Assembly: GCA_947493995.1 (NCBI GenBank) | Contig: CANLTJ010000003.1 | Location: forward strand, 29,298 to 93,297 | Source of the DNA: an uncultured Arachnia sp. | GTDB taxonomy: Bacteria > Actinomycetota > Actinomycetes > Propionibacteriales > Propionibacteriaceae | DNA length: 64,000 nucleotides | Reading direction: 5' to 3' | Shown here: piece after piece, positions 1-64,000 of the stretch | Layout: each line of letters opens with the position of its first letter | How positions within the stretch are numbered: position 1 is the first letter of the stretch | Program-made: the position numbers and the translations under genes | The notes under the pieces: model-generated | Databases searched by the model: none | Seen by the model: the letters and a program-made list of their open reading frames with translations, nothing else | Told to the model about the DNA's origin: nothing

Positions 1-951
1 CAGCATGCACAGGAGGCCTTCTACTCCGCGGGAATGCAGTCGATCGGAGTGGGATTGCTCGTCGCCGCCGTCGGAGCAATCGCCGTGACACTGGTGACGA
101 CGCGACGGCTCAGCCGGTGGCTCAGTGCTCTCAGCCGAGGGGCGGAACGTGTATCCGCCGGTCACTACGAACAACCCGTCTCCCTGAGCCACGCCAGTCC
201 TGAGCTGGAGCGTGTGGCCGACGCCTTCAACGGCATGGCGGCCCAGATAGAGACTACGGAGTCCCGACGGCGAAAGCTCCTCACCGATGTCGCACATGAA
301 CTCCGCACCCCCATCGCCGCAATCGACGTGACCCTGGAGGGACTGGAGGACGGGGTGATCGCGCCCGGGGACCAGGCCTATGCCACGCTGCGTGCGCAGT
401 CCGCCCGATTGGCGAGGCTGGCCGCCGACATCCGTGACGTCAGTGCTGCGGAGGAGGGACGTCAGCACATCAGCCTGCGAAGGACGACGGCGGGGGAGCT
501 CGTCGAAGTCTGCATCCGTGAGTGGGCCGGACGATTCTCCGAAGCGGGCGTCGCCCTGCGATGCAGTGTGGACGACGACGCCGAGGTGGATGTGGACCGG
601 GCCCGCATCGAACAGGTGCTGGACAACGTGTTGGCCAACGCTCTGCGTCACACGCCGCGGGGTGGACGCGTGGAAGTTCGAGCCGTACCCGTGGCCGGAC
701 GGGTAGCCATCGTCGTCACCGACGACGGCGAGGGCATCAGCGCCGAGGCGCTGCCCCACGTCATGGAGCGCTTCTATCGAGCAGATCCTGCCCGCGGGAG
801 AGCCGACGGTTCCGGAACCGGCGTGGGTCTGGCGATCTCCCGAGCGATGGCTCGCGCCCACGGAGGGGACCTGACCGCCCACAGTGACGGACCGGGACGC
901 GGTGCCACTTTCACGTTGTCTCTGCCATCTTCATCAAATCTTCACCGATGA
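1..951 (+). CDS. Sensor histidine kinase (HAMP-HisKA-HATPase, BaeS/CusS-like), 5'-truncated by window edge
   Basis: Frame is open from base 1. It has the H-box DVAHELRTP, N-box QVLDNVLANALRH, G1 DDGEGI and G2 GTGVGLAI, with a TM segment before the HAMP domain. Confidence 0.92.
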   Translation, partial: QHAQEAFYSAGMQSIGVGLLVAAVGAIAVTLVTTRRLSRWLSALSRGAERVSAGHYEQPVSLSHASPELERVADAFNGMAAQIETTESRRRKLLTDVAHELRTPIAAIDVTLEGLEDGVIAPGDQAYATLRAQSARLARLAADIRDVSAAEEGRQHISLRRTTAGELVEVCIREWAGRFSEAGVALRCSVDDDAEVDVDRARIEQVLDNVLANALRHTPRGGRVEVRAVPVAGRVAIVVTDDGEGISAEALPHVMERFYRADPARGRADGSGTGVGLAISRAMARAHGGDLTAHSDGPGRGATFTLSLPSSSNLHR

Positions 952-1054
952 AGCGTTGAACCGGAGTGCGTCGTCGGCATGCTGGAAGCCAGTCCAGGCT
1001 TTATCGCCGCGACAAGTCCACATCGTTGTTCCTCAAGCCTCAAGGAAAGTGACC

Positions 1055-1696
1055 ATGACCCGCATACGAACCGCCGTTCTCTCCGCTGCCCTGCTGTTCG
1101 GCCTGGGAGCTGTCGGAGGCTGCAGCACCGTCACCGGTTCCGGCGCAGAGCCGGCCGTGAGCACGACGTCACCAGCGGATGCCGAGGCGCCAACCGGAGA
1201 TGTCGAGGCGCCAACCGGAGATGCCGAGGCGCTGTTGTCCGCTCACGGGCTCTCCGGCATGACCGCACGGGAGGTCGTGGAGACCCTCGACCAGGACCCG
1301 GCCGCTCGCCCACTTGAAATCATGGGATCCGTCACCTACGACGAGGTCGTCCTCAGTGATGAAACCGCCGAGGTCTCCCTTCCGCTCGACGGCGACGAGT
1401 TCTACATCTCCGCGGCGCCGTACGAGACCAGAACCCATGACTGCTACTTCCACAGCCTCGGGACCTGCCAGGGCGAACTGACCAACACCGACGTCCACGT
1501 GAGCGTTGTCTCCGACGACGGTGAGACCCTCATCGATGAGGACATGACCACCTATGCCAACGGCTTTGTCGGTTTCTGGGTACCGAAGGACATCTCGGGC
1601 ACGGTCACGATCACCAAGGACGGCCTGACCGCTGAAGTGCCGTTCTCCTCCGACGAGGAGGGAGCAACGTGTCTAACCACTGTGGAACTCACCTGA
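1055..1696 (+). CDS. cueP: CueP-family copper-binding lipoprotein
   Basis: ATG at 1055 after AAGGAAAG, with lipobox VGGC. Motifs FYISAAPYETRTHDCYFHSLGTCQGEL, NGFVGFWVP and C-terminal TCLTT match the CueP His/Cys pattern. Confidence 0.8.
   Translation: MTRIRTAVLSAALLFGLGAVGGCSTVTGSGAEPAVSTTSPADAEAPTGDVEAPTGDAEALLSAHGLSGMTAREVVETLDQDPAARPLEIMGSVTYDEVVLSDETAEVSLPLDGDEFYISAAPYETRTHDCYFHSLGTCQGELTNTDVHVSVVSDDGETLIDEDMTTYANGFVGFWVPKDISGTVTITKDGLTAEVPFSSDEEGATCLTTVELT
1178..1232 (+). repeat. In-frame 21-nt tandem repeat (about 2.6 copies) in the CueP linker
   Basis: GATGCCGAGGCGCCAACCGGA / GATGTCGAGGCGCCAACCGGA / GATGCCGAGGCGC, encoding DAEAPTG-DVEAPTG-DAEA. Confidence 0.9.
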
Positions 1697-1801
1697 TTCG
1701 ACGGGCCTGCTGGACCGGAAGCTCCGTGACAACGACAAACAAATTTTCCTGAGAATGTTCAGTATTAGGTCAAACCGTCCCGGACAGGCGATAATGGAAG
1801 A

Positions 1802-2548
1802 GTGAAGCCACTTCCGCTGCGCGTCTGTCTCCACAATGACTACGAGGTAGTCGTCCGTGGCCTACAGTCCATGCTCCAGCCCTACGAAGATCGCGTGCGC
1901 GTCGTGGAGCTCGACAGCCGAATGCCCGTCTCCAGAGACGTCGAGATCACCCTCTACGACACCTTCGGCCGGGCTCAGGCGGACGGAGATGAGATCGAGG
2001 ACATCCTGGAGAACAGTCACGCTGGCAAAGTCGTGATCTACACCTGGAACATGCACCCCGTCCTGATTGACCAAGCCCTGGCCAAGGGTTGCTACGGATA
2101 CATCGACAAGGGGATCTCCGGTGAGGACCTCGTGCACGCGCTCGAACGCATCGATGCGGGTGACGTGGTGGTATCTCCCGTCCGCTCCAGCAACGTCAAC
2201 GCTAACCTCGACGGCCACGTCGCCCAAGAGCGGCAATTGCCTCCAGACTCCCACCCCCATGTTCTCGGCGCGAACCCGGATGACACAAAGTCCGCAGCGT
2301 TCGGAGGCGGCCAATGGCCCGGGAGGCACGCCAAGCTGAGTGCCCGTGAGGCCGAGGTCCTGGTCCTCATCACGCAGGGTTACACCAACAACGACATTGC
2401 CGCGCGCAGCTACCTCAGCATCAACTCCGTCAAGTCCTACATCCGCTCCGCCTACAGGAAGATCGGTGTGGAGCGTCGCTCGCAGGCCGTGCGATGGGGA
2501 ATGGAGAACGGAATGCTGCCGGACACGAGCCGCACGATCGTCGCCTGA
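1802..2548 (+). CDS. NarL/LuxR-family response regulator
   Basis: Receiver-like N-terminus (LYDTF, YTW, YIDK) and a C-terminal LuxR HTH (LSAREAEVL...TNNDIA...SINSVKSYIRSAYRKIG). Confidence 0.85.
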   Translation: MKPLPLRVCLHNDYEVVVRGLQSMLQPYEDRVRVVELDSRMPVSRDVEITLYDTFGRAQADGDEIEDILENSHAGKVVIYTWNMHPVLIDQALAKGCYGYIDKGISGEDLVHALERIDAGDVVVSPVRSSNVNANLDGHVAQERQLPPDSHPHVLGANPDDTKSAAFGGGQWPGRHAKLSAREAEVLVLITQGYTNNDIAARSYLSINSVKSYIRSAYRKIGVERRSQAVRWGMENGMLPDTSRTIVA

Positions 2549-2549
2549 C

Positions 2550-3290
2550 CTACTCCTCGACGCCGCCCCCTCCGCCTTCGCCGACTGTGTCCAGCTCGCG
2601 CAGGTAGTGCGCGAAGCCGGTTGGAATCTTGCTGTGTCTGCGTGAGGATGTGACTACTCGCGTGGTATCCGTGGCCAACCATCGGCCCTCCAGTTCTCGC
2701 ACACGCTTGGCGAGAGCCACATCCTCGTGCACGCTCTTGGCACCGAAACCCCCCGCCGCCTCCCAGTACGAGAGCCGGATCCCCAGATTCGCGCCGTGCA
2801 CGTGTGGGTGTCCCTCGCCCAGTATGTGTTCCGCGAACCACAGACGGTGCGCCGACAGCTGGTGGGGCAGGGCAGGACCCGGTTCGACCGTCCCGAGGAC
2901 GAGATCAAGGCCGGAATCGGCCAGGCTGCACTGCCGGTGCAGCCACGTATTCGGCACCACCGTGTCTGCATCCGTGTTGGCCACCCAGATGCGTTCCGCG
3001 CCGTGGTGCGTGAGGTGGCATCGCGCCGCCCGTACCCCGGCGTCCCGGGTGGCACCGACATTCCCGAACGGGGCATCCACCACGAGCAAGGGCATCTCGT
3101 CGCAGAATCTCTGAGCAACCGCGGCGGACCCGTCAACGCATCTGTCGAGGGATGCCACAACCACCACGTCGAGGGTGATGCGTTGCACTGCTTCCCGAAC
3201 TGATTCCAGACAGGCGCTCAGCAGACTCTCCTCGTTGTGGACCGGAATGACGACGGCCAGTGCGGTGATCGGGAGCTGGCTCCCGGTCAT
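2550..3290 (-). CDS. Glycosyltransferase family 2
   Basis: VVIPVHNEE, DxD motif NTDADTVVP, GANLGIR and HEDV. Start overlaps the upstream stop (ATGA). Confidence 0.85.
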   Translation of the reverse strand: MTGSQLPITALAVVIPVHNEESLLSACLESVREAVQRITLDVVVVASLDRCVDGSAAVAQRFCDEMPLLVVDAPFGNVGATRDAGVRAARCHLTHHGAERIWVANTDADTVVPNTWLHRQCSLADSGLDLVLGTVEPGPALPHQLSAHRLWFAEHILGEGHPHVHGANLGIRLSYWEAAGGFGAKSVHEDVALAKRVRELEGRWLATDTTRVVTSSRRHSKIPTGFAHYLRELDTVGEGGGGGVEE

Positions 3291-4612
3291 CGCGGCTGGT
3301 CTGCGAGTCGAAACACGTCGAGAACGAAGTCCTGATCATCGATGGTGGTGTGCGGGATGCCCAGTTGCCCTCGCAGAATGCGATGCACCTCTGGGCCATC
3401 CAGCGGCCAGCCCCGCACGTCATGGCGCCAGTGACACGCCACCACAGTGTTTGAGGCGGAGTTCGCGATGAGTTCAGCCAGCTCCCGCATCCGCCGGGGA
3501 CTGAGGAAATAGCCGAGTTCGGAGACGACGATGAGATCGGCATCCAGTCGCCGCAGATCGTCCGGAATGCGTTGGTGGAGCAACTCGACGTGGCTGAGGT
3601 GAGCGACAGTGCGCTGCGCCCTGCTCAGAGCCGCGGCGCTCGAATCGATCGCCAGCACATGGCGTGCCCGTTCCGCCAGATCAGCGGCCAGGGCTCCTAC
3701 CGAACAGCCCAGTTCCACGGCGCGGTCATACGTCGGCTCGGGAAGGACCGCCAGGGTGCATGCGCGTTTGCGGCGCTCGTAGAAGCTGGTGTGGACCGAC
3801 CAGGGATCAGCGTGGCTGGAATGCAGTTCCTCGAAGGGGTTCCTCTCGGAGGGTGAACCGTCGAAGAACACCTCGAATGCCCGCTCGAAGTGGGACAGCA
3901 TGGCGGGTGTAACGACGGCGTCGTCCCCCGGCTGGTCGCTGAGGGGCAGGATCTGCGAACGGTGCTTCTGCATAGCCGTCCGTTTCGCCCGGAAGGCGTC
4001 GGAGGAAAGGGCAAGATTCGGGCCGGGTGGCATCGCGGCGTCGGGCGAACCCCAGTGCCACCACCAGATGGGCGCCTCGAGGAGCTGGGCATCGGTGCGC
4101 CATGCGGCACTGGCAGCGGCCCGTGCGGCTGCCTCGTGATCGGGATGGCCGTCACCACGCCACGTTGAGACCAGTAGCGTCTCTGCGCCGTCGAGGGCGA
4201 TGACGTCCACCAGAAGTTCGACGAGGGAATCGATGGACGCGCCCAGATCCCCGTCGGCGTAACCCGGCATGTGCAGCGTGGCGTTCGGTGCCAGGGCCTG
4301 CACGGCATCCTCCACCTCCGGGCGGCGCAGCGCCACGAGATCCGTACGGGAATGAGTGGGTGAATGGGGGTGGGAGCCTTCACCGTCGGTCGCCACCACC
4401 ACCGTGACGGGGATGCCCCGCGCGTGGGCCATCGCGATGAGGCCGCCGGCCATCAGGGTCTCGTCGTCCGGATGGGCAGCCACCACCACAAGGTGCTGGA
4501 CCGCCGAGAGGTCCAGTTCGGGACGCTCGCCACGTGCCAGAGCGCTGGCCCATCTCGTTTCTGGGACCGTGTCATCAGTGTGGTGGAATGACGGCGGTGG
4601 TGTCACGCCCAT
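3287..4612 (-). CDS. PIG-L/LmbE-family deacetylase fused to a NodS-like SAM-dependent methyltransferase
   Basis: AAHPDDETL and GDGHPDHEAA zinc-deacetylase motifs, plus C-terminal DPW...YERRKR and ELGCSVG SAM motif. An alternative start GTG at 4606 overlaps the upstream stop. Confidence 0.85.
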   Translation of the reverse strand: MGVTPPPSFHHTDDTVPETRWASALARGERPELDLSAVQHLVVVAAHPDDETLMAGGLIAMAHARGIPVTVVVATDGEGSHPHSPTHSRTDLVALRRPEVEDAVQALAPNATLHMPGYADGDLGASIDSLVELLVDVIALDGAETLLVSTWRGDGHPDHEAAARAAASAAWRTDAQLLEAPIWWWHWGSPDAAMPPGPNLALSSDAFRAKRTAMQKHRSQILPLSDQPGDDAVVTPAMLSHFERAFEVFFDGSPSERNPFEELHSSHADPWSVHTSFYERRKRACTLAVLPEPTYDRAVELGCSVGALAADLAERARHVLAIDSSAAALSRAQRTVAHLSHVELLHQRIPDDLRRLDADLIVVSELGYFLSPRRMRELAELIANSASNTVVACHWRHDVRGWPLDGPEVHRILRGQLGIPHTTIDDQDFVLDVFRLADQPR

Positions 4613-5649
4613 GTGGACTCCATGCCGGTGAGGAGGGCATCACCCACCGTCGCCGCATCCCGTTCAGCCTTGTGCTGGCGCAGGTAGACCTCCAGGTCGC
4701 TGACGCGGCGGGCGTGTTCCTCGTCGAGGGTGAGCGGGCCCGGACCCAGCCCGTGTGCCGCACAGCGCAGCACCGCCTCGCACGCATCGTGGACGAGGTG
4801 GCGAACCCGCAGAGCCGAGGCCCAAACACCCGAACCCTGCAACCCGCCGGAATCGACGGCGTGGGCGGCTTGTGCGAGGACGGCCGCTGCTGCATGCAGC
4901 CTGGTGTCGGCCTCACCCAGCAGCATCCGGGAAATCTGGTCGGGATCCCGACTGGTTGCTGATGACAGCATCGAGCGGGCGATTCCTGCCGCTCCTCCCC
5001 ACCAGATCGCAGCCACCCCGATGCCACCCCATGCGAAGCCGGGCCTGTTCAGATACCAGCCATCCTCACCCACGGGTGTGGCGGGGACTTCATCGAAGTC
5101 CACCGGGACCGACACCACCTGAGCCAGCCCACGCGCCGCCCACGGCGCCTCCGCAGCGCTCACGCCCGGATGGTGGAGATCGACGGCGAACAGTCGCCGC
5201 GTGCTCTGCGATGTCCATGCCGTGATGAGTGCCCTGTCGAGATGTGAGGCCAGGGAACACCAGGGTTTGCGGCCATTGAGGAGGAACCCATCGTCACGCG
5301 TGGTGGCATCGAGGCGGGTGCCCGGACCCTCTGCCGCGAACACCCCCCAGGTGGCTTCGTCGGTGCTGTCGCGCAGGCCGCCTCCGGGCGCTTCAGCCAG
5401 GATCGCCAGTGCATCCACATGGGGTTCCAACGCTCGGGCGACGGTGAGGTCAATGGCCGCCAGGTCCGCCAGCGACTGCCAGAGCTGCAGGGTACGCCCC
5501 GTACCGGGGCGATCGAGCAGTTCTCCGACGGCGGGAGCAATGCGCAGAGCCGCTATCGGATCACCTGCCGCTTCGCGGGCTGCAGCGCATACACCGTCCC
5601 ACCCGGCGGGCCGTGAAACGTCCGCCGCGCCCGTCTCAAAACGCACCAT
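4603..5649 (-). CDS. Acyl-CoA dehydrogenase-like flavoprotein
   Basis: LNGRKPWCS middle-domain motif, VSVPVDFD, and a C-terminal helical domain ending HGLGPGPL...DLEVYLRQH. Confidence 0.75.
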   Translation of the reverse strand: MVRFETGAADVSRPAGWDGVCAAAREAAGDPIAALRIAPAVGELLDRPGTGRTLQLWQSLADLAAIDLTVARALEPHVDALAILAEAPGGGLRDSTDEATWGVFAAEGPGTRLDATTRDDGFLLNGRKPWCSLASHLDRALITAWTSQSTRRLFAVDLHHPGVSAAEAPWAARGLAQVVSVPVDFDEVPATPVGEDGWYLNRPGFAWGGIGVAAIWWGGAAGIARSMLSSATSRDPDQISRMLLGEADTRLHAAAAVLAQAAHAVDSGGLQGSGVWASALRVRHLVHDACEAVLRCAAHGLGPGPLTLDEEHARRVSDLEVYLRQHKAERDAATVGDALLTGMESTWA

Positions 5650-5814
5650 GGAGGCCTACAGTAGGGCCGGGGATAGGGCAATGCAGCTCACCCTGCCGGG
5701 GGAAGTGAACGCCCTCGATGACCGGGGTGGGACCCGAGATGACGGGCAGGGATCGTCGGTGCCAAACTGGAGCTGTCCGCGAACGACCTCTTCTCATTCA
5801 CAAAGGATATCTGC

Positions 5815-8010
5815 ATGACCTCCACAGGCCGCGTCACTCTGCCGATCGAGCAGGGCATGGACGAGCAGCTCCCCGGCATCCTGTCCCGTCTGGGGGCAGA
5901 TGCAGTGCGCAACTCGGATGGCACATGGCTGCCGGAGATCACACCGCAGCTGGGCGTGAAGGTCTACGAAACGTACTTCCCGGCACGTGGCGACCAGGAA
6001 TTCGCCCTGGCACACCTCGACGCCAGGCCGCGCGTGTATCTGATGTCGGAGCGCGCCGCGGCACCAGCGGAGGGTCCCCTCGAGATCGAAATCATGCGTG
6101 GCTACCTCCCTCTGCAGGTGACGCCCGACATGACGGAAGTCACCCGCTGGTGGGAAGTGATTGACCGCACCACGGGTGACGTGGTGGACGTGTCGCAGTG
6201 GAGCGTGGCGGGGGAGGACAGCGAAACGATCGTCACCCTGACGAACCCGGTGCCGTTCCACGTCTACACCGTCAACTTCCTGGCGTGGCAGGCCTGGGAC
6301 TCGACGCAGATGTACAACTACACCACCAACAACTGGCAGAACGACCCGACGCGGGTCCGCGAGATCGGCTATGACGCCTGGCATCCCGAGGCGTGGGAGT
6401 TCATGCAGCAGTCCCTGCGCGACTGGTGCAGCGAGCGTCCGGAAGTGGATGTGGTGCGCTTCACCACGTTCTTCTACCACTTCACGCTGGTGTTCAATGA
6501 CCTCTCCAAGGAGAAGTACGTCGACTGGTTCGGCTACAGCGCGTCCGTCTCACCCCGCGCCATGGATGCCTTCGAGGCCGAGTACGGCTACGCCCTGCGC
6601 GCCGAGGATTTCGTCGACGAGGGCTACTACAACTCACCTTTCCGCACTCCATCGAAGACCTACCTGGACTGGATCGACTTCCAGTCGCGCGCCGTCTGCG
6701 AGCGAGCCAAGGTGCTCGTAGATATCGTCCACGAGCACGGCAAGGAAGCCATGATGTTCTTGGGCGACACCTGGATCGGCACCGAGCCGTACGGTGAGCA
6801 CTTCTCCAGCATCGGCATGGACGCAGTCGTGGGCTCCGTGGGATCCGGCGCCACGTGCCGCATGATCTCCGACATCACGGGCGCCACTTACACCGAGGGA
6901 CGTTTTCTGCCCTACTTCTTCCCCGACGTGTTCACCGAGGGGGGCGACCCGTTGGGTGAGGCCAACACGTCCTGGCTGAACGCACGCCGCGCCATCGCAC
7001 GCCAACCCCTGGATCGCATCGGCTACGGCGGGTACCTCAGTCTGGCGGTGAAGTTCCCGGACTTCGTGGCTCGGGTCGAGGAGATCACTGATGAGTTCCG
7101 AGCCATCCATGAGCTCGGAGGCGGGCAACGTCCCGAGAACGCACCCATTCGTGTGGCGATCGTGAACGCGTGGGGGAGCCTGCGGACATGGCAGACGCAC
7201 ATGGTGGCCCACGCGCTCTGGTACAAGCAGATCTACTCCTACCTCGGTGTGATCGAGGCGCTCAGCGGCCTGCCGTTCGAGGTGGAGTGGTTGAGTTTCG
7301 ACGACGTGCGTGCAGGTGCGCTGGAGGGCGTCGACGTCGTGTGCAACGTCGGCGCCGCCAACACGGCGTTCTCGGGCGGGGCCGAGTGGCTGGATGCAGA
7401 TCTGGTGACTGCAATGCGCGCCCACGTGGCCCGTGGCGGCGGGTTCATCGGCATCGGGGAGCCGTCCGCCGTGGCAGCCGGAGGGGCATACTTCCAACTC
7501 TCGGACGTGCTGGGTGTGGACAAGGAGATGGGCTGGTCCCAGTCCACCAATCGATACCCGGTTGCGCACGGCGAGCACTTCATCACAGCGGACCTGCGCC
7601 AGCGCGCCGATGTCGGTGAGGGGGCCGGGGACATCTTCGCCGTGGGCGGGGTGCAGGTGCTGCAGCTCGACGAGGAGTCGGTGGACATCGCAGCGAACAC
7701 CGCAGGCAGGGGGCGAGCCGTCTACTTCGCCGGCCTGCCCTACACCACCGACAATGCTCGCCTGTTGCACCGGGCCATCTACTGGGCAGCTGGCAGGGAG
7801 GACGAGTTCGCCTCGCACTGGACCAGCGCGAACCCCGACGTGGAGGTGGCCGTGTTCCCGGAATCGGGTAAGGCGCTGCTCATGAACAATTCGGGAGCCC
7901 CTGCCAGCACAGTGGTCGCCGGCCGTGCCACCGGTTTCCTCGGCGATGGCGAGGTGGTCTCGCACGAAGTGCAGCTCGGCGCCATGGAATCGCGCTGGCT
8001 GGACATCTGA
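5815..8010 (+). CDS. gnpA: 1,3-beta-galactosyl-N-acetylhexosamine phosphorylase (GH112, GNB/LNB phosphorylase)
   Basis: N-terminus TGRVTLP...GADAVRNSDGT, VVRFTTFFYHFTL, YVDWFGYSASVSP, EGRFLPYFFPD and RIGYGGYLSLA; 731 aa. Confidence 0.93.
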   Translation: MTSTGRVTLPIEQGMDEQLPGILSRLGADAVRNSDGTWLPEITPQLGVKVYETYFPARGDQEFALAHLDARPRVYLMSERAAAPAEGPLEIEIMRGYLPLQVTPDMTEVTRWWEVIDRTTGDVVDVSQWSVAGEDSETIVTLTNPVPFHVYTVNFLAWQAWDSTQMYNYTTNNWQNDPTRVREIGYDAWHPEAWEFMQQSLRDWCSERPEVDVVRFTTFFYHFTLVFNDLSKEKYVDWFGYSASVSPRAMDAFEAEYGYALRAEDFVDEGYYNSPFRTPSKTYLDWIDFQSRAVCERAKVLVDIVHEHGKEAMMFLGDTWIGTEPYGEHFSSIGMDAVVGSVGSGATCRMISDITGATYTEGRFLPYFFPDVFTEGGDPLGEANTSWLNARRAIARQPLDRIGYGGYLSLAVKFPDFVARVEEITDEFRAIHELGGGQRPENAPIRVAIVNAWGSLRTWQTHMVAHALWYKQIYSYLGVIEALSGLPFEVEWLSFDDVRAGALEGVDVVCNVGAANTAFSGGAEWLDADLVTAMRAHVARGGGFIGIGEPSAVAAGGAYFQLSDVLGVDKEMGWSQSTNRYPVAHGEHFITADLRQRADVGEGAGDIFAVGGVQVLQLDEESVDIAANTAGRGRAVYFAGLPYTTDNARLLHRAIYWAAGREDEFASHWTSANPDVEVAVFPESGKALLMNNSGAPASTVVAGRATGFLGDGEVVSHEVQLGAMESRWLDI

Positions 8011-8026
8011 GGGATACCGGCCGGGG

Positions 8027-8542
8027 TCAGACTGCCTCGCCGGGTGAGGGCTCGCGCGGCAGCGATTCCGCGACGGCGATTCTGGTGACCCGCATGCGCA
8101 TCGCCACGATGGAGACCACGGCGACCATGAGGACTCCGAGCCCGACGGTCAGGGCAGGGTTGACGGACCAGAGACGCGTGACCGCGAGGAAACCGGCGAA
8201 ACCCACCGTCCCGTACAGGAACGCCCACATCACGCAGCCGACGGTCACCGACGGCAGGTATCTGCGCATCGGCATCCGCGCCACGCCCGCGGCCAGGTTC
8301 ACCATGGTCTGAATTCCCACCGTGAGGAAGCTGACTGCGACGGCAGGAGCGCCCCAGCGATTGATCCACCGCACGCCTAACGCGTACGCGCGGCTGTCCA
8401 ACACGCGCGAGAACCGGCTTCGTCCTGTGCCTGCGACGATCGCGCGCCCCAACCAGTACGTCGCATTCGCGCGGAGCATGACGATGATGAACAGGGCGCC
8501 CACAACGACGAGGTAAGGAGCCTGCCATGTGGTGGGGTCCAT
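8027..8542 (-). CDS. DedA/VTT-family membrane protein
   Basis: RANATYWLGR, FLTVGIQTMVNLAAG..RMP..RYL, several TM segments. Confidence 0.8.
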   Translation of the reverse strand: MDPTTWQAPYLVVVGALFIIVMLRANATYWLGRAIVAGTGRSRFSRVLDSRAYALGVRWINRWGAPAVAVSFLTVGIQTMVNLAAGVARMPMRRYLPSVTVGCVMWAFLYGTVGFAGFLAVTRLWSVNPALTVGLGVLMVAVVSIVAMRMRVTRIAVAESLPREPSPGEAV

Positions 8543-8643
8543 CCGTGCTCCTTGCCGAAACGCCTGCCACTTCATCCTAGGTCGCTCAGGAAGTGGCGCC
8601 CAATTCCCGTTTTGCTAGGTTGGCAACGAACAGGAGGTGGGCC

Positions 8644-9519
8644 GTGGCAGACATCGATGACTTCGATCTGGACGCGACGATGGAGATGGCCTGGCAGGAT
8701 TTCGCGAATCGTCTGGCCGAGGTGCTCTCCGTCATGGACGACACCAGCGATCTGTGTATCTCCGTGGCCGCCAACACCGTGCCCGGCACGACGCCGCCGG
8801 TGATCACCTTCTCCTACCAGGAGCCAGCCAGTGTCGCCGCAACTCTGCGGGGCGCCGACCACGAAGTTCTGACACGGCTCGGTTGGCAGGATGACGGCGA
8901 CGGAGCCCATCATGTGCGCTGGGACCAGGAGGACACCTCCGAACTGGCATCCCTGGTGTCCCGGACCATGCGGGAGGGCCTGGGAGCCATACATCCCGTC
9001 TTCCTGGAACCCGACCAGCTTGCAGACATCCTCAAGCCCGGCGTCCCAGTGGAGCGAGGCGTGGGCGTCCTACCCGGTCCCTTCGGCATCGTTATGCCTA
9101 CCAGCAGGGATGATCTGGACGCCGTGGTGGGTGCGGAACTTGAAAGAGCGTTCGGTCACCCACCCATGCGGGACAGTCAGGGAGACGTCGCCATTCGTAT
9201 CGGCTCCACCATGCTCTTCCTGCGCTCCACTCCCGATTTCGAGGAACTGGTGCTCTTCGCCGTGCTGGTCCATGACGTGGAGGGCCGCTCACGCGCCTGC
9301 GAGGTGCTGAACGATCTGAACCGGGAGTCTCGCTACTGCCGCTTCTCCCTGCACCTGGACCGAGTCTTCGTCCAAGTTTCGGTCCCCGCGAGGCCGTTCG
9401 TTCCCATTCACCTCAGGAGGGCTCTGGCCACCATCTCTCAGACCGCCGACGGCATCGACGACGAGCTGGCGGCACGTCTGCGCGGCCGCACGACATTTGA
9501 CCAAGGTGGGACGCCGTGA
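8644..9519 (+). CDS. T3SS-chaperone/YbjN-like peptide-binding protein (TY-Chap type, two domains)
   Basis: GTG at 8644 after AGGAGG. N-domain AWQDF...LA.VL..M; C-domain RDSQGDVAIRIGSTMLF...LNDLNRESRYCRFSL...ADGIDDEL, typical of the YbjN/CesT fold. Confidence 0.6.
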   Translation: MADIDDFDLDATMEMAWQDFANRLAEVLSVMDDTSDLCISVAANTVPGTTPPVITFSYQEPASVAATLRGADHEVLTRLGWQDDGDGAHHVRWDQEDTSELASLVSRTMREGLGAIHPVFLEPDQLADILKPGVPVERGVGVLPGPFGIVMPTSRDDLDAVVGAELERAFGHPPMRDSQGDVAIRIGSTMLFLRSTPDFEELVLFAVLVHDVEGRSRACEVLNDLNRESRYCRFSLHLDRVFVQVSVPARPFVPIHLRRALATISQTADGIDDELAARLRGRTTFDQGGTP

Positions 9520-9914
9520 CGGGCATTCCGGATTCCAACGGCTATTTCGCTGCGCTGGACGCGTCCGAATGCCGCAAACTGCTGCGCGCCGGTGAGATCG
9601 GACGGGTGGCCTGGCAGAGCGGGACGGACATCAACATCCTGCCCGTGAACTACAAGGTAGTCGACGACCACGTCGTGTTCCACACCTCCGAGACCGGAGC
9701 GCTCGCCTCACTGCTGACGCCGACACGGGTGGGTTTCCAGGTGGACGAGATCGATCTTGAGGCAACCGTGGGATGGACACTACTTGTTCGCGGAACCAGC
9801 GGGCCCGCGGTGGGCCTAGACTCCTCGTCATGGGTGCCGGACGGGCGCCGTGTGGGCGTGGCCATCGCCGTGGAGTGGCTCGGTGGCCGTGTTGTCTCGG
9901 GAACATCGAGCTGA
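9516..9914 (+). CDS. Pyridoxamine 5'-phosphate oxidase-like FMN-binding protein
   Basis: ECRKLL...IGRVAW...ILPVNY...FHT...FQVDE...GWTLLVRG split-barrel pattern; GTGA overlap with the upstream gene. Confidence 0.75.
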   Translation: MTGIPDSNGYFAALDASECRKLLRAGEIGRVAWQSGTDINILPVNYKVVDDHVVFHTSETGALASLLTPTRVGFQVDEIDLEATVGWTLLVRGTSGPAVGLDSSSWVPDGRRVGVAIAVEWLGGRVVSGTSS

Positions 9915-9930
9915 AGGATCCAGGGAGGTC

Positions 9931-10851
9931 ATGATGGAGCAGTCCGAGGAGCAGAACAACAACGGGGTCGAGCAGGACATCGCTCGTGATGTGCCGGCGG
10001 GGAGCCCCCTCATCGTCGTCGGCGTCGATGGCAGCGACGACGGCCTGCGTGCCGTGCGTTTCGGTGCCAATACGGCACGGACCTTCGGCGGGGAACTGAT
10101 GCTCGTGCACGCCGTCGACGATGCGATGCTGGCCGGGGCGTGGGGCGTGGTCTACGACCCGGAGGTTCTCCAGAACGCGGGTGTGTCCGCGAATGCCCAG
10201 GCCAAGGAACTCGCTCTTGAACTCGGCCTGCCGGAGGAGCGCATCCGCACCGAGGTAGTCCTCGGCTCACCGGGGGGCGTCCTCGGACGTCTCAGCGAGG
10301 TCGCGGACCTGATCGTGCTCGGGCGTCGGTCCGTGTCCGGTCTGGAGCGGATGTTCGTGGGGTCCACGAGCGTCTCGGTGGTCTCCAACTCCTCCTGCCC
10401 GGTCCTCGTCATCTCGGCGGCCGCTCACCCCATCGACGTGGGCGGCAAGAAGCTGATCGGCGTCGGTATGAACACCAGCCCCGGCAATCACGCAACCCTG
10501 GAGGAGGCGTTCAAACAGGCACAACGCTTCCAGTCGTCACTGGAAATCGTGCATGCCCTCCAGCCACCGATCGGGATCTTCGCGAAGAAGCTGAGCCCTG
10601 ACGATCTGGAGGAGCAGCTGCGTTTCATCCGCGGTGGTCTCAAGGCGCTGGCCAAGTCCATCGCAAAGCGCTATCCCGACGTGGTCTATAAGGTGATCGT
10701 GGTGGCCGACAGCCCCATCAACGAACTGGTGGGCCGCTCCAGCAGCTACGACGCCCTGGTGCTGGGGATCAGCAACGGAGGCTTCGGTCTCGGCGGCTTG
10801 GTGCGAGGACTGATGGCCCACGCTGAATGTCCTCTGCTGATCACGAACTGA
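9931..10851 (+). CDS. Tandem universal stress protein
   Basis: IVVGVDGS...A and DLIVLGRR...GSTS.SVV...CPVLVI, followed by a second Usp domain; ATG after GGGAGG. Confidence 0.9.
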   Translation: MMEQSEEQNNNGVEQDIARDVPAGSPLIVVGVDGSDDGLRAVRFGANTARTFGGELMLVHAVDDAMLAGAWGVVYDPEVLQNAGVSANAQAKELALELGLPEERIRTEVVLGSPGGVLGRLSEVADLIVLGRRSVSGLERMFVGSTSVSVVSNSSCPVLVISAAAHPIDVGGKKLIGVGMNTSPGNHATLEEAFKQAQRFQSSLEIVHALQPPIGIFAKKLSPDDLEEQLRFIRGGLKALAKSIAKRYPDVVYKVIVVADSPINELVGRSSSYDALVLGISNGGFGLGGLVRGLMAHAECPLLITN

Positions 10852-10855
10852 CCCT

Positions 10856-13800
10856 GTGACGGATTCCACGTCTGCGCCCGTCATCCACTTCGACGAGGCG
10901 CTGCCGATATCGGCCGAGGCCTCCGGCATCGCGGAGCTGATCCGCAGCAACCAAGTGGTGATCGTGGCGGGGGAGACCGGCTCCGGCAAGACCACCCAGC
11001 TGCCCAAGATCTGCCTGCTCGCGGGCAGGGAGCGCATTGCCCACACCCAGCCACGGCGGATCGCTGCCCGTACCGTCGCGCAGCGCATCGCGGACGAGTG
11101 CGAGGTGGAACTGGGGGACTTCGTCGGCTATCAGGTGCGATTCACGCGCAGGACCAGCCGGGCGACGCGCATCAAACTCATGACCGACGGTGTGCTGCTC
11201 AGTGAGGTAACCCGTGACAAGGACCTGAGCCGCTACGACACCATCATCGTCGACGAGGCCCATGAGCGCAGCCTGAACATCGACTTCCTGCTCGGATACC
11301 TGAAACAGCTGCTTCCCCGCCGGCCCGAACTACGCGTCATCGTGACGTCGGCCACCATCGACACCGCACGGTTCTCCGAGCACTTCGACGATGCACCCAT
11401 CGTGGAGGTCTCCGGCCGCACGTACCCGGTGGAAGTGCGCTACCGCCCGGTGGAGGAATCCGAGGATCAGGTGGATGCGATCGTCTCGGCAATGAGGACC
11501 GTAGCAGCGGAACCCGGGACAGGTGACGTGCTGATCTTCCTCTCCGGTGAGCGAGAGATCCGGGACGCTGCGGAGGCCATCGACGGCCTGAAACTGCGTG
11601 GCTGGGAGACCACCCCGCTGTACGCACGCCTGTCCGCCGCCGAGCAGCAACGGGTGTTCCAGTCCCATGCCGGCCGTCGTGTGGTGCTAGCCACCAACGT
11701 GGCGGAGACCTCCATCACCGTGCCGGGGATCCGTTACGTCATCGACGTCGGAACGGCGCGGATTTCGCGCTACTCCACCCGCACCAAGGTCCAGCGGTTG
11801 CCCATCGAGCCAGTGTCCCAGGCCAGCGCCAACCAGCGTGCGGGACGGTGCGGACGGCTCGGCCCCGGTGTCGCCATCCGCCTCTACAGCGAGGAGGACT
11901 TCGAGTCCCGCCCACGCTTCACCGAGCCCGAGATCCTGCGCACCAATCTGGCCACCGTCATCCTGCAGATGGCGGAGGCTGGACTGGGCGACATCGAGGC
12001 CTTCCCCTTTGTCGAGGCGCCCATCGCCGCGCAGATCAGCGACGGTCTGCGAGTGCTGGCCGAACTGGGAGCCATCCACACGCGTAAACGCAACCAGGAC
12101 CTCCGGCTCACCCCCACCGGGCGTACGCTCGCCCGGCTCCCCATCGATCCCCGACTCGGGAGAATGCTGCTGGAGGGCTCACGCCGCAGGTGCCTGCGCC
12201 AGATGCAGGTTCTCGTCGCCGGACTCACCATCCCCGATGTCCGGGAACGCCCCGCCGACCATCAGGCCGCCGCTGACCAGATGCACCGCCGATTCTGGGT
12301 TCCAGCAGCCACGGCGCCACCCGGAACGGTGATAGAGGAGGCCGGTCCCGAGCGCCACACCCCCCATACCGGCACGCACAAGGAGAAGCCACCGTCCTCG
12401 CTGGAGGGCGGCGACTTCGAGGCACTGCTGAACGTCTGGGAATACCTGCGACGCCGTCGCAAGGAACTCTCGGGCAATGCATTTCGGCGGATGTGCCGCG
12501 AGGAGTACCTGCACTTCGTCCGGTTTCGTGAATGGGAGGATCTCGTCACGCAACTGCGCGAGGTGTGTCGCGAACTCGACCTGGACGCCAAGGGCACCGG
12601 GAGTATGGCCGACGTGGTGACCTGCCTGCTCTCAGGGCTCCTGTCGAACGTCGGCGCCATCGAACCGGAGCGCTCCACCAAGAAGCCGGGCAAACGCAAA
12701 CCCTTGCGGGAGTACCTGGGCGCCAGGGGCACCCACTTCGCCATCCAGCCCGGATCCTCCCTGGCAAAGGCAACGCCGCCGCTGGTGATGGCATACGAGC
12801 TGGTGGAAACGTCCCGCCTGTGGGCACGGACAGTGACCTCGATCGAGCCGGAATGGGTGGAGGCGGTCGGCGGGCATGTCCTGACCCGGAGCTTGTCGGA
12901 GCCGCACTTCGCCGCGAAGAGTGCGAGCGTGGTCGCCAACGAACGGTTGAGCCTGTTCGGCGTCCCCATCGTCGCCAACCGGCGCACCTCCTATGCAGAC
13001 CAACACCCACAGGAGGCACGGGAAATCTTCATCCGCACCGGCATCGTGGAGGGGGAGTGGGAGACCAGGCATCCCGTGGTGACGGCGAACCGCTTCGCCC
13101 TCGACGAGGCGCGCACGCTGACGGACCGGATGCGTCGGCCGGACCTCCTGATCTCCGATGACGAACTCTTCACCTTCTACGACACTCGCCTCGGCGCGGA
13201 GGTGATGTCAGGACCGACGTTCCAGTCCTGGCTGCAATCCCGCGGCGAGGACAGTTTTCTCAGGCTGACCCCGGCAGACTGCATCTCCGATCCGGGTGAG
13301 CTCAGGGTTGCCGACTTCCCCGACCGGTGGGAGGTGGGTGGCCATGAGCTGCCGGTCGATTACGTCTTCGAGCCTGGCGCCGGACGCGACGGCGTCACCA
13401 TCACCGTGCCGCTGGAACTGTTGAACCAGTTCGAACAGTCGCCGTTCACGTGGCAGGTGCCCGGTCTGCGCCGGGAGCTGGCCACAGCGCTCCTGCGGTC
13501 ACTGCCCAAGGCCATACGGACCGCTTTCGTCCCCGCGCCGGACTGGGCAGGCAGGGCCCATGCCTGGCTGGATGACAATGGCGTCGCCCCGGGTGAATCG
13601 CATCCGGAAGCACTCGGCCGTGCGTTGCGCGCCCTGACGGGGGAACGAATCCCCGCCGACGCCTGGCGTCCGGTCATGGTGGATGCACACCTCCGCCCCA
13701 CCTTCGTCGTCATGGACGGGGACAAGGAGGTGGCGCGGGGTGCGGACCTCGATGAGCTGCGGGAGGAACTGGCGCCCCAGGTCAGCGCCAAGCTCACGCG

Positions 13801-14686
13801 CTCCGCGAAGCGGATCTCCGCCACCGGTCAGACGTCCTGGACGTTCGGTACCATCCCCGCGAGCGTGCAACTCTCCGGCGGAATCGTCGGCTACCCCGGG
13901 CTCGTGGATGAAACCACCGCCGTCGGGCTCATGGTGGCCGAATCCGCTTCCCGTGCATCCCATGAACATGTGCGGGGGCTCCGGCGACTGCTCACGCTGG
14001 TCAACCCTTCCCCCGTGCGCTGGGTGGTCTCGCACCTGGGCTACCAGGAGAAGCTCTCACTGGGCGCCAGCTCCTATCCCAGCGTCCAGGACCTGTTGGC
14101 CGACGCGTGGCTCAAGGCGAGCGAGCAACTGCTGCGACAGGCCCGAGAACCGGATGAGGTCCGGGATGCCGCCACGTTCTCCTCCGTCGCAGAGGCGGTC
14201 CGAGCCGAATCTCCAGTGCGCACGCAGGCAGTGGTGCGGATCGCCGCCCAGGTTCTGGCCGCCCAGGCGGAGGTGCACAGCGCTCTGCAGGCCTTCCCAC
14301 CGGAGGACCCCCTCCGGCAGGACGTGACGGAGCAACTCGCCAACCTCACGTTCAACCGGTTCATCTCGGCAACCCCGGACCCGTGGTTCGAGCGACTCCC
14401 CGTCTACGTCTCCGCCATTTCAACGCGTCTTCAGGGCGCCCGGAAGAGCAGGGCACGCGACGACCGCGCCCGTCTGGAAGTGGAGGAGGTGGAAGCGGAG
14501 TACGCGGAGCTGTGTGACGCCCAACCCGCAGGCCCACTCCCGCCAGCGGTGGAGGAGGTGGCGTTCCTGATCGAGGAGCTGCGGGTCAGCCTGTTCGCGC
14601 AGGGAATCCGCACTGCGGTCCCCATTTCCACCAAACGCATCCGTCAGGCGATGATGGCATCATGGCACGGTGCCAGAAACAGTTGA
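10856..14686 (+). CDS. hrpA: ATP-dependent RNA helicase HrpA
   Basis: GETGSGKTTQ, DEAHERS, SAT, QRAGRCGR, HA2/OB region, and C-terminal EELRVSLFAQ. Confidence 0.96.
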   Translation: MTDSTSAPVIHFDEALPISAEASGIAELIRSNQVVIVAGETGSGKTTQLPKICLLAGRERIAHTQPRRIAARTVAQRIADECEVELGDFVGYQVRFTRRTSRATRIKLMTDGVLLSEVTRDKDLSRYDTIIVDEAHERSLNIDFLLGYLKQLLPRRPELRVIVTSATIDTARFSEHFDDAPIVEVSGRTYPVEVRYRPVEESEDQVDAIVSAMRTVAAEPGTGDVLIFLSGEREIRDAAEAIDGLKLRGWETTPLYARLSAAEQQRVFQSHAGRRVVLATNVAETSITVPGIRYVIDVGTARISRYSTRTKVQRLPIEPVSQASANQRAGRCGRLGPGVAIRLYSEEDFESRPRFTEPEILRTNLATVILQMAEAGLGDIEAFPFVEAPIAAQISDGLRVLAELGAIHTRKRNQDLRLTPTGRTLARLPIDPRLGRMLLEGSRRRCLRQMQVLVAGLTIPDVRERPADHQAAADQMHRRFWVPAATAPPGTVIEEAGPERHTPHTGTHKEKPPSSLEGGDFEALLNVWEYLRRRRKELSGNAFRRMCREEYLHFVRFREWEDLVTQLREVCRELDLDAKGTGSMADVVTCLLSGLLSNVGAIEPERSTKKPGKRKPLREYLGARGTHFAIQPGSSLAKATPPLVMAYELVETSRLWARTVTSIEPEWVEAVGGHVLTRSLSEPHFAAKSASVVANERLSLFGVPIVANRRTSYADQHPQEAREIFIRTGIVEGEWETRHPVVTANRFALDEARTLTDRMRRPDLLISDDELFTFYDTRLGAEVMSGPTFQSWLQSRGEDSFLRLTPADCISDPGELRVADFPDRWEVGGHELPVDYVFEPGAGRDGVTITVPLELLNQFEQSPFTWQVPGLRRELATALLRSLPKAIRTAFVPAPDWAGRAHAWLDDNGVAPGESHPEALGRALRALTGERIPADAWRPVMVDAHLRPTFVVMDGDKEVARGADLDELREELAPQVSAKLTRSAKRISATGQTSWTFGTIPASVQLSGGIVGYPGLVDETTAVGLMVAESASRASHEHVRGLRRLLTLVNPSPVRWVVSHLGYQEKLSLGASSYPSVQDLLADAWLKASEQLLRQAREPDEVRDAATFSSVAEAVRAESPVRTQAVVRIAAQVLAAQAEVHSALQAFPPEDPLRQDVTEQLANLTFNRFISATPDPWFERLPVYVSAISTRLQGARKSRARDDRARLEVEEVEAEYAELCDAQPAGPLPPAVEEVAFLIEELRVSLFAQGIRTAVPISTKRIRQAMMASWHGARNS

Positions 14687-15509
14687 TGAACTGATCAGCC
14701 AGTTCGAGCTGACCCAGACCGGACCCCTGACGTTCCAGGGCCCCCAGCCCAAAACCCTGCTCCAGAGGCTTTTCGGTGGGCAGGTGCTGGCGACGAGTCT
14801 GATGGCCGCACTCCACACAGTGCCGCAGGACCGCGCGGTGCATTCGTTGAACGCCTACTTTCTGCTCCCGGGCGATCCCCTGACACCGCTGAGCCTCGAC
14901 GTCGAGGTACTCCGGGACGGCCGCTCGTTCAGTGCCCGACGGGTGGTGGCGAAGCAGGCCGAACACGCCATCTTCCAGCTCAGCGCATCGTTCCACGTGC
15001 CGGAACCCGGGCTGTCGCACTCGGCCGAGCAGCCCACCGATGTGACCCCGCCCGAGGAGTCGCCGCTCATGCGCAGAGTACTCGAGGAGCGATTCGGGCG
15101 GCAGGTCAGGCGCCTGTCCGAGTGGGACGCACTGGAGGTGCGCCTCGCCAGCCCGCCCCAGCCAACGCATGAGGGCGGCATGATGCGCGCCTGGGTGCGG
15201 ACGCAGGAGCGCATGCCTGAGGACCCCGGCCTGCACGCAGCCGTGCTCGCCTACCTCTCCGACATCACATTGTTGAGCGTCTCGACGGTTCAACACCAGG
15301 TGGAATTCATGTCCCCGCAAATGCGGGCGGCCTCCATCGACCACGCAATGTGGTTCCATCGACCCTTCCGGGCCGACGAATGGTTGCTCTACGACATGAT
15401 CTCGCCGTCGGCCTCCGGCGCACGAGGATTCTGCACCGGACGTTTGTATCAGGGCGGGCTCGCGGTGGCGTCCTGCGCGCAGGAGGGATTGATCCGGGTA
15501 CTCGACTGA
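14670..15509 (+). CDS. tesB: Acyl-CoA thioesterase II
   Basis: RLFGGQVLA, HSLNAYFL, RDGRSFSAR, YLSD, SIDHAMWFHRPF, QEGL. Confidence 0.93.
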   Translation: MPETVDELISQFELTQTGPLTFQGPQPKTLLQRLFGGQVLATSLMAALHTVPQDRAVHSLNAYFLLPGDPLTPLSLDVEVLRDGRSFSARRVVAKQAEHAIFQLSASFHVPEPGLSHSAEQPTDVTPPEESPLMRRVLEERFGRQVRRLSEWDALEVRLASPPQPTHEGGMMRAWVRTQERMPEDPGLHAAVLAYLSDITLLSVSTVQHQVEFMSPQMRAASIDHAMWFHRPFRADEWLLYDMISPSASGARGFCTGRLYQGGLAVASCAQEGLIRVLD

Positions 15510-15528
15510 GACACCCGGCCCCGACACG

Positions 15529-16473
15529 TCAGGCGGCGGCAGCCTCCGAGGCTGATTCGGCCTCACGCATCTTGCTGAGTGCCAGACGTTCGATCTGGCG
15601 GACGCGCTCCGCAGTGATGCCCCAGTGTTGCCCGATGTCGGCCAGCTTCGCCTGTCGGCCGTCGAGCAGCCCGTAGCGGCGACGCACGACATCGGCGGAC
15701 CGATCGTCGAGACTGTCGAGCATGCTCTCCAGCCGTGAGCGTTCCTCTGCGTCCAGCACCATCTCGTCGGGTCCGGGCGAGGTTTCGCGGGCAATCAGAT
15801 CACCGAGTGAGGTGTCACCGTCGGCTTCCACGGGAGCATCGAGGGAGACGTGCTCGCGGGAGTAGCGCAGGAGATCGATGATCCGTCCTTCGGGCAGTTC
15901 CAGTTCGGCTGCGATCTCGTGCAGTTCCGGTTCACGGCCCAGCTGGCGCTCCAGGTTGCGGCGCACCGCTGAAACCTGGTTGACCTGCTCGGCCACATGA
16001 ACGGGCAGGCGCACGATTCGTCCCTGCTGGGCGATGCCCCGGGAGATCGCCTGACGGACCCACCAGGTGGCGTAGGTGGAGAACTTGAAGCCCTTGGCGT
16101 AGTCGAACTTCTCCACCGCCCGGATCAGGCCCGTGTTGCCCTCCTGAATGAGGTCGAGCATCGGCATCTGGGCGCGGCCGTACTTACGGGCCACCGAGAC
16201 CACGAGACGCAGATTGGCCTTGGTGAAGCGCTGCATGGCAGCTTCGCCCTCCCGGACGACACGCTCGAGTTCGTCGCGGGTTGCCGGGATGGAGGACTCA
16301 ACATCACCGGCTAGAATCTTGGAGGCGAAGAGACCGGCCTCGATACTGCGAGCCAACTCAACCTCTTCGACGGCGCTCAGCAGAGCCGTCTTCGCAATGG
16401 CGTCCAGGTAGAGTCCCACGGCATCCTTGCCATCGATGCCGTCATGTGTACGGGTACGTGCGGTGGTGGTCAT
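15529..16473 (-). CDS. sigB: Group 2 sigma-70 factor (SigB-like)
   Basis: [50 protein letters not shown] and TAERVRQIE; lacks region 1.1. Confidence 0.88.
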   Translation of the reverse strand: MTTTARTRTHDGIDGKDAVGLYLDAIAKTALLSAVEEVELARSIEAGLFASKILAGDVESSIPATRDELERVVREGEAAMQRFTKANLRLVVSVARKYGRAQMPMLDLIQEGNTGLIRAVEKFDYAKGFKFSTYATWWVRQAISRGIAQQGRIVRLPVHVAEQVNQVSAVRRNLERQLGREPELHEIAAELELPEGRIIDLLRYSREHVSLDAPVEADGDTSLGDLIARETSPGPDEMVLDAEERSRLESMLDSLDDRSADVVRRRYGLLDGRQAKLADIGQHWGITAERVRQIERLALSKMREAESASEAAAA

Positions 16474-16505
16474 CGCTTGAGCCTTTCTCACGTCGTCATC
16501 TCATC

Positions 16506-16532
16506 CAACGTTCCAGCATGGGGATTGGTTCC
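16506..16532 (-). promoter_or_regulatory. ECF (SigH/SigE/SigR-type) promoter of sigB
   Basis: Minus strand reads GGAAC-N18-GTTG (CGTTG -10), about 33 nt upstream of the sigB ATG. Confidence 0.7.
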
Positions 16533-16663
16533 ACGTTTCCACGATCGAACGAAGAAATGTGCGCCAAACATTTGAGTCCTGCGAAGTTGCGTGCAAGTAT
16601 GGGAGTCGCAGGCCTCTTGACGGACACGGGACGCCGCGCGCGCAAAAACACTAATGTAGGTAC

Positions 16664-18025
16664 ATGTCATCCCAGGAGAGGACCGTTGTGACTTCTGGTT
16701 CGAGCAAAGAGCAAAGCCCAGCCACTACCAAGGCAACCAGCCGCTCCCGCACCGCCACGAAGACCGCCGCCACCAAGACCCCGGCCGCGAAGACACCTTC
16801 TGTCAAGACTTCCGCAGCCAAGCGCACAACGAAGCGAGCACCTGCGGCCAAGACCGGCACCCAGCCCGCCACTCCCGCCGTGGCGCCCACGATCGCAGAT
16901 GCATCCACGGGACAGGTGGACGTCGAGGTCGTCCGAGACGGCAATGACGTCGTCCTGACAGTGGGCGGCAAGAGGCGAACCCTGGACGAGGTGGATGATT
17001 CCGAGTTCGTGGAGGCCAAGGAGGCGCCTCTCGCCAAGGAACTGGTCGAGGACGGCGGCTTCACTGTCAGTGACAGCGACGAGGCGGACGAACCCGAGCA
17101 GCAAGTCATGTCCGCGGGTGCCACGGCGGACCCCGTCAAGGACTATTTGAAGCAGATCGGAAAGGTCGCGCTTCTCAACGCGGTGCAGGAGGTTGAACTC
17201 GCCAAGCGCATTGAGGCAGGCCTGTTCGCGGAGGAGCGACTCGCCGAATCCAAGGTCAAGGCGAAGGACCGCGAGGACTTCGACTGGATTGTGGCCGACG
17301 GGCGTCGCGCCAAGAACCACCTCCTCGAAGCCAACCTGCGTCTCGTCGTCTCTTTGGCCAAGCGCTACACGGGACGCGGCATGCTGTTCCTGGATCTCAT
17401 CCAGGAGGGCAACCTGGGCCTGATCCGTGCCGTCGAAAAATTCGACTACACCAAGGGCTACAAGTTCTCCACCTACGCCACGTGGTGGATCAAGCAGGCC
17501 ATCACCCGTGCCATGGCGGACCAGGCCCGCACGATTCGCATCCCCGTGCACATGGTGGAGGTCATCAACAAGCTGGCCCGAGTGCAGCGTCAGATGCTGC
17601 AGGATCTCGGCCGTGAGCCCACCCCTGAGGAACTGGCCCAAGAACTGGACATGACGCCGGAGAAGGTCGTCGAGGTCCAGAAGTACGGACGCGAACCCAT
17701 CTCACTGCACACGCCCCTGGGTGAGGACGGCGACTCCGAGTTCGGAGATCTGATTGAGGACTCGGAGGCCGTCGTTCCCGCGGATGCGGTGAACTTCACC
17801 CTGCTCCAGGAGCAGCTGAACGACGTGCTGGACACGCTCAGCGAGAGGGAGGCCGGCGTCGTGTCCATGCGCTTCGGGCTGACGGATGGCCAGCCGAAGA
17901 CGCTGGACGAGATCGGCAAGGTCTACGGTGTCACCCGGGAACGTATAAGGCAGATCGAGTCCAAGACGATGAGCAAGCTGCGCCACCCGTCACGCTCCCA
18001 GGTGCTCAGGGATTATCTCGACTGA
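16664..18025 (+). CDS. sigA: Principal sigma factor SigA/RpoD (HrdB-like)
   Basis: K/A/T-rich N-terminus, [53 protein letters not shown] and [10 protein letters not shown]. Alternative start GTG 16688 has an RBS. Confidence 0.95.
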
Positions 18026-18033
18026 TCGGACCC

Positions 18034-18762
18034 TCACGCGGCGTAGTGCTCGATGAAGCGCCTGAGGATGCTGTGCACGGCGGGGGACATGTCCAGGGCT
18101 CTGGCCTGGTCGATGAGATCGTCCAACGTTTCCGGGGCGAAGTAGCCCGCATGCTGATAGATGCGCATCCGCTCGACGAAGTAGTCAACGTCCAGCTCCG
18201 GATGGAACTGGGTGACGTAGCAGTTCTTCTGAACCCTGAACATCTGCACCGGGCATGCATCGCCTTCAACGAGCAGCACGGCCTCGTCCGGTAGCTGGCT
18301 CACCGCCTCCTTGTGGCCGACGAAGGCCTGGAAGTACTCGGGGACCTCCTCCAGCAGGGGGTCCCGGTGGCCGGTGTCGGTGCGTCGCAGCCACACCGGG
18401 CCGGCCGGTTCGCTGTAGGTTCGATCCACCAGCCCGCCCATGTGCGCCGTCACCGTACCGATGCCGTAACACATGCCGAGGAACGGCAGGTCGTCGGCGA
18501 ACACGTCCTCGAGCACGCGACGGATGTCTGCTTCCACCCGCAGCTGCACGTCAGATTTGACGGGGTCGCTGGAGTTGTAGGGTCCGCCACCCAGAAGCAC
18601 GCCGGAATAGTTACCGAGATCGAGGATGGGGAGCGGTTCCTGTTCCACGCGAATCTGGTGCAGTTGATCATCCCGGAGACCGGAATGCGCCAGCACCGCA
18701 AGCCGTTCCCCTTCTGCTGCTGCGTCCTCGGGCCTGCAACTGAGCAACAGAAATGGTTTCAC
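18034..18762 (-). CDS. Class I glutamine amidotransferase
   Basis: Catalytic Cys in FLGMCYG and His-Glu in TQFHPE; GGGPY oxyanion segment. Confidence 0.88.
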   Translation of the reverse strand: MKPFLLLSCRPEDAAAEGERLAVLAHSGLRDDQLHQIRVEQEPLPILDLGNYSGVLLGGGPYNSSDPVKSDVQLRVEADIRRVLEDVFADDLPFLGMCYGIGTVTAHMGGLVDRTYSEPAGPVWLRRTDTGHRDPLLEEVPEYFQAFVGHKEAVSQLPDEAVLLVEGDACPVQMFRVQKNCYVTQFHPELDVDYFVERMRIYQHAGYFAPETLDDLIDQARALDMSPAVHSILRRFIEHYAA

Positions 18763-19916
18763 GTGTTCATCCTCGATGTGTGGTCGGTGAAGTGTGGCCG
18801 GCCCCCCATCGTTTCGGAGATGGTTGCCCGGACCACAGCAGAGAGATCACCGTCGTTGGCCTTGGCCACCCGGCGTTGCCGCACGTAGCTGGGACCACGA
18901 TGCACCAGTTCCACGCAATCCGCCAGTTGGCTGGGGCAGCCGAGGTCCTCGGCAATCGGCTGCAACCGATCCAGCCACGTCAACAGACCCTCGCGAAGCT
19001 GCATGGTGTGTTCATGGGGTCGGGGCGTGACCACTTCGGCACCCAGCCCGTAGCGTGCTGCCCGCCACTTGTTCTCGCGCATGAACCAGAAGGGTAGCCG
19101 CTCGATTTCGCGGCCCTCGTCCAGTTCTCTCGACATCCACTCCACCAGGCATTGCGTCAGGGCAGTGAGCGCGCCGATCTCATGGACGGTCGGTACACAG
19201 TCCATGGCCCGGTTCTCGACGGTGCCGAACGTGGAGGGGCGGATGTCCCAGCGGATCTCCTTGGAGTTCTGAATCATGCCTACGCCCTCCAGTTCCGTGG
19301 CGTAGCGCTCGAACTCCTTCCACGAGGCCATGTGGTAGGGAAGGCCGTTGGTGGGAAGTTGTTGGAACATCATCGTTCGCTGCGACGCGAAGGCGGTGTC
19401 GGCGCCCATCCAGAACGGCGACGACGCGCTCAGCGCAATGAAGTACGGGATGAAGCGGGCCAGACCGTAAGTGATGGGCAGCGCCTTGGACCGATCGTCG
19501 ACGCCCGCATGGATGTGGAGGCCGTTGACCGCCATCTGGGAGCCCCACCAGCCGTTGCGTTCCCGGACCCGGCGGTACTGTGCCTTCTTCACGGGCTGCT
19601 GCGCACTGGGATCAGTGAACGGGTGCGCTCCCATGGCCATGATGGCGAGACCGTGTGCTTCCAGGGCGTCGACGGCGTGGCCCATGAGGCCATGCATCTC
19701 TTCGACCACTCCGCCGACGCTGTCGTGGACTCCGCTCACGAGTTCAATCATGCTCTGGAGATACTCGGTGCGGATGGGACCCGCGTCGGGATCCTCCACG
19801 TGGTCCAGTATGCGGTGCGCCTCGGGAACCACGTCGAGTGTGGACAGGTCCACCACGGTCAGTTCCCACTCGACCCCGAGTGTGGCCCGTCGCGACGGCT
19901 TGAACTCGATCTTCAT
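18759..19916 (-). CDS. Glutamate--cysteine ligase-like carboxylate-amine ligase (YbdK/GCS2)
   Basis: TLGVEWEL, GAHPF, GLHIH, LSASSPFW.G.DT, WDIRP...TVENR and ENKWRAARYG. Confidence 0.9.
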   Translation of the reverse strand: MKIEFKPSRRATLGVEWELTVVDLSTLDVVPEAHRILDHVEDPDAGPIRTEYLQSMIELVSGVHDSVGGVVEEMHGLMGHAVDALEAHGLAIMAMGAHPFTDPSAQQPVKKAQYRRVRERNGWWGSQMAVNGLHIHAGVDDRSKALPITYGLARFIPYFIALSASSPFWMGADTAFASQRTMMFQQLPTNGLPYHMASWKEFERYATELEGVGMIQNSKEIRWDIRPSTFGTVENRAMDCVPTVHEIGALTALTQCLVEWMSRELDEGREIERLPFWFMRENKWRAARYGLGAEVVTPRPHEHTMQLREGLLTWLDRLQPIAEDLGCPSQLADCVELVHRGPSYVRQRRVAKANDGDLSAVVRATISETMGGRPHFTDHTSRMNT

Positions 19917-20056
19917 GGCTGAACCTGCTCTGTTCGATGGAGATGACTACTTCACGGACAATAATGCCCGCAGGGCGGCAATGCGCAGGCGGATCACTTC
20001 GCGGCGGTAGGCTGAGGCCGGAAAACAGGCGTTCCCGTGAGAGGCGAAGAATCCCC

Positions 20057-21244
20057 ATGTCGTTGTTGCACAGCATTCAATTGGCCCCGGCAGATCCCAT
20101 CCTCGGTCTGAACGAAGCCTTCGCCAGGGACGCACGGCCGGACAAGGTGAATCTGGGCGTCGGTGTGTATCTGGACGAGGACGGCACCCTGCCGCTGCTG
20201 GAATGTGTGCGGGTGGCCGAGGAACGGTTGACGAAGCAGAACAGGCCCCACGGGTATCTGGGCATTGACGGAATGCCGGCCTACATCGACGCCACCCGCG
20301 ACCTGGTGTTCGGCGCTGACTCCTCCGTCCTCGCCCGCACCGCAAGTGTTCAGGCCCTCGGCGGGACAGGGGCGCTGAAGGTGGGTGCGGATCTGATCAA
20401 GCAGCTCAACCCCGGGGCGAAGTTCCTGATCTCCACGCCCAGCTGGGAGAACCACCGGGCGCTGTTCACCCGCGCCGGTTTCGACGTGGAGCACTATCGC
20501 TACTACTCGCCTGGGCTCAGGGGCATCGACGTCGAGGGAATGATCGAGGACCTGGAGGCAGCCGAGGAGGGCACGGTCGTCGTGCTCCATGCCTGTTGCC
20601 ACAATCCCACCGGGTACGACCTCTCTGCCGACGACTGGGGTCGTGTCATCGACGTGGTGAAGTCGCGCAATCTCACCGCTTTCATCGACATGGCGTACCA
20701 GGGGTTCGGGTTCGGCATCCAGGAGGACAAGGCTGTCATCGATCGCTTCGTGGACGCGGGTCTCGAGTTCTTCGTGGCCACGTCGTTCTCGAAGTCTTTC
20801 AGCCTCTACGGCGAGCGGATCGGTGCCCTGCACGTCGTGACCCGTGACACGGACGCCGCTGTCAGAGTGTTGAGTCAACTGAAGATCTGCATCCGCACCA
20901 ACTACTCCAATCCCGCCAAGCACGGTGCGGCCCTGGTGGCGGAGGTCCTGAACGACCCGGAACTGCGTCGAATGTGGGAGGACGAACTGGCCGCCATGCG
21001 GACACGCATCAAGGCACTGCGCTCCCAGCTCGTCGCGGAACTGCGGGCGGAGGGCATCACGGACATGGACTTCATCGCCGAGCAGCTGGGAATGTTCAGC
21101 TACTCCGGTCTGACGAAGGAGCAGATGGTGGCGCTGCGCACCGAGCACGGCGTCTACGGCACCGACGCCGGTCGCATGTGCGTCGCCGCCCTGAACTCGC
21201 GCAACATCGGCCACGTGGCACGGGCGATAGCCGCCGTACGGTGA
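20057..21244 (+). CDS. aspC: Aspartate/aromatic amino acid aminotransferase, class Ia
   Basis: DPILGLNEAF..D.RP.KVNLGVGVY, LHACCHNPTG, DMAYQGF and SFSKSFSLYGERIG (PLP lysine). Confidence 0.88.
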   Translation: MSLLHSIQLAPADPILGLNEAFARDARPDKVNLGVGVYLDEDGTLPLLECVRVAEERLTKQNRPHGYLGIDGMPAYIDATRDLVFGADSSVLARTASVQALGGTGALKVGADLIKQLNPGAKFLISTPSWENHRALFTRAGFDVEHYRYYSPGLRGIDVEGMIEDLEAAEEGTVVVLHACCHNPTGYDLSADDWGRVIDVVKSRNLTAFIDMAYQGFGFGIQEDKAVIDRFVDAGLEFFVATSFSKSFSLYGERIGALHVVTRDTDAAVRVLSQLKICIRTNYSNPAKHGAALVAEVLNDPELRRMWEDELAAMRTRIKALRSQLVAELRAEGITDMDFIAEQLGMFSYSGLTKEQMVALRTEHGVYGTDAGRMCVAALNSRNIGHVARAIAAVR

Positions 21245-21264
21245 CGACCCATGGAAAGTGTATA

Positions 21265-21284
21265 TAGATACATCTACTATGTAT
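21265..21284 (+). promoter_or_regulatory. vapBC promoter/operator
   Basis: Two overlapping inverted repeats, TAGAT-AC-ATCTA (21265-21276) and ATACAT-N5-ATGTAT (21268-21284), cover a -10 TACTAT (21275-21280) 6 nt before the ATG. Confidence 0.65.
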
Positions 21285-21286
21285 GC

Positions 21287-21544
21287 ATGACGTCACTACT
21301 GCAGATCAGAAACGTGCCGGATGAGGCACGTAGGGTACTGAAGATGCGCGCGGCCGCGCGCGGGGAGTCGCTCAACTCCTATTTGCTGGGTCTGATTGAC
21401 CAAGAGGTGGCACAACCCACCGTCGCGGAAGTTATGGATCGAGCTGCACGTCGAAGCAGGACGACCGAGGTGAACGCTGTGGAAGCACTGGACGAAGCTC
21501 GCCGTGAGCGCGATGAGCAGCTGATGGAGCGCCTCCGTCGATGA
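21287..21544 (+). CDS. vapB: FitA/VapB-like ribbon-helix-helix antitoxin
   Basis: LLQIRNVPDE...LK.RAAARG.SLNSYL; ATGA overlap with the PIN gene. Confidence 0.85.
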   Translation: MTSLLQIRNVPDEARRVLKMRAAARGESLNSYLLGLIDQEVAQPTVAEVMDRAARRSRTTEVNAVEALDEARRERDEQLMERLRR

Positions 21545-21930
21545 TCGTGGTGGACGCATCCGCGGTAGTCGCTGCGCTGACTGCTCCACCGGGCACGGAC
21601 GCCCTTCGGGCGCATCTCTCCACCCAGGAGTTGCATGCACCAAACCTCCTGGACTTTGAGGTGGTTTCGGCACTGCGGGGACTGTCCATGTCCCGGCAAC
21701 TGAGTTCGAGTGACGCTCTCGCGTGCCTGCTGGACCTGGATGACCTACGGGTGCGGCGCTGGCCATTCAGCGGTGCGATGCGTCGTCGGGCCTTTGAGTT
21801 GCGCAACAATGTCACCGCATACGACGCCGCCTACGTTGCTCTCGCCGAAGCGCTGGAATGTCCATTGATCACTCGTGATGAGCGTCTGGCTCGCTCGGCT
21901 GCCCACGAGGCACGAATCGAAGCCTGGTAG
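21541..21930 (+). CDS. vapC: VapC PIN-domain toxin
   Basis: MIVVDASA, E in APNLLDFEVVSALR, YDAAYVALAE and LITRDERL acidic active-site residues. Confidence 0.92.
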   Translation: MIVVDASAVVAALTAPPGTDALRAHLSTQELHAPNLLDFEVVSALRGLSMSRQLSSSDALACLLDLDDLRVRRWPFSGAMRRRAFELRNNVTAYDAAYVALAEALECPLITRDERLARSAAHEARIEAW

Positions 21931-21992
21931 GCACAGCGTGGATCGTGCACCAGGCCTAGAACGAGGATCGACGAGGAGGTAGTGGCCATCTG

Positions 21993-22020
21993 TGGTTGGT
22001 AGTCCGACCACTATCGGCCA
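21993..22020 (+). terminator. Hairpin downstream of vapC
   Basis: TGGTTGGTAGT-CCGACC-ACTATCGGCCA forms an 11-bp stem using G-U pairs that work only on the + transcript; no U-tract. Confidence 0.45.
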
Positions 22021-23805
22021 CTACCCTTGCAGGGGGCCGGGGTCAGGTGCGGACGGACGGCGGCCGAGGCCGCTGGCCCGGCGCGCCGGGGTCTCGACGG
22101 CGATGCGCAAAGCCTCCGGGCTGCCGTAGATGCGTACCCGGGAGCGGGCACGGGTGACGGCTGTGTAGAGCAGCTCGCGCGTCAGGAGCGGGGAGCCGAC
22201 GGGCGGCAGAACCAGGCTGACCACGTCGAACTGGCTCCCCTGGGACTTGTGGATGGTCATGGCGTGCAGATCGGCGGCATCGTCCAACAAGATGGGTTCC
22301 ACCAGAACTGAACCCTGGCCTCGATCGACCGACGCCATCAGCCGTCCGTTGATCGCCACGACGACGGCGGTGTCGCCATTGGAGGCGATGTCGCTGTTGC
22401 GGGTGATCAGCAACGGTTGGCCGAGCCAGGCGCCTCCGGTGTGGCCGTAGCCCTCGAACTGCTCCGAGAGCCAGAGCCGCGCTTCCCTGGACCATTGGCC
22501 CACGCCGAACGGACCCTCCCGGTGCGCGCACAGCACGCGGTGGGTGGCCAGCGCCTCGTTGGCGCCGTCACCGTCGCCCCTCGATGCGGCGCGACGGACG
22601 GCTTCGGCAGTGCTACGAAGGTCGCTTGTGAGCACGTCGAAGGCCGTGACGGCCTGGGCGCCGTCGTAGGCCTCCATGGACACTGCGTCCCCGGACGTGA
22701 CGAGGCGCATGACATCATCGGCCCTGCCGTCCTGAATGGCGACGGCAAGCGCATTGATCTCGGGGTTGCTGCGTCGGTTCCGGCGCAACTGCACCACGGG
22801 CGAGCCGTCGGCGGATGCGACCAACTCTCGCGATCGGGCGATGTCGGCCAACACGGCGCCGGCCTCAACTGATGCCAACTGGTCGGGATCGCCGATGAGG
22901 ATCAGACGGGTGCCGTCGGAAAGCGCCTCGAGCAACCAGGACATCATCGTGAGCGAGACCATGGAGGTTTCGTCGACGATGACGATGTCATGGGGCAGGA
23001 GGTTGTCGCGGTGGTAGGTGCGACGCGGGCGGCCGGGCACGACGCCGAGGAGTTTGTGCAGGGTGAGGCCCCGCAACCGCAGTCCTTCGTGCAGACGCAT
23101 GTCGTGGGCGACGGCGCCCATCAGGCGTGTGGCAGCCTTTCCCGTCGGCGCAGCCAGCGCGACCAACAACGGACGGTCCGCATCCGCCAGACTCGTCAGG
23201 ATTCGGGCCACCATCGTGGTCTTGCCGGTACCCGGTCCGCCCGTGATCACGGTGGTGGAGTTGGCGAGGGCGGCGAGCACGGCGGCATCCTGCTCGTCGT
23301 CCTGCTCCATTCCCGGCAGTGAAAGACGTGACCTTTGAAGTGTTTCACCGTCCAGCGAGAGCGTGGGGAGGGCGAAACGGTGGCGGAGTCTGGTTTCCAC
23401 CTGGCGTTCCTCGCTCCAGTAGCGCTCGAGGTAGAGCAGTGAGCCGTCGAGCCGGAAGGGTCGCCCCTCCTCGCCGGGTCGCGCCACGGCAGGCGAGGCC
23501 GCAAGCGCCTCCAGCCACGCATCTGGTTCGGGCCACGGAAGCGTGGCGGTCATGGCATCCACCGTTCCGTCCTCGATACCGGATTCGGGCGCCAGCGCAG
23601 ACGCAAGCCGGAGGTCGAGACACACCGACCCCAGACGCAACTCTCGGGTGGCCAGAGCGAACGCCAGCTCGACCCGCTCATCCGTTTCCTGCCCCAACGC
23701 TGCCATCCGGCGAGCCAGGTGGAAGTCCACGGGTGAGATCATTGTTGCTTCAGCAAAGGTGCGCAGTAGTCCAGTGGCGGCCACCGGCACGTCGTGGCGG
23801 CTCAT
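22021..23805 (-). CDS. recD: Exodeoxyribonuclease V alpha subunit
   Basis: ITGGPGTGKTT, AAPTGKAA, IVDETSMV, GDPDQLASVEAG, AMTIHKSQGSQF and LLYTAVTRAR. Confidence 0.93.
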   Translation of the reverse strand: MSRHDVPVAATGLLRTFAEATMISPVDFHLARRMAALGQETDERVELAFALATRELRLGSVCLDLRLASALAPESGIEDGTVDAMTATLPWPEPDAWLEALAASPAVARPGEEGRPFRLDGSLLYLERYWSEERQVETRLRHRFALPTLSLDGETLQRSRLSLPGMEQDDEQDAAVLAALANSTTVITGGPGTGKTTMVARILTSLADADRPLLVALAAPTGKAATRLMGAVAHDMRLHEGLRLRGLTLHKLLGVVPGRPRRTYHRDNLLPHDIVIVDETSMVSLTMMSWLLEALSDGTRLILIGDPDQLASVEAGAVLADIARSRELVASADGSPVVQLRRNRRSNPEINALAVAIQDGRADDVMRLVTSGDAVSMEAYDGAQAVTAFDVLTSDLRSTAEAVRRAASRGDGDGANEALATHRVLCAHREGPFGVGQWSREARLWLSEQFEGYGHTGGAWLGQPLLITRNSDIASNGDTAVVVAINGRLMASVDRGQGSVLVEPILLDDAADLHAMTIHKSQGSQFDVVSLVLPPVGSPLLTRELLYTAVTRARSRVRIYGSPEALRIAVETPARRASGLGRRPSAPDPGPLQG

Positions 23806-26800
23806 GGAGTCCCCCTCAGAAGTTCTGAGGCCGCCAGCACCAGTGCTGTGGGCGGGTGCCAGGTGAAGACGCCGCACGGCATGCCGTCAACTTCTGGCGC
23901 ATCCTCTCCGGCCATGCCGCGGACGAACAGGTACCCCGCGCCACCCAGATGCTGCTCGGGCGAGTAACCGGGCAGTCGCCAGGTAAGGAAGCGGTGCAGA
24001 GCGACGCAGTACAGCATGGCCTGCAGGGGATAGTGCGCATGCATCATGGCCTGCGTCATCGCTGCTTCCCGATAGTGACCAACGGTCAGTTCCTCATCGG
24101 GCGCAGTGGGAAGCCGGTTGGTCTTGTAGTCCACCACCACGAACTTCTTCGACGGTGTCTGCAGCACGGCGTCGATGGAACCGGTCAGGAAGCCGCGCAG
24201 GACCCCATCGGCCGCTGGTGAGGATCGGAGATGGGCGGGGTACGTGGCCAGGACATCGCCGTCGGCGAGATGGTGGCTCATGAGGTCTGCCAGATCGCCG
24301 ACGCTGGCTGAGGTGCCGAGTTCTGACAGCGGCATGTCGAAATCGAGCTCGGGAAGGCGATGCTCCAGCGGAATGTCGCGCAGCGCGGCATTGTCCGCCA
24401 AAGGGCCCAGCGGGGTGGAGCAGATCTGGATGAGTGAGGAGGAGAGGACGGCTGCTTCCTCGGGCGGCATCCCGAATCGGGGAGCGAGCCGCGAGACCAC
24501 CTCGTGTGCGCTTTTGGTCAGATGCGTGGGCCGCCAGTCCAGCTCCTCCAGTGACGCATGGACGAGGGTGCCGAAGGCGGCTCCGCCGGGCAGCTGGGCC
24601 ATCGGGGAGGGAAGGTCGATGCCCGGGTGCGGTGTGGATGGCGCCACGTCCACTTCGGCGGGTTCGTCACCGTGCATCGTCGTGCCGCCCGATTCGTGCA
24701 GGCCCGCCGTCAACCCCGAGTAGGAGGTGCGCCGCCACAGTTGGTCCACCTCGCGGGTCAGGTGGGCGGTCTTCAACGGGGTGGTGGCGACGGGCGGCGA
24801 CGGCATGGCCGTGGGAGGGGTGTCGTCGAGGTCGCTGATGTGGACCAGCTCCGGATTCAGCGGCGACTGCGGCGGAACCCGGGCATAGCGGTCGTGCAGC
24901 GCGGTGGTGCTCCGGTCACGGGCGAGCAGCGCTGTGAGGGAGCCGGACTGGGAGCGCCTCCCGGCGACATGCCAGGCGATCGTCATGTACTTCGCCCGGG
25001 TCAGCGCCACGTAGAGCAGGCGCAGTTCCTCGTCGCGTTGCTGCCGTTCGAACTCTTTGCGGGTGGGATCGCGGAAATCCGGCGGTGGGCCCACATGGAG
25101 ATAACGCTTTCCCTCCAGCACCACCGGGAATGGTTTGCGGACCTGCACGATGAGATCACTGACCTCGGGGACCAGGACGATGCCGAACTGCAGCCCCTTG
25201 GCGGAGTGCATTGTGGTGACGCGGACGGCTGGCGCGTCGGAGGCGAGCCGCGTCTCGGCCCCGTCGACCGCCATGCCGTCGCGTGCCCGCTGAAGCCAGT
25301 CCTGCAGCGCGTTCAGGTCGGCAATTCCCGAGTGCGACAGCAGCTCTGCCACGTGGTGCAAATCGGTCAGAATCCTCTCTCCGTCCGGCCGGGCGAGCAC
25401 GCGGGAGTCCAGAGCGGTGTTGGTGACCAGGACCGACAGCACTTCCGGGATGCCTCCCTCGTCATGGGCACGGATCAGCCGGTGCACCAGGACGGAGGCG
25501 GCGACGGAATGCTCCCCTCCGCCGAGCAGTCCGGAGAAGGCGAAGCCCATGAGGTCTGTGGCAGCGGCGAGCACGATGTTGGAGCGGGTGGGGGCGATCA
25601 TCGATGCCAGCAGCATCGACCAGTCATGGGCGGCGTCACTGCGCAGCACATCCTCCTGGCCGTGGAAGACCGCAGGCACACCCGCCGCCTGCAGGGCCCC
25701 GACGAGTTCCGCTCCGCGCGCTCGGTTGCGTACCAGCACGGCGATGTCCGAAGCACTGGCAGAGCGTTCCTCGCCCTGCTCATCGGTGATCCGGGCCCGT
25801 TCCAACAACTGCATGGTGAGTCCCACCATGTCGTGGGCAATCGCCTCATGCGGGGGATGCAGGAGCATGTCGGCAGTGCCACGTCGTATCAGGACCCGGG
25901 CGGCTGGTCCCGGCATATGCAGGCGCGATGAGTGCTTGCTCTCGACGTCCACCACCGTGATGGTGGGGTCGCCGAGTGGCAGGTTCCCGAACAACTCCCG
26001 GACCCCTTGCACGACCGCGGCATCGGAGCGGTGGTTGCGCGGCAACGAGAACGTCTCGATCTCGCGGGCGGCATCCAAGTAGCTCATCAGGTCGGCATTG
26101 CGGAACCCGTAGATGGACTGCTTGGGATCACCGATGAGGACGGTGGTCCGGTTCTCAGCCACGAAAGCACGTTTGATGATCTGCCACTGCTGGGGGTCGG
26201 TGTCCTGGAACTCGTCCACAAGCACCACGGCAAACCGACGTCGAAGGGCCTCGATGGCCCATTCGCCCGTGGCGGGGGAGACCAGAATGTCGTGGAGGCG
26301 GCCGGTGAGATCGTCGAAGGTGACCAACCCCATCGTGCGCTTGCGCGCGGCAAAGCGCTGCCGTACTTCGTGACAGAACTCCTCGTCGTCCTTGTGCTGT
26401 GATGTCACCTCCAGGGCGGTGAGGCAGGCCTCACGGGCGATGGTGAGTGCTCGTCGTGGGTCGAGTGTGGGTTCGGCCACGTCCTGGTACCGGGAGACGT
26501 ACACATCGGTGGCGCACTGATCGATCAACCAACGCGCATCGGAAACGATGTTCTCCCCACCGTCCCAGTCGCCCAGCACACCCAACTCCATGAGCATGTT
26601 CTGACAGAAGACGTGCGTGGTGGCGATCAGCGCCGTGTCGAAGCGATCAAGAGCCGCGCGCAACCGTCCGCGACGCTTCTCAACGTCGTCCTGGCACAGC
26701 AGCGCCAGGACCTCGTCCTTCGGATCGGGCACGCCACCGCTCTCCAGGTAGGAGCCGAGGTCACGTTCCAGCTTCTGCAATCGGTGGAACACACTACTGC

Positions 26801-26975
26801 GCAGCTCCTGGGCGGCCTTGTTGCTGAAGGTGATGAGGAGGAACTCATCGATCCGGACGTCAGTCTCTGCCAGGAAGCGTGCGGTCAACGCGGCGATGGT
26901 CCACGTCTTGCCGGTCCCGGCGCTGGCCTCCAGCAGCAGCGGGTCAGTGGGGAGCGCGGAGGTGATGGAGAACAC
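23802..26975 (-). CDS. recB: Exodeoxyribonuclease V beta subunit
   Basis: EASAGTGKT, VDEFQDTD, GDPKQSIYGFR, TMHSAKGL, YVALTRAK and nuclease motif GSIDAV...VVDYKTN. Confidence 0.94.
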   Translation of the reverse strand: MFSITSALPTDPLLLEASAGTGKTWTIAALTARFLAETDVRIDEFLLITFSNKAAQELRSSVFHRLQKLERDLGSYLESGGVPDPKDEVLALLCQDDVEKRRGRLRAALDRFDTALIATTHVFCQNMLMELGVLGDWDGGENIVSDARWLIDQCATDVYVSRYQDVAEPTLDPRRALTIAREACLTALEVTSQHKDDEEFCHEVRQRFAARKRTMGLVTFDDLTGRLHDILVSPATGEWAIEALRRRFAVVLVDEFQDTDPQQWQIIKRAFVAENRTTVLIGDPKQSIYGFRNADLMSYLDAAREIETFSLPRNHRSDAAVVQGVRELFGNLPLGDPTITVVDVESKHSSRLHMPGPAARVLIRRGTADMLLHPPHEAIAHDMVGLTMQLLERARITDEQGEERSASASDIAVLVRNRARGAELVGALQAAGVPAVFHGQEDVLRSDAAHDWSMLLASMIAPTRSNIVLAAATDLMGFAFSGLLGGGEHSVAASVLVHRLIRAHDEGGIPEVLSVLVTNTALDSRVLARPDGERILTDLHHVAELLSHSGIADLNALQDWLQRARDGMAVDGAETRLASDAPAVRVTTMHSAKGLQFGIVLVPEVSDLIVQVRKPFPVVLEGKRYLHVGPPPDFRDPTRKEFERQQRDEELRLLYVALTRAKYMTIAWHVAGRRSQSGSLTALLARDRSTTALHDRYARVPPQSPLNPELVHISDLDDTPPTAMPSPPVATTPLKTAHLTREVDQLWRRTSYSGLTAGLHESGGTTMHGDEPAEVDVAPSTPHPGIDLPSPMAQLPGGAAFGTLVHASLEELDWRPTHLTKSAHEVVSRLAPRFGMPPEEAAVLSSSLIQICSTPLGPLADNAALRDIPLEHRLPELDFDMPLSELGTSASVGDLADLMSHHLADGDVLATYPAHLRSSPAADGVLRGFLTGSIDAVLQTPSKKFVVVDYKTNRLPTAPDEELTVGHYREAAMTQAMMHAHYPLQAMLYCVALHRFLTWRLPGYSPEQHLGGAGYLFVRGMAGEDAPEVDGMPCGVFTWHPPTALVLAASELLRGTP

Positions 26976-26978
26976 TGC

Positions 26979-29900
26979 TCACATACCTCCCCTCAGCATC
27001 GGCACGTAGAGAGCCTCCGCCCAGGCGCCGAACGCGCTGGCTTGCGTCGACACCGGGTCACGGTCCGTTCTGCGTCCCAGCATCAGCTCGCGCGGGGCCT
27101 CATCGCTGTAGAAGAGCTGCCACTGCGGGGTCAGGAACCGCCAGGGCGCGTCCCACTCCCGTGTGCGCAGTTCCCATTGCCGTGCATCCGGCTCGCCCGC
27201 CACCAGCTGGCCGGCGTAGACGAGCGCTGGTTCCAGCGGCGCCGGTACCAGTCGAACATGCGCCTCCCGGACCGCCCGGCCCACCATCAGCAGCAACTCC
27301 CGCGCCACGTCGGCGGGGGGAGGGACAACTTCCCGCCGGACGCAGACGTCGAAGAAGTTCTCACGGTCCATCCGATGGACGACGGCTCGCGCAGGAATGC
27401 CCGTCGCTGCCAGCGCCAGCACCTGGAGCCAGGGCAGCAGCTCGTTCTTGACGCCCTTGCTGGCCACCACGTGCACCACCTGGTCGCCATGGGTGGTGAC
27501 CGAATCCTGGATGCGGAGGCCATCCAGGTCCAGATCCACCCGGTGTTCCCCCCGCGTCGCCACCATGTCCTTCTCAGCAGCCTCCCAGAGCGCCATGACA
27601 TGGCGCAGGGGCTTGTCGAGGATCGCCTTCCCGATCAGCTTCGGCGGCAGGGACTCCCGCTGGAACTCCTGTTCGGCCGCCTGGCGTGGGGGCAGCCCGG
27701 ATCGCAGCGCATGCAGCAACCGGTCCTGGAGACTCCAGGCCTCCAGACCATCCAGGTGCAATGGCAGGTCGTCCCGCACCTGGGTGGGAGCGAAGATCCG
27801 CACCCCCGCGGCGGATTGCAGGAACGTGGCCGCCGGGTCCTTGAGGACCCGGTGCAGGTCCTCGATCGTTGCGTGCGTCGGGGCGGATGAGCCCGTCAAC
27901 GCCAAAGCTGTGCGTCGTCGATCCTCCCGTGCGCTGGGTGCCCCGGGCCCGGAGGCGCGCAGTGCTTCAGCTCCCTGCTGGCCATGATGATCGAAGCTGG
28001 GGTAGTCACCCGTGAAGTTCACCTCGGCATGCGCGTGGAGCGGGTGTGAGTCGATGCGGGTGACACTGCAGCCCAGGTCACGGAGCAGGCTTGTCACCGC
28101 CGTCGGCTCCTCGAGCTTCTCGTCCGTGCGGCTGTCGCGATTCTGGAAGATGATGAGAACATCGTCGGCAGCGCGGGCATGCGCAAGGAACTGCATCTGT
28201 CGGAGCTGTCGACGATCTGGCACGTCGGAACCGAGGTCAACCAGATCGGCGTCGCCGGCGGTGCTCGGATCGCCAATGCCGAGCATGCAGACCAGTCGGA
28301 AGTGAACATGGCTCAACTCGCCGACGGATACGACCGTCAGGGAACCATTGCCGACAGCCGGCCGGGGGGCGAACTCGCGCGTCACGGTGTCGAAGAGTCG
28401 CGCGAACTCCATCCGCGAGAGCGTCGAAGCCTTCGCGGAGAGGTGCTGAGCGACGTCCGCGAGGGCTGAGTGTGCCTCCCACAGCATCCATTCGTCGTCG
28501 AACGATGGTTCCACGAGGTCCGTCAGGAGGCCGCGGATGCGCTCCACCCAGCCGTGCACGGAGGTGGCGCTCAGTGAGCCGTGGACGAACTTGCGCAGGC
28601 GGGAGATGATCTCGGACAGCGTGCCCACCAGCTCCAGGTCCGACGTGCCGACGGTCTGCACTCCGGAAAGGGGCAGACCAGTGGCATCGGGTGGGAGGGT
28701 CAACCCGGCCAGGAGACGATCCAGACCGCGCACCCAGGTGTTCTGGGTCACGCCGCCCAGACCGAACATGCCGCGGTGCTTCTCATCCAGTCCCCAGCGG
28801 ATCTCCGCGGCGGCGACGAGCTCCGTCACGGCATCCCGACGATTCGAGAGCCGCCACCGCTGTGCCACGGGACGCAACATCATCAGTTCCGTGATCTCCG
28901 AGGAAGTTGCCCGTGCATCAGCGAGCCGTAGCGCGTCGTGGATCAGCCGGATCACGTGATTGGGTGCGGTGCCCGAGTCCTGTTGCACTCGCAGCGTGCG
29001 GCCCGGATGTGCCAGGGGATCTCCCGGCGCCGGGGAGAACGCTGTCCTCAGGTGTGGCCACCATTCCTCGGGATCAGGACACACCAGGAGGACATCGCGC
29101 GGCTCCAGGCTCGGATCCGCCTCGAACCGGCGGCAGAGCTCGTCACGCAGCACCTCCACTTGACGCTGGCGACCATGGGAACCATGCACCGCAACGCTGG
29201 TAGGTCCTGAAGCCGGACCGTCCAGCTGGATGTGTCGGGTGGCCAGTGAACCGGTCCATGAAGGAAGGGGGGTGGAACCCACGTGCCAGAGCACCGAATC
29301 GTGCGTGCGGGTGTGTGCAGAGATGAGCCGGGCGTGGCTGATGGGCACGTCGGACAGTGCGAAGAATGCGGTGACGGGGGCGGCATCCTCCGTCTCCATC
29401 GCTTCGCACAGCCGCCGCCACGTCTGATGTGGATCCACTTCCAGAACATCGGTGACGCGTCGAGCGAGTTCGGGCTGCCAGCTCAGGTGTGGCGGTAAGG
29501 GGATGCCGACCGCATCGACTGCCATTTCATCGTCGCGCTCGTTCCCCCTCTCCAACCACCGTGCCACCATGTCGGGCACCCACTCCACATAGCGGCGCAG
29601 CAGCCGCGCCAGGCGGTCGGCCAGCTCCATCCGCCGGGACGGTGAACCCTCGGCGCCCAGATGAGCGGAGAGCACGGCTGAGGATCCCTCGTCGATCATC
29701 GCGCCCAGAGCGTCGACCACGGCGAGGTGGAGACGGGTGGAACGCCACGCAGACAGGTCCTCGGCGCAGTCATGCCGCCGCGCCGCCGCATCCACCCACT
29801 GCGGGAGCGTGACGAACTCCACCCCTGCACAGATCGACTGCGGCAAGGCCTCGGCCATGGACTGGCGCAAAAGCCGCGCCACCGAGCGCGACGACACCAC

Positions 29901-30005
29901 CACGGTCACTGTCTCGAACACGCCCGGGGGATCGTCCGCCAACCATGCGGACAGCGATGGCACGAGCTCCTGCCACCTGTTGCCCTGCACAACCGTCAGC
30001 GCCAT
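26979..30005 (-). CDS. recC: Exodeoxyribonuclease V gamma subunit
   Basis: GNR...L...L, HGRQRQVEVLRDEL...DP.LEPRDV, IRWGLD..HR, NTW..GLDRLL; first gene of recC-recB-recD. Confidence 0.92.
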   Translation of the reverse strand: MALTVVQGNRWQELVPSLSAWLADDPPGVFETVTVVVSSRSVARLLRQSMAEALPQSICAGVEFVTLPQWVDAAARRHDCAEDLSAWRSTRLHLAVVDALGAMIDEGSSAVLSAHLGAEGSPSRRMELADRLARLLRRYVEWVPDMVARWLERGNERDDEMAVDAVGIPLPPHLSWQPELARRVTDVLEVDPHQTWRRLCEAMETEDAAPVTAFFALSDVPISHARLISAHTRTHDSVLWHVGSTPLPSWTGSLATRHIQLDGPASGPTSVAVHGSHGRQRQVEVLRDELCRRFEADPSLEPRDVLLVCPDPEEWWPHLRTAFSPAPGDPLAHPGRTLRVQQDSGTAPNHVIRLIHDALRLADARATSSEITELMMLRPVAQRWRLSNRRDAVTELVAAAEIRWGLDEKHRGMFGLGGVTQNTWVRGLDRLLAGLTLPPDATGLPLSGVQTVGTSDLELVGTLSEIISRLRKFVHGSLSATSVHGWVERIRGLLTDLVEPSFDDEWMLWEAHSALADVAQHLSAKASTLSRMEFARLFDTVTREFAPRPAVGNGSLTVVSVGELSHVHFRLVCMLGIGDPSTAGDADLVDLGSDVPDRRQLRQMQFLAHARAADDVLIIFQNRDSRTDEKLEEPTAVTSLLRDLGCSVTRIDSHPLHAHAEVNFTGDYPSFDHHGQQGAEALRASGPGAPSAREDRRRTALALTGSSAPTHATIEDLHRVLKDPAATFLQSAAGVRIFAPTQVRDDLPLHLDGLEAWSLQDRLLHALRSGLPPRQAAEQEFQRESLPPKLIGKAILDKPLRHVMALWEAAEKDMVATRGEHRVDLDLDGLRIQDSVTTHGDQVVHVVASKGVKNELLPWLQVLALAATGIPARAVVHRMDRENFFDVCVRREVVPPPADVARELLLMVGRAVREAHVRLVPAPLEPALVYAGQLVAGEPDARQWELRTREWDAPWRFLTPQWQLFYSDEAPRELMLGRRTDRDPVSTQASAFGAWAEALYVPMLRGGM

Positions 30006-30035
30006 GCTGCCCGCTCACCTCCCAGATCCTGCATC

Positions 30036-30057
30036 ACCATAGCGGGCGGTTCCGACA
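30036..30057 (-). promoter_or_regulatory. PafBC-type (RecA-NDp) DNA-damage promoter of recCBD
   Basis: Minus strand reads TGTCGG-AACCGCCCGC-TATGGT, an exact TGTCGG-N10-TA-N3-T match 30 nt upstream of the recC ATG. Confidence 0.75.
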
Positions 30058-30109
30058 GTCACGCTCGCCCGCCGACGCGGTTGCCCGATCGTGGGAGGGG
30101 TCGAGCACA

Positions 30110-32164
30110 ATGGCACATGTGAATGACGTGATCGAAGCCCTGGACCCGGAACAACGGCTGGTTGCGACGTCGTTGGACGCCCCGCTGGTGGTGCTCGCGG
30201 GGGCAGGCACAGGCAAGACGAGAGCCATCACACACCGTGTTGCCCATGCCGTGCGCGAGAAGCGGTACGACCCCTCCGCCACCCTTGCCGTGACCTTCAC
30301 CACACGGGCGGCCGGAGAGATGCGCAGCCGCCTCGCGTCCCTGGGGGTGCGCACAGCGCAGGCCCGCACCATCCATTCGGCGGCACTGCGTCAGTGCCAG
30401 TACTTCTGGCCGGGCGCGTTCGGTTCGGAGTTTCCACCGGTGCTGGCCAATACCTTCCCGCTCGTTGCACGGGCAGCCTCCCTGGTCCTGCACTCCTCCG
30501 AGCCCGCGCTCGTGCGCGACCTGGACAGCGAAATATCCTGGGCCAAGTCCAGCAATGTGGCTCCCGAGAGGTATGCGACCCTCGCCGCGAAGTGGGATCG
30601 CGAAGTCAGTGGCGCCACGCCCGCCCAAGTCGCTGCCGTCATGGAGTCCTACGAGAAGACGAAGGCAGCCTCCGGACAAGTCGACTTCGGCGACATCCTG
30701 TTGTGTGCTGCCTCCCTGATCGCCGAGCATCCGGCGGTGGCCGGGCGGATCCGGGCCACCTACAGACATTTCGTCGTCGACGAGTACCAGGACGTGTCAG
30801 CCGTGCAGCACCGGCTGATCTCCCTGTGGGTCGACGGCCGTCCCGACGTGTGCGTGGTGGGGGACCCCAATCAGGCGATCCACTCCTTCGCAGGTGCACG
30901 GGCAGACTTTCTGCTGAGCTTCGCCAGCGAGCACGAAAAAGCGAACGTGGTGCGTCTCGTGCGCAACTATCGCTCCACCCCTGAGATTCTGGCCGCCAGC
31001 AACCATGTCCTGGGTGGCAGACATGCGAGCGCGACGCTGCGGGCGACCCGGCCATCGGGAGCCCAGCCGCAGTTCCATCCTGTGCGGAGCGAAGCCGACG
31101 AAGCCGCCGAGGTGGCCGCCTGGTTGCAGGAAGCACATGCAGCGGGCACGGCCTGGTCCGAACTCGCGGTGCTGTACCGCATCAATGCGCAGGCCCCCTC
31201 CTTCGAGGCTGCACTCACTGATGCGGGAGTGCCCTACACCGTGCGAGGGACGGAAAGATTCTACGACCGGGCGGAGGTACGTCAGGCAATCACGGTACTG
31301 ACCCGTGCGGCGCAGTCGGAACCCGGGGGCTCCGTGCCGGAGCTGATGGACTCCTTCCTGGCCTCCACGGGCTGGTCACCGGAGGCGCCCACCACCATGG
31401 GCCGACAGCGGGAGCGCTGGGAATCACTCAACGCCCTGCGCGCCATGGCGATGGAGGAGGACAGTACACGGGAGAACTGGACGGCCGAGAACTTCACCGC
31501 ATGGTTGGCGGAACGCGCGTCGTGGCAGTCCGCGCCGGTTGCTGATGCCGTCACGCTGTCCACCATGCACGCCGCCAAGGGGCTGGAGTGGGACGGCGTG
31601 GCAGTCGTCGGAGTGCGTGAGGGGCTGATGCCGTTCGCCCTGGCCCAGGAGGAGCCCGCCCTCTCGGAAGAGCGTCGGCTTCTCCACGTCGCTTTCACGC
31701 GCGCCCGGCTCATGCTGCGTGTGAGCTGGGCCACGGCCAACGGCAACCGCAGTGCCAGTCGTTCACGCTTCCTGGCGGGGTTGACGACGGAGGGGCACAA
31801 GTCAGCAACGCCGTCGTCGAGCCGACGTCAGCGCGGTACTCTGCGCTCCCGGTCATGCTCGGTCTGCGGTGAACAGTTGCATACGGCCACGGAGCGCAAA
31901 CTGAGCCGGCACTCGGATTGCCGGGCCAACTACGACGAGGACCTGATGCTGCTACTCAAGCGATGGCGCAAGGAGACCGCCGAGCGTTCATCGGTGCCGG
32001 CTTTCGTGGTGTTCACGGACGCAACGCTGCAGGCGGTGGCCGAAGCCGAACCCACGTCCCGGCAACAACTGCTGAAGCTTCCCGGAATCGGCGCGGTCAA
32101 GGTGGATCGCTACGGTGACGAATGCCTGAGAGTGATCGCCGACCATGTCGCTGAGCGGTCGTGA
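30110..32164 (+). CDS. uvrD2: UvrD2-type DNA helicase with C-terminal HRDC domain
   Basis: LAGAGTGKT, VDEYQD, GDPNQAI, NYRST, TMHAAKGLEW, EERRLLHVAFTRA, and HRDC WRKETAE...PAFVVFTDATL. Confidence 0.92.
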   Translation: MAHVNDVIEALDPEQRLVATSLDAPLVVLAGAGTGKTRAITHRVAHAVREKRYDPSATLAVTFTTRAAGEMRSRLASLGVRTAQARTIHSAALRQCQYFWPGAFGSEFPPVLANTFPLVARAASLVLHSSEPALVRDLDSEISWAKSSNVAPERYATLAAKWDREVSGATPAQVAAVMESYEKTKAASGQVDFGDILLCAASLIAEHPAVAGRIRATYRHFVVDEYQDVSAVQHRLISLWVDGRPDVCVVGDPNQAIHSFAGARADFLLSFASEHEKANVVRLVRNYRSTPEILAASNHVLGGRHASATLRATRPSGAQPQFHPVRSEADEAAEVAAWLQEAHAAGTAWSELAVLYRINAQAPSFEAALTDAGVPYTVRGTERFYDRAEVRQAITVLTRAAQSEPGGSVPELMDSFLASTGWSPEAPTTMGRQRERWESLNALRAMAMEEDSTRENWTAENFTAWLAERASWQSAPVADAVTLSTMHAAKGLEWDGVAVVGVREGLMPFALAQEEPALSEERRLLHVAFTRARLMLRVSWATANGNRSASRSRFLAGLTTEGHKSATPSSSRRQRGTLRSRSCSVCGEQLHTATERKLSRHSDCRANYDEDLMLLLKRWRKETAERSSVPAFVVFTDATLQAVAEAEPTSRQQLLKLPGIGAVKVDRYGDECLRVIADHVAERS

Positions 32165-32180
32165 AGCCGTCACACACCAA

Positions 32181-32216
32181 TGACGGGGACGACACCGATA
32201 AGTGTCGTCCCCGTCA
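32181..32216. terminator. Bidirectional hairpin between convergent uvrD2 and DUF5679 genes
   Basis: Perfect 15-bp stem TGACGGGGACGACAC-CGATAA-GTGTCGTCCCCGTCA. Confidence 0.75.
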
Positions 32217-32234
32217 ATTCTGTGGTGGTGCGGT

Positions 32235-32405
32235 TCAGGCCTTGCCGAGGATGCGGTTCAGGTTCGTTCCGCACACCGGGCATGTGCCCTTGGCCATCTT
32301 GGTGCCCTTGTCGTTGACATGGACCTCGCCCTTGGCGTCGCGCTTCGCCTTGCACTTCACGCAGTAGAACGAGCCTTCGTAGGTCTCTCCGGTTGCTCCA
32401 GCCAT
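32235..32405 (-). CDS. Small Lys-rich zinc-ribbon protein (DUF5679-like), 56 aa
   Basis: ATG after AGGAGG; FYCVKCK...KMAKGTCPVCGTNLNRILGK has two CxxC motifs. Confidence 0.8.
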   Translation of the reverse strand: MAGATGETYEGSFYCVKCKAKRDAKGEVHVNDKGTKMAKGTCPVCGTNLNRILGKA

Positions 32406-32480
32406 ATCTTTTCCTCCTGAGTAAAAATCCGCGGATCCGCTTCGAAGTAGAAGCAGGCTCCTCGTCAATGTAGCGGTCCA

Positions 32481-32497
32481 ACCGCATTCAATGCGGT
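32481..32497. promoter_or_regulatory. Perfect palindrome, candidate operator upstream of the DUF5679 gene
   Basis: ACCGCATT-C-AATGCGGT in intergenic DNA near a putative minus-strand -10 TACATT (32467-32472). Confidence 0.4.
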
Positions 32498-32631
32498 CAC
32501 AACCCAGTAAACGGTAGCGGAGTCCCGGTCTACCTGCTCGCCTTCCCCAGCGCACAGGTCAGATCGGGACCCCGTCGTGCCAAGTCAACAGCCCGGATCG
32601 GTCCTACGTCAACTGCGCGACAGCTGCGTCC

Positions 32632-33963
32632 TCACTCATCTCGCCCCAGGATTTTCCGGAGCTCCGCATCGAGGTCATCATTGCCACCCGGCTCGTCGCC
32701 GTGGTTACCGAAGTTCAGGGGGTCTTTCAGGTCGTCTGCGGTGGGAAGCAGGTCCGGGTGCCGCCACACGCTGTCGCGTTCGTCGCCTCGCTGATGCTCG
32801 ATGGAAGCCCACAGGTTCTCAGCATCGCGCACCAGGCGCGGACGCAGGTCCAGTCCCAGCAGCTGATTGAAAACTTCCTGGGCGGGGCCTCCGGAAGCTC
32901 GGCGCCGACGCACGACCTCACTCAGTTGCGAGGCGTTGGGCATCCACTGCGCCGTGGCCCGGGCCGTCACGTGATCCACCCACCCCTCGATCAGGGCAAG
33001 CAGCAACTCCAACCGCCCGAGGATCTCAAGTTGGGAAGGGGTGCTGGCGGGCTTGAAGAAGGATCCGCGGACCTGTTCTCCCACCTCCATCATGTCCTCA
33101 AGAGAGAAGTTCTGCAGCTGTGACGGATCAAAGCCGGCGCTGATGGCTTCGAAGTCGATACTGATCTCGCGTGCGAAGTGGGCCAGGAGTGCATTCAGCT
33201 GCGGAGACAACCAGGCCACGCCGTGGAACAGACGCTGTCTGGCAGCCTCCCGCACCAGGAGATACAGCAGGACGTCGGACTCCGGCAGTTCGAGGTTCTC
33301 GGTGAATGCCGCCACATTGCTCATGAGGATGAGCACGGGCGTGTCCTCCATGAGGTTGATGCCCACCTCGGTGCCCGTCAGGGTGGTGCTGGCCACTTCC
33401 GCCAGCACCTTCTTCAGTCGGTCTCGATAGATCAGCGATGCAGAGGACCGCATCATGGGACCGAGCATGGCCGACAGTGCCCCCAGTTCCTCCGGGGCCT
33501 CCGCCGAGGCGCCCCGTTGCAACGCGTCGGCGAGCCCGTCGATGATGGGCTCCACCAGCGTGCGCCAGCCCTGGCTGGTTCGCTGCAACCACTCCTGTCG
33601 CCGCACCCCAGCAGGTGCCAGCCCCGTTTCCGGGAATGTGGTGTGTCCGGACAACCATGACTGGGCGAGCCGCTCGCTGTCCGCAAGCAGATCTCGTTCT
33701 GAGGCCTGCATCTCCGCATCCGGGCCCTTCTCCTGCGTCAGCTGCTGTGCCGCTGTCATCGTGGTGCGCCACGCCGCATCGGGATCCCGGTCCGCGTTCG
33801 TCATCGCGAACCCCGGCATACCGCCCGCCTGCATCCTGCTCACCTGTTCGAACAACTGATTGAGATCCATGTCGCCAGTTCTCAGGCCCATCTGTTCGAG
33901 GAGCTTGCGGATCTCCTCGAAGTCGAACCCCCCGGCGGACCCGGATGTGTCATCGCTGGCCAT
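32632..33963 (-). CDS. Putative zinc-dependent metalloprotease (DUF2342 family)
   Basis: REAARQRLF..V.WL, LALIEGWVDHV, RRRASGGPA...LLGLDLRPR..RDA, W.HPDLLPT. Confidence 0.82.
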   Translation of the reverse strand: MASDDTSGSAGGFDFEEIRKLLEQMGLRTGDMDLNQLFEQVSRMQAGGMPGFAMTNADRDPDAAWRTTMTAAQQLTQEKGPDAEMQASERDLLADSERLAQSWLSGHTTFPETGLAPAGVRRQEWLQRTSQGWRTLVEPIIDGLADALQRGASAEAPEELGALSAMLGPMMRSSASLIYRDRLKKVLAEVASTTLTGTEVGINLMEDTPVLILMSNVAAFTENLELPESDVLLYLLVREAARQRLFHGVAWLSPQLNALLAHFAREISIDFEAISAGFDPSQLQNFSLEDMMEVGEQVRGSFFKPASTPSQLEILGRLELLLALIEGWVDHVTARATAQWMPNASQLSEVVRRRRASGGPAQEVFNQLLGLDLRPRLVRDAENLWASIEHQRGDERDSVWRHPDLLPTADDLKDPLNFGNHGDEPGGNDDLDAELRKILGRDE

Positions 33964-34089
33964 GATGTGTCCCTTCCACGTTCAGTTCAGCACGTCTGCT
34001 CCATTGTCCCAGCTGAGCCCAACTCCCCACCAATGGCTCGTTTCGCCACCCTTGGTAGGCTGGGAAGCTCAGGTAGAGGCCGATGAGGC

Positions 34090-35148
34090 GTGAGGGGAGT
34101 GCGGGTGTCGCGCAACGTTGTCGCCATCGTGTCCTCGCTCCTGTTCGTCGTCCTGGCGCTTCTGCTGATCGTCGTTCCCGTGCCCTTCGTGACATGGCGT
34201 CCGGGCAACACCGTCAACGTTCTCGGTAGCAATGGCGATGGCCCCCTGCTTGAGGTGGAAGGGATACAGAACTACCCGACGGAGGCCAGCCAATTGCTGA
34301 TGACCACCGTGTCCACCACGCGGGTCGAGTCACGTGTGAGCCTTCCGGAAGCCCTACTGGCGCATCTTCGACCGCAGGCCGACGCCCTCCCGCGCGAGGC
34401 CCTGTACCCGGCTGGATTGACCGAGGAGGAGGTCCGGGAGACCGCGGTGGCCGCGATGGACACATCGCGCACCAACGCCACCGTCGCTGCCCTGCGCGCG
34501 GCGCCGCAGTCGGTCACCGAGATGCCTCAAGTTTCCTCCGTCACTCTCTCCGGCCCGGCCAACGACCGTCTCCAGCCCGGAGATCTCATCGAGTCGGTGG
34601 ACGGGGAGCAGATGGAGACCGCCGAGCAGGTGAGGCAGATCGTCGCTGGACACGAAGCCGGCGACCCGGTGGTCTTCACAGTGCTGCGTGACGATGTCAC
34701 CGAGAGCATCAGCGTCACGGTTGAGGAGGACCCGCAGGGACGCCCAAGTGTGGGAATCAATGTGTCGGCGGGGTACCGGTATGCACCTGACGTCGTGTAC
34801 CGGGTGGATTCCAGCGTGGTGGGCCCCAGCGCGGGTCTCGTCTTCTCGCTGGCCATCTACGACAAGATCACCGAGGGAAGCCTTGTGGGCGACGAGATCG
34901 TCGCAGGCACCGGCACCATGGATCCCGACGGCAACGTCGGGGCCGTCGGTGGGGTGCGGCAGAAGCTGGCCGGTTCCGAACGCGACGGTGCCGGAGTTTT
35001 CCTGCTTCCGCAGGCCAACTGTTCGGATGTCGATGATCTCTCAACTGACATGCGCCTTGTTCCCGTGTCTACCCTGAAGGATGCGATCTCTGCGCTGCAG
35101 TTGATCGACGAAAGCACATCGTTTGCGGAGGTACCCACCTGTGGTTGA
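34090..35148 (+). CDS. YlbL-family PDZ domain/Lon-like (S16) protease
   Basis: N-terminal TM, PDZ domain, GPSAGLVFSL (catalytic Ser), AGTGTM and GGVRQK (Lys). Start may be GTG 34105. Confidence 0.88.
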   Translation: MRGVRVSRNVVAIVSSLLFVVLALLLIVVPVPFVTWRPGNTVNVLGSNGDGPLLEVEGIQNYPTEASQLLMTTVSTTRVESRVSLPEALLAHLRPQADALPREALYPAGLTEEEVRETAVAAMDTSRTNATVAALRAAPQSVTEMPQVSSVTLSGPANDRLQPGDLIESVDGEQMETAEQVRQIVAGHEAGDPVVFTVLRDDVTESISVTVEEDPQGRPSVGINVSAGYRYAPDVVYRVDSSVVGPSAGLVFSLAIYDKITEGSLVGDEIVAGTGTMDPDGNVGAVGGVRQKLAGSERDGAGVFLLPQANCSDVDDLSTDMRLVPVSTLKDAISALQLIDESTSFAEVPTCG

Positions 35149-35668
35149 CAAAGACCCCAACAGGCTCATCGCCTGCCTGGCCGATATTGAGCGGCACGTG
35201 TCGGAGAATGGATGGGATCAGCCTGCTCGCCTGTTTGCTCTCGTCGCCACCCACACCCTGCTCGAGGTCGAACCCCAGCTGAAGGGCCGGGTACCAGAAA
35301 CCGCCGCCGACGCACTGACCGCCATCGAACAGGACGATTTCGCCGCTGGCGCTGACGTTCAGGAGCGACTCCAACAGATCTTCTTCCCCGACACTGTGGA
35401 TGGGGTTGCCATCGCCATGGAGCGGACGTTCCTGCCCGCGCAGTTCGAGGGCGATATTCCGGATGATCCGGAGGCGGCCGCCGAGTTCGTGATGCAGCAT
35501 CCCGAAAAGACGGATGTCCGCGTCGTCGTCGGCGTGCTGCGCGACGGCAGCCAGCATGGCCTCGCACGCCTCGTCTCCAACCCCGAGGACCTGCTCGGTG
35601 CAGCAGACCTCGTCCCCGGGCTCACAGAAGCCCTGAACCGCACACTGGAAGGCCCAACACATGAGTGA
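35141..35668 (+). CDS. PPA1309-family protein
   Basis: IERHV...GWDQPARLFALV.T, P.TV.GVA...ER and DVRVVVGVLRDG. Confidence 0.78.
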   Translation: MVDKDPNRLIACLADIERHVSENGWDQPARLFALVATHTLLEVEPQLKGRVPETAADALTAIEQDDFAAGADVQERLQQIFFPDTVDGVAIAMERTFLPAQFEGDIPDDPEAAAEFVMQHPEKTDVRVVVGVLRDGSQHGLARLVSNPEDLLGAADLVPGLTEALNRTLEGPTHE

Positions 35669-38549
35669 GTCAACACTGAGCACCGAAGCAGCCCCTCGAC
35701 GCGGAGCCCTGTTGCCCACCATCGTGATCGTGGGCGTCGCGTTGGCGCTGCTGGTGATCTTCGCCCGCACCTGGACTGACTACCTCTGGTTCGACAGCCT
35801 CAGCTTCCGTCAGGTGTTCACGACGCAGCTCGCAGCCCAGCTCGGCCTGTTTGCGGTGTTCGGCATCGTTTTGGGCGCGGCCCTCTACGGCAGCATGGCG
35901 CTGGCTTACCGTCTGAGGCCAAGGGTCCGCCGGGCGAACCTGGACTCGGAGCTGCTGGTGCAGCTGCGGGATGTTCTGGATCGTCGTTCCAAGTTCATGA
36001 TGCTGATTCCCGCCGTTGTTCTCGGCTTCATCGGCGGCTCGGTCGCGGCTGGAATGAGCCAGACCTTCCTCGCGTGGACGCAATCGACAGCCTTCGGCAC
36101 CACAGACGCCCATTTCGGCATGGACGCCTCGTTCTACGTCTTCCAGCTTCCGTGGTGGAACTTCGTGCTCGGCTACGTCACGTTCACCGTGATCGCCGCC
36201 ACCATCGCCGCAATCCTCGTCCACTTCCTGACCGGCTCGATGACGGCCAAGGCCCTGCGCGGTGGGGGAAATGTGGATGTGCGCCAGACCGGCAATGCCG
36301 CGCAGCGCCAACTCTCCATCATGCTCGGGATCGTGCTCCTACTGTTCGCCACGTCGGCGGTGCTGGATCGCTTCAGCTACCTCACCACCACCAATGCCCT
36401 CTTCACCGGCGTCACGTACACGGACGACAACGCGCGTATCCCGGCCCACCTCATCGTCGCGGCCATCGCCGTTATCTGCGCCCTGCTGTCCTTCTACAAC
36501 GCGTACAAGGTGCGGTGGAGCATCCCAGCCGTGTCCGTGGCGTTGCTCGTCGTGAGTTCGATGATCCTGTCGATCGCCTATCCGTGGTTCATGCAGGAGT
36601 TCGACGTTGACCCCGACCAACAGGACAAGGAGAGCCCCTACATCGCGGCCAACATTGAGGCCACCAGAGCGGGATTCGGTATCGATGATGTGGAGATCAC
36701 CAACTACGAGGCCGAGACCACGTCAGAAGCGGGGCAGTTGCGAGAGGACGCCGAGGCACTCCCTGCCATCCGGTTGATGGATCCGGCCGTGGTCCCGCGC
36801 ACCTTTGAGCAGCTGCAGCAGGTCCGTGGCTACTACACATTCCCCGACACTCTCGACATCGATCGCTACGAGATCGACGGCAATGAGACGGACGCAGTGG
36901 TGGCTGTCCGCGAACTGGATCTGGACTCCGTCGAGTCCGGAGACAGCTGGAACAACATGCGTACTGTCTACACCCACGGCTACGGCATGGTTGCTGCCTA
37001 CGGCAACCAGAAACAGAGCAACGGGGAGCCAGTGTTTTTCTCCGGAGGGATCCCGACCGTCGGCCTTCTGCCAGAGCATGAACCTCGCATCTACTTCGGC
37101 GAGGAGTCCGACCACTGGGTTGTTGCCGGCGCTCCCGATGACCGTGCTCCCGTCGAGCTTGATACCCCCGGCGGTGGTGAGGAAGGTGGCGAAACGAAGT
37201 ACACCTACAACGGTGAGGGGGGCGTTCCCATCGGGAACTTCCTCACCAAGGGCCTTTTCGCGATCAGATTCGGCGACGTCAATCTGATGCTGTCTGATCG
37301 TGTCAATGAAGAGTCCAATATCCTCTTCAACCGCGTACCTCTCCAGCGAGTTCAGGAGGTTGCGCCCTGGCTCACGGTTGACTCCGATCCCTACCCCAGC
37401 GTCGTTGACGGCAAGATCGTGTGGATCGTCGATGCCTACACCACTTCTGCCAACTACCCGAACTCGACCAAGCTCGACTGGGTCAACGCCATCTCGGATG
37501 CGCGCACCGATGCTGACAGGCTGCTGATGGGCCGCCAGGTCAACTACGTCCGCAACTCGGTCAAGGCCACGGTCGACGCGTACGACGGCACGGTCACGCT
37601 GTACGAGTGGGACGAGGATGATCCGATTTTGCAAACCTGGAGGAAGGTCTTTCCGGGGGTTGTGACGGACAAGTCGGAGATTTCTCCCGAATTGGAGGCA
37701 CACCTTCGCTACCCGGCGGACCTGTTCAAGGTTCAGCGCGAGACGCTGGGCCGCTATCACACGCAGAACACCTTTACCTGGATTCAGGAGTCCGACATCT
37801 GGGCCGTTCCGAACGATCCGGTCCAGAGCACGGCAGAGGGGACCATGAAGGAACCTCCGTACTTCCTGACCATCCGCTGGCCGGGCGAGGAACAACCCCG
37901 CTTCTCCAACACGACGGTCTTCGTACCCAGAGCCCGGGAGAACCTGTCGGTCTACATGGCCGCCAACGCGGATGCGACCAGCGAGGACTACGGGAAGATC
38001 CAAGTGTTGAAGCTCTCCGACGAGAGACAGATCGCCGGACCCGGTCAGACGTTCAACGCGATCAGCACTGACGAGCAGGTGGCCAACGCCCTCCTGCCCT
38101 TCAACAGGGACGGCAGCAACGCCTCCGCGATTTACGGCAACCTGTTGACCCTGCCGGTGGGTGGCGGACTCCTCTACGTCCAGCCCATCTACACCCAGAC
38201 CACCTCCACCACGGGTGGCTATCCGGCGCTGCGATTCGTCGTCGTGCGATTCGGTGAACAGGTGGGCATTGGTCCGACGCTGCAGTCCGCGCTCGACGTG
38301 GTGTTCGAGGGCGACGCCGGGGCGGACACCGGCGAGTCGCCTGTGGATGTGGAAGATGTTCCGGGATTGGAGGATCCCGGTGCGGAACTCCCGGATGACC
38401 AGCAGGTCACAGCTCTCCTGACAGAAGCCATGGCTCTGTTCGTGGAGGCCGACCAGGCCCTGACGGCGGGTGATCTCGCGACCTACCAGTCCAAGACCGA
38501 GGAAGGTACCGCCAAGGCGGAGGAAGCGCTCGGAATACTGAACGGCTGA
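35661..38549 (+). CDS. UPF0182-family membrane protein
   Basis: TDYLWFDSL, D..FGMDASFYVF.LP, IRLMDP..V..TFEQLQQVRGYY, YTHGYG and NYVRNSVKATVDAYDG. Confidence 0.92.
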   Translation: MSESTLSTEAAPRRGALLPTIVIVGVALALLVIFARTWTDYLWFDSLSFRQVFTTQLAAQLGLFAVFGIVLGAALYGSMALAYRLRPRVRRANLDSELLVQLRDVLDRRSKFMMLIPAVVLGFIGGSVAAGMSQTFLAWTQSTAFGTTDAHFGMDASFYVFQLPWWNFVLGYVTFTVIAATIAAILVHFLTGSMTAKALRGGGNVDVRQTGNAAQRQLSIMLGIVLLLFATSAVLDRFSYLTTTNALFTGVTYTDDNARIPAHLIVAAIAVICALLSFYNAYKVRWSIPAVSVALLVVSSMILSIAYPWFMQEFDVDPDQQDKESPYIAANIEATRAGFGIDDVEITNYEAETTSEAGQLREDAEALPAIRLMDPAVVPRTFEQLQQVRGYYTFPDTLDIDRYEIDGNETDAVVAVRELDLDSVESGDSWNNMRTVYTHGYGMVAAYGNQKQSNGEPVFFSGGIPTVGLLPEHEPRIYFGEESDHWVVAGAPDDRAPVELDTPGGGEEGGETKYTYNGEGGVPIGNFLTKGLFAIRFGDVNLMLSDRVNEESNILFNRVPLQRVQEVAPWLTVDSDPYPSVVDGKIVWIVDAYTTSANYPNSTKLDWVNAISDARTDADRLLMGRQVNYVRNSVKATVDAYDGTVTLYEWDEDDPILQTWRKVFPGVVTDKSEISPELEAHLRYPADLFKVQRETLGRYHTQNTFTWIQESDIWAVPNDPVQSTAEGTMKEPPYFLTIRWPGEEQPRFSNTTVFVPRARENLSVYMAANADATSEDYGKIQVLKLSDERQIAGPGQTFNAISTDEQVANALLPFNRDGSNASAIYGNLLTLPVGGGLLYVQPIYTQTTSTTGGYPALRFVVVRFGEQVGIGPTLQSALDVVFEGDAGADTGESPVDVEDVPGLEDPGAELPDDQQVTALLTEAMALFVEADQALTAGDLATYQSKTEEGTAKAEEALGILNG

Positions 38550-38565
38550 GCGAGGCCGGGCCTGG

Positions 38566-39885
38566 TCAGCTCACGATGACCGGGTCCAGCCCCGCTGCCT
38601 GCAGTTCCGGGATGAGGACCTGCGCGGGGCCGCTGATTGCCACGCTGATCGAGTCGCGTCGCACGTGGCGACGGAACGCCTCGGTGACTTCGTGAGCGGA
38701 GGGACGCTCGAGGGCGGCGAAGTGCTCGTTGACGAAGGATGCGGGTTCGTCGACGGCCGCGAGCGCTGCAGCCTGCCGCACGATGTCGGAGGCGGTTTCG
38801 TTGGCGAGTGGTGCGATACCCACCAGATAGCGCCTGGCGTCGGAGATCTCCTCCTCATCGAAGGGCCTGTGCAACTCGAGCCCAGTCAGGAGCCGCGTCA
38901 GGGCATCGGCTGCGACATCCACACGGAAGCTGCCGCCGACGAAGAACTGCCCGTCGTTTCTTCTCGCGGCGGCGCCACCGTTGACGCCGTAGGTGTAGCC
39001 GCGTCGCTCGCGCAGTTCGAGGTTCAACCGGCTGGCGAAGCCACCGCACATCGCGTGCCCGGCCAGCTTCAGTGCCGCCCAGGCCGGATGACGACGACCC
39101 ACCGTGAGGCAGCCCGCGTGAATCGTTGCCTGGACCGTGTCCGGCATGTCGACCACCGCCACCTGGGCTGCGCGAGGCTCCGGCGTGTGAAATTCCGGCG
39201 GGGTTGAGTGTCCCCGCCAGTTCTCCAATGGCTTCAGGACGCTGCGCAGGTCGATGCCGTCGAGGTCGCCGGCGAGGACGAGCGTCGCACCTCTTCCGCC
39301 CCAGTGCGAGGCATGCCAGGCACGGACGTCGTCGCGTTCGATCGCGTTCAGAGTCTGTGGCGTCCCCGCCGAGGGCCGACCTTCCCGGTTGTCAGCCCCG
39401 AAGATGGCCTGCCGCAGGGCCTGCTTCGCCACCCAGCCGGGAGAGGCGATGCGGCTGTCGAATGCGGCAACCTGCATCTCGACGTGGTGTTCAATGTCGG
39501 CAGCTGCGAACTCCGGCTCCTGCAGAACCTCGGCCAACAGTCCCATCACAGCAGGAAGACGATGGGCGGGAGCGTCGCCGCCGAGCCGTGTATGGGTCAG
39601 GGCGGCCCCGCCGTGCAGGGCGGCGCCCTGCAGCTCGAGGAGTTCGGTGATGCGTCCGTCCGGATGGGCCCGTGTCCCCTCGTCGACCGCGTGCAAGGCG
39701 ACGGTGGCCACGCCTTCAATCGAGCGAGGCTCGGACGCAAGCGAGGTGGGCATTACCACTTCCATCGCGGCGATGTGTTGGCCGGGCAGGTCGAAGGCCC
39801 ACACCTGCATGCCGCTGTCAAGGGTCATGATCTGCGGATCGGGGAACTGCCAGGCACCTGCGAGTTCAACTGGCGGACGGTTCAT
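38566..39885 (-). CDS. M16 peptidase-like subunit (no HXXEH; inactive partner)
   Basis: LDSGMQVW, ASRLNLELRERRGYTYG; lacks the inverted zinc motif. ATGA-coupled to the upstream M16 gene. Confidence 0.82.
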   Translation of the reverse strand: MNRPPVELAGAWQFPDPQIMTLDSGMQVWAFDLPGQHIAAMEVVMPTSLASEPRSIEGVATVALHAVDEGTRAHPDGRITELLELQGAALHGGAALTHTRLGGDAPAHRLPAVMGLLAEVLQEPEFAAADIEHHVEMQVAAFDSRIASPGWVAKQALRQAIFGADNREGRPSAGTPQTLNAIERDDVRAWHASHWGGRGATLVLAGDLDGIDLRSVLKPLENWRGHSTPPEFHTPEPRAAQVAVVDMPDTVQATIHAGCLTVGRRHPAWAALKLAGHAMCGGFASRLNLELRERRGYTYGVNGGAAARRNDGQFFVGGSFRVDVAADALTRLLTGLELHRPFDEEEISDARRYLVGIAPLANETASDIVRQAAALAAVDEPASFVNEHFAALERPSAHEVTEAFRRHVRRDSISVAISGPAQVLIPELQAAGLDPVIVS

Positions 39886-41156
39886 GCGGAGACCTCCGTG
39901 GGCAGGTAGTGCAGCTGACTCGGGTCGGTCGCGAGGTGTGTCCGTACGGCGCTGCGGATGTCGTCCTCGGTCAGCGCTGCCAACTCCAGCCCGTGGTGAT
40001 TCACGTGGGCGGGGGTTCCATGGGTCAGCCAGCCGTCGTTGATCAGATCTGCTCGACCCTCGACTATGGCCAGTCCGAGCAACCATTCCCGCTCGTACTG
40101 GGCGACGGCACGAGCCAACTCCTCCGACGTGGGGCCCTCGTCGCCGAAGCGCGCCACCTGTTCGAGCAGTGCGGCCGCCGTCGCTTCGGTGGTGACACCG
40201 TCGGTGGGGCGGGCCATGAGGGTGGTGATGGAGGAGGAGCGCAGGTGGGGCAGGGAGGCGGCGTGCACCTCCTGGGCCATCCGCGCCGACCGGACGACCG
40301 ACTTGTGGAGGCGGGAGGTGGTTCCGTCGGCAAGGACAGACAGGGCAATCTCCAAGGCAAGCTGCTGCGGATGTGCGGCCGCCGGGGTGGGCCACGACAA
40401 ATATACGAGCGGGTGGGGGACCGACCCGCGGGTGACGGTGGTTCGTGGCGGCAATTCGGGGGGCGCGGAGTCGACATGCGCGGGCCGCTCCTGTGCGGGG
40501 ATGGCGCCGAACTGGGAGGCGACCATGTCGATGGCGTCCTCCGGTGTGACGGGGCCGGACAGCACGAGGCGCGCGTTGCTGGGGCGGTACCAGGCGTCGA
40601 AGAACTGCTGGACGTCGTCCACCGACGCGTCATCCAGATGTGCCATGGAGCCGATGGGCAGGTGGCCGTAGGGATGCTCGGGCGGAAAGTGCTGCGCCAC
40701 CAGGAGTTCGAGGAGGTCGCCGTATGGCTGGTTGTCGTAGCGCTGCCGCTTCTCCTCCTTCACCACTTCGCGTTGGGCAGCGAAGTTGGCTTCCGTGATG
40801 GCGAGCGAACTCATCCTGTCCGTCTCCAACCACAGTGCCAACGCCAGGGCGCCGCGGGGGACCGTCTCGAAGTAGTTTGTGCGATCCGTCGACGTGGTGG
40901 CATTCACCGAGCCGCCGTGGGCTTCCACGAGAGCCATGTGCTCTCCGCTGCCGACGTTCTTCGATCCCTGGAACATGAGGTGCTCGAAGAGGTGCGCAAA
41001 GCCGGTCAGTCCGGGATCCTCGTCGTAGGAGCCCACTTCATAGAAGATGTTGACGGCGACTGCCGGGGCTAGATGGTCGGGCTGCACGCATACCTGAAGG
41101 CCGTTGTCGAGGGTTGCTTCGACCAGTTCATAGTCGAGCTGTCGACCATCAGCCAT
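39882..41156 (-). CDS. M16 (pitrilysin/insulinase) metallopeptidase
   Basis: GFAHLFEHLMFQGS (HXXEH), NATTSTDRTNYFE, EVVKEEKR and WYRPSNA. Confidence 0.92.
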   Translation of the reverse strand: MADGRQLDYELVEATLDNGLQVCVQPDHLAPAVAVNIFYEVGSYDEDPGLTGFAHLFEHLMFQGSKNVGSGEHMALVEAHGGSVNATTSTDRTNYFETVPRGALALALWLETDRMSSLAITEANFAAQREVVKEEKRQRYDNQPYGDLLELLVAQHFPPEHPYGHLPIGSMAHLDDASVDDVQQFFDAWYRPSNARLVLSGPVTPEDAIDMVASQFGAIPAQERPAHVDSAPPELPPRTTVTRGSVPHPLVYLSWPTPAAAHPQQLALEIALSVLADGTTSRLHKSVVRSARMAQEVHAASLPHLRSSSITTLMARPTDGVTTEATAAALLEQVARFGDEGPTSEELARAVAQYEREWLLGLAIVEGRADLINDGWLTHGTPAHVNHHGLELAALTEDDIRSAVRTHLATDPSQLHYLPTEVSA

Positions 41157-41287
41157 GGGGAGTCTCCTTGGGTACCGCGGCGCCTGACAACAAAGCTGAC
41201 CGTCTGCCGCGTGAGTCTAGCGCCGTCGTCGGATTCTGCGGGTTATGCTCCCGAGAACACGAGGGTGTGGCATCGGGAGGAGATGTG

Positions 41288-41932
41288 ATGGGGGAGCCCA
41301 GGGACAGGCGCGGGCATCGTTCACGTCGAGCGTTCATCGGAGGCGCTGTAGGCGCGTTGTCGACCTCCCTCGTCGTAGGGTGCTCGAGCGATTGCCCTGT
41401 GGAATCGCCCCCTCCAGAGGAAGCCAGCGCCATACTGGCGGCACCCAAGACGGATGGTGACCTGATGCCGATGCTGGACCGCGAGCGGTTGGAAGACATC
41501 CGCCTGGACACAGTGAGGAGCCTTGGTTCTGCAGGCGATGCCGACTATTGGGTTGCCGTGTCCGAGGACGATGAGATTTGCCTCATCACCGGGTTCATCG
41601 AGGCGGAGTCATCGATAACGGCGACGTCCTGCTCAACATTGAGCAGGTTCTTCGAGACTGGTCTGGCCGGCGGGGCTCGCGGATTGGCGGCGGACGGCGA
41701 GGTGGTCTCGGAGGCGTATCTTCTGCCCGATGACGTCAACGCGGAACCACTCAGTGAACACGTGGGGGAGTACCTCGTCCCTGTTGAGGCCCCCGAAGGC
41801 ATAACGGCTGAACGCGCCACTCTGCAGGAGGAAGTGAACTTCTTCTCGTTGCGGCCGGGGGCGCGCGGCGTCCCACCGGTGGAACTCGACCGTACCTGCG
41901 GAGGCCCGTTTACCTTCAGCACCCTCATGTGA
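41288..41932 (+). CDS. Hypothetical Tat-exported lipoprotein
   Basis: RBS GGAGGA; twin-arginine SRRAFI followed by a hydrophobic stretch and lipobox VVGC. No recognised family. Confidence 0.55.
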   Translation: MGEPRDRRGHRSRRAFIGGAVGALSTSLVVGCSSDCPVESPPPEEASAILAAPKTDGDLMPMLDRERLEDIRLDTVRSLGSAGDADYWVAVSEDDEICLITGFIEAESSITATSCSTLSRFFETGLAGGARGLAADGEVVSEAYLLPDDVNAEPLSEHVGEYLVPVEAPEGITAERATLQEEVNFFSLRPGARGVPPVELDRTCGGPFTFSTLM

Positions 41933-42143
41933 CACCCCGCCGCTTTTGTGGGCGAGATTGATTGCGGTGGGCTGGGGGACAGCTGTTGAACTCTCATGAA
42001 CCCTTACACCGCACTCAGCGGTGAAGGTGTTCACGCGACGCCTCGGGACACGAAGAGGAGTAGGTCACAGGGAAGATCACCGATCCTGCCGGCAGTAGAA
42101 CTCGACGAGCGGTGGACGCCTAGTAATGCGGCGTGCGCCCTCT

Positions 42144-43691
42144 TCATTCGATGCGGCGTGTGCCGTTTTTGTCGATGGTGTAGCGGAAGCCGAGTGGTGA
42201 TGTCCAGGTGAGTTGTCCGGGGTGGGGTTGGTCACATCGCCAGAAGCCGGCGGTTTTGGCGCGGTGGGTTGTGCGGCTGAGTGGTGCGAGGTTGTCGAGT
42301 CGGGTTTGCGCGTCTCGGTTAGCGGCTTGGTAGGGATCGGTGTGGTCCAGGTCGCAGCCGCGGCTGTTCCGGTTGCTGTAGGGGAAGGCCTCGCGGGGCC
42401 AGGTGAGCTGGATTGCTTCTTTGAGCGCCTTGCTGGGCCGGTACTGGTATTGCGAGGGGATGGTGTTGAGGTCGATTACGGGGGTGATGGTGACCTGTTT
42501 CCCGTCGAGCAACTCCACCAGGGTCCGGGCTGCGACGGTGCCGGCGTCTTCGATGTCGGCTGCTGTGATGTCCGCGGTGAGGTGGATGTAGATCTGGGCT
42601 CGCGGTTGGAGTTTGGCGGGTGGGACGGTGATGGTTCCGCAGGTGTGGCCAAGGCAGTGGTGGGGATCGGTGTCGATACGGCCAGTGGCGGTGTCGATGA
42701 CCTCGTGGGCCGCGCTGTCGGCTGCGGTGGGCGGCGGTGGGGATGCCCCGTCGCTAGCGGCGACGGTGTCGTTGTTCACACAGCCGGTCCCGGCCTCGGC
42801 GCCAGCTCTTGCCGTGGCTGGGACATCATTTCCCTTTCCGGCCGTGCTGGCTGAGGTTGTGGCCGGGTCGGGTTCAGCATCAGCCAGGCCTTCGGCGACA
42901 TCATCAGCGGTGGTGCCGAAAATCGGTTGCTGCACCCCGCCTTGCAGCATCGCCAACGCGACGGCGGGATGCGCCATGATCCCGAGTGCTTTGGCACGCA
43001 ACACATCCAACGCCACTTTCGTGTATTCGGGTTTGGCGTGGAGGATCTCAGCGATGCGGGTGGCGGTGGCGTAGACGTATTTCGCGTCCAGGGCATCAAG
43101 TGTCGCGGTCAGGTTGATGGTGGCTTCATGGAACCCCCACAGTTTGACCTCCCGCGCCCGCAAACGGGCGGCTTCCTTCTCAGCCGCCATCACCGGATCC
43201 ATCTCCACGATGATCCGGTCGCACAAATCGATAGCGCCCTGCCAGCCGTAGCGATGCTGCCTCTCCACCCACAACTCCCCAGCCCGCTGGGCGGCCTTCG
43301 GGGTGAGGACCCCGAACTTGCCGGCGGCTTTCCGGGCACGGTGCGCATCCAAGCACAGGTCCTGAACTGCCTGCCACAGGTTGCGGTGGCGGTAGTACAG
43401 GTTCAAGGTTTCAAACAAGATGGCTTTGCCCTGCTGCGGGGAGCATCCCATCAACGGCCCCAACTCCATCGCGGCGAACTCCGAGATCGGGATCGTGCCG
43501 AACGAGCCGCCGGTGGCAATGTTTTCGACCAGGTCCTCGATCAGGTCATCATCGATGATGGTGTCGATGCTGGCGGTGTAATTCTGCGCCAGCGCGAGGA
43601 TGGCTCGTAGCTGGTCGGCTTTGGCTTGTTTCTCCCGCGTCAACGCCGACAGCAGCAACTGCGCCGCCTCATCGCATCTATCTTTCTCCAT
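42144..43691 (-). CDS. DUF222 / HNH endonuclease (13E12-repeat family)
   Basis: DUF222-like N-terminus (EFAAMELG..MG.S..., LRAKALG.MA) and a C-terminal HNH-like CDLDHTDPY...NLAPLSRTTHRAKT...WTSPLG. Confidence 0.82.
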   Translation of the reverse strand: MEKDRCDEAAQLLLSALTREKQAKADQLRAILALAQNYTASIDTIIDDDLIEDLVENIATGGSFGTIPISEFAAMELGPLMGCSPQQGKAILFETLNLYYRHRNLWQAVQDLCLDAHRARKAAGKFGVLTPKAAQRAGELWVERQHRYGWQGAIDLCDRIIVEMDPVMAAEKEAARLRAREVKLWGFHEATINLTATLDALDAKYVYATATRIAEILHAKPEYTKVALDVLRAKALGIMAHPAVALAMLQGGVQQPIFGTTADDVAEGLADAEPDPATTSASTAGKGNDVPATARAGAEAGTGCVNNDTVAASDGASPPPPTAADSAAHEVIDTATGRIDTDPHHCLGHTCGTITVPPAKLQPRAQIYIHLTADITAADIEDAGTVAARTLVELLDGKQVTITPVIDLNTIPSQYQYRPSKALKEAIQLTWPREAFPYSNRNSRGCDLDHTDPYQAANRDAQTRLDNLAPLSRTTHRAKTAGFWRCDQPHPGQLTWTSPLGFRYTIDKNGTRRIE

Positions 43692-43701
43692 ACACCTATT
43701 A

Positions 43702-43717
43702 TAGAACACCTGTACGA
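43702..43717. promoter_or_regulatory. LexA (SOS) box overlapping the DUF222 -10 element
   Basis: TAGAAC-ACCT-GTACGA versus actinobacterial consensus TCGAAC-N4-GTTCGA (one mismatch per half-site). It overlaps minus-strand TATAAT (43698-43703), 6 nt before the ATG. Confidence 0.7.
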
Positions 43718-43742
43718 CTAAACACCATGCTCATGATGCATC

Positions 43743-43751
43743 TGTGGATAA
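43743..43751. promoter_or_regulatory. Perfect DnaA box
   Basis: TGTGGATAA is the reverse complement of TTATCCACA. It is a single copy, so function is uncertain. Confidence 0.4.
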
Positions 43752-44305
43752 CTCCGGGAAACAAGGATGAGCATCGTTTTCGACAATGAGATCAGTCAGA
43801 TGTGAGTGGCCGGTGCCAGGGAAATCCCCGCTGAATCGGAATGAGGATCGCATCAGTTGAGCGACCCTTCGATACACGACCGCTCGTTCCCCGCCGTCGT
43901 TACTCAGGGAACGATCTGAACGGCGCCTCGACCCGACTCAGCGCAGCTCTGCCTCATCACGACTGGGAGTGCCTCGCGATCATCGATCCGGAAACCATCT
44001 GAGGGCTACCTCATCGACTCAGCGTAGGTCCCCCATCGATGTGGGTGCCAGCGATCCATTCCTGATGCAGCAGACGATGCGCCGAATGATGGGCGGGAGA
44101 GTTGCGCCCGGGCTCGCATCGCCACCATGGACAGCCACCGTCGGATGGGTTGCCGAACACCGGTCAACGCTCAGATGCGCCTGCACGGCAGTAGACTCGA
44201 CCGCGCAGGTAGGTACATCGTCCGGATGTACCCGGCGAACTCGCGGCGTCTTACGACTGGCTGGCCGCGCTCCACTGCAACGTCGAACGAGAACTGGAGC
44301 ACCCC

Positions 44306-45157
44306 ATGGCGGGAACGATATTGATCACAGGAGCCGGTACCGGCTTCGGCAAGGAAGTCGCACTACGTCTGGCTGCCCAGGGTCGGGAGGTGATCGCTGG
44401 CGTGGAGATCATTGCCCAGGTCACCGAGCTGCGTGCCGAAGCGGAGAAGCGAGGCGTGGACTTGCGGGTAGAGAAGCTGGACATCACCGACCCTGGTGAT
44501 AGGACGAAGGCGTGGTCCTGGGATGTGGAGGTGCTGCTTAACAATGCCGGGATCGCCGAGGGCGGTGCAGTCGTCGACATCCCCGAAGACCAGATTCGCC
44601 AGCAGTTCGAGGTCAACGTTTTCGGGACGATGCTGCTCACGCAGGGATTTGCTCGCACCATGGCCGCGAAGCGATCCGGCAAGATCGTGTTCGTGTCCTC
44701 GACCGCCGGGCTGATCACTGACGCATTCACCGGTACCTACTCTGCGTCCAAGCACGCGATCGAAGCGTTCGCCGATGCTTTGAACCAAGAACTTGCCGAG
44801 TTCGGCGTGGCCATCGCCACCATTAACCCGGGGCCGTATCTGACTGGGTTCAACGACACGGCGATGGAACGCTGGAAGGAATGGCGTGATGATCCCTCTG
44901 GGCGACTCTTCGACTACACGGAATTGGCGTTCCCGCGTGAGCAGTTGGACCCTGAGCCGGTGTATGACGTCGCTGTTGCGGTGCTGACGGGTGCGACTGA
45001 TCTCTACCGAAACGTGGTTCCCGACGAGATGGTCAGTGCGATCCGCGAGCAATTGGATTCGAAGTGGGAACGGCAGCAGAACGACGGCGCAACCGGTGCA
45101 CGCAGTGAATTGGTCGAGAAGGCATACGAACTCGCGCCGGCTACACCCGCGGAGTGA
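44306..45157 (+). CDS. Short-chain dehydrogenase/reductase
   Basis: ITGAGTGFG, LLNNAG, EVNVFG, SS and YSASK catalytic motif. Confidence 0.92.
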   Translation: MAGTILITGAGTGFGKEVALRLAAQGREVIAGVEIIAQVTELRAEAEKRGVDLRVEKLDITDPGDRTKAWSWDVEVLLNNAGIAEGGAVVDIPEDQIRQQFEVNVFGTMLLTQGFARTMAAKRSGKIVFVSSTAGLITDAFTGTYSASKHAIEAFADALNQELAEFGVAIATINPGPYLTGFNDTAMERWKEWRDDPSGRLFDYTELAFPREQLDPEPVYDVAVAVLTGATDLYRNVVPDEMVSAIREQLDSKWERQQNDGATGARSELVEKAYELAPATPAE

Positions 45158-45321
45158 TTCCTCAGCACCACGCAACCTCCAGCCGCGTTCCTGGGTCTAT
45201 CTGAGGTTCGGTGTCTTTTTCTCCTCTATGACAGGCGGCCATGGTCGTGAGGGGTGACACGGGAAACGTCACCGCTGGGGGCACACGGCAAAATCCGCCG
45301 GAGCGACTACGGGAGTCCGGT

Positions 45322-45531
45322 GTGTTGTCTTCGTACAGAGCGGACGGGGCAGTGGGCGTCACGCTGAACCAGCTGATGTTTCGGAACGGCATCACGCGCA
45401 AGCAGCTGGGGGAGGCATTGGGTATCACGGGCCCGGCCGCCGGTCGCAAGCTGCGCGGGGAGATTGGGTGGTCCTTGACCGACCTGTTCATCGCGGCGGA
45501 CTTCTTCCACATTGAGGTGACCGAGCTCTAG
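45322..45531 (+). CDS. XRE-family HTH protein (possible amber-truncated repressor of an integrative element)
   Basis: GTG after GGGAG (upstream ATG 45241 is possible); ITRKQLGEALGITGPAAGRKLRGEIGWSLTDLFIAADFF is an XRE/Cro-like HTH. Confidence 0.7.
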   Translation: MLSSYRADGAVGVTLNQLMFRNGITRKQLGEALGITGPAAGRKLRGEIGWSLTDLFIAADFFHIEVTEL

Positions 45532-45543
45532 CCTCGGCGAGCA

Positions 45544-45577
45544 AAAGAAGATCCCGCCCTGGGTAACCAGGACGGGA
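45544..45577 (-). terminator. Intrinsic terminator of tRNA-fMet
   Basis: Minus strand TCCCGTCCTGG-TTAC-CCAGGGCGGGA followed by TCTTCTTTT. Confidence 0.7.
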
Positions 45578-45586
45578 CCCTCGGTG

Positions 45587-45663
45587 TGGTAGCGGGGACA
45601 GGATTTGAACCTGTGACCTCTGGGTTATGAGCCCAGCGAGCTACCGAGCTGCTCCACCCCGCG
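45587..45663 (-). tRNA. tRNA-fMet (CAT), initiator
   Basis: CGCGGGGTGGAGCAGCTCGGTAGCTCGCTGGGCTCATAACCCAGAGGTCACAGGTTCAAATCCTGTCCCCGCTACCA. Has a 1:72 mismatch, three G-C pairs in the anticodon stem, and an encoded CCA. Confidence 0.97.
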
Positions 45664-45675
45664 TCGGTGCTAAGA

Positions 45676-45704
45676 ACTATAGTCCGGGACCTCAGCTGGA
45701 ACAA
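45676..45704 (-). promoter_or_regulatory. Sigma-70 promoter of tRNA-fMet
   Basis: TTGTTC-17 nt-TATAGT, 12 nt upstream of the tRNA 5' end. Confidence 0.55.
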
Positions 45705-45712
45705 ATCGACGA

Positions 45713-47147
45713 CGACACTCACATATAGTCCCCGCGAGGGTGGGGGCCGTACCTCACATACTTTCCCCGGGAAGCGGTGGGTCGGCCACGATGGGGTGTG
45801 AGATATGAGGAGCAGCTGTCGATGGCGGCCAGGTACGAGGTCACGAAGAAGTACGCTCAGGCGTACGCGGAGGCACCCAAGCAGGGTAAAAGCGTGATCT
45901 TGGACCAGGTTGTCGAGGTCACCGGCTGGAACCGGGACCACGCCCGCCAGCAACTGGTGGCGCGGTTGCGGCAGGCCCCTGGCCGGGCGGTCGCGACGGT
46001 CACGGTGATCGATCGCCGCAAGACCCGGCCGTGCAAGTACTCCTACGACGCGCGTCTGGTGTTGCAGAAGGTGTGGGCGACCTCGGGCGGCAGCTGTGGG
46101 CAGTACCTGGCCCCGGCCATGACTGACTGGCTCGACGCGATGGAGGCCGAAGGATCCCTGGTGCCCGGCCATGACCGCTACGGCCCCGACGTGCGTACGG
46201 AGCTGGAGGCCATGTCCGCGGCCACGATCGACCGCTACCTCGCCCCCGCACGGGCCAAGGACCCGATCCGGGGCAAGTCAGCAACCAAACCCGGGGCCAT
46301 GTTGCGGAACTCGATCAGCATCCGCAAGGCCGGTGACGAGGTCGCCTCCGAACCCGGGTTCTTCGAGGTCGACACCGTCGCCCACCGCGGGCCGACATTG
46401 AAAGGCGAGTTCTGTCGGAGCGTGAACTTCACCGATGTCCACATCGGTTGGGTGTTCACTGCCGCGGTCCGCAACAACGCCCGGGTACACATCCTGGCCG
46501 CGTTCGACGCGTTCGTCGATGAGGTGCCATTCGCGGTGACCGGGATCGACTGCGACAACGGCTCAGAGTTCATCAACCACGACCTGGTCGGCTGGGCCGG
46601 CCAACGAGGGGTGTTCTTCACCCGATCCAGGCCATACAAGAAGAACGACCAAGCCACGATCGAGTCGAAGAACAACCACCTCGTGCGCCGCTACGGCTTC
46701 TACCACCGCTACGACACCGCCACCGAACTCGCCCTACTGCGCGAACTGTGGAAGCTGGTCAACGACCGCCTCAACTTCTTCACCCCGACCAAGAAACCCC
46801 TCGGCTGGTCCACCGACACCGTTGGCCGCCGCAAACGTCTCTACGACAAACCCCGCTCGCCCTACCAGCGGCTCCTCGACGCCGGCGTGCTCAGCCCTGT
46901 CCAAGAGAGCGAACTCGCAACCTACAAAGCCGCTATCCGCCCCGTCGCACTCCACCGACGTATCACCGAGATCCAACACGAACTCACCCGACTCGCCGCC
47001 GGCAAGACCCGCCGAATGGAACAACAGATCAACTGGAAAGCACCCGACCCAGCAGGACTCAAAACCCGCGCCAGCTAACGTCCCCTTCGCGGGGGAAACT
47101 ATCTGAGGTACGGCCTACCCCACGCGGGGACTTGACAATGAGGTACT
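45713..47147 (+). mobile_element. Insertion sequence with a single DDE (rve-like) transposase; ISNCY/ISLbi1-like by recollection; exact ends tentative
   Basis: Imperfect IR cores of about 42 bp at 45727-45768 and 47092-47132 (AGTCCCCGCG...GGCCGTACCTCA.ATA.TTTCCCC), with weaker CTCA/TGAG extension outward. Confidence 0.8.
45777..47078 (+). CDS. DDE transposase/integrase
   Basis: FFEVDTVAH (D), GIDCDNGSEF (D), SRPYKKNDQATIESKN (E), and N-terminal KQGKSVILDQVVEVTGWNRDHAR. Start uncertain (45798 or 45822). Confidence 0.9.
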   Translation: MGRPRWGVRYEEQLSMAARYEVTKKYAQAYAEAPKQGKSVILDQVVEVTGWNRDHARQQLVARLRQAPGRAVATVTVIDRRKTRPCKYSYDARLVLQKVWATSGGSCGQYLAPAMTDWLDAMEAEGSLVPGHDRYGPDVRTELEAMSAATIDRYLAPARAKDPIRGKSATKPGAMLRNSISIRKAGDEVASEPGFFEVDTVAHRGPTLKGEFCRSVNFTDVHIGWVFTAAVRNNARVHILAAFDAFVDEVPFAVTGIDCDNGSEFINHDLVGWAGQRGVFFTRSRPYKKNDQATIESKNNHLVRRYGFYHRYDTATELALLRELWKLVNDRLNFFTPTKKPLGWSTDTVGRRKRLYDKPRSPYQRLLDAGVLSPVQESELATYKAAIRPVALHRRITEIQHELTRLAAGKTRRMEQQINWKAPDPAGLKTRAS

Positions 47148-47176
47148 ACGATCGAACCAGGCAACGGTGTGCTGGA

Positions 47177-48343
47177 TCAGTGAAGATCGGGGACGCTGTC
47201 GCGTGCGTCGGTGTACTCCACGCCGCACAACTCCAGCAGATCCACGAGCATGGAGCGCACCTGCGCGAGGATCACGGCACTTGAGAGTTCTTCCCCGATG
47301 GGGACTCCTGCACTCTCGGCAGCCAGGGCAATGATGTCGTCCACCTTCGAGTCGGGTCGTCTCCGAGCGTAGAGTTCTGCTGCGCACTCGTCGGTGACCT
47401 GGGCCAGCCCGGTCAGGAGATCGAGATGCTCCTGCGAGACCCGCTCGCCACGGTAAACGGCGACGACACCGCGTCGAGCCAATACGCGTAGGTTGCGCGT
47501 GAAGCGGTCCAGCGGAACGGTGAGGTCTGCGATCTGCAGCACCCCTTCCTTGTGCCGTCGTAGGAAGGGCGAGATCCGCACCACGGCCATACCTTCATTC
47601 GCAGCGGTGGTAAGTGCTTCGAGGGCATGCTCGGTGGAGCGTGCCGCCTCGAGGACTCTCTCTGCGGCGTCGATGTCGCCGGTGCCGACGGCCTGAACCA
47701 TCTCGCGGATGGTGTTGGACGTCTCGTGGAGTACCTTGGCGGCCTCCATCCTCGGCCGAGTCACAGGTCCCGTGGGTGCGACCGTGGCGAACAGCAGTGC
47801 GACTACACAGCCCACAAGAGCGTCCATCCACCGCTCGACGCCAGCTCCCACCCCCGGAATCACGGTCAGCACAACGGCCGCTTGGACGGCTGACTGGGTG
47901 ACCATGAGGGTCCGGGCACCGAGCCATGTAGTGATGGACATAGCGACGGCGATCACCAGAATGATCTGCCACACACCAGTGCCGAAGAAATAGAGAAAAG
48001 TGTCGCCGATCAGCACTCCCACTGTGACGCCCACCGAGATCTCCAGGGCTCGCCAGAGGCGTTGACCGAAACTGAATCCGAGGCAGACGATGGCCGCCAC
48101 CACAGCCAGGAATGGCGCCTCGTGAGAGAGAAGAGTCTGAGCAAGCCACCAGGACATGCCGGCAGCAAGCGCAATCTGTACGATCATGAAGAGCCGGGAT
48201 TGCCAGCGCGTGACCCGGCGCTTCTGGGACAGCCAACCGCGCCGTGCAGTCCGCTCGCTCAAGTCGAAAGCACGCAGTGACGCGTTCTGGATGACGTGAC
48301 TGGTGTCCTGCCAGAAAAGGAAGCGACGCCTCGACTTCGACAA
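47177..48343 (-). CDS. FUSC / aromatic acid exporter family membrane protein
   Basis: QIALAAGMSWWLA, APFLAVVAAIVCLG...QRLWRALE..VGVTVG, RWMDALVG. Start uncertain. Confidence 0.8.
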   Translation of the reverse strand: MSKSRRRFLFWQDTSHVIQNASLRAFDLSERTARRGWLSQKRRVTRWQSRLFMIVQIALAAGMSWWLAQTLLSHEAPFLAVVAAIVCLGFSFGQRLWRALEISVGVTVGVLIGDTFLYFFGTGVWQIILVIAVAMSITTWLGARTLMVTQSAVQAAVVLTVIPGVGAGVERWMDALVGCVVALLFATVAPTGPVTRPRMEAAKVLHETSNTIREMVQAVGTGDIDAAERVLEAARSTEHALEALTTAANEGMAVVRISPFLRRHKEGVLQIADLTVPLDRFTRNLRVLARRGVVAVYRGERVSQEHLDLLTGLAQVTDECAAELYARRRPDSKVDDIIALAAESAGVPIGEELSSAVILAQVRSMLVDLLELCGVEYTDARDSVPDLH

Positions 48344-48526
48344 CGATTCCTCCCAGAATTGTCTACCGGTGCCGTTGTTGTGCGGGCCGCAGGTCATATT
48401 TTAGCCCCCGGTGACCGCGCGTCGCCGCATCGGTTGGCGTGCGACGGATGCTTCGATCGCGGGCAATTCGGCGCGTGCGGATAGTATTGCGCCGTTCCGT
48501 ATCCAACAGTGGGGGAGTCTCGCCCA

Positions 48527-50068
48527 ATGGAAGCACGTCGACCACGCCGCCCCATCGCGGCCTGGCTATGCCTGCTGGTTGCCGCAAGCATCGCGCTGAC
48601 AGCCTGCTCGAGCCCCAACCCAGGTTCTGATCCCGAGCCGTCGGGGCAGAGCGATCCCATTGTTCTCAACGTGGGCGCCACGTTGCCACCCGAGGGCCTC
48701 GACCCCTCGACCGTCAACGGCGCCGGCACACCCTTCGTCCTGCTGTACAACGTCTACGAGACGCTGGTGCGCATCGATGGTGAGGGCGAGATCAGGCCAC
48801 TGCTCGCGTGGGATTACAGCGTGTCGCCGGATCGGACCGTCTACACCTTCACGCTGGACAGCGCGGCCGAGTTCGCATCGGGCGATCCCGTGACGGCCGA
48901 TGCAGTGGTGCAATCCTTCGAACGCGTCCTAACGGCGGAGGGAACCACCGATCAGATTCGGAGCGCGATGGCGCCCGTGGAATCGGTCGAGGCCGCGGAC
49001 GAGGATTCAGTCGAGATCACGCTGTCCGAACCCAGCAACCAGTTCCTCTTCGACATGGCGGGTCCCGCAGGGATCGTCTACGACCCCACCGCGCTGGATT
49101 CCCTGGCCGAACAGCCCTCGGGTTCCGGGCCCTTCCTGTTCGAGGAGTTCGAACCAGGTCAGTACCTCAAGCTGATCAAGAATGAGGACTACTGGGGCAC
49201 CAACGTCCGTGTCGACGAGGTGTACTTCCGGTACTACACGGACCCCAATGCCATGAACACAGCGATGCTGTCGGGACAGCTGGATGTCATCTCCAACCTG
49301 ACCGTGCCGCAGTCCATCGACGAGTTCTCGGACGCCGAGCGCTTCATCGTCACGGAGGGCACCACCACCGGCGAGGTCGTGCTCGGGTTCAATCACGACA
49401 ACGAGGCCCTGTCCAACGTGGCCGTACGCCAGGCCATCAACCACGCCATCGACCGGCAGGCTCTCATGGATGCCGTCTGGGGCGGCAAGGGAATGCTGAT
49501 CGGCTCCATGGTGGCGCCGACCGAACCATGGTTCGAGGACCTCTCCGACACATACCCGTTCGACCCGGACAGGGCACGGGAACTACTGGCCGAGGCCGGG
49601 TACGAGTCCGGCCTCACACTGCGGCTGCGGGTCCCGTCCACAGTGCCCTACGCGCCGCCCGCTGCCCGCTTCGTAGCGGCACAGCTCGCAGAAGTAGGCA
49701 TCGAAGTGGAGGTGGAGGAGGTCGAGTGGGCACAGTGGCTGAACCAGGTCTACGGCCAGGGCGATTACGACATGACCATCGTCGCCCACGTCGAGCCTCG
49801 CGACATCAGCAACTTCGCCAACCCGGACTACTACTGGCACTACGACAATCCCGAGTTCGCGGGACTGATCGAGGAGGCCGACGAGGCACCGGAGGAACAG
49901 CAGATCGAACTCATGCAGGAGGCTGCACGGATGCTCGCCGACGATGCGGCCGCCGACTGGCTCTTCCTCCTGCCCAACATCGTCGTCACCACCACAGAGG
50001 TCTCCGGGATCCAGGTGAATTCCACCAACCTGTCCTTCGACCTGACAACTGTCGCCACCAGCCGCTGA
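48527..50068 (+). CDS. ABC transporter substrate-binding lipoprotein, family 5 (peptide/nickel)
   Basis: Lipobox LTAC, NVYETLV, YTFTL...F.SG.PVTA.AV..SFER, GSGPF and VRQAINHAIDR. Confidence 0.9.
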   Translation: MEARRPRRPIAAWLCLLVAASIALTACSSPNPGSDPEPSGQSDPIVLNVGATLPPEGLDPSTVNGAGTPFVLLYNVYETLVRIDGEGEIRPLLAWDYSVSPDRTVYTFTLDSAAEFASGDPVTADAVVQSFERVLTAEGTTDQIRSAMAPVESVEAADEDSVEITLSEPSNQFLFDMAGPAGIVYDPTALDSLAEQPSGSGPFLFEEFEPGQYLKLIKNEDYWGTNVRVDEVYFRYYTDPNAMNTAMLSGQLDVISNLTVPQSIDEFSDAERFIVTEGTTTGEVVLGFNHDNEALSNVAVRQAINHAIDRQALMDAVWGGKGMLIGSMVAPTEPWFEDLSDTYPFDPDRARELLAEAGYESGLTLRLRVPSTVPYAPPAARFVAAQLAEVGIEVEVEEVEWAQWLNQVYGQGDYDMTIVAHVEPRDISNFANPDYYWHYDNPEFAGLIEEADEAPEEQQIELMQEAARMLADDAAADWLFLLPNIVVTTTEVSGIQVNSTNLSFDLTTVATSR

Positions 50069-50069
50069 C

Positions 50070-51029
50070 GTGACCCCCCGCATCGTCGGGCTGCGGCTGG
50101 GTGGCCTGGTCATCAGCCTGCTCGTGGCCTCGCTCCTCATCTTCCTCGCCACCAACGCCCTACCCGGCGACGTGGCGCAGGTCCTCCTGGGGACCAACGC
50201 CGCCCCTGGGGAGGTGGACGCCCTGCGCGAACGGCTCGGCCTGGACAGGCCTCTGCTGTTGCGCTATCTCGAGTGGCTGGAAGGGGTGCTTCGCGGCGAT
50301 TTCGGGACTTCTATGGTCACCGGGCGCGACGTCGTCTCCCAGATCATCCCGCGTCTCGGCGTCTCGCTGTGGCTCATCGGGCTGGCCATGCTGCTGGCGA
50401 TACTCATTGCCGTTCCGCTGGGAGCATTCGCCGCTGTCCGACGACGCCATGCCAGCGGATTCGTCGCCTCGGCCATCGCCCAGGTGGGTCTGTCCATACC
50501 GGCCTTCTGGGCAGGCATCTGGCTGGTCCTGTTCTTCGCCGTCACCCTGCGCTGGCTCCCAGCAGGGAACTACGTGGCGCTGAGCGAGGACCCGGCTCAG
50601 TGGGCCAGACATCTTATTCTTCCCGTCACGGCTCTGGCGATCGTGCAGGCCAGCATCCTGTCGCGCTACGTCCGCAGCGCCGTCATCGAGGTGCTGGGGG
50701 AGGACTGGTTCCGCACGGCACGATCGGTGGGGTGGTCGACGTGGGGTGCGTTGCTGCGCCACGGCAGCCGAAACGTGGCGATCTCCCTGCTGACCGTCAT
50801 CGGTTTGCAGCTCGCAACTCTGCTGGTGGGGGCCATCATCATCGAACAGGTCTTCGTGCTTCCAGGTCTCGGGTCGCGTCTCATCATGGCGGTGGGGCAG
50901 CGCGACCTCGTGGTGGTGCAGGCCATCGTGCTGCTGCTGGTGTGGGCAGTGCTACTGATCAACTTCCTCGTCGATTTCGCCTACCAACTCGTCGATCCCC
51001 GGATGAAACGTGTGAGGGAGCAGCGATGA
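50070..51029 (+). CDS. Peptide/nickel ABC permease (DppB-like)
   Basis: LPGDVA, LGLDRPL..RY..WL..VLRGDFG, EAA loop FRTARSVG and DPRMK. Confidence 0.9.
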   Translation: MTPRIVGLRLGGLVISLLVASLLIFLATNALPGDVAQVLLGTNAAPGEVDALRERLGLDRPLLLRYLEWLEGVLRGDFGTSMVTGRDVVSQIIPRLGVSLWLIGLAMLLAILIAVPLGAFAAVRRRHASGFVASAIAQVGLSIPAFWAGIWLVLFFAVTLRWLPAGNYVALSEDPAQWARHLILPVTALAIVQASILSRYVRSAVIEVLGEDWFRTARSVGWSTWGALLRHGSRNVAISLLTVIGLQLATLLVGAIIIEQVFVLPGLGSRLIMAVGQRDLVVVQAIVLLLVWAVLLINFLVDFAYQLVDPRMKRVREQR

Positions 51030-51835
51030 GACGGGCGAACCTCATCTTCGGCAGCACGCTGATCCTCATCATCGTGGCCCTGGCGCTGGTGGGCCTCGTG
51101 TGGACCCCTTTTGATCCGACGGCGATCGCCGGGCCCCGCCTCGCCCCGCCCGGCTGGCCGTACCTGCTCGGCACAGACGCCCAGGGCAGTGACACGGCCT
51201 CGCGCATCATCAGTGGGGCGAAGCTGGCGCTGCTCGTGGGGGTGCTGTCCGTGACCGCCGCCGCCGTGGTGGGGGTGCCGATCGGGATCCTCGCGGGCAT
51301 GTCCCAGCGATGGCTGAGCGCCGTTCTCACCCGTGGTGCCGACATCCTCTACGGCTTCCCCGCCCTGTTGTTGGCCATTCTGTTCGCCGCCGCCGTCGGG
51401 GGATCGACGTGGACCGCCGTGAGCGCGATCGGCATCGCCACCATCCCGGTCTTCGTGCGGATCGCGCGCGCCGCGACGCTGCAGGTCATGAGCCAGACCT
51501 TCGTCGAGGCAGCCAGGCTCTCGGCCACGCCGCCCCTGCAGGTGGCATGGCGCCACGTCCTTCCCAACATTGCTCCCGTCCTGGGGGTGCAGGCCTCCGT
51601 CAGTTTCGGGCTCGCCATCCTCGCAGAGGCCGGTCTCTCCTACCTTGGGTTGGGCTCCGGCAGCGACCAGCCCACATGGGGGCGGATGTTGCAGGAGGCC
51701 CAGAACGAACTGTTCAACGCACCGATGCTGGCCTTCTGGCCTGGACTGGCCATCGCGATGGCCACCATGGGATTCAACCTGTTGGGGGACGGATTGCGCG
51801 ATCTGCTGGATCCCAAACTGCGGGAGCTCGCATGA
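51026..51835 (+). CDS. Peptide/nickel ABC permease (DppC-like)
   Basis: LLGTD..G.D..SR, FVEAARLS, HVLPN, EAGLSYLGLG..QPTWG.ML and FNLLGDGLRDLLDP. Confidence 0.9.
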   Translation: MRRANLIFGSTLILIIVALALVGLVWTPFDPTAIAGPRLAPPGWPYLLGTDAQGSDTASRIISGAKLALLVGVLSVTAAAVVGVPIGILAGMSQRWLSAVLTRGADILYGFPALLLAILFAAAVGGSTWTAVSAIGIATIPVFVRIARAATLQVMSQTFVEAARLSATPPLQVAWRHVLPNIAPVLGVQASVSFGLAILAEAGLSYLGLGSGSDQPTWGRMLQEAQNELFNAPMLAFWPGLAIAMATMGFNLLGDGLRDLLDPKLRELA

Positions 51836-52662
51836 ACCGCCTCGAAGTCTCGGAGCTGACAGTGAGCTTCGGCCGACGCCGCGTCGTAGCGGTCGATCAC
51901 CTGTCCTTCACTCTGGGAGAACAGGATCGCCTCGGCATCATCGGGCAGTCCGGCTCAGGCAAATCCGTTACGGCGCTGGCAATGATCGGGCTTTTGCCGG
52001 AGAACGCCCACGTCACGGGCTCGGTCACACTGAACGGCCGCGAACTGGTGGGCAGGCCGGAGCGTGAACTGCGCGCGCTGCGGGGCAGCGAGGTCTCCAT
52101 GGTCTTCCAGGAGCCGATGACGGCGCTGGATCCGACGATGAGGGTGGGGCGCCAGATCGGTGAGGTGATTGCTTTGCACCGCAGCGGTGAGCGGGGCAGC
52201 ATTCGCGACGAGGTGAGACTCTGGCTGTCGCGCGTGGGCATGGCGGATGTGGAGAGGGTGTCCAGGTCCTACCCCGATGAACTCTCCGGCGGTCAGCGAC
52301 AGCGCGCGCTGGTCGCAATGGCACTGGTCAACCAGCCCGGTCTGGTCATCTGCGACGAACCCACCACCGCGCTCGACGTCATCGTCCAGCGCCAGATTCT
52401 GAACCTGCTGGACGACCAACTGCGAGGGCGGGCCGCCCTCTTCGTCAGTCACGACCTAGCCGTGGTCCGGCAGGTGGTGGACACGGTGCTGGTGATGCTG
52501 GAGGGGCGCGTCGTGGAGTCCGGGAACATCCGCGACATCATCGACGCCCCCCAGCATCCCTACACGCAAGCCCTGGTGGCCGCTGCACGGATCGGCGATC
52601 ATGCCCCGGGCACCAGACTCCCCACGATCACCGACTTCACCGAAGGAGATCCCGGCGCATGA
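51832..52662 (+). CDS. Peptide ABC ATP-binding protein (DppD-like)
   Basis: GQSGSGKS, LSGGQRQR, DEPTTALD and HPYTQAL. Confidence 0.9.
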   Translation: MNRLEVSELTVSFGRRRVVAVDHLSFTLGEQDRLGIIGQSGSGKSVTALAMIGLLPENAHVTGSVTLNGRELVGRPERELRALRGSEVSMVFQEPMTALDPTMRVGRQIGEVIALHRSGERGSIRDEVRLWLSRVGMADVERVSRSYPDELSGGQRQRALVAMALVNQPGLVICDEPTTALDVIVQRQILNLLDDQLRGRAALFVSHDLAVVRQVVDTVLVMLEGRVVESGNIRDIIDAPQHPYTQALVAAARIGDHAPGTRLPTITDFTEGDPGA

Positions 52663-53438
52663 CCCACCCCGTGCTTGCCGCCGAGGGTGCCGAGGTGACG
52701 TATCGACGCTCCGGCCGTCCCTTCGTCGCGCTGCAGGACGTCACGTTCCGAATCGAGCCGGGACAACAGGTGGGGATCGTCGGCGGATCCGGTTCCGGCA
52801 AGACCACGCTGGCGCGCCTCCTGTTGGGCCTGGTCCAGCCGAGCAGGGGCAGCACCACCTTCAGGGGGCAGCGGACCGACGGGCTTCCCGAGCGGGATCT
52901 GGGTGATCTGCGCGCGGGTGCCTCCATGGTCTTCCAGGACCCGAACTCGTCCCTCAACCCGCGTATGCGCATTTCCGACATCGTCGAGGAGCCACTGCGC
53001 TCACCGCTCCTGCGCCGACGGGGCACCCTCCCCGCGCCGGGCTCCGGCGCGGTGGAACAGTCCTTGCGAGCGGTGGGACTGGACAGTGCCATGGCCTCTC
53101 GTTTTCCGCATCAGCTCTCCGGTGGCCAACGGCAGCGGGTGGCCATCGCCCGGGCCCTGGTGAGCGGGCCGGAGGTACTGGTGGCCGACGAGCCGGTGTC
53201 GGCTCTGGACGTGGCGGTGCGAGCCCAGATTCTCAACCTTCTCTCCGACGCGGTGGAGAAGCGAGGTCTGGCGCTGGTGTTCGTCTCCCATGACCTTGCC
53301 GTGGTCCGCCACCTGGTGCAACGGGTCGTGGTCATGCGACGGGGAACGATCGTGGAGGAGGGCGCCGTCGAGAAGGTCTTCGCGAACCCGCAGCACCCCT
53401 ACACTGCACAGCTGCTGGAGGCGTCGCTCAGTTTGTAG
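52659..53438 (+). CDS. Peptide ABC ATP-binding protein (DppF-like)
   Basis: GGSGSGKTT, FQDPNSSLNP, LSGGQRQR, DEPVSALD and HPYT. Confidence 0.9.
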   Translation: MTHPVLAAEGAEVTYRRSGRPFVALQDVTFRIEPGQQVGIVGGSGSGKTTLARLLLGLVQPSRGSTTFRGQRTDGLPERDLGDLRAGASMVFQDPNSSLNPRMRISDIVEEPLRSPLLRRRGTLPAPGSGAVEQSLRAVGLDSAMASRFPHQLSGGQRQRVAIARALVSGPEVLVADEPVSALDVAVRAQILNLLSDAVEKRGLALVFVSHDLAVVRHLVQRVVVMRRGTIVEEGAVEKVFANPQHPYTAQLLEASLSL

Positions 53439-53461
53439 GGCCTCTGGGGTGGATCAGTAAG

Positions 53462-54661
53462 ATGGCCCGCGTGAAGGCTCTTCTGCTCGAGAACATCCAT
53501 ACCGAGGCCACCCGCATCCTGACTGAACGGGGCTATGAGGTTGAGAACAGGCCGGGGGCCCTGACCGAGGGTGACCTCATCGCCGCACTCGACGGCGTCA
53601 CCTATCTCGGCATCAGGTCACGTACCCAGATTACGCGCGACGTGATCGACGCGGCGGCGGATCTGAAGGCCGTGGGGGCTTTCTGCATCGGCACCAATCA
53701 GATCGACCTCGACGCGGCAACCGAGGCGGGCGTCGCGGTGTTCAATGCGCCGTACTCCAACACCCGTTCCGTCGTGGAGCTTGCCATCGCCGAGATCATC
53801 TCCATGGCCCGTCACCTGACGGATCGCAACCAGGACGTGCACGAGGGTCGGTGGGACAAGTCCGCCGTCGGCTCGCACGAGATCCGGGGCCGAAGTCTGG
53901 GCATTGTGGGCTACGGCAACATCGGGTCTCAACTCTCAGTGGTGGCCGAGTCGCTCGGCATGAGCGTCTACTACTACGACATCGTGGACCGGCTCCCGCT
54001 CGGCAACGCCAAAGGCGTCAGCTCAATGGCGGAACTGTTCGAACGCTGCGAAACCATCTCCCTGCACGTGGATGGCCGACCGGGCAACGCGAACCTGATC
54101 GGCGCCGCCGAGTTTGCCGCGATGCGGCCGCGCACGCTGTTTCTGAATCTGTGTCGCGGTAACGTCGTGGACCACGACGCACTCCACGAGAATCTCGTGA
54201 GTGGGCACCTCGCCGGTGCCGCCATCGACGTGTTCCCGCAGGAACCCAAGGCCAAGGGTGAACCGCTGGTCTCCAAACTGCAGGGCCTCAGGAACGTGAT
54301 TCTGACACCGCACGTCGGTGGCTCCACGGAGGAGGCGCAGGTGGACATCGGTCGCTACGTCGCCGGCAAAATCGCCGATTACGAGTCCCACGGAGCCACC
54401 TCCATGAGCGTCAACCTTCCCGAGGTCGCCGCCCCGTCGCCGCGAGACCACAGGATTGTGCACCTGCACCACAACGTGCCGGGCGTGATGGCGCGGTTGA
54501 ACAACCTGCTGGCCATGCACGACATGAACATCCGGTCACAGACACTGTCCACCCGTGGCCAGCTCGGCTATGCGGTGACCGACGTCACCGGTGTTGCGCC
54601 CGCCGGCCTCCTGGACGAGCTCGAGGCGCTCGAGGAGACCGTCCGCGTACGAGTGCTGTAG
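53462..54661 (+). CDS. serA: D-3-phosphoglycerate dehydrogenase (short type with ACT domain)
   Basis: GIRSRTQ, FCIGTNQ, APYSNTRSV.EL, GIVGYGNIG, TPHVGGSTEEAQ and ACT HHNVPGVM. Confidence 0.93.
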   Translation: MARVKALLLENIHTEATRILTERGYEVENRPGALTEGDLIAALDGVTYLGIRSRTQITRDVIDAAADLKAVGAFCIGTNQIDLDAATEAGVAVFNAPYSNTRSVVELAIAEIISMARHLTDRNQDVHEGRWDKSAVGSHEIRGRSLGIVGYGNIGSQLSVVAESLGMSVYYYDIVDRLPLGNAKGVSSMAELFERCETISLHVDGRPGNANLIGAAEFAAMRPRTLFLNLCRGNVVDHDALHENLVSGHLAGAAIDVFPQEPKAKGEPLVSKLQGLRNVILTPHVGGSTEEAQVDIGRYVAGKIADYESHGATSMSVNLPEVAAPSPRDHRIVHLHHNVPGVMARLNNLLAMHDMNIRSQTLSTRGQLGYAVTDVTGVAPAGLLDELEALEETVRVRVL

Positions 54662-54691
54662 TCGCCCCGACCGAGCGCCGGGCCCCGGCGC

Positions 54692-55486
54692 TCAGGCGCC
54701 GCCGAGAACGTCCATGACGATGTCGTGCAGCGCCCCGTTCGTGGCCAGGGCGCCCGGCCCGTCGACCCCGGGGGCGCCGTCCAGGTTGGTGAAGCGGCCC
54801 CCCGCTTCGCGCACAATAATGTCCAGGGCAGCCATGTCGTGGAGCTCGAGGTCGGGTTCGCACGCGATGTCGACGGCCCCCTCGGCCAGCAGCATGTAGC
54901 TCCAGAAATCGCCGTAGGCACGGGTGCGCCAGCAGTGGCGCATGAGGTCGATGAATCCCTGACCCCGAGTCGTGGACACCCATCCAGCGATGTCGGAATA
55001 GGACAGGGAGGCATGCTCCAGGCCCTCAACGCGGCTGACTCTGATGTCCGAGGCATTCATCAACGTCTTGCCCGTGTGCGCCCCGCCACCCAGGCTGGCC
55101 CACCACCGACGGTGCAGCGCGGGCGCGCTCACAACCGAGGCGACCACCTCGCCCTCGACCTGCAACGCGATCAGGGTCGCCCACACCGGAACCCCGCGCA
55201 GGTAGTTGGCAGTGCCGTCGATGGGGTCGATCACCCAGCGCCGTGGACTCTCCCCGGTGTCGGCCAGTTCCTCACCATGCACCGCGTCGCGGGGACGGGC
55301 CTTCGCGAGCGTCCGCCGAATCGCCTCCTCCACTGCCGTGTCGGCATCCGTCACGGGGCTGTTGTCCGGCTTGGTCTCGGAACGGAGATCGAGAGCCTTG
55401 AAGCGATTCATCGACAGCGAGTCCGCGTCATCGGCCAGCATGTGCATGAGGCGGACGTCATCGGTCAGGTTCTTCGACTGTGCCAT
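54692..55486 (-). CDS. hisN: Histidinol-phosphatase (IMPase family)
   Basis: KPDNSPVTDAD, GEE, WVIDPIDGTANYLRGVPVWATLIAL, RAYGDFWSY and EAGG. Confidence 0.88.
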   Translation of the reverse strand: MAQSKNLTDDVRLMHMLADDADSLSMNRFKALDLRSETKPDNSPVTDADTAVEEAIRRTLAKARPRDAVHGEELADTGESPRRWVIDPIDGTANYLRGVPVWATLIALQVEGEVVASVVSAPALHRRWWASLGGGAHTGKTLMNASDIRVSRVEGLEHASLSYSDIAGWVSTTRGQGFIDLMRHCWRTRAYGDFWSYMLLAEGAVDIACEPDLELHDMAALDIIVREAGGRFTNLDGAPGVDGPGALATNGALHDIVMDVLGGA

Positions 55487-55516
55487 GGGGACAAACCTAT
55501 CGAAGGTGGTCCTCGC

Positions 55517-56500
55517 TCAGGTGAAGGCGCGCTCCATGCGTCGAAAGGACGCCAACCGGGCCGGATCGAGACGACCATCGGCGACTGCCGCATCTAGTGC
55601 GCAGCCGGGCGCACCGGTTTCGTGGTGGCATCCCCGGGGGCAGTCGGCGGCGTACTCCGACAGGTCCCCGAATGCGGCCACGATCGAGGAGGTGTTGACG
55701 TGGCTGATGCCGAATGAGCGGACCCCGGGGGTGTCCACGATCCAGCCACCTTCAGGGAGTGGGATGGCCTGTGCGGAGGTGGACGTGTGGCGTCCCTTCC
55801 CGGTCAGGTCGCTGACCTGGGCGACGGCGCGGTTGATGCCGGGCACCAGGGCATTCACCAGTGTGGACTTGCCCACGCCGGAATGCCCCACCAACACCGT
55901 CGTGTGACGGTGAAGAATTTCGTGCACCGGGGTCAGGACCGAGCCGGGACGGGTTGTGATGATCGGCACGTCCAGCGGGCTGTAGGCGGCCACCAGTTCG
56001 TCGGGGCTGGCCAGATCCGCCTTGGTCAGGCACAGGATGGGCGAGATCTTCGCGTCGAAGGCGGCAACCAGGATGCGGTCGATCATCCCCATGCGCGGCT
56101 CGGGGTCCGCGAGAGCGGTGACGATCATCAGCTGGTCGGCGTTGGCCACGATGGGCCGCTCGAAGGTGTCGGAGTCGTCCGCACTGCGACGCAGGATGGT
56201 CCTGCGTTCGGCCACCTCGACGATGCGGGCCAGCGTGCCTTCATTTCCGGAGGTGTCGCCGTCGAGGGTGACGACGTCACCCACGATGATGCCCTTGCGT
56301 CCAATAACTCGCGCCCGGGTGGCGGTCACGAGGACGCCGTTGTCCAGAAGGCAGCGGTACCGGCCACGGTCAACGGTCACGACCCGGGCGGTGGGTGCGC
56401 CATCGTAGGTGGGCCGCTCCTTGGTCCGGGGGCGGCTGCGCTTACGGGGCCTGTCGAAGCCGCCGTGGTCGTCTGCGCCCAGAGCGCCCCGGCGCGCCAT
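55517..56500 (-). CDS. rsgA: Ribosome small subunit-dependent GTPase A
   Basis: ANAD, LTKAD, GHSGVGKSTLVN, GRHTST, DTPG, and zinc finger C.RGC.H...GC. Confidence 0.92.
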   Translation of the reverse strand: MARRGALGADDHGGFDRPRKRSRPRTKERPTYDGAPTARVVTVDRGRYRCLLDNGVLVTATRARVIGRKGIIVGDVVTLDGDTSGNEGTLARIVEVAERRTILRRSADDSDTFERPIVANADQLMIVTALADPEPRMGMIDRILVAAFDAKISPILCLTKADLASPDELVAAYSPLDVPIITTRPGSVLTPVHEILHRHTTVLVGHSGVGKSTLVNALVPGINRAVAQVSDLTGKGRHTSTSAQAIPLPEGGWIVDTPGVRSFGISHVNTSSIVAAFGDLSEYAADCPRGCHHETGAPGCALDAAVADGRLDPARLASFRRMERAFT

Positions 56501-57771
56501 CAAGCACCCACCGCCGCGCGCCAGTCGGCTTCGAAGTCCGGCATGGTCTTGCCCACGCACTCCAGATCAGTCACGGCGAGTCCCGGAATCCGGAGTGCAA
56601 GAAGGGCAGCGGCATGGACCATGCGGTGATCCGCATAGGTCTCGAACGTCGTGGCGACAAGGCTCTCCGGTGTGGTGGACCCCTCGATGGTCAGACCATC
56701 GTCGGTCTCCGTCGCTCGAACGCCGAGCCGTGAGAGCTGCGTGGCCAGCGCTGCGAGCCGGTCCGTCTCGTGGCCGCGGATGTGGGCGACGCCGCGGATG
56801 CGTGTGGTCCCGTCCGCCAGTGCGCCCAGAGCTGCGACGACGGGCGTGAGTTCGGACGCGCCGTGGAGGTCCACGTCGATGCCGGTCAGGCGTTCGGAAG
56901 CACTCACCGTCACGTGATCCGCGGCGCCGTCCACCGTTGCGCCGAAACGGCGCACAATGTCGAGGAACATCGCGCCGGGCTGCCGGCTCGCCGAGGGCCA
57001 CCCGGCAACTGTGACCTCGCCACCCGTGATCGCAGCCGCGGCCAGGAAGACGGCGGCGTTCGTGAGGTCGGGCTCGACGATGATGTCCCGCGCTGTGACG
57101 CGTCCGGGATGGACGAGCCAGGTGTCTTCATCCTCCTCATCCACCCGCACCCCGTGCAGCCGCAACATGTCCACGGTCATCGCGATGTGGGGGCGGGAGG
57201 GGACGCTGGCGCCGACATGCCGGATGCGCAACCCTTCGGGGAGCCGGGCTCCCACCATGAGCAGCCCTGAGATGTACTGGCTGGTGGCGGAGGAGTCCAC
57301 CTCGACGGCGGCACCCGGCACCGGTGCGGGAACGATGGTGAATGGCAGGGTGTCGGAATCGATGCTGGCGCCGAGCTGGCGCAGTGCATCCAGCAGACCT
57401 GACATGGGTCGGTGGGTCGCGTGGTCGTCACCGAAGAAGTGTGTGGGCCCGTCCGCGAGCAGAGCCAGGGGGGGCACGAACCGCATGACTGTCCCGGCCA
57501 GCCCACAATCGATGCCGGTGCCCGGCGAGGAAAATTTCGCGGGCGGAGTGATCCGCCATCCGTCGGCGGCACTACCGGTCACCGCGACCCCCAGCTGGCG
57601 CAGTGCCGCCACCATGAGGTCGCTGTCGCGGCTGACGAGTGCACCTGAAATCAGGCTGGGCCCCTCAGCAAGAGCCGCCAGCACCAGTACGCGGTTGGTC
57701 TCGGACTTGGAACCGGGGACCCTCACCTCAGCGGTGACGGGCCCCCGGGCGGACGGAAGAGGGTGTGGCAT
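56500..57771 (-). CDS. aroA: 3-phosphoshikimate 1-carboxyvinyltransferase
   Basis: PGSKSETNR, CGLAGTVMRF, RPM, SSATSQY, HETDR and DHRM. Confidence 0.95.
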   Translation of the reverse strand: MPHPLPSARGPVTAEVRVPGSKSETNRVLVLAALAEGPSLISGALVSRDSDLMVAALRQLGVAVTGSAADGWRITPPAKFSSPGTGIDCGLAGTVMRFVPPLALLADGPTHFFGDDHATHRPMSGLLDALRQLGASIDSDTLPFTIVPAPVPGAAVEVDSSATSQYISGLLMVGARLPEGLRIRHVGASVPSRPHIAMTVDMLRLHGVRVDEEDEDTWLVHPGRVTARDIIVEPDLTNAAVFLAAAAITGGEVTVAGWPSASRQPGAMFLDIVRRFGATVDGAADHVTVSASERLTGIDVDLHGASELTPVVAALGALADGTTRIRGVAHIRGHETDRLAALATQLSRLGVRATETDDGLTIEGSTTPESLVATTFETYADHRMVHAAALLALRIPGLAVTDLECVGKTMPDFEADWRAAVGA

Positions 57772-57786
57772 CAAAAGGTCGTGGAC

Positions 57787-58386
57787 TCAGCGCTTCTTGT
57801 TCAGCTTCTTGGCCCTCTTGGCGGCCTTCTTGCTGAGCTTGTCTGATTTCTTATCGGCCTTCTTCATTGCCTTCTTGGCACTCTTGCTGAGGTCATCACT
57901 GACGCTGGAGATCTTCTTCTCGGCTGCCTTCGCCGTGTTCCCGGCGCGCCACCCGAGGCTGGGTTTGCCCTGGGTGTCGCGTGCCGCGAGCATCGAGGCC
58001 CCCAGCAGGGCGAGGCTGGTCATCACGGCGGGGCGCGCCTGGGCCTTCTCGTCCTTCGACGCGTCCTTGGCGGGGAGCGCGATGGCCAGGTTCAGGATGC
58101 TGGTCTTGGTGAGCAGCAGGGCTCCCAGGCGGCGTCCCAGGCCGGTGGCGAACATCACGCCTCCAGCTACCTGGGCGGCTCCGCTCACGCGGACCCAGGT
58201 CTCCGTCGATTCCGGGATGGAGGAGGAGTAGGGGGCTGGCACCACCTTCTGAAGCATGGGCACCACCTTCTCGGTGAAGGCTTCGGCCTCGTCGGTGTAT
58301 TCGGATGGCTTGCTCACCTTTTTGACGCCGTCGACGACGAAGGCGCTGGCGAACAGGCTGCGGGCAAAAAATCGCAACAGACTCAT
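57787..58386 (-). CDS. DoxX-family membrane protein with Lys-rich tail
   Basis: RFFARSLFASAFVVDG, TM segments with LGRRLGA.LL, LLGASMLAA.DT.GKPSLGWR. Confidence 0.75.
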   Translation of the reverse strand: MSLLRFFARSLFASAFVVDGVKKVSKPSEYTDEAEAFTEKVVPMLQKVVPAPYSSSIPESTETWVRVSGAAQVAGGVMFATGLGRRLGALLLTKTSILNLAIALPAKDASKDEKAQARPAVMTSLALLGASMLAARDTQGKPSLGWRAGNTAKAAEKKISSVSDDLSKSAKKAMKKADKKSDKLSKKAAKRAKKLNKKR

Positions 58387-58444
58387 GGGCCAAACATACC
58401 CACTCAGGCGTTCACTTGGTGTGGGTCAGCCCTAGATTGGACAC

Positions 58445-59137
58445 ATGTGTGGCAGATACGCGGCCAGTGCCGATCCCGAGGAGCTGGTGGAGGAGTACCG
58501 ACTTGATGAGGTGACCGATGATGGAGCACGAGCGTGTGCGCCGCGCTACAACATCGCCCCCACGGATACCGTGCCGGGGATCGTGGAGCGTGTGGGCGAG
58601 TCCCGACCCATGAGAAAGCTGGTGGGGTTGCGGTGGGGGCTGGTGCCCAGTTGGTCCAAGGACATGGCAGCCGGGGCCCGCATGATCAACGCGCGGGTGG
58701 AGACGCTCACGGAGAAACCTGCCTTCCGCAGCGCTGTTTCAGCTCGCAGATGCCTGCTACCGGCGCTGGGCTACTACGAATGGAGGACGGAGACCGACGG
58801 AGGAAAGCAGGTGAAGCAGCCGTACTTTCTCACCCCGGCCGACGGCTCACGCATCCACATGGCCGGTCTGTACGAGTTCTGGAAATCCCCGGACGGATGG
58901 CTGGCCTCCACCACCATCATCACCACCAGCGCCACCGATGAGCTGGGATGGGTGCATGACCGGATGCCCATGACCGTCGTGGACAGGGATGCGTGGCTCG
59001 ATCCGGCGTACCAGGATGGCGAGGCCGCCCGCGAACTCCTCGGGCCGCTCCCGCTCCTGCGCCCCATGAAGGTCTCCCGTGCCGTCAACCGTGTCGGCAC
59101 TGAGGGCGCCTGGCTTCTCGAGCCCGTGCAATCGTGA
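58445..59137 (+). CDS. SOS response-associated peptidase (SRAP, YedK/HMCES family)
   Basis: N-terminal MCGRY, YNIAPT, WGLVPSW, INARVET, YYEW and HDRMP. Confidence 0.93.
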   Translation: MCGRYAASADPEELVEEYRLDEVTDDGARACAPRYNIAPTDTVPGIVERVGESRPMRKLVGLRWGLVPSWSKDMAAGARMINARVETLTEKPAFRSAVSARRCLLPALGYYEWRTETDGGKQVKQPYFLTPADGSRIHMAGLYEFWKSPDGWLASTTIITTSATDELGWVHDRMPMTVVDRDAWLDPAYQDGEAARELLGPLPLLRPMKVSRAVNRVGTEGAWLLEPVQS

Positions 59138-59138
59138 G

Positions 59139-59165
59139 GGAATAGAACAGCCCCCGCATCCGTTG
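59139..59165 (+). promoter_or_regulatory. SigH/SigR-dependent autoregulatory promoter
   Basis: GGAAT-N18-GTTG, directly upstream of in-frame ATG 59174. Confidence 0.75.
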
Positions 59166-59248
59166 TCACACGCATGGCATGCATCGCAGGGCTCGGCGTC
59201 ACGGACAACAGCGTGCATGCGCTGTTCCCGGCGCTATCCTCGTTCCTG

Positions 59249-59869
59249 ATGAACGTCGACGCCACTGATCTCGCACCGGAGGGCCCGGGCGCTGCAGTTG
59301 ATGGGGATGCCTTCGAGACCGAAGCGCTCAGCCATCTGGACAAGCTGTATGCCGCCGCCCTGCGTATGACGCGCAATCCGGCCGACGCCGAGGACGTCGT
59401 CCAGGAGGCCTACGCCAAGGCTTTCTCCGCGCAGAACACGTTCACGCCCGGGACCAACCTCAAGGCGTGGCTGTACCGAATTCTCACCAACACCTACATC
59501 AACTCTTACCGCAAGGCGGCGCGCTCACCGAAGATGAGTTCCGGTGCCGAAGTCGAGGACTGGCATCTGGCCCGCGCGGCCTCCCATGACTCCTCAGGTC
59601 TGCGATCGGCGGAGATGGAAGCCCTGGATCAGACACCGGATGCCGCGGTCTCCGATGCCATGGCGGGTCTGCCCGAGAATTTCCGCATGGTGGTCTACCT
59701 CGTCGACGTCGAGGGTTTCTCCTACAAGGAGGCCGCCGAGATCATGGGCACGCCGATCGGCACCGTCATGAGCCGACTGAACCGCGGACGGGCGCTGCTG
59801 CGTGAGGCGCTGGCGGGATATGCGGCGGAACGGGGCATCTCGCGTTCCTCGAGGAGCGTCACCTCATGA
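59249..59869 (+). CDS. sigH: ECF sigma factor SigH/SigR (long form may start at 59174)
   Basis: [45 protein letters not shown] and [13 protein letters not shown]. Confidence 0.92.
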
Positions 59870-60138
59870 CCGACGGTGACATGTGGAGCCATGATCATGG
59901 CGAACTCGACGACTGCGTACGTGCCCTCGAGGCTGTCCATGCCTTCCTGCACCATGAACTGGCGGAACCCGACGCGGACCTGATTCGTCTGCACCTGCAT
60001 GCCTGTGAACAGTGCATGGAGAGCTTCGACATCGAATCCACGATCACCGAGATGATCCGTCGCAGTCAACCGGTCCCGGCAGTGCCGGAGACCCTCGTCG
60101 CGCGCATCACAATGCTGCGTCGGCGAAGGGATCGCTGA
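59866..60138 (+). CDS. rshA: Zinc-binding anti-sigma factor RshA/RsrA
   Basis: ZAS motif HLHACEQC (HxxxCxxC) plus upstream Cys; ATGA-coupled to sigH. Confidence 0.88.
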
Positions 60139-60157
60139 AGACCGGTAACCAACGACG

Positions 60158-60187
60158 AAACCCCGCTCCTCACGAGGAGCGGGGTTT
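60158..60187. terminator. Bidirectional intrinsic terminator
   Basis: AAACCCCGCTCCT-CACG-AGGAGCGGGGTTT between convergent rshA and bL37. Confidence 0.85.
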
Positions 60188-60201
60188 GAATCTGCCGACG
60201 G

Positions 60202-60276
60202 TCAGGCGTTGGGACGCTTGCCGTGGTTGGCCTTGTTCTTGCGACGCGCGCGGCGCTTGCGTCCGGTCTTGCCCAT
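60202..60276 (-). CDS. 50S ribosomal protein bL37 (24 aa; below the ORF-track cutoff)
   Basis: MGKTGRKRRARRKNKANHGKRPNA with RBS GAGGAG; conserved position next to rshA. Confidence 0.9.
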   Translation of the reverse strand: MGKTGRKRRARRKNKANHGKRPNA

Positions 60277-60380
60277 GATGACTCCTCGCGGTTGCTGTGG
60301 TGGTACTCACCAATAGTGCCAGAATTCCACGGAGGATGCCTGACACCCCCATGCTTGGGCAATGATGGCAAGGTGGCCCC

Positions 60381-61817
60381 ATGGTGCTCTCACATCTTGA
60401 CAACCTGAGCAACGAGGAGTGGCTCGCGGCCTTCGTGTCCCAGTGGCACCTGCTCGCCGACCTCAGCTTTTCCGACCTCCTGCTGTGGCTCCCCAACGAA
60501 TCCGGCGAGGTCTTCGAGTGCACCGCCCAGATTCGTCCGGTGACGGGCCCCACGGCCCTGGAGGACGACGTGATCGGCGAGACGATCATGCATGAGCCGG
60601 ATCACGCTGTCACCGTGGCATTCATGACCGGGCAGATCACCGAGACCAGTGACAACGAGTTGTACGCCGGTATCCCCGTCGATGTGTGGGCGGTGCCCAT
60701 CATGCGCGGTGGTGTCTGCGTCGCGGTCCTGGAGCGGCACACCAATGTGATGGGTCTGCGAGCCCTGGGTGCCATGGAGGAGAACTACATGGAAGCTGCC
60801 GGGGTGTTGACCTCCATGCTGCTGGAGGGCCAGTTTCCCTTGGTGTCCACCATGGACAAGGCGCTCGCGCCGAAGGTGGGCGACGGCGTGATCCGCGTGC
60901 AACCCGATGGGCTCATCAGCTACGCCTCGCCCAACGCCATCACGGCCTACCGGCGCCTCGGGGCCATGGGGGACATCGAGGGAGAGGACTTCGGGGACCT
61001 CACCAGGGGGCTGCGGCATGGCGTCGAGACCATGGGCCAGACGATGCTCTCCGATGTCCGGCAGCAGCGTGCTGCCGTCTTCGACGTCGAGCAGCAGCGG
61101 GCCTCAATGCGGTTCGTGCTCCTGCCGCTCGTGGTGGGCTCGATCTCAGTCGGCATGCTCGTGCTGTGCCGGGACACCACCGATCTGCGTCGCAGGGATC
61201 GCATGCTGGTCACCAAGGACGCGACCATCAGGGAAATCCATCACCGGATCAAGAACAACCTCCAGACGGTGGCTGCGCTGCTGAGGATGCAGTCCCGACG
61301 CATGAAATCCGAGGAGGGACGTGATGCCCTGCGTGACGCCATGCGCCGGGTCTCCTCCATCGCAGTGGTCCATGACACGCTCAGCCACACCGTGGAGGAG
61401 GACGTCGAATTCGACGCCGTGTGCGACAGGATTCTGCGCATGGTGGGGGACCTGGCCGCAAGCTCGGGGGTGGTGCGTGCCAAGCGGGTCGGCAGCTTCG
61501 GTGTGGTGCCCTCCGCCACCGCCACCTCGCTGGCGATGATGATCACGGAGCTCTGCCAGAACGCGATCGAACACGGCCTGCAGAGTTCATCGGGATCGCT
61601 GGAAGTGCGACCCTCTCTTTCATCCGAGAGCCTCGTGGTGGACGTGGTCGACGATGGCGCGGGCCTGCCGGAGGGCTTCGACATCGGCAGGCAGGACAGT
61701 CTGGGGCTTGCCATCATCGCCACCCTGGTGGAGGATCTGGGCGGATCGGTGGAACTGCAGCAGCGTGACGACGGCGAGGGCACTCGCGCACGGTTGGTCC
61801 TCCCCAGATCCGACTGA
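60381..61817 (+). CDS. pdtaS: Cytoplasmic sensor histidine kinase PdtaS-like (GAF-PAS-HisKA_2-HATPase)
   Basis: WHLLADLSFSDLLLW, AQIRP.TGPT, KDATIREIHHRIKNNLQTVAALLR, ELCQNAIEHG and SLGL.I. Confidence 0.9.
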   Translation: MVLSHLDNLSNEEWLAAFVSQWHLLADLSFSDLLLWLPNESGEVFECTAQIRPVTGPTALEDDVIGETIMHEPDHAVTVAFMTGQITETSDNELYAGIPVDVWAVPIMRGGVCVAVLERHTNVMGLRALGAMEENYMEAAGVLTSMLLEGQFPLVSTMDKALAPKVGDGVIRVQPDGLISYASPNAITAYRRLGAMGDIEGEDFGDLTRGLRHGVETMGQTMLSDVRQQRAAVFDVEQQRASMRFVLLPLVVGSISVGMLVLCRDTTDLRRRDRMLVTKDATIREIHHRIKNNLQTVAALLRMQSRRMKSEEGRDALRDAMRRVSSIAVVHDTLSHTVEEDVEFDAVCDRILRMVGDLAASSGVVRAKRVGSFGVVPSATATSLAMMITELCQNAIEHGLQSSSGSLEVRPSLSSESLVVDVVDDGAGLPEGFDIGRQDSLGLAIIATLVEDLGGSVELQQRDDGEGTRARLVLPRSD

Positions 61818-61881
61818 GCGGCAACGCCCCCGGGGTCCGCTAGAATCCGTTGGCATCGAAGTCAACAGCACATTCCTCGTG

Positions 61882-63147
61882 ATGAGCACGCCCATCACCG
61901 CTCACACATTCAACGCCACCCCTGTGGTGCGAGGTCTGATCCGGGCGGGCCACCGTGTCCTGTGGTACACGGGTCGGCAGTTCGCACCCCACGTCGTCCG
62001 AACCGGAGCCATACCCCTGGCGTTCGAGCGGGCTGAGGACTTCTGCCGGGGCGGCCTGGAGCGGTTCGTCGCCACCGGCGTGATCGACGGCCTGGCGGTT
62101 GTGCGCAGGCTGTACCGCGATGTTCTGGTGCGTCAGGCCGAGGCGCAGACACGAGACATTGAGGAGTGGGTGAATGGGGAGCCCATCGACGCCATCATCT
62201 CGGACACCCTGATGCTGGGAGCGGGTATTGCAGCCGCTCGGACGGGTATTCCCTGGGCCACCATTGGCGACGGTCCGCTGCTGTGGCAGGACCCCGACAC
62301 GCCACCTTTCGGCACCGGCCTGCCACCATTGGCCGGAGCCGCTGGCCGCCACCGCAACCTCACCGTGAAACGCGCCATCGATCGGTGGCTGTTCGCCGGG
62401 GCCCGGAACGAATTCAATGCCGTGTTGACGGAGCGGGGACTGGCTCCGGTCAGCTCCCTGCAGTCGGCCGGACTGTCCTCCCAGCTCCACCTGCAGGGAT
62501 GCACCCCCGCCTTCGAGTACCCACGCTCGGACATGCCCCCCAACATCCATTTCGTCGGCGCGCTGGGCCCGGGTCCGGGTGCTGCGCCGCCTGTACCGGC
62601 GAAGTTCCATCGGGTGCACCGCACACGCCCGCTGGCCTTCGTCACCCAGGGAACGCTGCGCACCGATCTCGAGGAGTTGGCGGTTCCTGCCGCGCGGGCG
62701 CTGACCGCTGACGGCTATGACGTGCTCGTGGCCGCGGGCAGTGCAGCGCACAAGCGACCCGCTGCGCTTCTCTCCGCTGGCGGCAACGTCTGCGTCGTCG
62801 ACTCAGTGGACTACCACGCCGCACTGGAGGAAGCCGATCTCTTCGTCACCAATGGTGGCTACACCGGTGTGACGCTGGCGCTGGCCGCCGGGGTTCCGGT
62901 ACTACAGGCTGGTGCCACGGAGGAGAAGGCCGACATCGGTGCCCGGGTGGAGTGGGCGGGGGTCGGTGCAGCTCTGCGCCGGACACGGCCGTCGGCCGCA
63001 CTGATCCGACGTACAGCCCGACGGCTCATGGACTCCGCCGCCCGCAGGGACGCCTCCCGGCGCGTGGCCGAGGAGATGTCCGGTTACGACGCTGCGACGT
63101 TGTCGGCTGACCTGGTTGCCCAGCTCGTCGGTGTCCGCGAACGATGA
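61882..63147 (+). CDS. Glycosyltransferase family 1 (MGT/UDPGT-like); start uncertain
   Basis: STPITAH, AGHRVLW, AFVTQGT, VTNGGYTGVTLALAAGVPVL and EEK (nucleotide-sugar motif). Confidence 0.85.
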   Translation: MSTPITAHTFNATPVVRGLIRAGHRVLWYTGRQFAPHVVRTGAIPLAFERAEDFCRGGLERFVATGVIDGLAVVRRLYRDVLVRQAEAQTRDIEEWVNGEPIDAIISDTLMLGAGIAAARTGIPWATIGDGPLLWQDPDTPPFGTGLPPLAGAAGRHRNLTVKRAIDRWLFAGARNEFNAVLTERGLAPVSSLQSAGLSSQLHLQGCTPAFEYPRSDMPPNIHFVGALGPGPGAAPPVPAKFHRVHRTRPLAFVTQGTLRTDLEELAVPAARALTADGYDVLVAAGSAAHKRPAALLSAGGNVCVVDSVDYHAALEEADLFVTNGGYTGVTLALAAGVPVLQAGATEEKADIGARVEWAGVGAALRRTRPSAALIRRTARRLMDSAARRDASRRVAEEMSGYDAATLSADLVAQLVGVRER

Positions 63148-64000
63148 CCGTGAGCGAGGTGGTCCTTGCCCTGCACGATGTCTCCAAGCGCTTCCCCTCG
63201 GGCTCCGTCACCGTCGCCGCACTTGCGGGTGTGACCACATCCGTGCGGCGCGGCGAGAAGGTGGCGCTGCTGGGAGCCAACGGTGCAGGCAAGACGACGT
63301 GTCTGGACCTCATCTGCGGTGTGACGCAGCCGAGTGCCGGACGGATCACCGCTCTGGGCTCCACGCCACGCGAAGCCGTCCGCGCAGGTCGGTTGACCGC
63401 CGTTCTGCAGACGGGGGGACTGCTGCGCGATCTCACCGTGCTTGAAACAGTGCAGGTGATCGCCGGGTTGCATCGTCTCCCCGAACGCACTGAGACCGTC
63501 CTGCACGAGGCTGGACTGACGGGGTTGCGGAAACGTCTGGTGGGCCGCTGCTCCGGCGGTGAACAGCAACGGCTGAAGTACGCGCTGGCGCTCATCCCGG
63601 ATCCGGAGGTCCTGGTGCTCGACGAACCGGCCGCCGGTCTGGACGTGGCGGGAAGAGCCGACCTGTGGGACCACGTCGCTCAGCGCGCGGAGCAGGGAAC
63701 CACCATCATCCATTCCACGCACCAACTCGACGAAGTGGAGCAGATGGCAGATCGGGTGCTGCTCCTGCGGGACGGAGAGCTGGTGGCCGATCGATACGTC
63801 CACGAGCTCGTGGCGCCCACGGCCTCGGTGAGGATCTCGGCCCGGCTGGCCACGGCAGCGATGGTCGCGGAGGCCGTTCGGGTGCTCGGGAGTCTCGACG
63901 GGGTGCGCGATGATGGCTCCTCCGGGGAACGCGTGCAGCTGCTTTCGTCTCCCGGCGTCTCCGACGGGGTTGCCGCCCGACTGCTGGGCGAGTTCCGGGC
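63144..64000 (+). CDS. ABC-2/drug-exporter-type ATP-binding protein, 3'-truncated by window edge
   Basis: GANGAGKTT, CSGGEQQR, LVLDEP.AGLD and HSTHQLDEVE; ATGA-coupled to the GT1 gene. Confidence 0.88.
   Translation, partial: MTVSEVVLALHDVSKRFPSGSVTVAALAGVTTSVRRGEKVALLGANGAGKTTCLDLICGVTQPSAGRITALGSTPREAVRAGRLTAVLQTGGLLRDLTVLETVQVIAGLHRLPERTETVLHEAGLTGLRKRLVGRCSGGEQQRLKYALALIPDPEVLVLDEPAAGLDVAGRADLWDHVAQRAEQGTTIIHSTHQLDEVEQMADRVLLLRDGELVADRYVHELVAPTASVRISARLATAAMVAEAVRVLGSLDGVRDDGSSGERVQLLSSPGVSDGVAARLLGEFR

Follow-up and report, generated by a model that had tools for sequence, protein, structure and literature searches.

The 64,000-nucleotide stretch of uncultured Arachnia sp. DNA analysed here (the window) carries a compact operon belonging to an orphan cassette family, in which an acyl-CoA dehydrogenase (ACAD)-like flavoprotein, a PIG-L de-N-acetylase, a methyltransferase (MT) and a GT2 glycosyltransferase are encoded side by side on one strand. 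The family is an orphan because no member of the cassette has a known product. The new observation is that relatives of the window form a natural knock-out series at one chromosomal site, in which parts of the cassette have been lost while others persist. In a reading that we hold tentatively, at a little short of an even chance, the window would retain an undamaged copy of a self-contained cytoplasmic operon, widespread among bacteria, that makes a small amino-sugar conjugate by means of two sub-modules.

Operon Organization

An earlier note on this DNA had described three coupled, overlapping genes supplying four activities, and the open reading frames lie exactly where it had placed them, on the minus strand. 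The features considered in this work are the following:

2550..3290, minus strand: gene 3, GT2 glycosyltransferase (open reading frame, 246 aa)
2964..2972, minus strand: GT2 DxD metal/nucleotide-sugar motif, D107-A108-D109 (alignment)
3287..3290, minus strand: gene 2 stop/gene 3 start overlap, ATGA, 4 nt (sequence reading)
3287..4612, minus strand: gene 2, fusion of a PIG-L deacetylase and a NodS-like methyltransferase (open reading frame, 441 aa)
3311..3823, minus strand: NodS-like class I SAM-dependent methyltransferase domain, residues 264-434 (Pfam)
3848..4612, minus strand: PIG-L/LmbE-type zinc de-N-acetylase domain, residues 1-255, Pfam core 42-169 (Pfam)
4460..4474, minus strand: catalytic motif H47-P-D49-D50-E51, codons CAT CCG GAC GAC GAG (sequence reading)
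4603..4612, minus strand: gene 1 stop/gene 2 start overlap, ATGGGCGTGA, 10 nt (sequence reading)
4603..5649, minus strand: gene 1, ACAD-fold flavoprotein (open reading frame, 348 aa)
5650..5814, no strand assigned: divergent intergenic region of 165 bp, common with a lacto-N-biose phosphorylase gene (sequence reading)

The 10-nt overlap of genes 1 and 2, which is identical in the relatives L003 and L005, is on its layout a translational coupling junction. The divergent 165-bp region is the presumed operon promoter. A TACTGT hexamer (TANNNT) stands 8 nt ahead of the gene 1 ATG; no clear Shine-Dalgarno sequence precedes this codon on reading 5650..5814, and a scan for a consensus sigma-70 promoter of the operon gave no match. 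Membrane segments and signal peptides were found in none of the three proteins.

A functional tie to the divergent lacto-N-biose phosphorylase found no support, as the synteny is restricted to the clade and outlasts erosion of the cassette. Downstream, the gene labelled ‘LuxR’ encodes a response regulator of the NarL/DevR type. It remains close to the cassette in the window’s clade and in genome G054, and not in Brevibacterium, Rothia or Arthrobacter; judging by this arrangement, a regulatory link to the cassette is possible. A role in anti-phage defence was likewise set aside, PADLOC returning only a generic methyltransferase match (mad2, 30 bits) and no defence-model match for the ACAD-like protein or the GT2.

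Domain Assignments in the Three Proteins

The first domain of gene 2 is a PIG-L domain (PF02585, 81.2 bits against a cut-off of 28.2) that carries both zinc/catalytic motifs, A46-H-P-D-D-E51 (AHPDDE) and H156-P-D-H159 (HxDH), and keeps 37/37 of the residues invariant in complete cassettes. As in MshB and BshB, the His and the second Asp are presumably the zinc ligands, and the first Asp the general base. Its nearest NCBIfam models are BshB2 (score 63 vs an equivalog cut-off of 195), BshB1 (42 vs 182) and MshB (33.3 vs 224), all far under their cut-offs, as is Mca (21.6 vs 277), and the domain belongs to none of the MshB, BshB and Mca equivalogs.

What favours a mycothiol role, with the cassette standing in for MshA/MshB or Mca in a branch of that metabolism, is this set of nearest named families (BshB, MshB, Mca). 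The earlier note had likewise drawn an analogy with mycothiol and bacillithiol synthesis, and its logic, in which a PIG-L deacetylase acts after a glycosyltransferase, stands: MshA/MshB and BshA/BshB act in this way on a GlcNAc glycoside, and the HPDD and HxDH motifs of MshB and BshB are conserved in the cassette domain. The remainder of the analogy is not supported. Besides the low MshB and Mca scores, the genome has elsewhere a genuine MshB gene (236.7 bits) and another that resembles Mca. MshA and BshA are retaining GT4 enzymes, whereas the cassette transferase is a GT2, and the cassette has no Cys ligase, unlike mycothiol and bacillithiol synthesis. It is also carried by Xanthomonas, Herbaspirillum and Acidobacteria, and mycothiol synthesis is not known from proteobacteria. 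Given the failed equivalog cut-offs and the separate MshB, this explanation was rejected as very improbable indeed.

The second domain of gene 2 matches the NodS family (PF05401, 41.2 bits, cut-off 24), over profile positions 15-122 of 201 only, and shares with NodS an N-terminal DPW...YE..KR segment. It is not a NodS equivalog (NF041650, 44.1 bits against a cut-off of 300), and it matches a Pseudomonas syringae structural-genomics methyltransferase (PDB 4ISC), itself the MT of a cassette of this kind, at E 2e-29 and the NodS structure 3OFJ at E 6e-7. Of its 34 family invariants, 32 are kept in the window.

Gene 3 is predicted to encode a small soluble GT2 enzyme with a GT-A fold, of an inverting family. 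It exceeds the Glycos_transf_2 cut-off (PF00535, 47.0 bits vs 23.3) and has all 27/27 family-invariant residues, and T106, D107, A108 and D109 are invariant in 20 orthologues. Its AF2 model (pLDDT 93.3) finds chondroitin polymerase, WrtF, TarS/TarP and SpsA as fold matches (TM 0.60-0.68). Resemblance to the processive NodC is slight: the NodC score is 17.9 bits against a cut-off of 550, no membrane segment is present, and the Q(Q/R)xRW processive motif is absent from the gene 3 family alignment. Fold searches thus far assign ACAD and GT-A folds to genes 1 and 3 but no subfamily, donor or acceptor.

Gene 1 falls below the Pfam cut-offs for both the middle (Acyl-CoA_dh_M, 30.4 bits, cut-off 33.3) and C-terminal (Acyl-CoA_dh_1, 21.6 bits, cut-off 22.4) domains, and so lacks the Pfam signature of a canonical acyl-CoA dehydrogenase. 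Its AlphaFold model (pLDDT 91.9) nevertheless clearly has the three-domain ACAD fold, with TM-scores of 0.73-0.80 to solved structures of the superfamily. The sugar N-oxygenases KijD3 and DnmZ and the monooxygenase DszC rank beside true ACADs in the fold search, where all E-values are about 1e-13 and oxygenases are not separated from dehydrogenases. The best PDB profile matches are ‘ACAD type 2’, DszC/TdsC, MsuC and DnmZ, the true ACAD 2DVL scoring similarly. A single-sequence search yielded 1509 matches at E<=1e-3 among 1.84 billion representatives; with only that many relatives, it stops short of the bulk of true ACADs.

The protein keeps 38/39 family-invariant residues and the flavin-contacting G-x-K-x-W-C-S segment, and it has an invariant set of its own (E75, H77, D79, K128, R202, R324, Q325). 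His77 lines up with the histidine in the ‘GYH’ segment of TdsC, and the loop at the place of the Y-E-G that holds the ACAD catalytic Glu, joining the last two helices, reads V-Y-L-R-Q-H, with R324 and Q325 invariant, an assignment made by motif position only. Gene 1 belongs to a small divergent family and probably encodes a flavin-dependent oxygenase rather than an acyl-CoA dehydrogenase. The two-component flavin monooxygenases DszC/TdsC, MsuC and SfnB and the nitrososynthases KijD3, DnmZ and ORF36 have the same fold (TM 0.73-0.78) and, judged by motif position, may share with gene 1 the absence of the canonical catalytic Glu, although identity to gene 1 is only 15-20% and its N-terminal domain is shorter (348 aa in total vs about 390-420). 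The genome has no canonical ACAD, only an acyl-CoA oxidase, which is its sole other ACAD-superfamily protein and aligns with gene 1 at an hhalign probability of 2%. No flavin reductase gene lies within the operon; the genome’s one Flavin_Reduct protein is encoded outside it (G000:C8:17262-17693), and in one Arthrobacter a flavin reductase gene lies 3 kb from the cassette.

Distribution of the Cassette

The four domains are strongly linked in other genomes and sometimes fused, which agrees with the earlier note’s mention of similar clusters in other bacteria. All four are adjacent on one strand in 33/38 genome loci when the fusion is the seed, and in 25/28 metagenome loci when the ACAD-like protein is; because these independently seeded loci carry all four side by side, the grouping is far beyond chance. 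Fusions found elsewhere include the triple ACAD::PIG-L::MT and the pairwise GT2::ACAD, while PIG-L::MT is the actinobacterial form and the two are separate genes in Xanthomonas. Across Actinomycetota, Pseudomonadota and Acidobacteriota, orthologues of the ACAD-like protein and of GT2 share 33-69% identity. Among 81 genomes of Propionibacteriaceae, the parts occur only together, in about seven genomes, and a further 21 genomes of the window’s genus yielded no cassette. Partial cassettes also exist: L079 lacks the MT, L146 and L032 lack PIG-L, and L130 consists of the ACAD alone. The window’s operon is placed in this family by its four adjacent, co-oriented domains and by proteins that are orthologues of the cassette-specific families and retain their family-invariant residues.

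The earlier note knew of no assigned product, and a literature search agrees, having found no assigned pathway for the cassette; the sole mention is a gene-map legend. There, the same four-gene cassette stands next to blsA, the gene for a BLUF photoreceptor, in Acinetobacter and is annotated as acyl-CoA dehydrogenase, GlcNAc-PI de-N-acetylase (PIG-L), methyltransferase and glycosyltransferase (Fig. 3 legend, PMC9020721). It resembles the window’s operon in its four domains, tight packing and protein families. P. aeruginosa DnpA, which also emerged from the search, proved unrelated to the cassette.

No conserved fifth gene accompanies the cassette: the best neighbour clusters, namely an SDR, a Dps/ferritin and a response regulator, each occur in at most 9/78 loci. 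This absence extends to any flippase, GT-C transferase or transporter conserved beside it, and weakens the idea that the cassette attaches a methylated and deacetylated amino sugar to an envelope component, whether polymer or lipid (teichoic acid, lipoglycan, LPS or glycolipid). Such a role would fit the GT2 fold neighbours, among them TarS/TarP, which transfer GlcNAc to wall teichoic acid, as well as ArnC and DPMS-type enzymes, and amino sugars linked to lipids are known to be deacetylated in other systems. Yet none of the three proteins has a membrane segment or a signal peptide, and the same cassette is present in Gram-positive and Gram-negative lineages whose envelopes are unrelated, leaving envelope decoration quite unlikely.

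A Natural Knock-Out Series in Relatives

The series is defined by a shared LNBP–cassette–response-regulator site and covers one clade and one other genus, partly as MAGs. At this site GT2 is intact in the window only; it is a pseudogene in L003 and absent in L004, L005, L065 and L152. The cassettes of L064 and L070, at other sites, also lack it, and no GT2 turned up at any other place in the genomes of L004, L005, L064, L065 and L070 (the last being G054). Where GT2 is present, the catalytic motifs of PIG-L are always intact (72/72 loci); where it is missing, they are damaged in 4/7 loci (Fisher p = 2e-5, uncorrected for phylogeny). The damage represents four separate events: D49G (GGG), D49A (GCC), D49C (TGT), and conversion of HxDH to DADR with deletions. 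The catalytic Asp49 has consequently been replaced independently in three GT2-less relatives. Free decay of the whole dead domain was rejected, as the damage is concentrated in catalytic residues and two deletions, and dN/dS in the dead lineages is about 0.23, slightly above 0.15-0.20.

The other two parts persist. In the GT2-less relatives the MT keeps 30-33/34 and the ACAD-like protein 36-38/39 invariants, and between the GT2-less sisters L005 and L065 (dS about 0.8) dN/dS is 0.15 for the MT and 0.20 for the ACAD. The ACAD gene of L152 has been lost to an in-frame deletion that spared its start codon, which now drives the dead-PIG-L::MT gene. The MT, and the flavoenzyme in all but one lineage, are under purifying selection after GT2 loss. 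Read from these sequences, the pattern of losses marks GT2 and PIG-L as a single putative sugar-adding pair. It also argues that the MT may be independent of the amine freed by PIG-L, although its retention could reflect a moonlighting role.

Erosion on this scale raises the question of whether the cassette is a decaying remnant without a current role, of which the window holds the least eroded copy and in which MT conservation reflects an unrelated housekeeping methylation. Of the sampled relatives, 6/7 have lost GT2, four carry a dead PIG-L and one has its ACAD deleted, and the cassette’s rarity in the family (about 7/81 genomes, and not found in the 21 other genus genomes) points the same way. 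We consider this improbable, since the window keeps 38/39, 37/37, 32/34 and 27/27 invariants (ACAD-like, PIG-L, MT and GT2) together with its coupled junctions, and dN/dS is 0.14-0.32 across all cassette parts.

The series bears most directly on the order of steps. The earlier note had looked to Nod factors, in which a freed amine is N-methylated after deacetylation, and in its linear form this order would run from a GT2 glycoside through PIG-L deacetylation and N-methylation to a nitrososynthase-type amine oxidation by the ACAD-fold enzyme. The NodS match above the Pfam cut-off, including the DPW...YE..KR segment, speaks for it, as do the fusion of PIG-L to the MT here, the ACAD::PIG-L::MT fusions elsewhere, and the presence of the amino-sugar N-oxygenases KijD3 and DnmZ among the top fold and profile matches. 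The rhizobial NodC/NodB/NodS set similarly brings together a GT2, a de-N-acetylase and a NodS-family MT. It differs in that NodB has a CE4 rather than a PIG-L fold, NodC has a membrane domain and the processive motif in contrast to the soluble 246-aa cassette GT2, and the cassette has an extra flavoenzyme.

Under such an order the MT would be useless once GT2 and PIG-L are lost; instead, purifying selection still acts on the MT and ACAD-like protein in genomes that have a dead PIG-L and lack GT2 altogether, and the MT survives even where the ACAD is deleted (L152). A GlcN glycoside from another pathway, such as MshA/MshB, could rescue the scheme in actinobacteria, but the MshA/MshB products are alpha-linked. 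We therefore judge the Nod-like order somewhat unlikely. By the same evidence (32-33/34 MT invariants and dN/dS about 0.15 after GT2/PIG-L loss), the N-methylated aminosugar proposed in the earlier note is not the best-supported product.

Proposed Pathway

In the two-module pathway that we favour, the sugar module would begin with transfer of an N-acetylhexosamine by GT2 onto an acceptor. The donor is most likely GlcNAc from UDP-GlcNAc, and the bond formed would be beta because GT2 enzymes invert. PIG-L would then strip the N-acetyl group, exposing a free cationic amine. In the acceptor module, the NodS-like MT and the ACAD-fold flavoenzyme, probably an oxygenase supplied with reduced flavin in trans, would make or tailor the acceptor, which is presumably a small molecule, and this module would have a useful product by itself. 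The order that best matches the loss series would be methyltransferase, flavoenzyme, GT2 and PIG-L. The PIG-L::MT and ACAD::PIG-L::MT fusions and the NodS homology stand against an MT-first route, fitting instead deacetylation followed by N-methylation, and the other partial cassettes (without MT, without PIG-L, or ACAD alone) also count against it.

A more specific version, which we regard as unlikely in its entirety, assigns the product to a previously undescribed class of cationic beta-glucosaminides. A common cell metabolite would be methylated first, then oxygenated by a new ACAD-fold flavin oxygenase subfamily that creates the sugar attachment point, capped with GlcNAc and finally deacetylated. 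The MT and flavoenzyme would outlast the sugar module because the uncapped intermediate is a functional metabolite by itself. Repeated loss of Asp49 after GT2 loss would represent selection against a harmful orphan deacetylase rather than neutral decay.

Conclusions

The cassette is a real, widespread orphan pathway. As a four-enzyme operon present across several bacterial phyla with its product still unassigned, it constitutes a well-defined target for pathway discovery, and it is carried, among others, by Acinetobacter, by plant-associated Pseudomonas and Xanthomonas, and by many actinobacteria of soil and skin. The natural mutants at one site split it into a putative sugar-adding pair (GT2 and PIG-L) and an acceptor-side pair (MT and flavoenzyme). 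This division predicts that GT2-less relatives would accumulate a compound one hexosamine, 161.07 Da, lighter than what the intact operon makes. That one catalytic residue was replaced three times independently after loss of a partner enzyme also provides a clean, small example of how a fused enzyme erodes.

Architecture of the Operon and Properties of Its Enzymes

The minus strand from 2550 to 5649 is filled by three open reading frames (ORFs), which are listed here together with their immediate neighbors.

Cassette genes and flanking genes in the window
5815..8010, plus strand: GH112 lacto-N-biose phosphorylase (LNBP), upstream of and divergent from the operon, with a 165-bp spacer between
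5649..4603, minus strand: gene 1, ACAD-like flavoenzyme, ORF of 348 aa
4612..3287, minus strand: gene 2, PIG-L deacetylase fused to a NodS-like SAM-dependent methyltransferase (PIG-L::MT), ORF of 441 aa
3290..2550, minus strand: gene 3, GT2 glycosyltransferase, ORF of 246 aa
1802..2548, plus strand: NarL/DevR-type response regulator, downstream and convergent, its stop codon 1 base apart from that of GT2

The sequence ATGGGCGTGA is common to the stop of gene 1 and the start of gene 2, and ATGA is common to the stop of gene 2 and the start of gene 3; such overlaps are a classic signature of translational coupling. The three genes form a genuine, intact, translationally coupled operon of a widespread orphan cassette, and the coupling proposed in the earlier note is upheld by the ORFs, their overlaps, Pfam domains and fold models. 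No membrane segments or signal peptides were found in any of the three proteins.

In gene 2, the PIG-L domain (81 bits, residues 42-169) retains intact AHPDDE and HxDH zinc/catalytic motifs. Among named families it comes closest to BshB and MshB, with scores far under the equivalog thresholds; residue roles are presumed to follow those from MshB/BshB work and, for the flavoenzyme, from MCAD/DszC work. The MT (41 bits, residues 267-373) is a genuine member of the NodS family, down to the DPW...YE..KR segment at its N terminus, and scores far under the NodS equivalog cut-off; its match 4ISC is a structural-genomics structure with no function attached. The soluble GT2 encoded by gene 3 (Glycos_transf_2, 47 bits) is from an inverting family; its DxD, HGANL, ED and TSxR motifs are invariant, and the alignment shows no motif for processivity. 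Its AlphaFold model (pLDDT 93.3) is a plain GT-A GT2, with generic fold neighbors (chondroitin polymerase, WrtF, TarS/TarP and SpsA, TM 0.60-0.68).

The family of the gene 1 product is small and isolated: a search of 1.84 billion representatives yields 1509 matches at E<=1e-3. Both ACAD Pfam domains score slightly below their cut-offs, and the AlphaFold model (pLDDT 91.9) reaches TM 0.73-0.80 to ACAD-superfamily structures, a fold search that does not separate it from dehydrogenases. The flavin-contacting G-x-K-x-W-C-S strand is retained, Leu-Arg-Gln replaces the ACAD catalytic Glu-Gly-Thr (judged by motif position only), and a polar set peculiar to the family is invariant (E75, H77, D79, K128, R202, R324 and Q325). 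The top profile matches, 'ACAD type 2', TdsC/DszC, MsuC and the sugar N-oxygenase DnmZ, are two-component flavin monooxygenases, and the histidine in the GYH segment of TdsC aligns with His77. From these similarities we infer that the protein may be an oxygenase using reduced flavin. The window's genome holds one flavin reductase; no canonical ACAD was found in it, only an acyl-CoA oxidase.

Distribution of the Cassette

The grouping of the four domains is real by three independent samplings, as the earlier note had anticipated. Among genome loci seeded with PIG-L::MT, which span Actinomycetota, Xanthomonas/Luteimonas, Herbaspirillum and one Acidobacteria MAG, ACAD-like and GT2 genes adjoin in 33 of the 38 having a full-length relative; PIG-L and MT are separate genes in Xanthomonas. 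Seeding metagenomes with the ACAD-like protein, which is unbiased toward the other three domains, recovered all four on one strand in 25/28 loci with enough flank. In Propionibacteriaceae genomes (n=81), cassette parts occur in about seven, never apart. Natural fusions (ACAD::PIG-L::MT and GT2::ACAD) were also found; the triple ones hint that the ACAD-like protein and PIG-L::MT may associate in a complex. Among the loci compared, no conserved fifth gene stands beside the cassette; any theme in the neighborhood concerns stress or stationary phase (Dps/ferritin, Ku/LigD, cold-shock protein, BCCT transporter). A full-text literature search returned no assigned pathway, in agreement with the earlier note; the sole mention was a figure legend, which lists the four cassette genes beside blsA in Acinetobacter (PMC9020721).

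Two loci carry unusual gene structures. P0183, a metagenomic ACAD-like relative, is called as one 962-aa product combining a Sulfotransfer_5 fragment with GT2 and ACAD-like domains; this may be an artefact of read-through, or it may hint at sulfate addition in some versions. In the complete genome of Isoptericola jiangsuensis DSM 21863, GT2 matches fall in two frames (L040:9374-10107, residues 1-144 and 138-232), indicating a frameshift or sequencing error; the cassette is otherwise complete, with an intact PIG-L motif.

Genomic Surroundings

The window's genome (2.9 Mb, 58 contigs; Propionibacteriaceae, near Tessaracoccus/Arachnia) has its own MshB (C2:335003-335866) and a Mca-like gene (C4:43491-44324). 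Outside the window, a second glycosyltransferase and PIG-L pair lies at C2:255823-257522: an MshA-like GT4 (309 bits; MshA cut-off 462) and, 20 bp later, a PIG-L gene with 112 bits to the MshB model, distinct from the bona fide MshB.

Next to the operon, the GH112 lacto-N-biose/galacto-N-biose phosphorylase shows 83-84% identity across the clade versus 53-69% for the adjacent cassette genes, and its gene persists where the neighboring cassette has eroded. The "LuxR" gene at 1802-2548 encodes an orphan NarL/DevR(DosR)-type regulator with DevR as top PDB match; a regulator of this type is also near the cassette in G054, a genome of another genus. A few kb from the operon, 9516-9914 (+) and 9850-10851 (+) between them encode a tandem universal-stress protein and a Pyridox_ox_2-type protein, the latter assigned by synteny with T. 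antarcticus. By analogy, this set calls to mind a dormancy regulon of the DosR type. At 8593-9519 (+) lies a 308-aa protein with TY-Chap3 and TY-Chap1 (YbjN/T3SS-chaperone-like) domains, here in an actinobacterium; the same position is kept in T. antarcticus and at locus L152. A HAMP-HisKA histidine kinase ORF (34-951, plus strand) runs ~68 nt into a gene for a CueP-type periplasmic copper-binding protein (884-1696, plus strand); the two are probably a copper-responsive unit, whose response regulator sits beyond the window's left edge.

A Natural Knock-Out Series

The window's site (LNBP, then cassette, then response regulator) is common to six relatives, and the natural knock-out series at this one chromosomal site is new here.

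State of the cassette at the shared site
Window: GT2 intact; PIG-L intact; ACAD-like intact
L003: GT2 pseudogene (N-terminal ~125 aa including DxD deleted, plus an in-frame stop); PIG-L intact; ACAD-like intact
L004, L005: GT2 gone; PIG-L intact; ACAD-like intact
L065 (T. antarcticus): GT2 gone; PIG-L D49A, 27-residue deletion, D158E; ACAD-like intact
L152/L153: GT2 gone; PIG-L D49C; ACAD-like deleted in frame, its first ~10 codons now heading the PIG-L::MT gene

At other sites, GT2 is absent from L064, with PIG-L D49G, and from G054, where HxDH has become DADR with 64 gapped columns. No GT2 orthologue was found elsewhere in the genomes of L004, L005, L064, L065 and G054; several relatives in the series are MAGs.

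Of the fetched loci, all 72 with GT2 retain intact catalytic motifs in PIG-L, and 4 of the 7 that have no functional GT2 carry damaged ones (Fisher p = 2e-5, kinship of loci ignored). The four damage events are independent (codons GGG, GCC and TGT, plus a different motif). On the ACAD tree the sister of L065, where PIG-L is dead, is L005, where it is intact, which places the damage after the loss of GT2. In relatives lacking a functional GT2, the MT retains 30-33 of 34 invariant residues and the ACAD-like protein, where present, 36-38 of 39; L065 and G054 each show significant domain-specific loss (p = 0.007 in both cases). Between the GT2-less sisters L005 and L065 (dS ~0.8), dN/dS is 0.15 for MT and 0.20 for the ACAD-like gene.

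Within PIG-L, the catalytic Asp was lost first, and repeatedly; only two of the 37 PIG-L invariants have changed in L064, and this Asp is among them. Because this residue is lost repeatedly while the domain overall is still constrained (dN/dS 0.23), we conjecture that the fold is retained to serve the MT fused to it, and that the deacetylase activity, now an orphan, is silenced.

Proposed Pathway

These patterns suggest that GT2 and PIG-L behave as a single functional pair, the deacetylase being left without a substrate once GT2 is gone. The pairing supports an N-acetylated sugar donor, with deacetylation after transfer. The MT, and the flavoenzyme in all lineages but one, would remain useful without the pair, so the MT cannot rely solely on an amine that PIG-L has exposed. 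That speaks against a Nod-like order, in which deacetylation precedes N-methylation of the freed amine, as the earlier note had envisaged; its co-occurrence and lack of an assigned product stand, and its chemical order is weakened by the gene losses. A Nod-like order could nonetheless accommodate the conserved MT if a GlcN glycoside from another source (e.g., MshA/MshB) fed it, or if it is moonlighting in the GT2-less relatives. The simplest order would instead run from methyltransferase to flavoenzyme, GT2 and finally PIG-L, where the oxygenase may make the group that then gets glycosylated.

The cassette resembles glycosyltransferase-plus-deacetylase synthesis of amino-sugar conjugates and adds an unexplained methyltransferase/flavoenzyme half. 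It is a good target for discovery, and its relatives supply a ready-made comparison.

Follow-up and report, generated by a model that had tools for sequence, protein, structure and literature searches.

A repressor gene reading into the initiator tRNA gene of an uncultured Arachnia: probable relic of an integrative element with conjugative relatives in Tessaracoccus

What does a small repressor gene signify whose reading frame, beyond a single amber codon, continues antisense through the terminator of the initiator tRNA gene and ends in the anticodon loop? This arrangement lies in a stretch of 64,000 nucleotides (here called the window) from an uncultured Arachnia species (GCA_947493995.1, contig CANLTJ010000003.1). 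A preliminary description, made from the letters alone, took it for the att junction of an element that targets tRNA-fMet and whose repressor overlaps the tRNA, by analogy to integration-dependent immunity as known from mycobacteriophage BPs and its relatives. Immunity of this type has been described for BPs itself (cluster G) and for Brujita (I1) and Charlie (N) (Broussard et al., 2013; PMC3694055; PMC4557955). In the BPs-type layout rep and int are co-directional, cro is divergent and attP lies inside rep (PMC3694055; PMC4557955). We call the gene rep in the following.

An open frame antisense to tRNA-fMet and its homologues

Positions 45241-45663 of the window translate as ...FFHIEVTEL-stop-PRRAKEDPALGNQDGTLGVVAGTGFEPVTSGL-stop. 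The amber TAG at 45529-45531 is followed by exactly 32 sense codons and then by TGA at 45628-45630, the complement of U33-C34-A35 in the anticodon loop of the initiator tRNA-fMet (Table 1); on re-translation the amber, the 32 open codons and the anticodon-loop stop that had been described earlier all proved base-exact. The former tail consists of 19 linker codons over the tRNA terminator, through which the rep frame passes, and of 13 codons antisense to the 3' half of the tRNA (VAGTGFEPVTSGL). The other two antisense frames of tRNA-fMet stop earlier, one at a TAG in the acceptor stem and the other at a TGA in the T loop. By sequence and Rfam alignment the tRNA carries the marks of an initiator, i.e. 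a C1:U72 mismatch, A11:U24 and three G:C pairs closing the anticodon stem. The window genome has one tRNA-fMet, and one was counted in each of 61 genomes sampled of the genus Tessaracoccus. The start of the frame is less clear-cut. An alternative to the ATG at 45241 is a GTG at 45322 with GGGAG 6 nt ahead of it, which the preliminary description had taken as the start; this is doubtful, as homology to the relatives reaches upstream to about 45295 (PPERLRESG...).

Table 1. Features at the rep/tRNA-fMet junction of the window
Feature	Coordinates	Strand	Basis or remark
Short-chain dehydrogenase (SDR) gene abutting the relic	44306..45157	+	Pfam adh_short, E 6.8e-41
Terminator-like hairpin and T run after the SDR gene, 20 nt before ATG 45241	45191..45221	+	
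rep relic, XRE/Cro-type regulator gene (predicted)	45241..45531	+	Present ORF 96 aa from ATG 45241
Ancestral rep start site, now ACG (putative)	45285..45287	+	DNA alignment with P0007 contig L072 (ATG GCA AAG)
Amber at second residue of conserved (L/I)(L/I)P motif	45529..45531	+	Alignment with relatives
Former C-terminal tail of rep, 32 codons and TGA	45532..45630	+	Translation; same tail in intact relatives
Intrinsic terminator of tRNA-fMet	45547..45582	-	16-bp stem, U tract, dG -39.7, z -3.8
att core equivalent, tRNA positions 40-77	45587..45624	-	Segment duplicated at far end of intact elements
Initiator tRNA-fMet, attB target, single-copy	45587..45663	-	ARAGORN and Rfam: tRNA-Met(CAT)

Could an ordinary host XRE regulator simply end at the TAG, with the neighbouring tRNA and the open frame being coincidental? 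The earlier caveat that 32 open codons may occur by chance at high GC was justified: at the 65% GC of this window, stop-to-stop frames with 60 codons or more run on past their stop for a median of 37 open codons, and 56% of them reach 32 or more. Since comparable frames are so often equally open, the frame behind the amber is uninformative and within chance when taken alone, and the case rests on the homologues, whose conservation argues that the frame is real. Two of the three relatives returned by the first protein search end ...LLPRK...VAGTGFEPVTSGL, and the third enters another tRNA (...RGSNPRPMD). In the intact relatives at tRNA-fMet, from about ten lineages, the amber is always replaced by a codon for Leu or Ile, and without exception they stop at the same TGA. 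Codons seen at this site in relatives are CTG (P0007, G020, G017, L049), ATT (G041, G019) and CTT (G001). The intact ones share the C-terminus ...VAG(T/A)GFEP(V/A)(T/A)SGL (P0003, P0004, G020, G017, G010, G055, G041, G076, G064, G068, L049/L052, P0007, P0008, P0012). The linker measures 54, 57 or 60 nt (18, 19 or 20 codons) in intact relatives and is in frame every time. In at least 12 of the 61 genus genomes a homologue of rep converges on tRNA-fMet or on a partial tRNA-fMet copy (counted as rep-bearing: G000, G001, G010, G017, G019, G020, G041, G042, G055, G064, G068 and G076); the gene is not a core gene and is absent from most genomes of the genus. Coincidence is refuted by this survey and retains practically no probability: about ten independent homologues continue past the amber position and stop at that very TGA, the gene is missing from most genus genomes, and its linker and terminator in the window are near-identical to those of element copies. 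What the preliminary description had proposed to look for is indeed what the homologues show, namely an end in ...GFEPVTSGL, an overlap with tRNA-fMet and a sense codon for Leu or Ile in place of the amber; none of the intact ones ends at the TAG position or away from the tRNA, and presence at tRNA-fMet in at least 12 of 61 genomes is not the pattern of a core gene.

The family extends far beyond this genus. A profile search of 1.84 billion representatives yielded 2982 relatives, and in about 48 of the best 60 of these an antisense tRNA T-arm peptide (GFEP, GLEP or [DG]SN[PQL]) follows the helix-turn-helix (HTH); several longer forms among the same 60 end ...TAA, ...EAA, ...LAA or ...DAA. Ends resembling the ssrA tag are seen in phage-type homologues (Pipp ...PAAA, P0033 ...TAA, P0050 ...EAA, P0062 ...LAA). 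Distant members enter tRNA-Arg (L054) and other tRNAs, with a divergent HTH_17 gene upstream. Near-identical rep/tRNA-fMet junctions were also found on a contig of a Rhodospirillaceae MAG (L049, CBDDHW010000032) and on a 397-nt contig of the Candidatus Omnitrophus magneticus single-cell assembly (L052, JYNY01000587); as the junction is of actinobacterial type, both are probably due to contamination or mis-binning.

A second, unrelated kind of element uses tRNA-fMet in genome G063, where the gene that crosses the junction encodes a recombinase: a 507-aa large serine recombinase (L028, G063:C1:1469903-1472979, ORF 21..1544) enters the tRNA antisense, in the frame that rep also uses, and has the C-terminus ...FLVAGTGFEPVTSGL. 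Read-in to a tRNA can consequently arise without a switch function and is in itself no proof of function.

The product of rep is predicted to be an XRE or Cro/C1-type HTH regulator. The window protein scores 21.4 bits against Pfam BetR/HTH_31, just below the cut-off of 21.6; BetR was matched by 8 of 9 family members (best E 4.4e-7), and HTH_3, HTH_31 and HTH_26 were matched too. An AlphaFold2 (AF2) model of the intact G041 homologue has a five-helix XRE fold at residues 21-83 with pLDDT above 90, for which Foldseek gave C.AhdI, ClgR and P22 c2 as best matches (rmsd 1.3-1.5 over 60-66 columns). From residue 89 onwards the G041 tail is predicted to be disordered (pLDDT below 50). The amber of the window falls directly after the last helix of the fold, at the equivalent of residue 84 in this model, so that according to the prediction only the tail would have been removed.

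Sequence comparison of the window with its closest relative, a single pair, gave a dN/dS of 0.20 for the HTH body and of about 1.6 for the linker, the latter with low pS. The constraint on the linker thus seems to act at the level of the DNA, i.e. the terminator, rather than of the protein. No selection on the tail as a protein was detected by dN/dS, and stop counts in the three linker frames were uninformative, with few stops in any of them. The in-frame linker indels, which represent only about three events, are the sole argument for an open frame that has been kept.

Intact elements at tRNA-fMet in Tessaracoccus

The nature of the element can be read from relatives with visible context. In genome G017 the order from the tRNA is rep, a divergent HTH_17 gene, HTH_36, TrbL/VirB6, a VirB4-like ATPase, a CHAP hydrolase, VirD4 and ParA-like genes, the coupling protein VirD4 being matched with E 1.4e-60. 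At the far end, 31.3 kb from the tRNA, a 286-aa tyrosine integrase reads inward (Pfam E 8.3e-18), and beside it tRNA positions 40-77 recur as a direct repeat of 38 nt. G017 thus has integrase, att repeats, coupling protein, VirB4 and VirB6, but no relaxase could be identified in it. The element of G055 (33 kb) has the same ends, and that of G068 (47 kb) has an int gene interrupted by an IS. Repeats of the tRNA 3' part measure 35-38 nt in G017, G055, G068 and G019, and partial tRNA-fMet copies (positions ~39-77) occur in at least 10 genus genomes. The tyrosine integrase and the duplicated tRNA 3' part that the preliminary description expected at the far end of homologous elements are accordingly both present in G017 and G055. 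An encoded CCA was considered as a mark of element-supplied tRNA ends and rejected, for G041, G001 and G076 carry rep without encoding CCA.

G020 and G041 have the left-end gene order of G017, to which G020 adds a sortase and a TQ adhesin. A divergent HTH_17 gene is found 70-100 nt from rep in G020, G041, G010 and L054, and genes for a type IV secretion system (T4SS) or conjugation stand directly behind rep in G041, G020, G017 and G010, as well as in the near-identical G064 and G068 copies. Judged by their gene content, the carriers of rep with visible context in Tessaracoccus are conjugative elements of 31-47 kb with a T4SS and with rep at the attL end.

Several of these loci show additional features. 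Directly beyond the attR repeat of G017 we found the C-terminal part of a serine recombinase (Zn_ribbon_recom; L016 13243-14094, G017:C49) with a frame across the partial tRNA copy, a remnant that suggests that two elements accreted in tandem at tRNA-fMet of this genome. In Tessaracoccus bendigoensis (G020:C126) two complete tRNA-fMet sequences (L017 7732-7806 and L010 2173-2249) lie 5.4 kb apart, one without and the other with an encoded CCA, and the conjugative element follows the second copy. In G019 (L015 565-2934, G019:C197) a gene for a heavy-metal P-type ATPase, possibly the cargo of a tandem or rearranged element, comes after a 5'-truncated rep stump beside a partial tRNA copy.

Was the element once present in the window of the same kind? 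It was probably conjugative rather than a phage, as far as its relatives tell: the type is taken from copies with 59-66% protein identity (59% for G041; G019), the closest relative, P0007, being on a context-free 1-kb contig. The alternative is a small temperate phage bearing a classical integration-dependent immunity cassette, and the family is indeed widespread in phage-type cassettes (Pipp, and many long forms with AA tags). However, T4SS or conjugation genes follow rep in every readable Tessaracoccus relative at tRNA-fMet, and we regard a phage as a rather unlikely carrier.

Decay of the window copy

The ORF at 45241-45531 very probably is the orphaned and decaying left-end rep of a mobile element that had entered the 3' part of the single tRNA-fMet by tyrosine recombination. 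The P0007 contig reads ...EVTNLLPRRAKEDPALDNQDGIFTIVAGTGFEPVTSGL, and compared with it the window has ACG in place of the ATG start, a 1-nt indel just downstream that leaves this ACG (45285-45287) out of frame with the rep body, TAG for CTG at 45529, and no homology upstream. The alignment stops just upstream of the ancestral start, at about 45280, so that promoter, operator region and HTH_17 gene have been lost, with an accessory SDR gene in their place; the surviving piece of the element comprises its last ~300 bp. The amber truncation noted earlier is therefore real but is one of at least three lesions, and its suggested origin from TTG is possible but unproven: CTG, ATT and CTT, the codons of the relatives, are at least two steps away from TAG. 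No match to Phage_integrase was found on the 443-kb contig C3, in agreement with the earlier remark that the repressor had been left without an integrase, and the genome has no VirB4 homologue, no CTA amber suppressor tRNA and no second copy of the tRNA 3' half either in the window or elsewhere (short matches are T-arms of tRNA-Pro and of other tRNA genes). That the locus is the att junction of a tRNA-fMet-targeting element with an overlapping repressor agrees with the homologues and with the far-end integrase and repeat of the intact relatives.

The window tRNA has a terminator that hardly differs from its counterparts in the elements of P0007, G041 and G019 but does not resemble the native one beyond attR in G068. 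Both the terminator and the 3' end of this tRNA-fMet are of the element type. We suppose that the relic persists by supplying the 3' end and terminator of an essential, single initiator tRNA. G001 (TGG to TGA), G019 and G042 (IS3 insertion) likewise contain rep stumps that lack the 5' side but retain the tRNA-proximal end, and together with the window these four retained stumps fit retention by a tRNA that would now depend on the element end.

On the other side of the relic, an orthologue of the SDR gene at E<=1e-60 is found in none of the 60 other genus genomes. The gene is accessory and marks the former position of the element interior; its use as a core neighbour defining an empty site was rejected on account of this absence. 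An attempt to set island borders by synteny with G003 was abandoned, since the locus is rearranged between the species and the M16 peptidase genes lie on the opposite side of the tRNA. A DUF222/HNH-type gene (42144-43709, minus strand; repeat region 42135-43950) has two further copies with 91-95% identity on C1 and C8 of the same genome, and a homologue adjoins tRNA-fMet in G003 in opposite orientation. The gene of a 433-aa transposase with an rve domain, single-copy in the genome, lies at 45777-47078 and is separated by about 110 nt from the tRNA-fMet 5' end. The tRNA promoter seems to have been spared, as the window shares with G041 and G001 a TATAGT-like box just upstream of tRNA-fMet (45681-45686 in plus coordinates, minus-strand reading).

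Two other explanations of the amber have to be weighed. A sequencing or assembly error would mean that the full integrated-form Rep is still encoded. Only one codon is concerned and the assembly is a draft of 58 contigs, yet TAG differs by two bases from the CTG of the closest relative, and the independent 5' lesions and the loss of the whole element speak for decay regardless of this codon; such an error is very unlikely. Alternatively, the host might have domesticated a tail-less XRE repressor that is still made, with ATG 45241 or GTG 45322 as its start and perhaps on transcripts that continue from the SDR gene; the repressor would bind operators of incoming related elements and thereby provide immunity or exclusion. 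The folded domain is predicted to be complete with the amber exactly at its end, dN/dS of the HTH body is low (0.20), GGGAG precedes the GTG at 45322 by 6 nt, and it is the short form that is active in BPs (PMC4557955). But the ancestral start and its phase have been lost, and promoter/operator region and partner gene are deleted. Furthermore, a terminator-like site separates the SDR gene from the ORF, and a search for a sigma-70-like promoter of the relic found none. The low dN/dS would mostly reflect the history before decay (pS 0.32), and the comparable copies of G001, G019 and G042 are clearly defective. We consider domestication improbable and the window rep, as a decaying relic, most likely non-functional.

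A candidate excision-state switch and its place among known systems

With rep at the attL end converging on the tRNA and int reading inward at the far end, the two genes become co-directional when the element is circular. When we joined the flanks computationally for G017 and G055, rep, att core and int indeed came to lie on one strand, with 82 or 67 nt between the core and the int ATG, which is in the +1 frame. The integrated form of Rep has 114 aa in both elements; with the flanks joined it reaches 187 aa (G017) or 162 aa (G055). In G019 an attP/attR-type junction was seen directly and adds 23 residues to Rep. None of the three excised-form proteins ends in an ssrA-like tag (...AVRTR in G017, ...HVLAS in G055, ...WVQRP in G019), and a C-terminal degradation tag is likewise absent from Int of G017, the one examined (...ARTRTQP).

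These observations allow a scheme to be drawn. Upon integration into tRNA-fMet, Rep would be trimmed at the anticodon-loop TGA to ~114 aa, i.e. the XRE fold and a tail of ~32 aa that AF2 predicts to be disordered, and int would be severed from the rep promoter. Upon circularisation the rep frame would run 23-73 codons further across the start of int, adding residues that are presumably disordered, and int would again be placed under the rep promoter. The protein would differ between the two states of the DNA, and its state-dependent tail, together with the separation of int from the rep promoter, might act as a sensor of integration, by which the element would read its own DNA state. We tentatively suggest, as one possibility to which we attach somewhat less than even confidence, that T4SS elements of Tessaracoccus and other Propionibacteriaceae have adopted the rep-attP-int module of phage integration-dependent immunity and use it as an ssrA-free sensor of the excision state.

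The prediction that had been made from raw sequence was borne out by the read-through to ...GFEPVTSGL and by the integrase and tRNA repeat at the far end. For the window genome it means that its essential, single initiator tRNA now seems to rely on a 3' end and terminator derived from an element, and the survival of a rep stump after loss of the element would follow from this dependence. For the intact relatives, an intact element in the culture-collection strain Tessaracoccus bendigoensis DSM 12906 (contig NZ_FQZG01000050) makes the mechanism testable. In the literature we found, the att-inside-repressor design is described only for actinobacterial temperate phages and prophages; the present carriers of it are conjugative elements.

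How close are these elements to the BPs system? The preliminary description had pointed to BPs for an attP inside the repressor gene, and this layout recurs in G017 and G055 along with homology to phage cassettes. In the excised form a small tyrosine integrase gene follows rep in the same direction (G017, G055), the att core is the tRNA 3' end inside the rep ORF, integration shortens Rep and gives it an end encoded by host tRNA sequence, and a small divergent HTH gene, which may act either as a Cro or as an excisionase, is found across a short control region (G020, G041, G010, L054). There are differences as well. The carrier in Tessaracoccus is a T4SS conjugative element of 31-47 kb, the ssrA-like C-terminal tag that defines the BPs mechanism is absent (three cases for Rep, one for Int), and the divergent gene is of HTH_17 type (excisionase/MerR-like), in contrast to the cro gene of the phage switch, which lacks xis. 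The window itself keeps only a broken rep, with its integrated-form junction interrupted by the amber. We conclude from the sequences that the arrangement on the conjugative elements is BPs-like in layout, while membership in the BPs type by mechanism is unproven; a tag-free version of the switch is possible. The window feature may then be described as the decayed junction of a known kind of system, of which the relatives appear to represent a variant borne on conjugative elements.

A related system with direct sequence homology is the cassette of Gordonia phage Pipp (MN234179), grouped with the Bowser/Schwabeltier type (PMC4982277). Its gp38 has an HTH, a DLLP motif, an internal ARRDSNPKP and the end ...AEPAAA, and is directly followed by the tyrosine integrase gp37; a divergent HTH gene lies nearby. 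Rep of the window is 37% identical to gp38, and Int of G017 is 38% identical to gp37 (E 5e-54). The cassette shares with the Tessaracoccus relatives the motifs RKLRGE and (D/L)LLP, an internal T-arm antisense peptide and an int gene immediately after rep, and differs from them in its phage carrier, in the targeting of another tRNA and in the end of gp38, which resembles a degradation tag. Homologous Rep and Int on conjugative elements point to an exchange of modules between phages and conjugative elements. Gene 38 of Pipp (L071 2983-3402) is annotated as a hypothetical protein, and the phage has a second tyrosine integrase, gp33. From its sequence gp38 looks like an integration-dependent immunity repressor, with ARRDSNPKP marking the probable attP.

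Integrating conjugative elements of Actinobacteria with a T4SS have been catalogued by Ghinet et al. (2011) (PMC3218068; also PMC3429521). The Tessaracoccus relatives resemble them in having a tyrosine integrase, integration into a tRNA gene with a 3' direct repeat, VirD4, VirB4 and VirB6. Our literature search found no description of a rep-attP-int overlap or of an integration-dependent regulator on conjugative elements of the T4SS type.

In Tn916-like conjugative transposons and at the joint promoter of ICEclc, the junction formed by excision changes what is expressed. Those elements rewire promoters across the joint; in the elements of Tessaracoccus the joint falls inside the coding sequence of the regulator, so that it would be the protein itself that changes.
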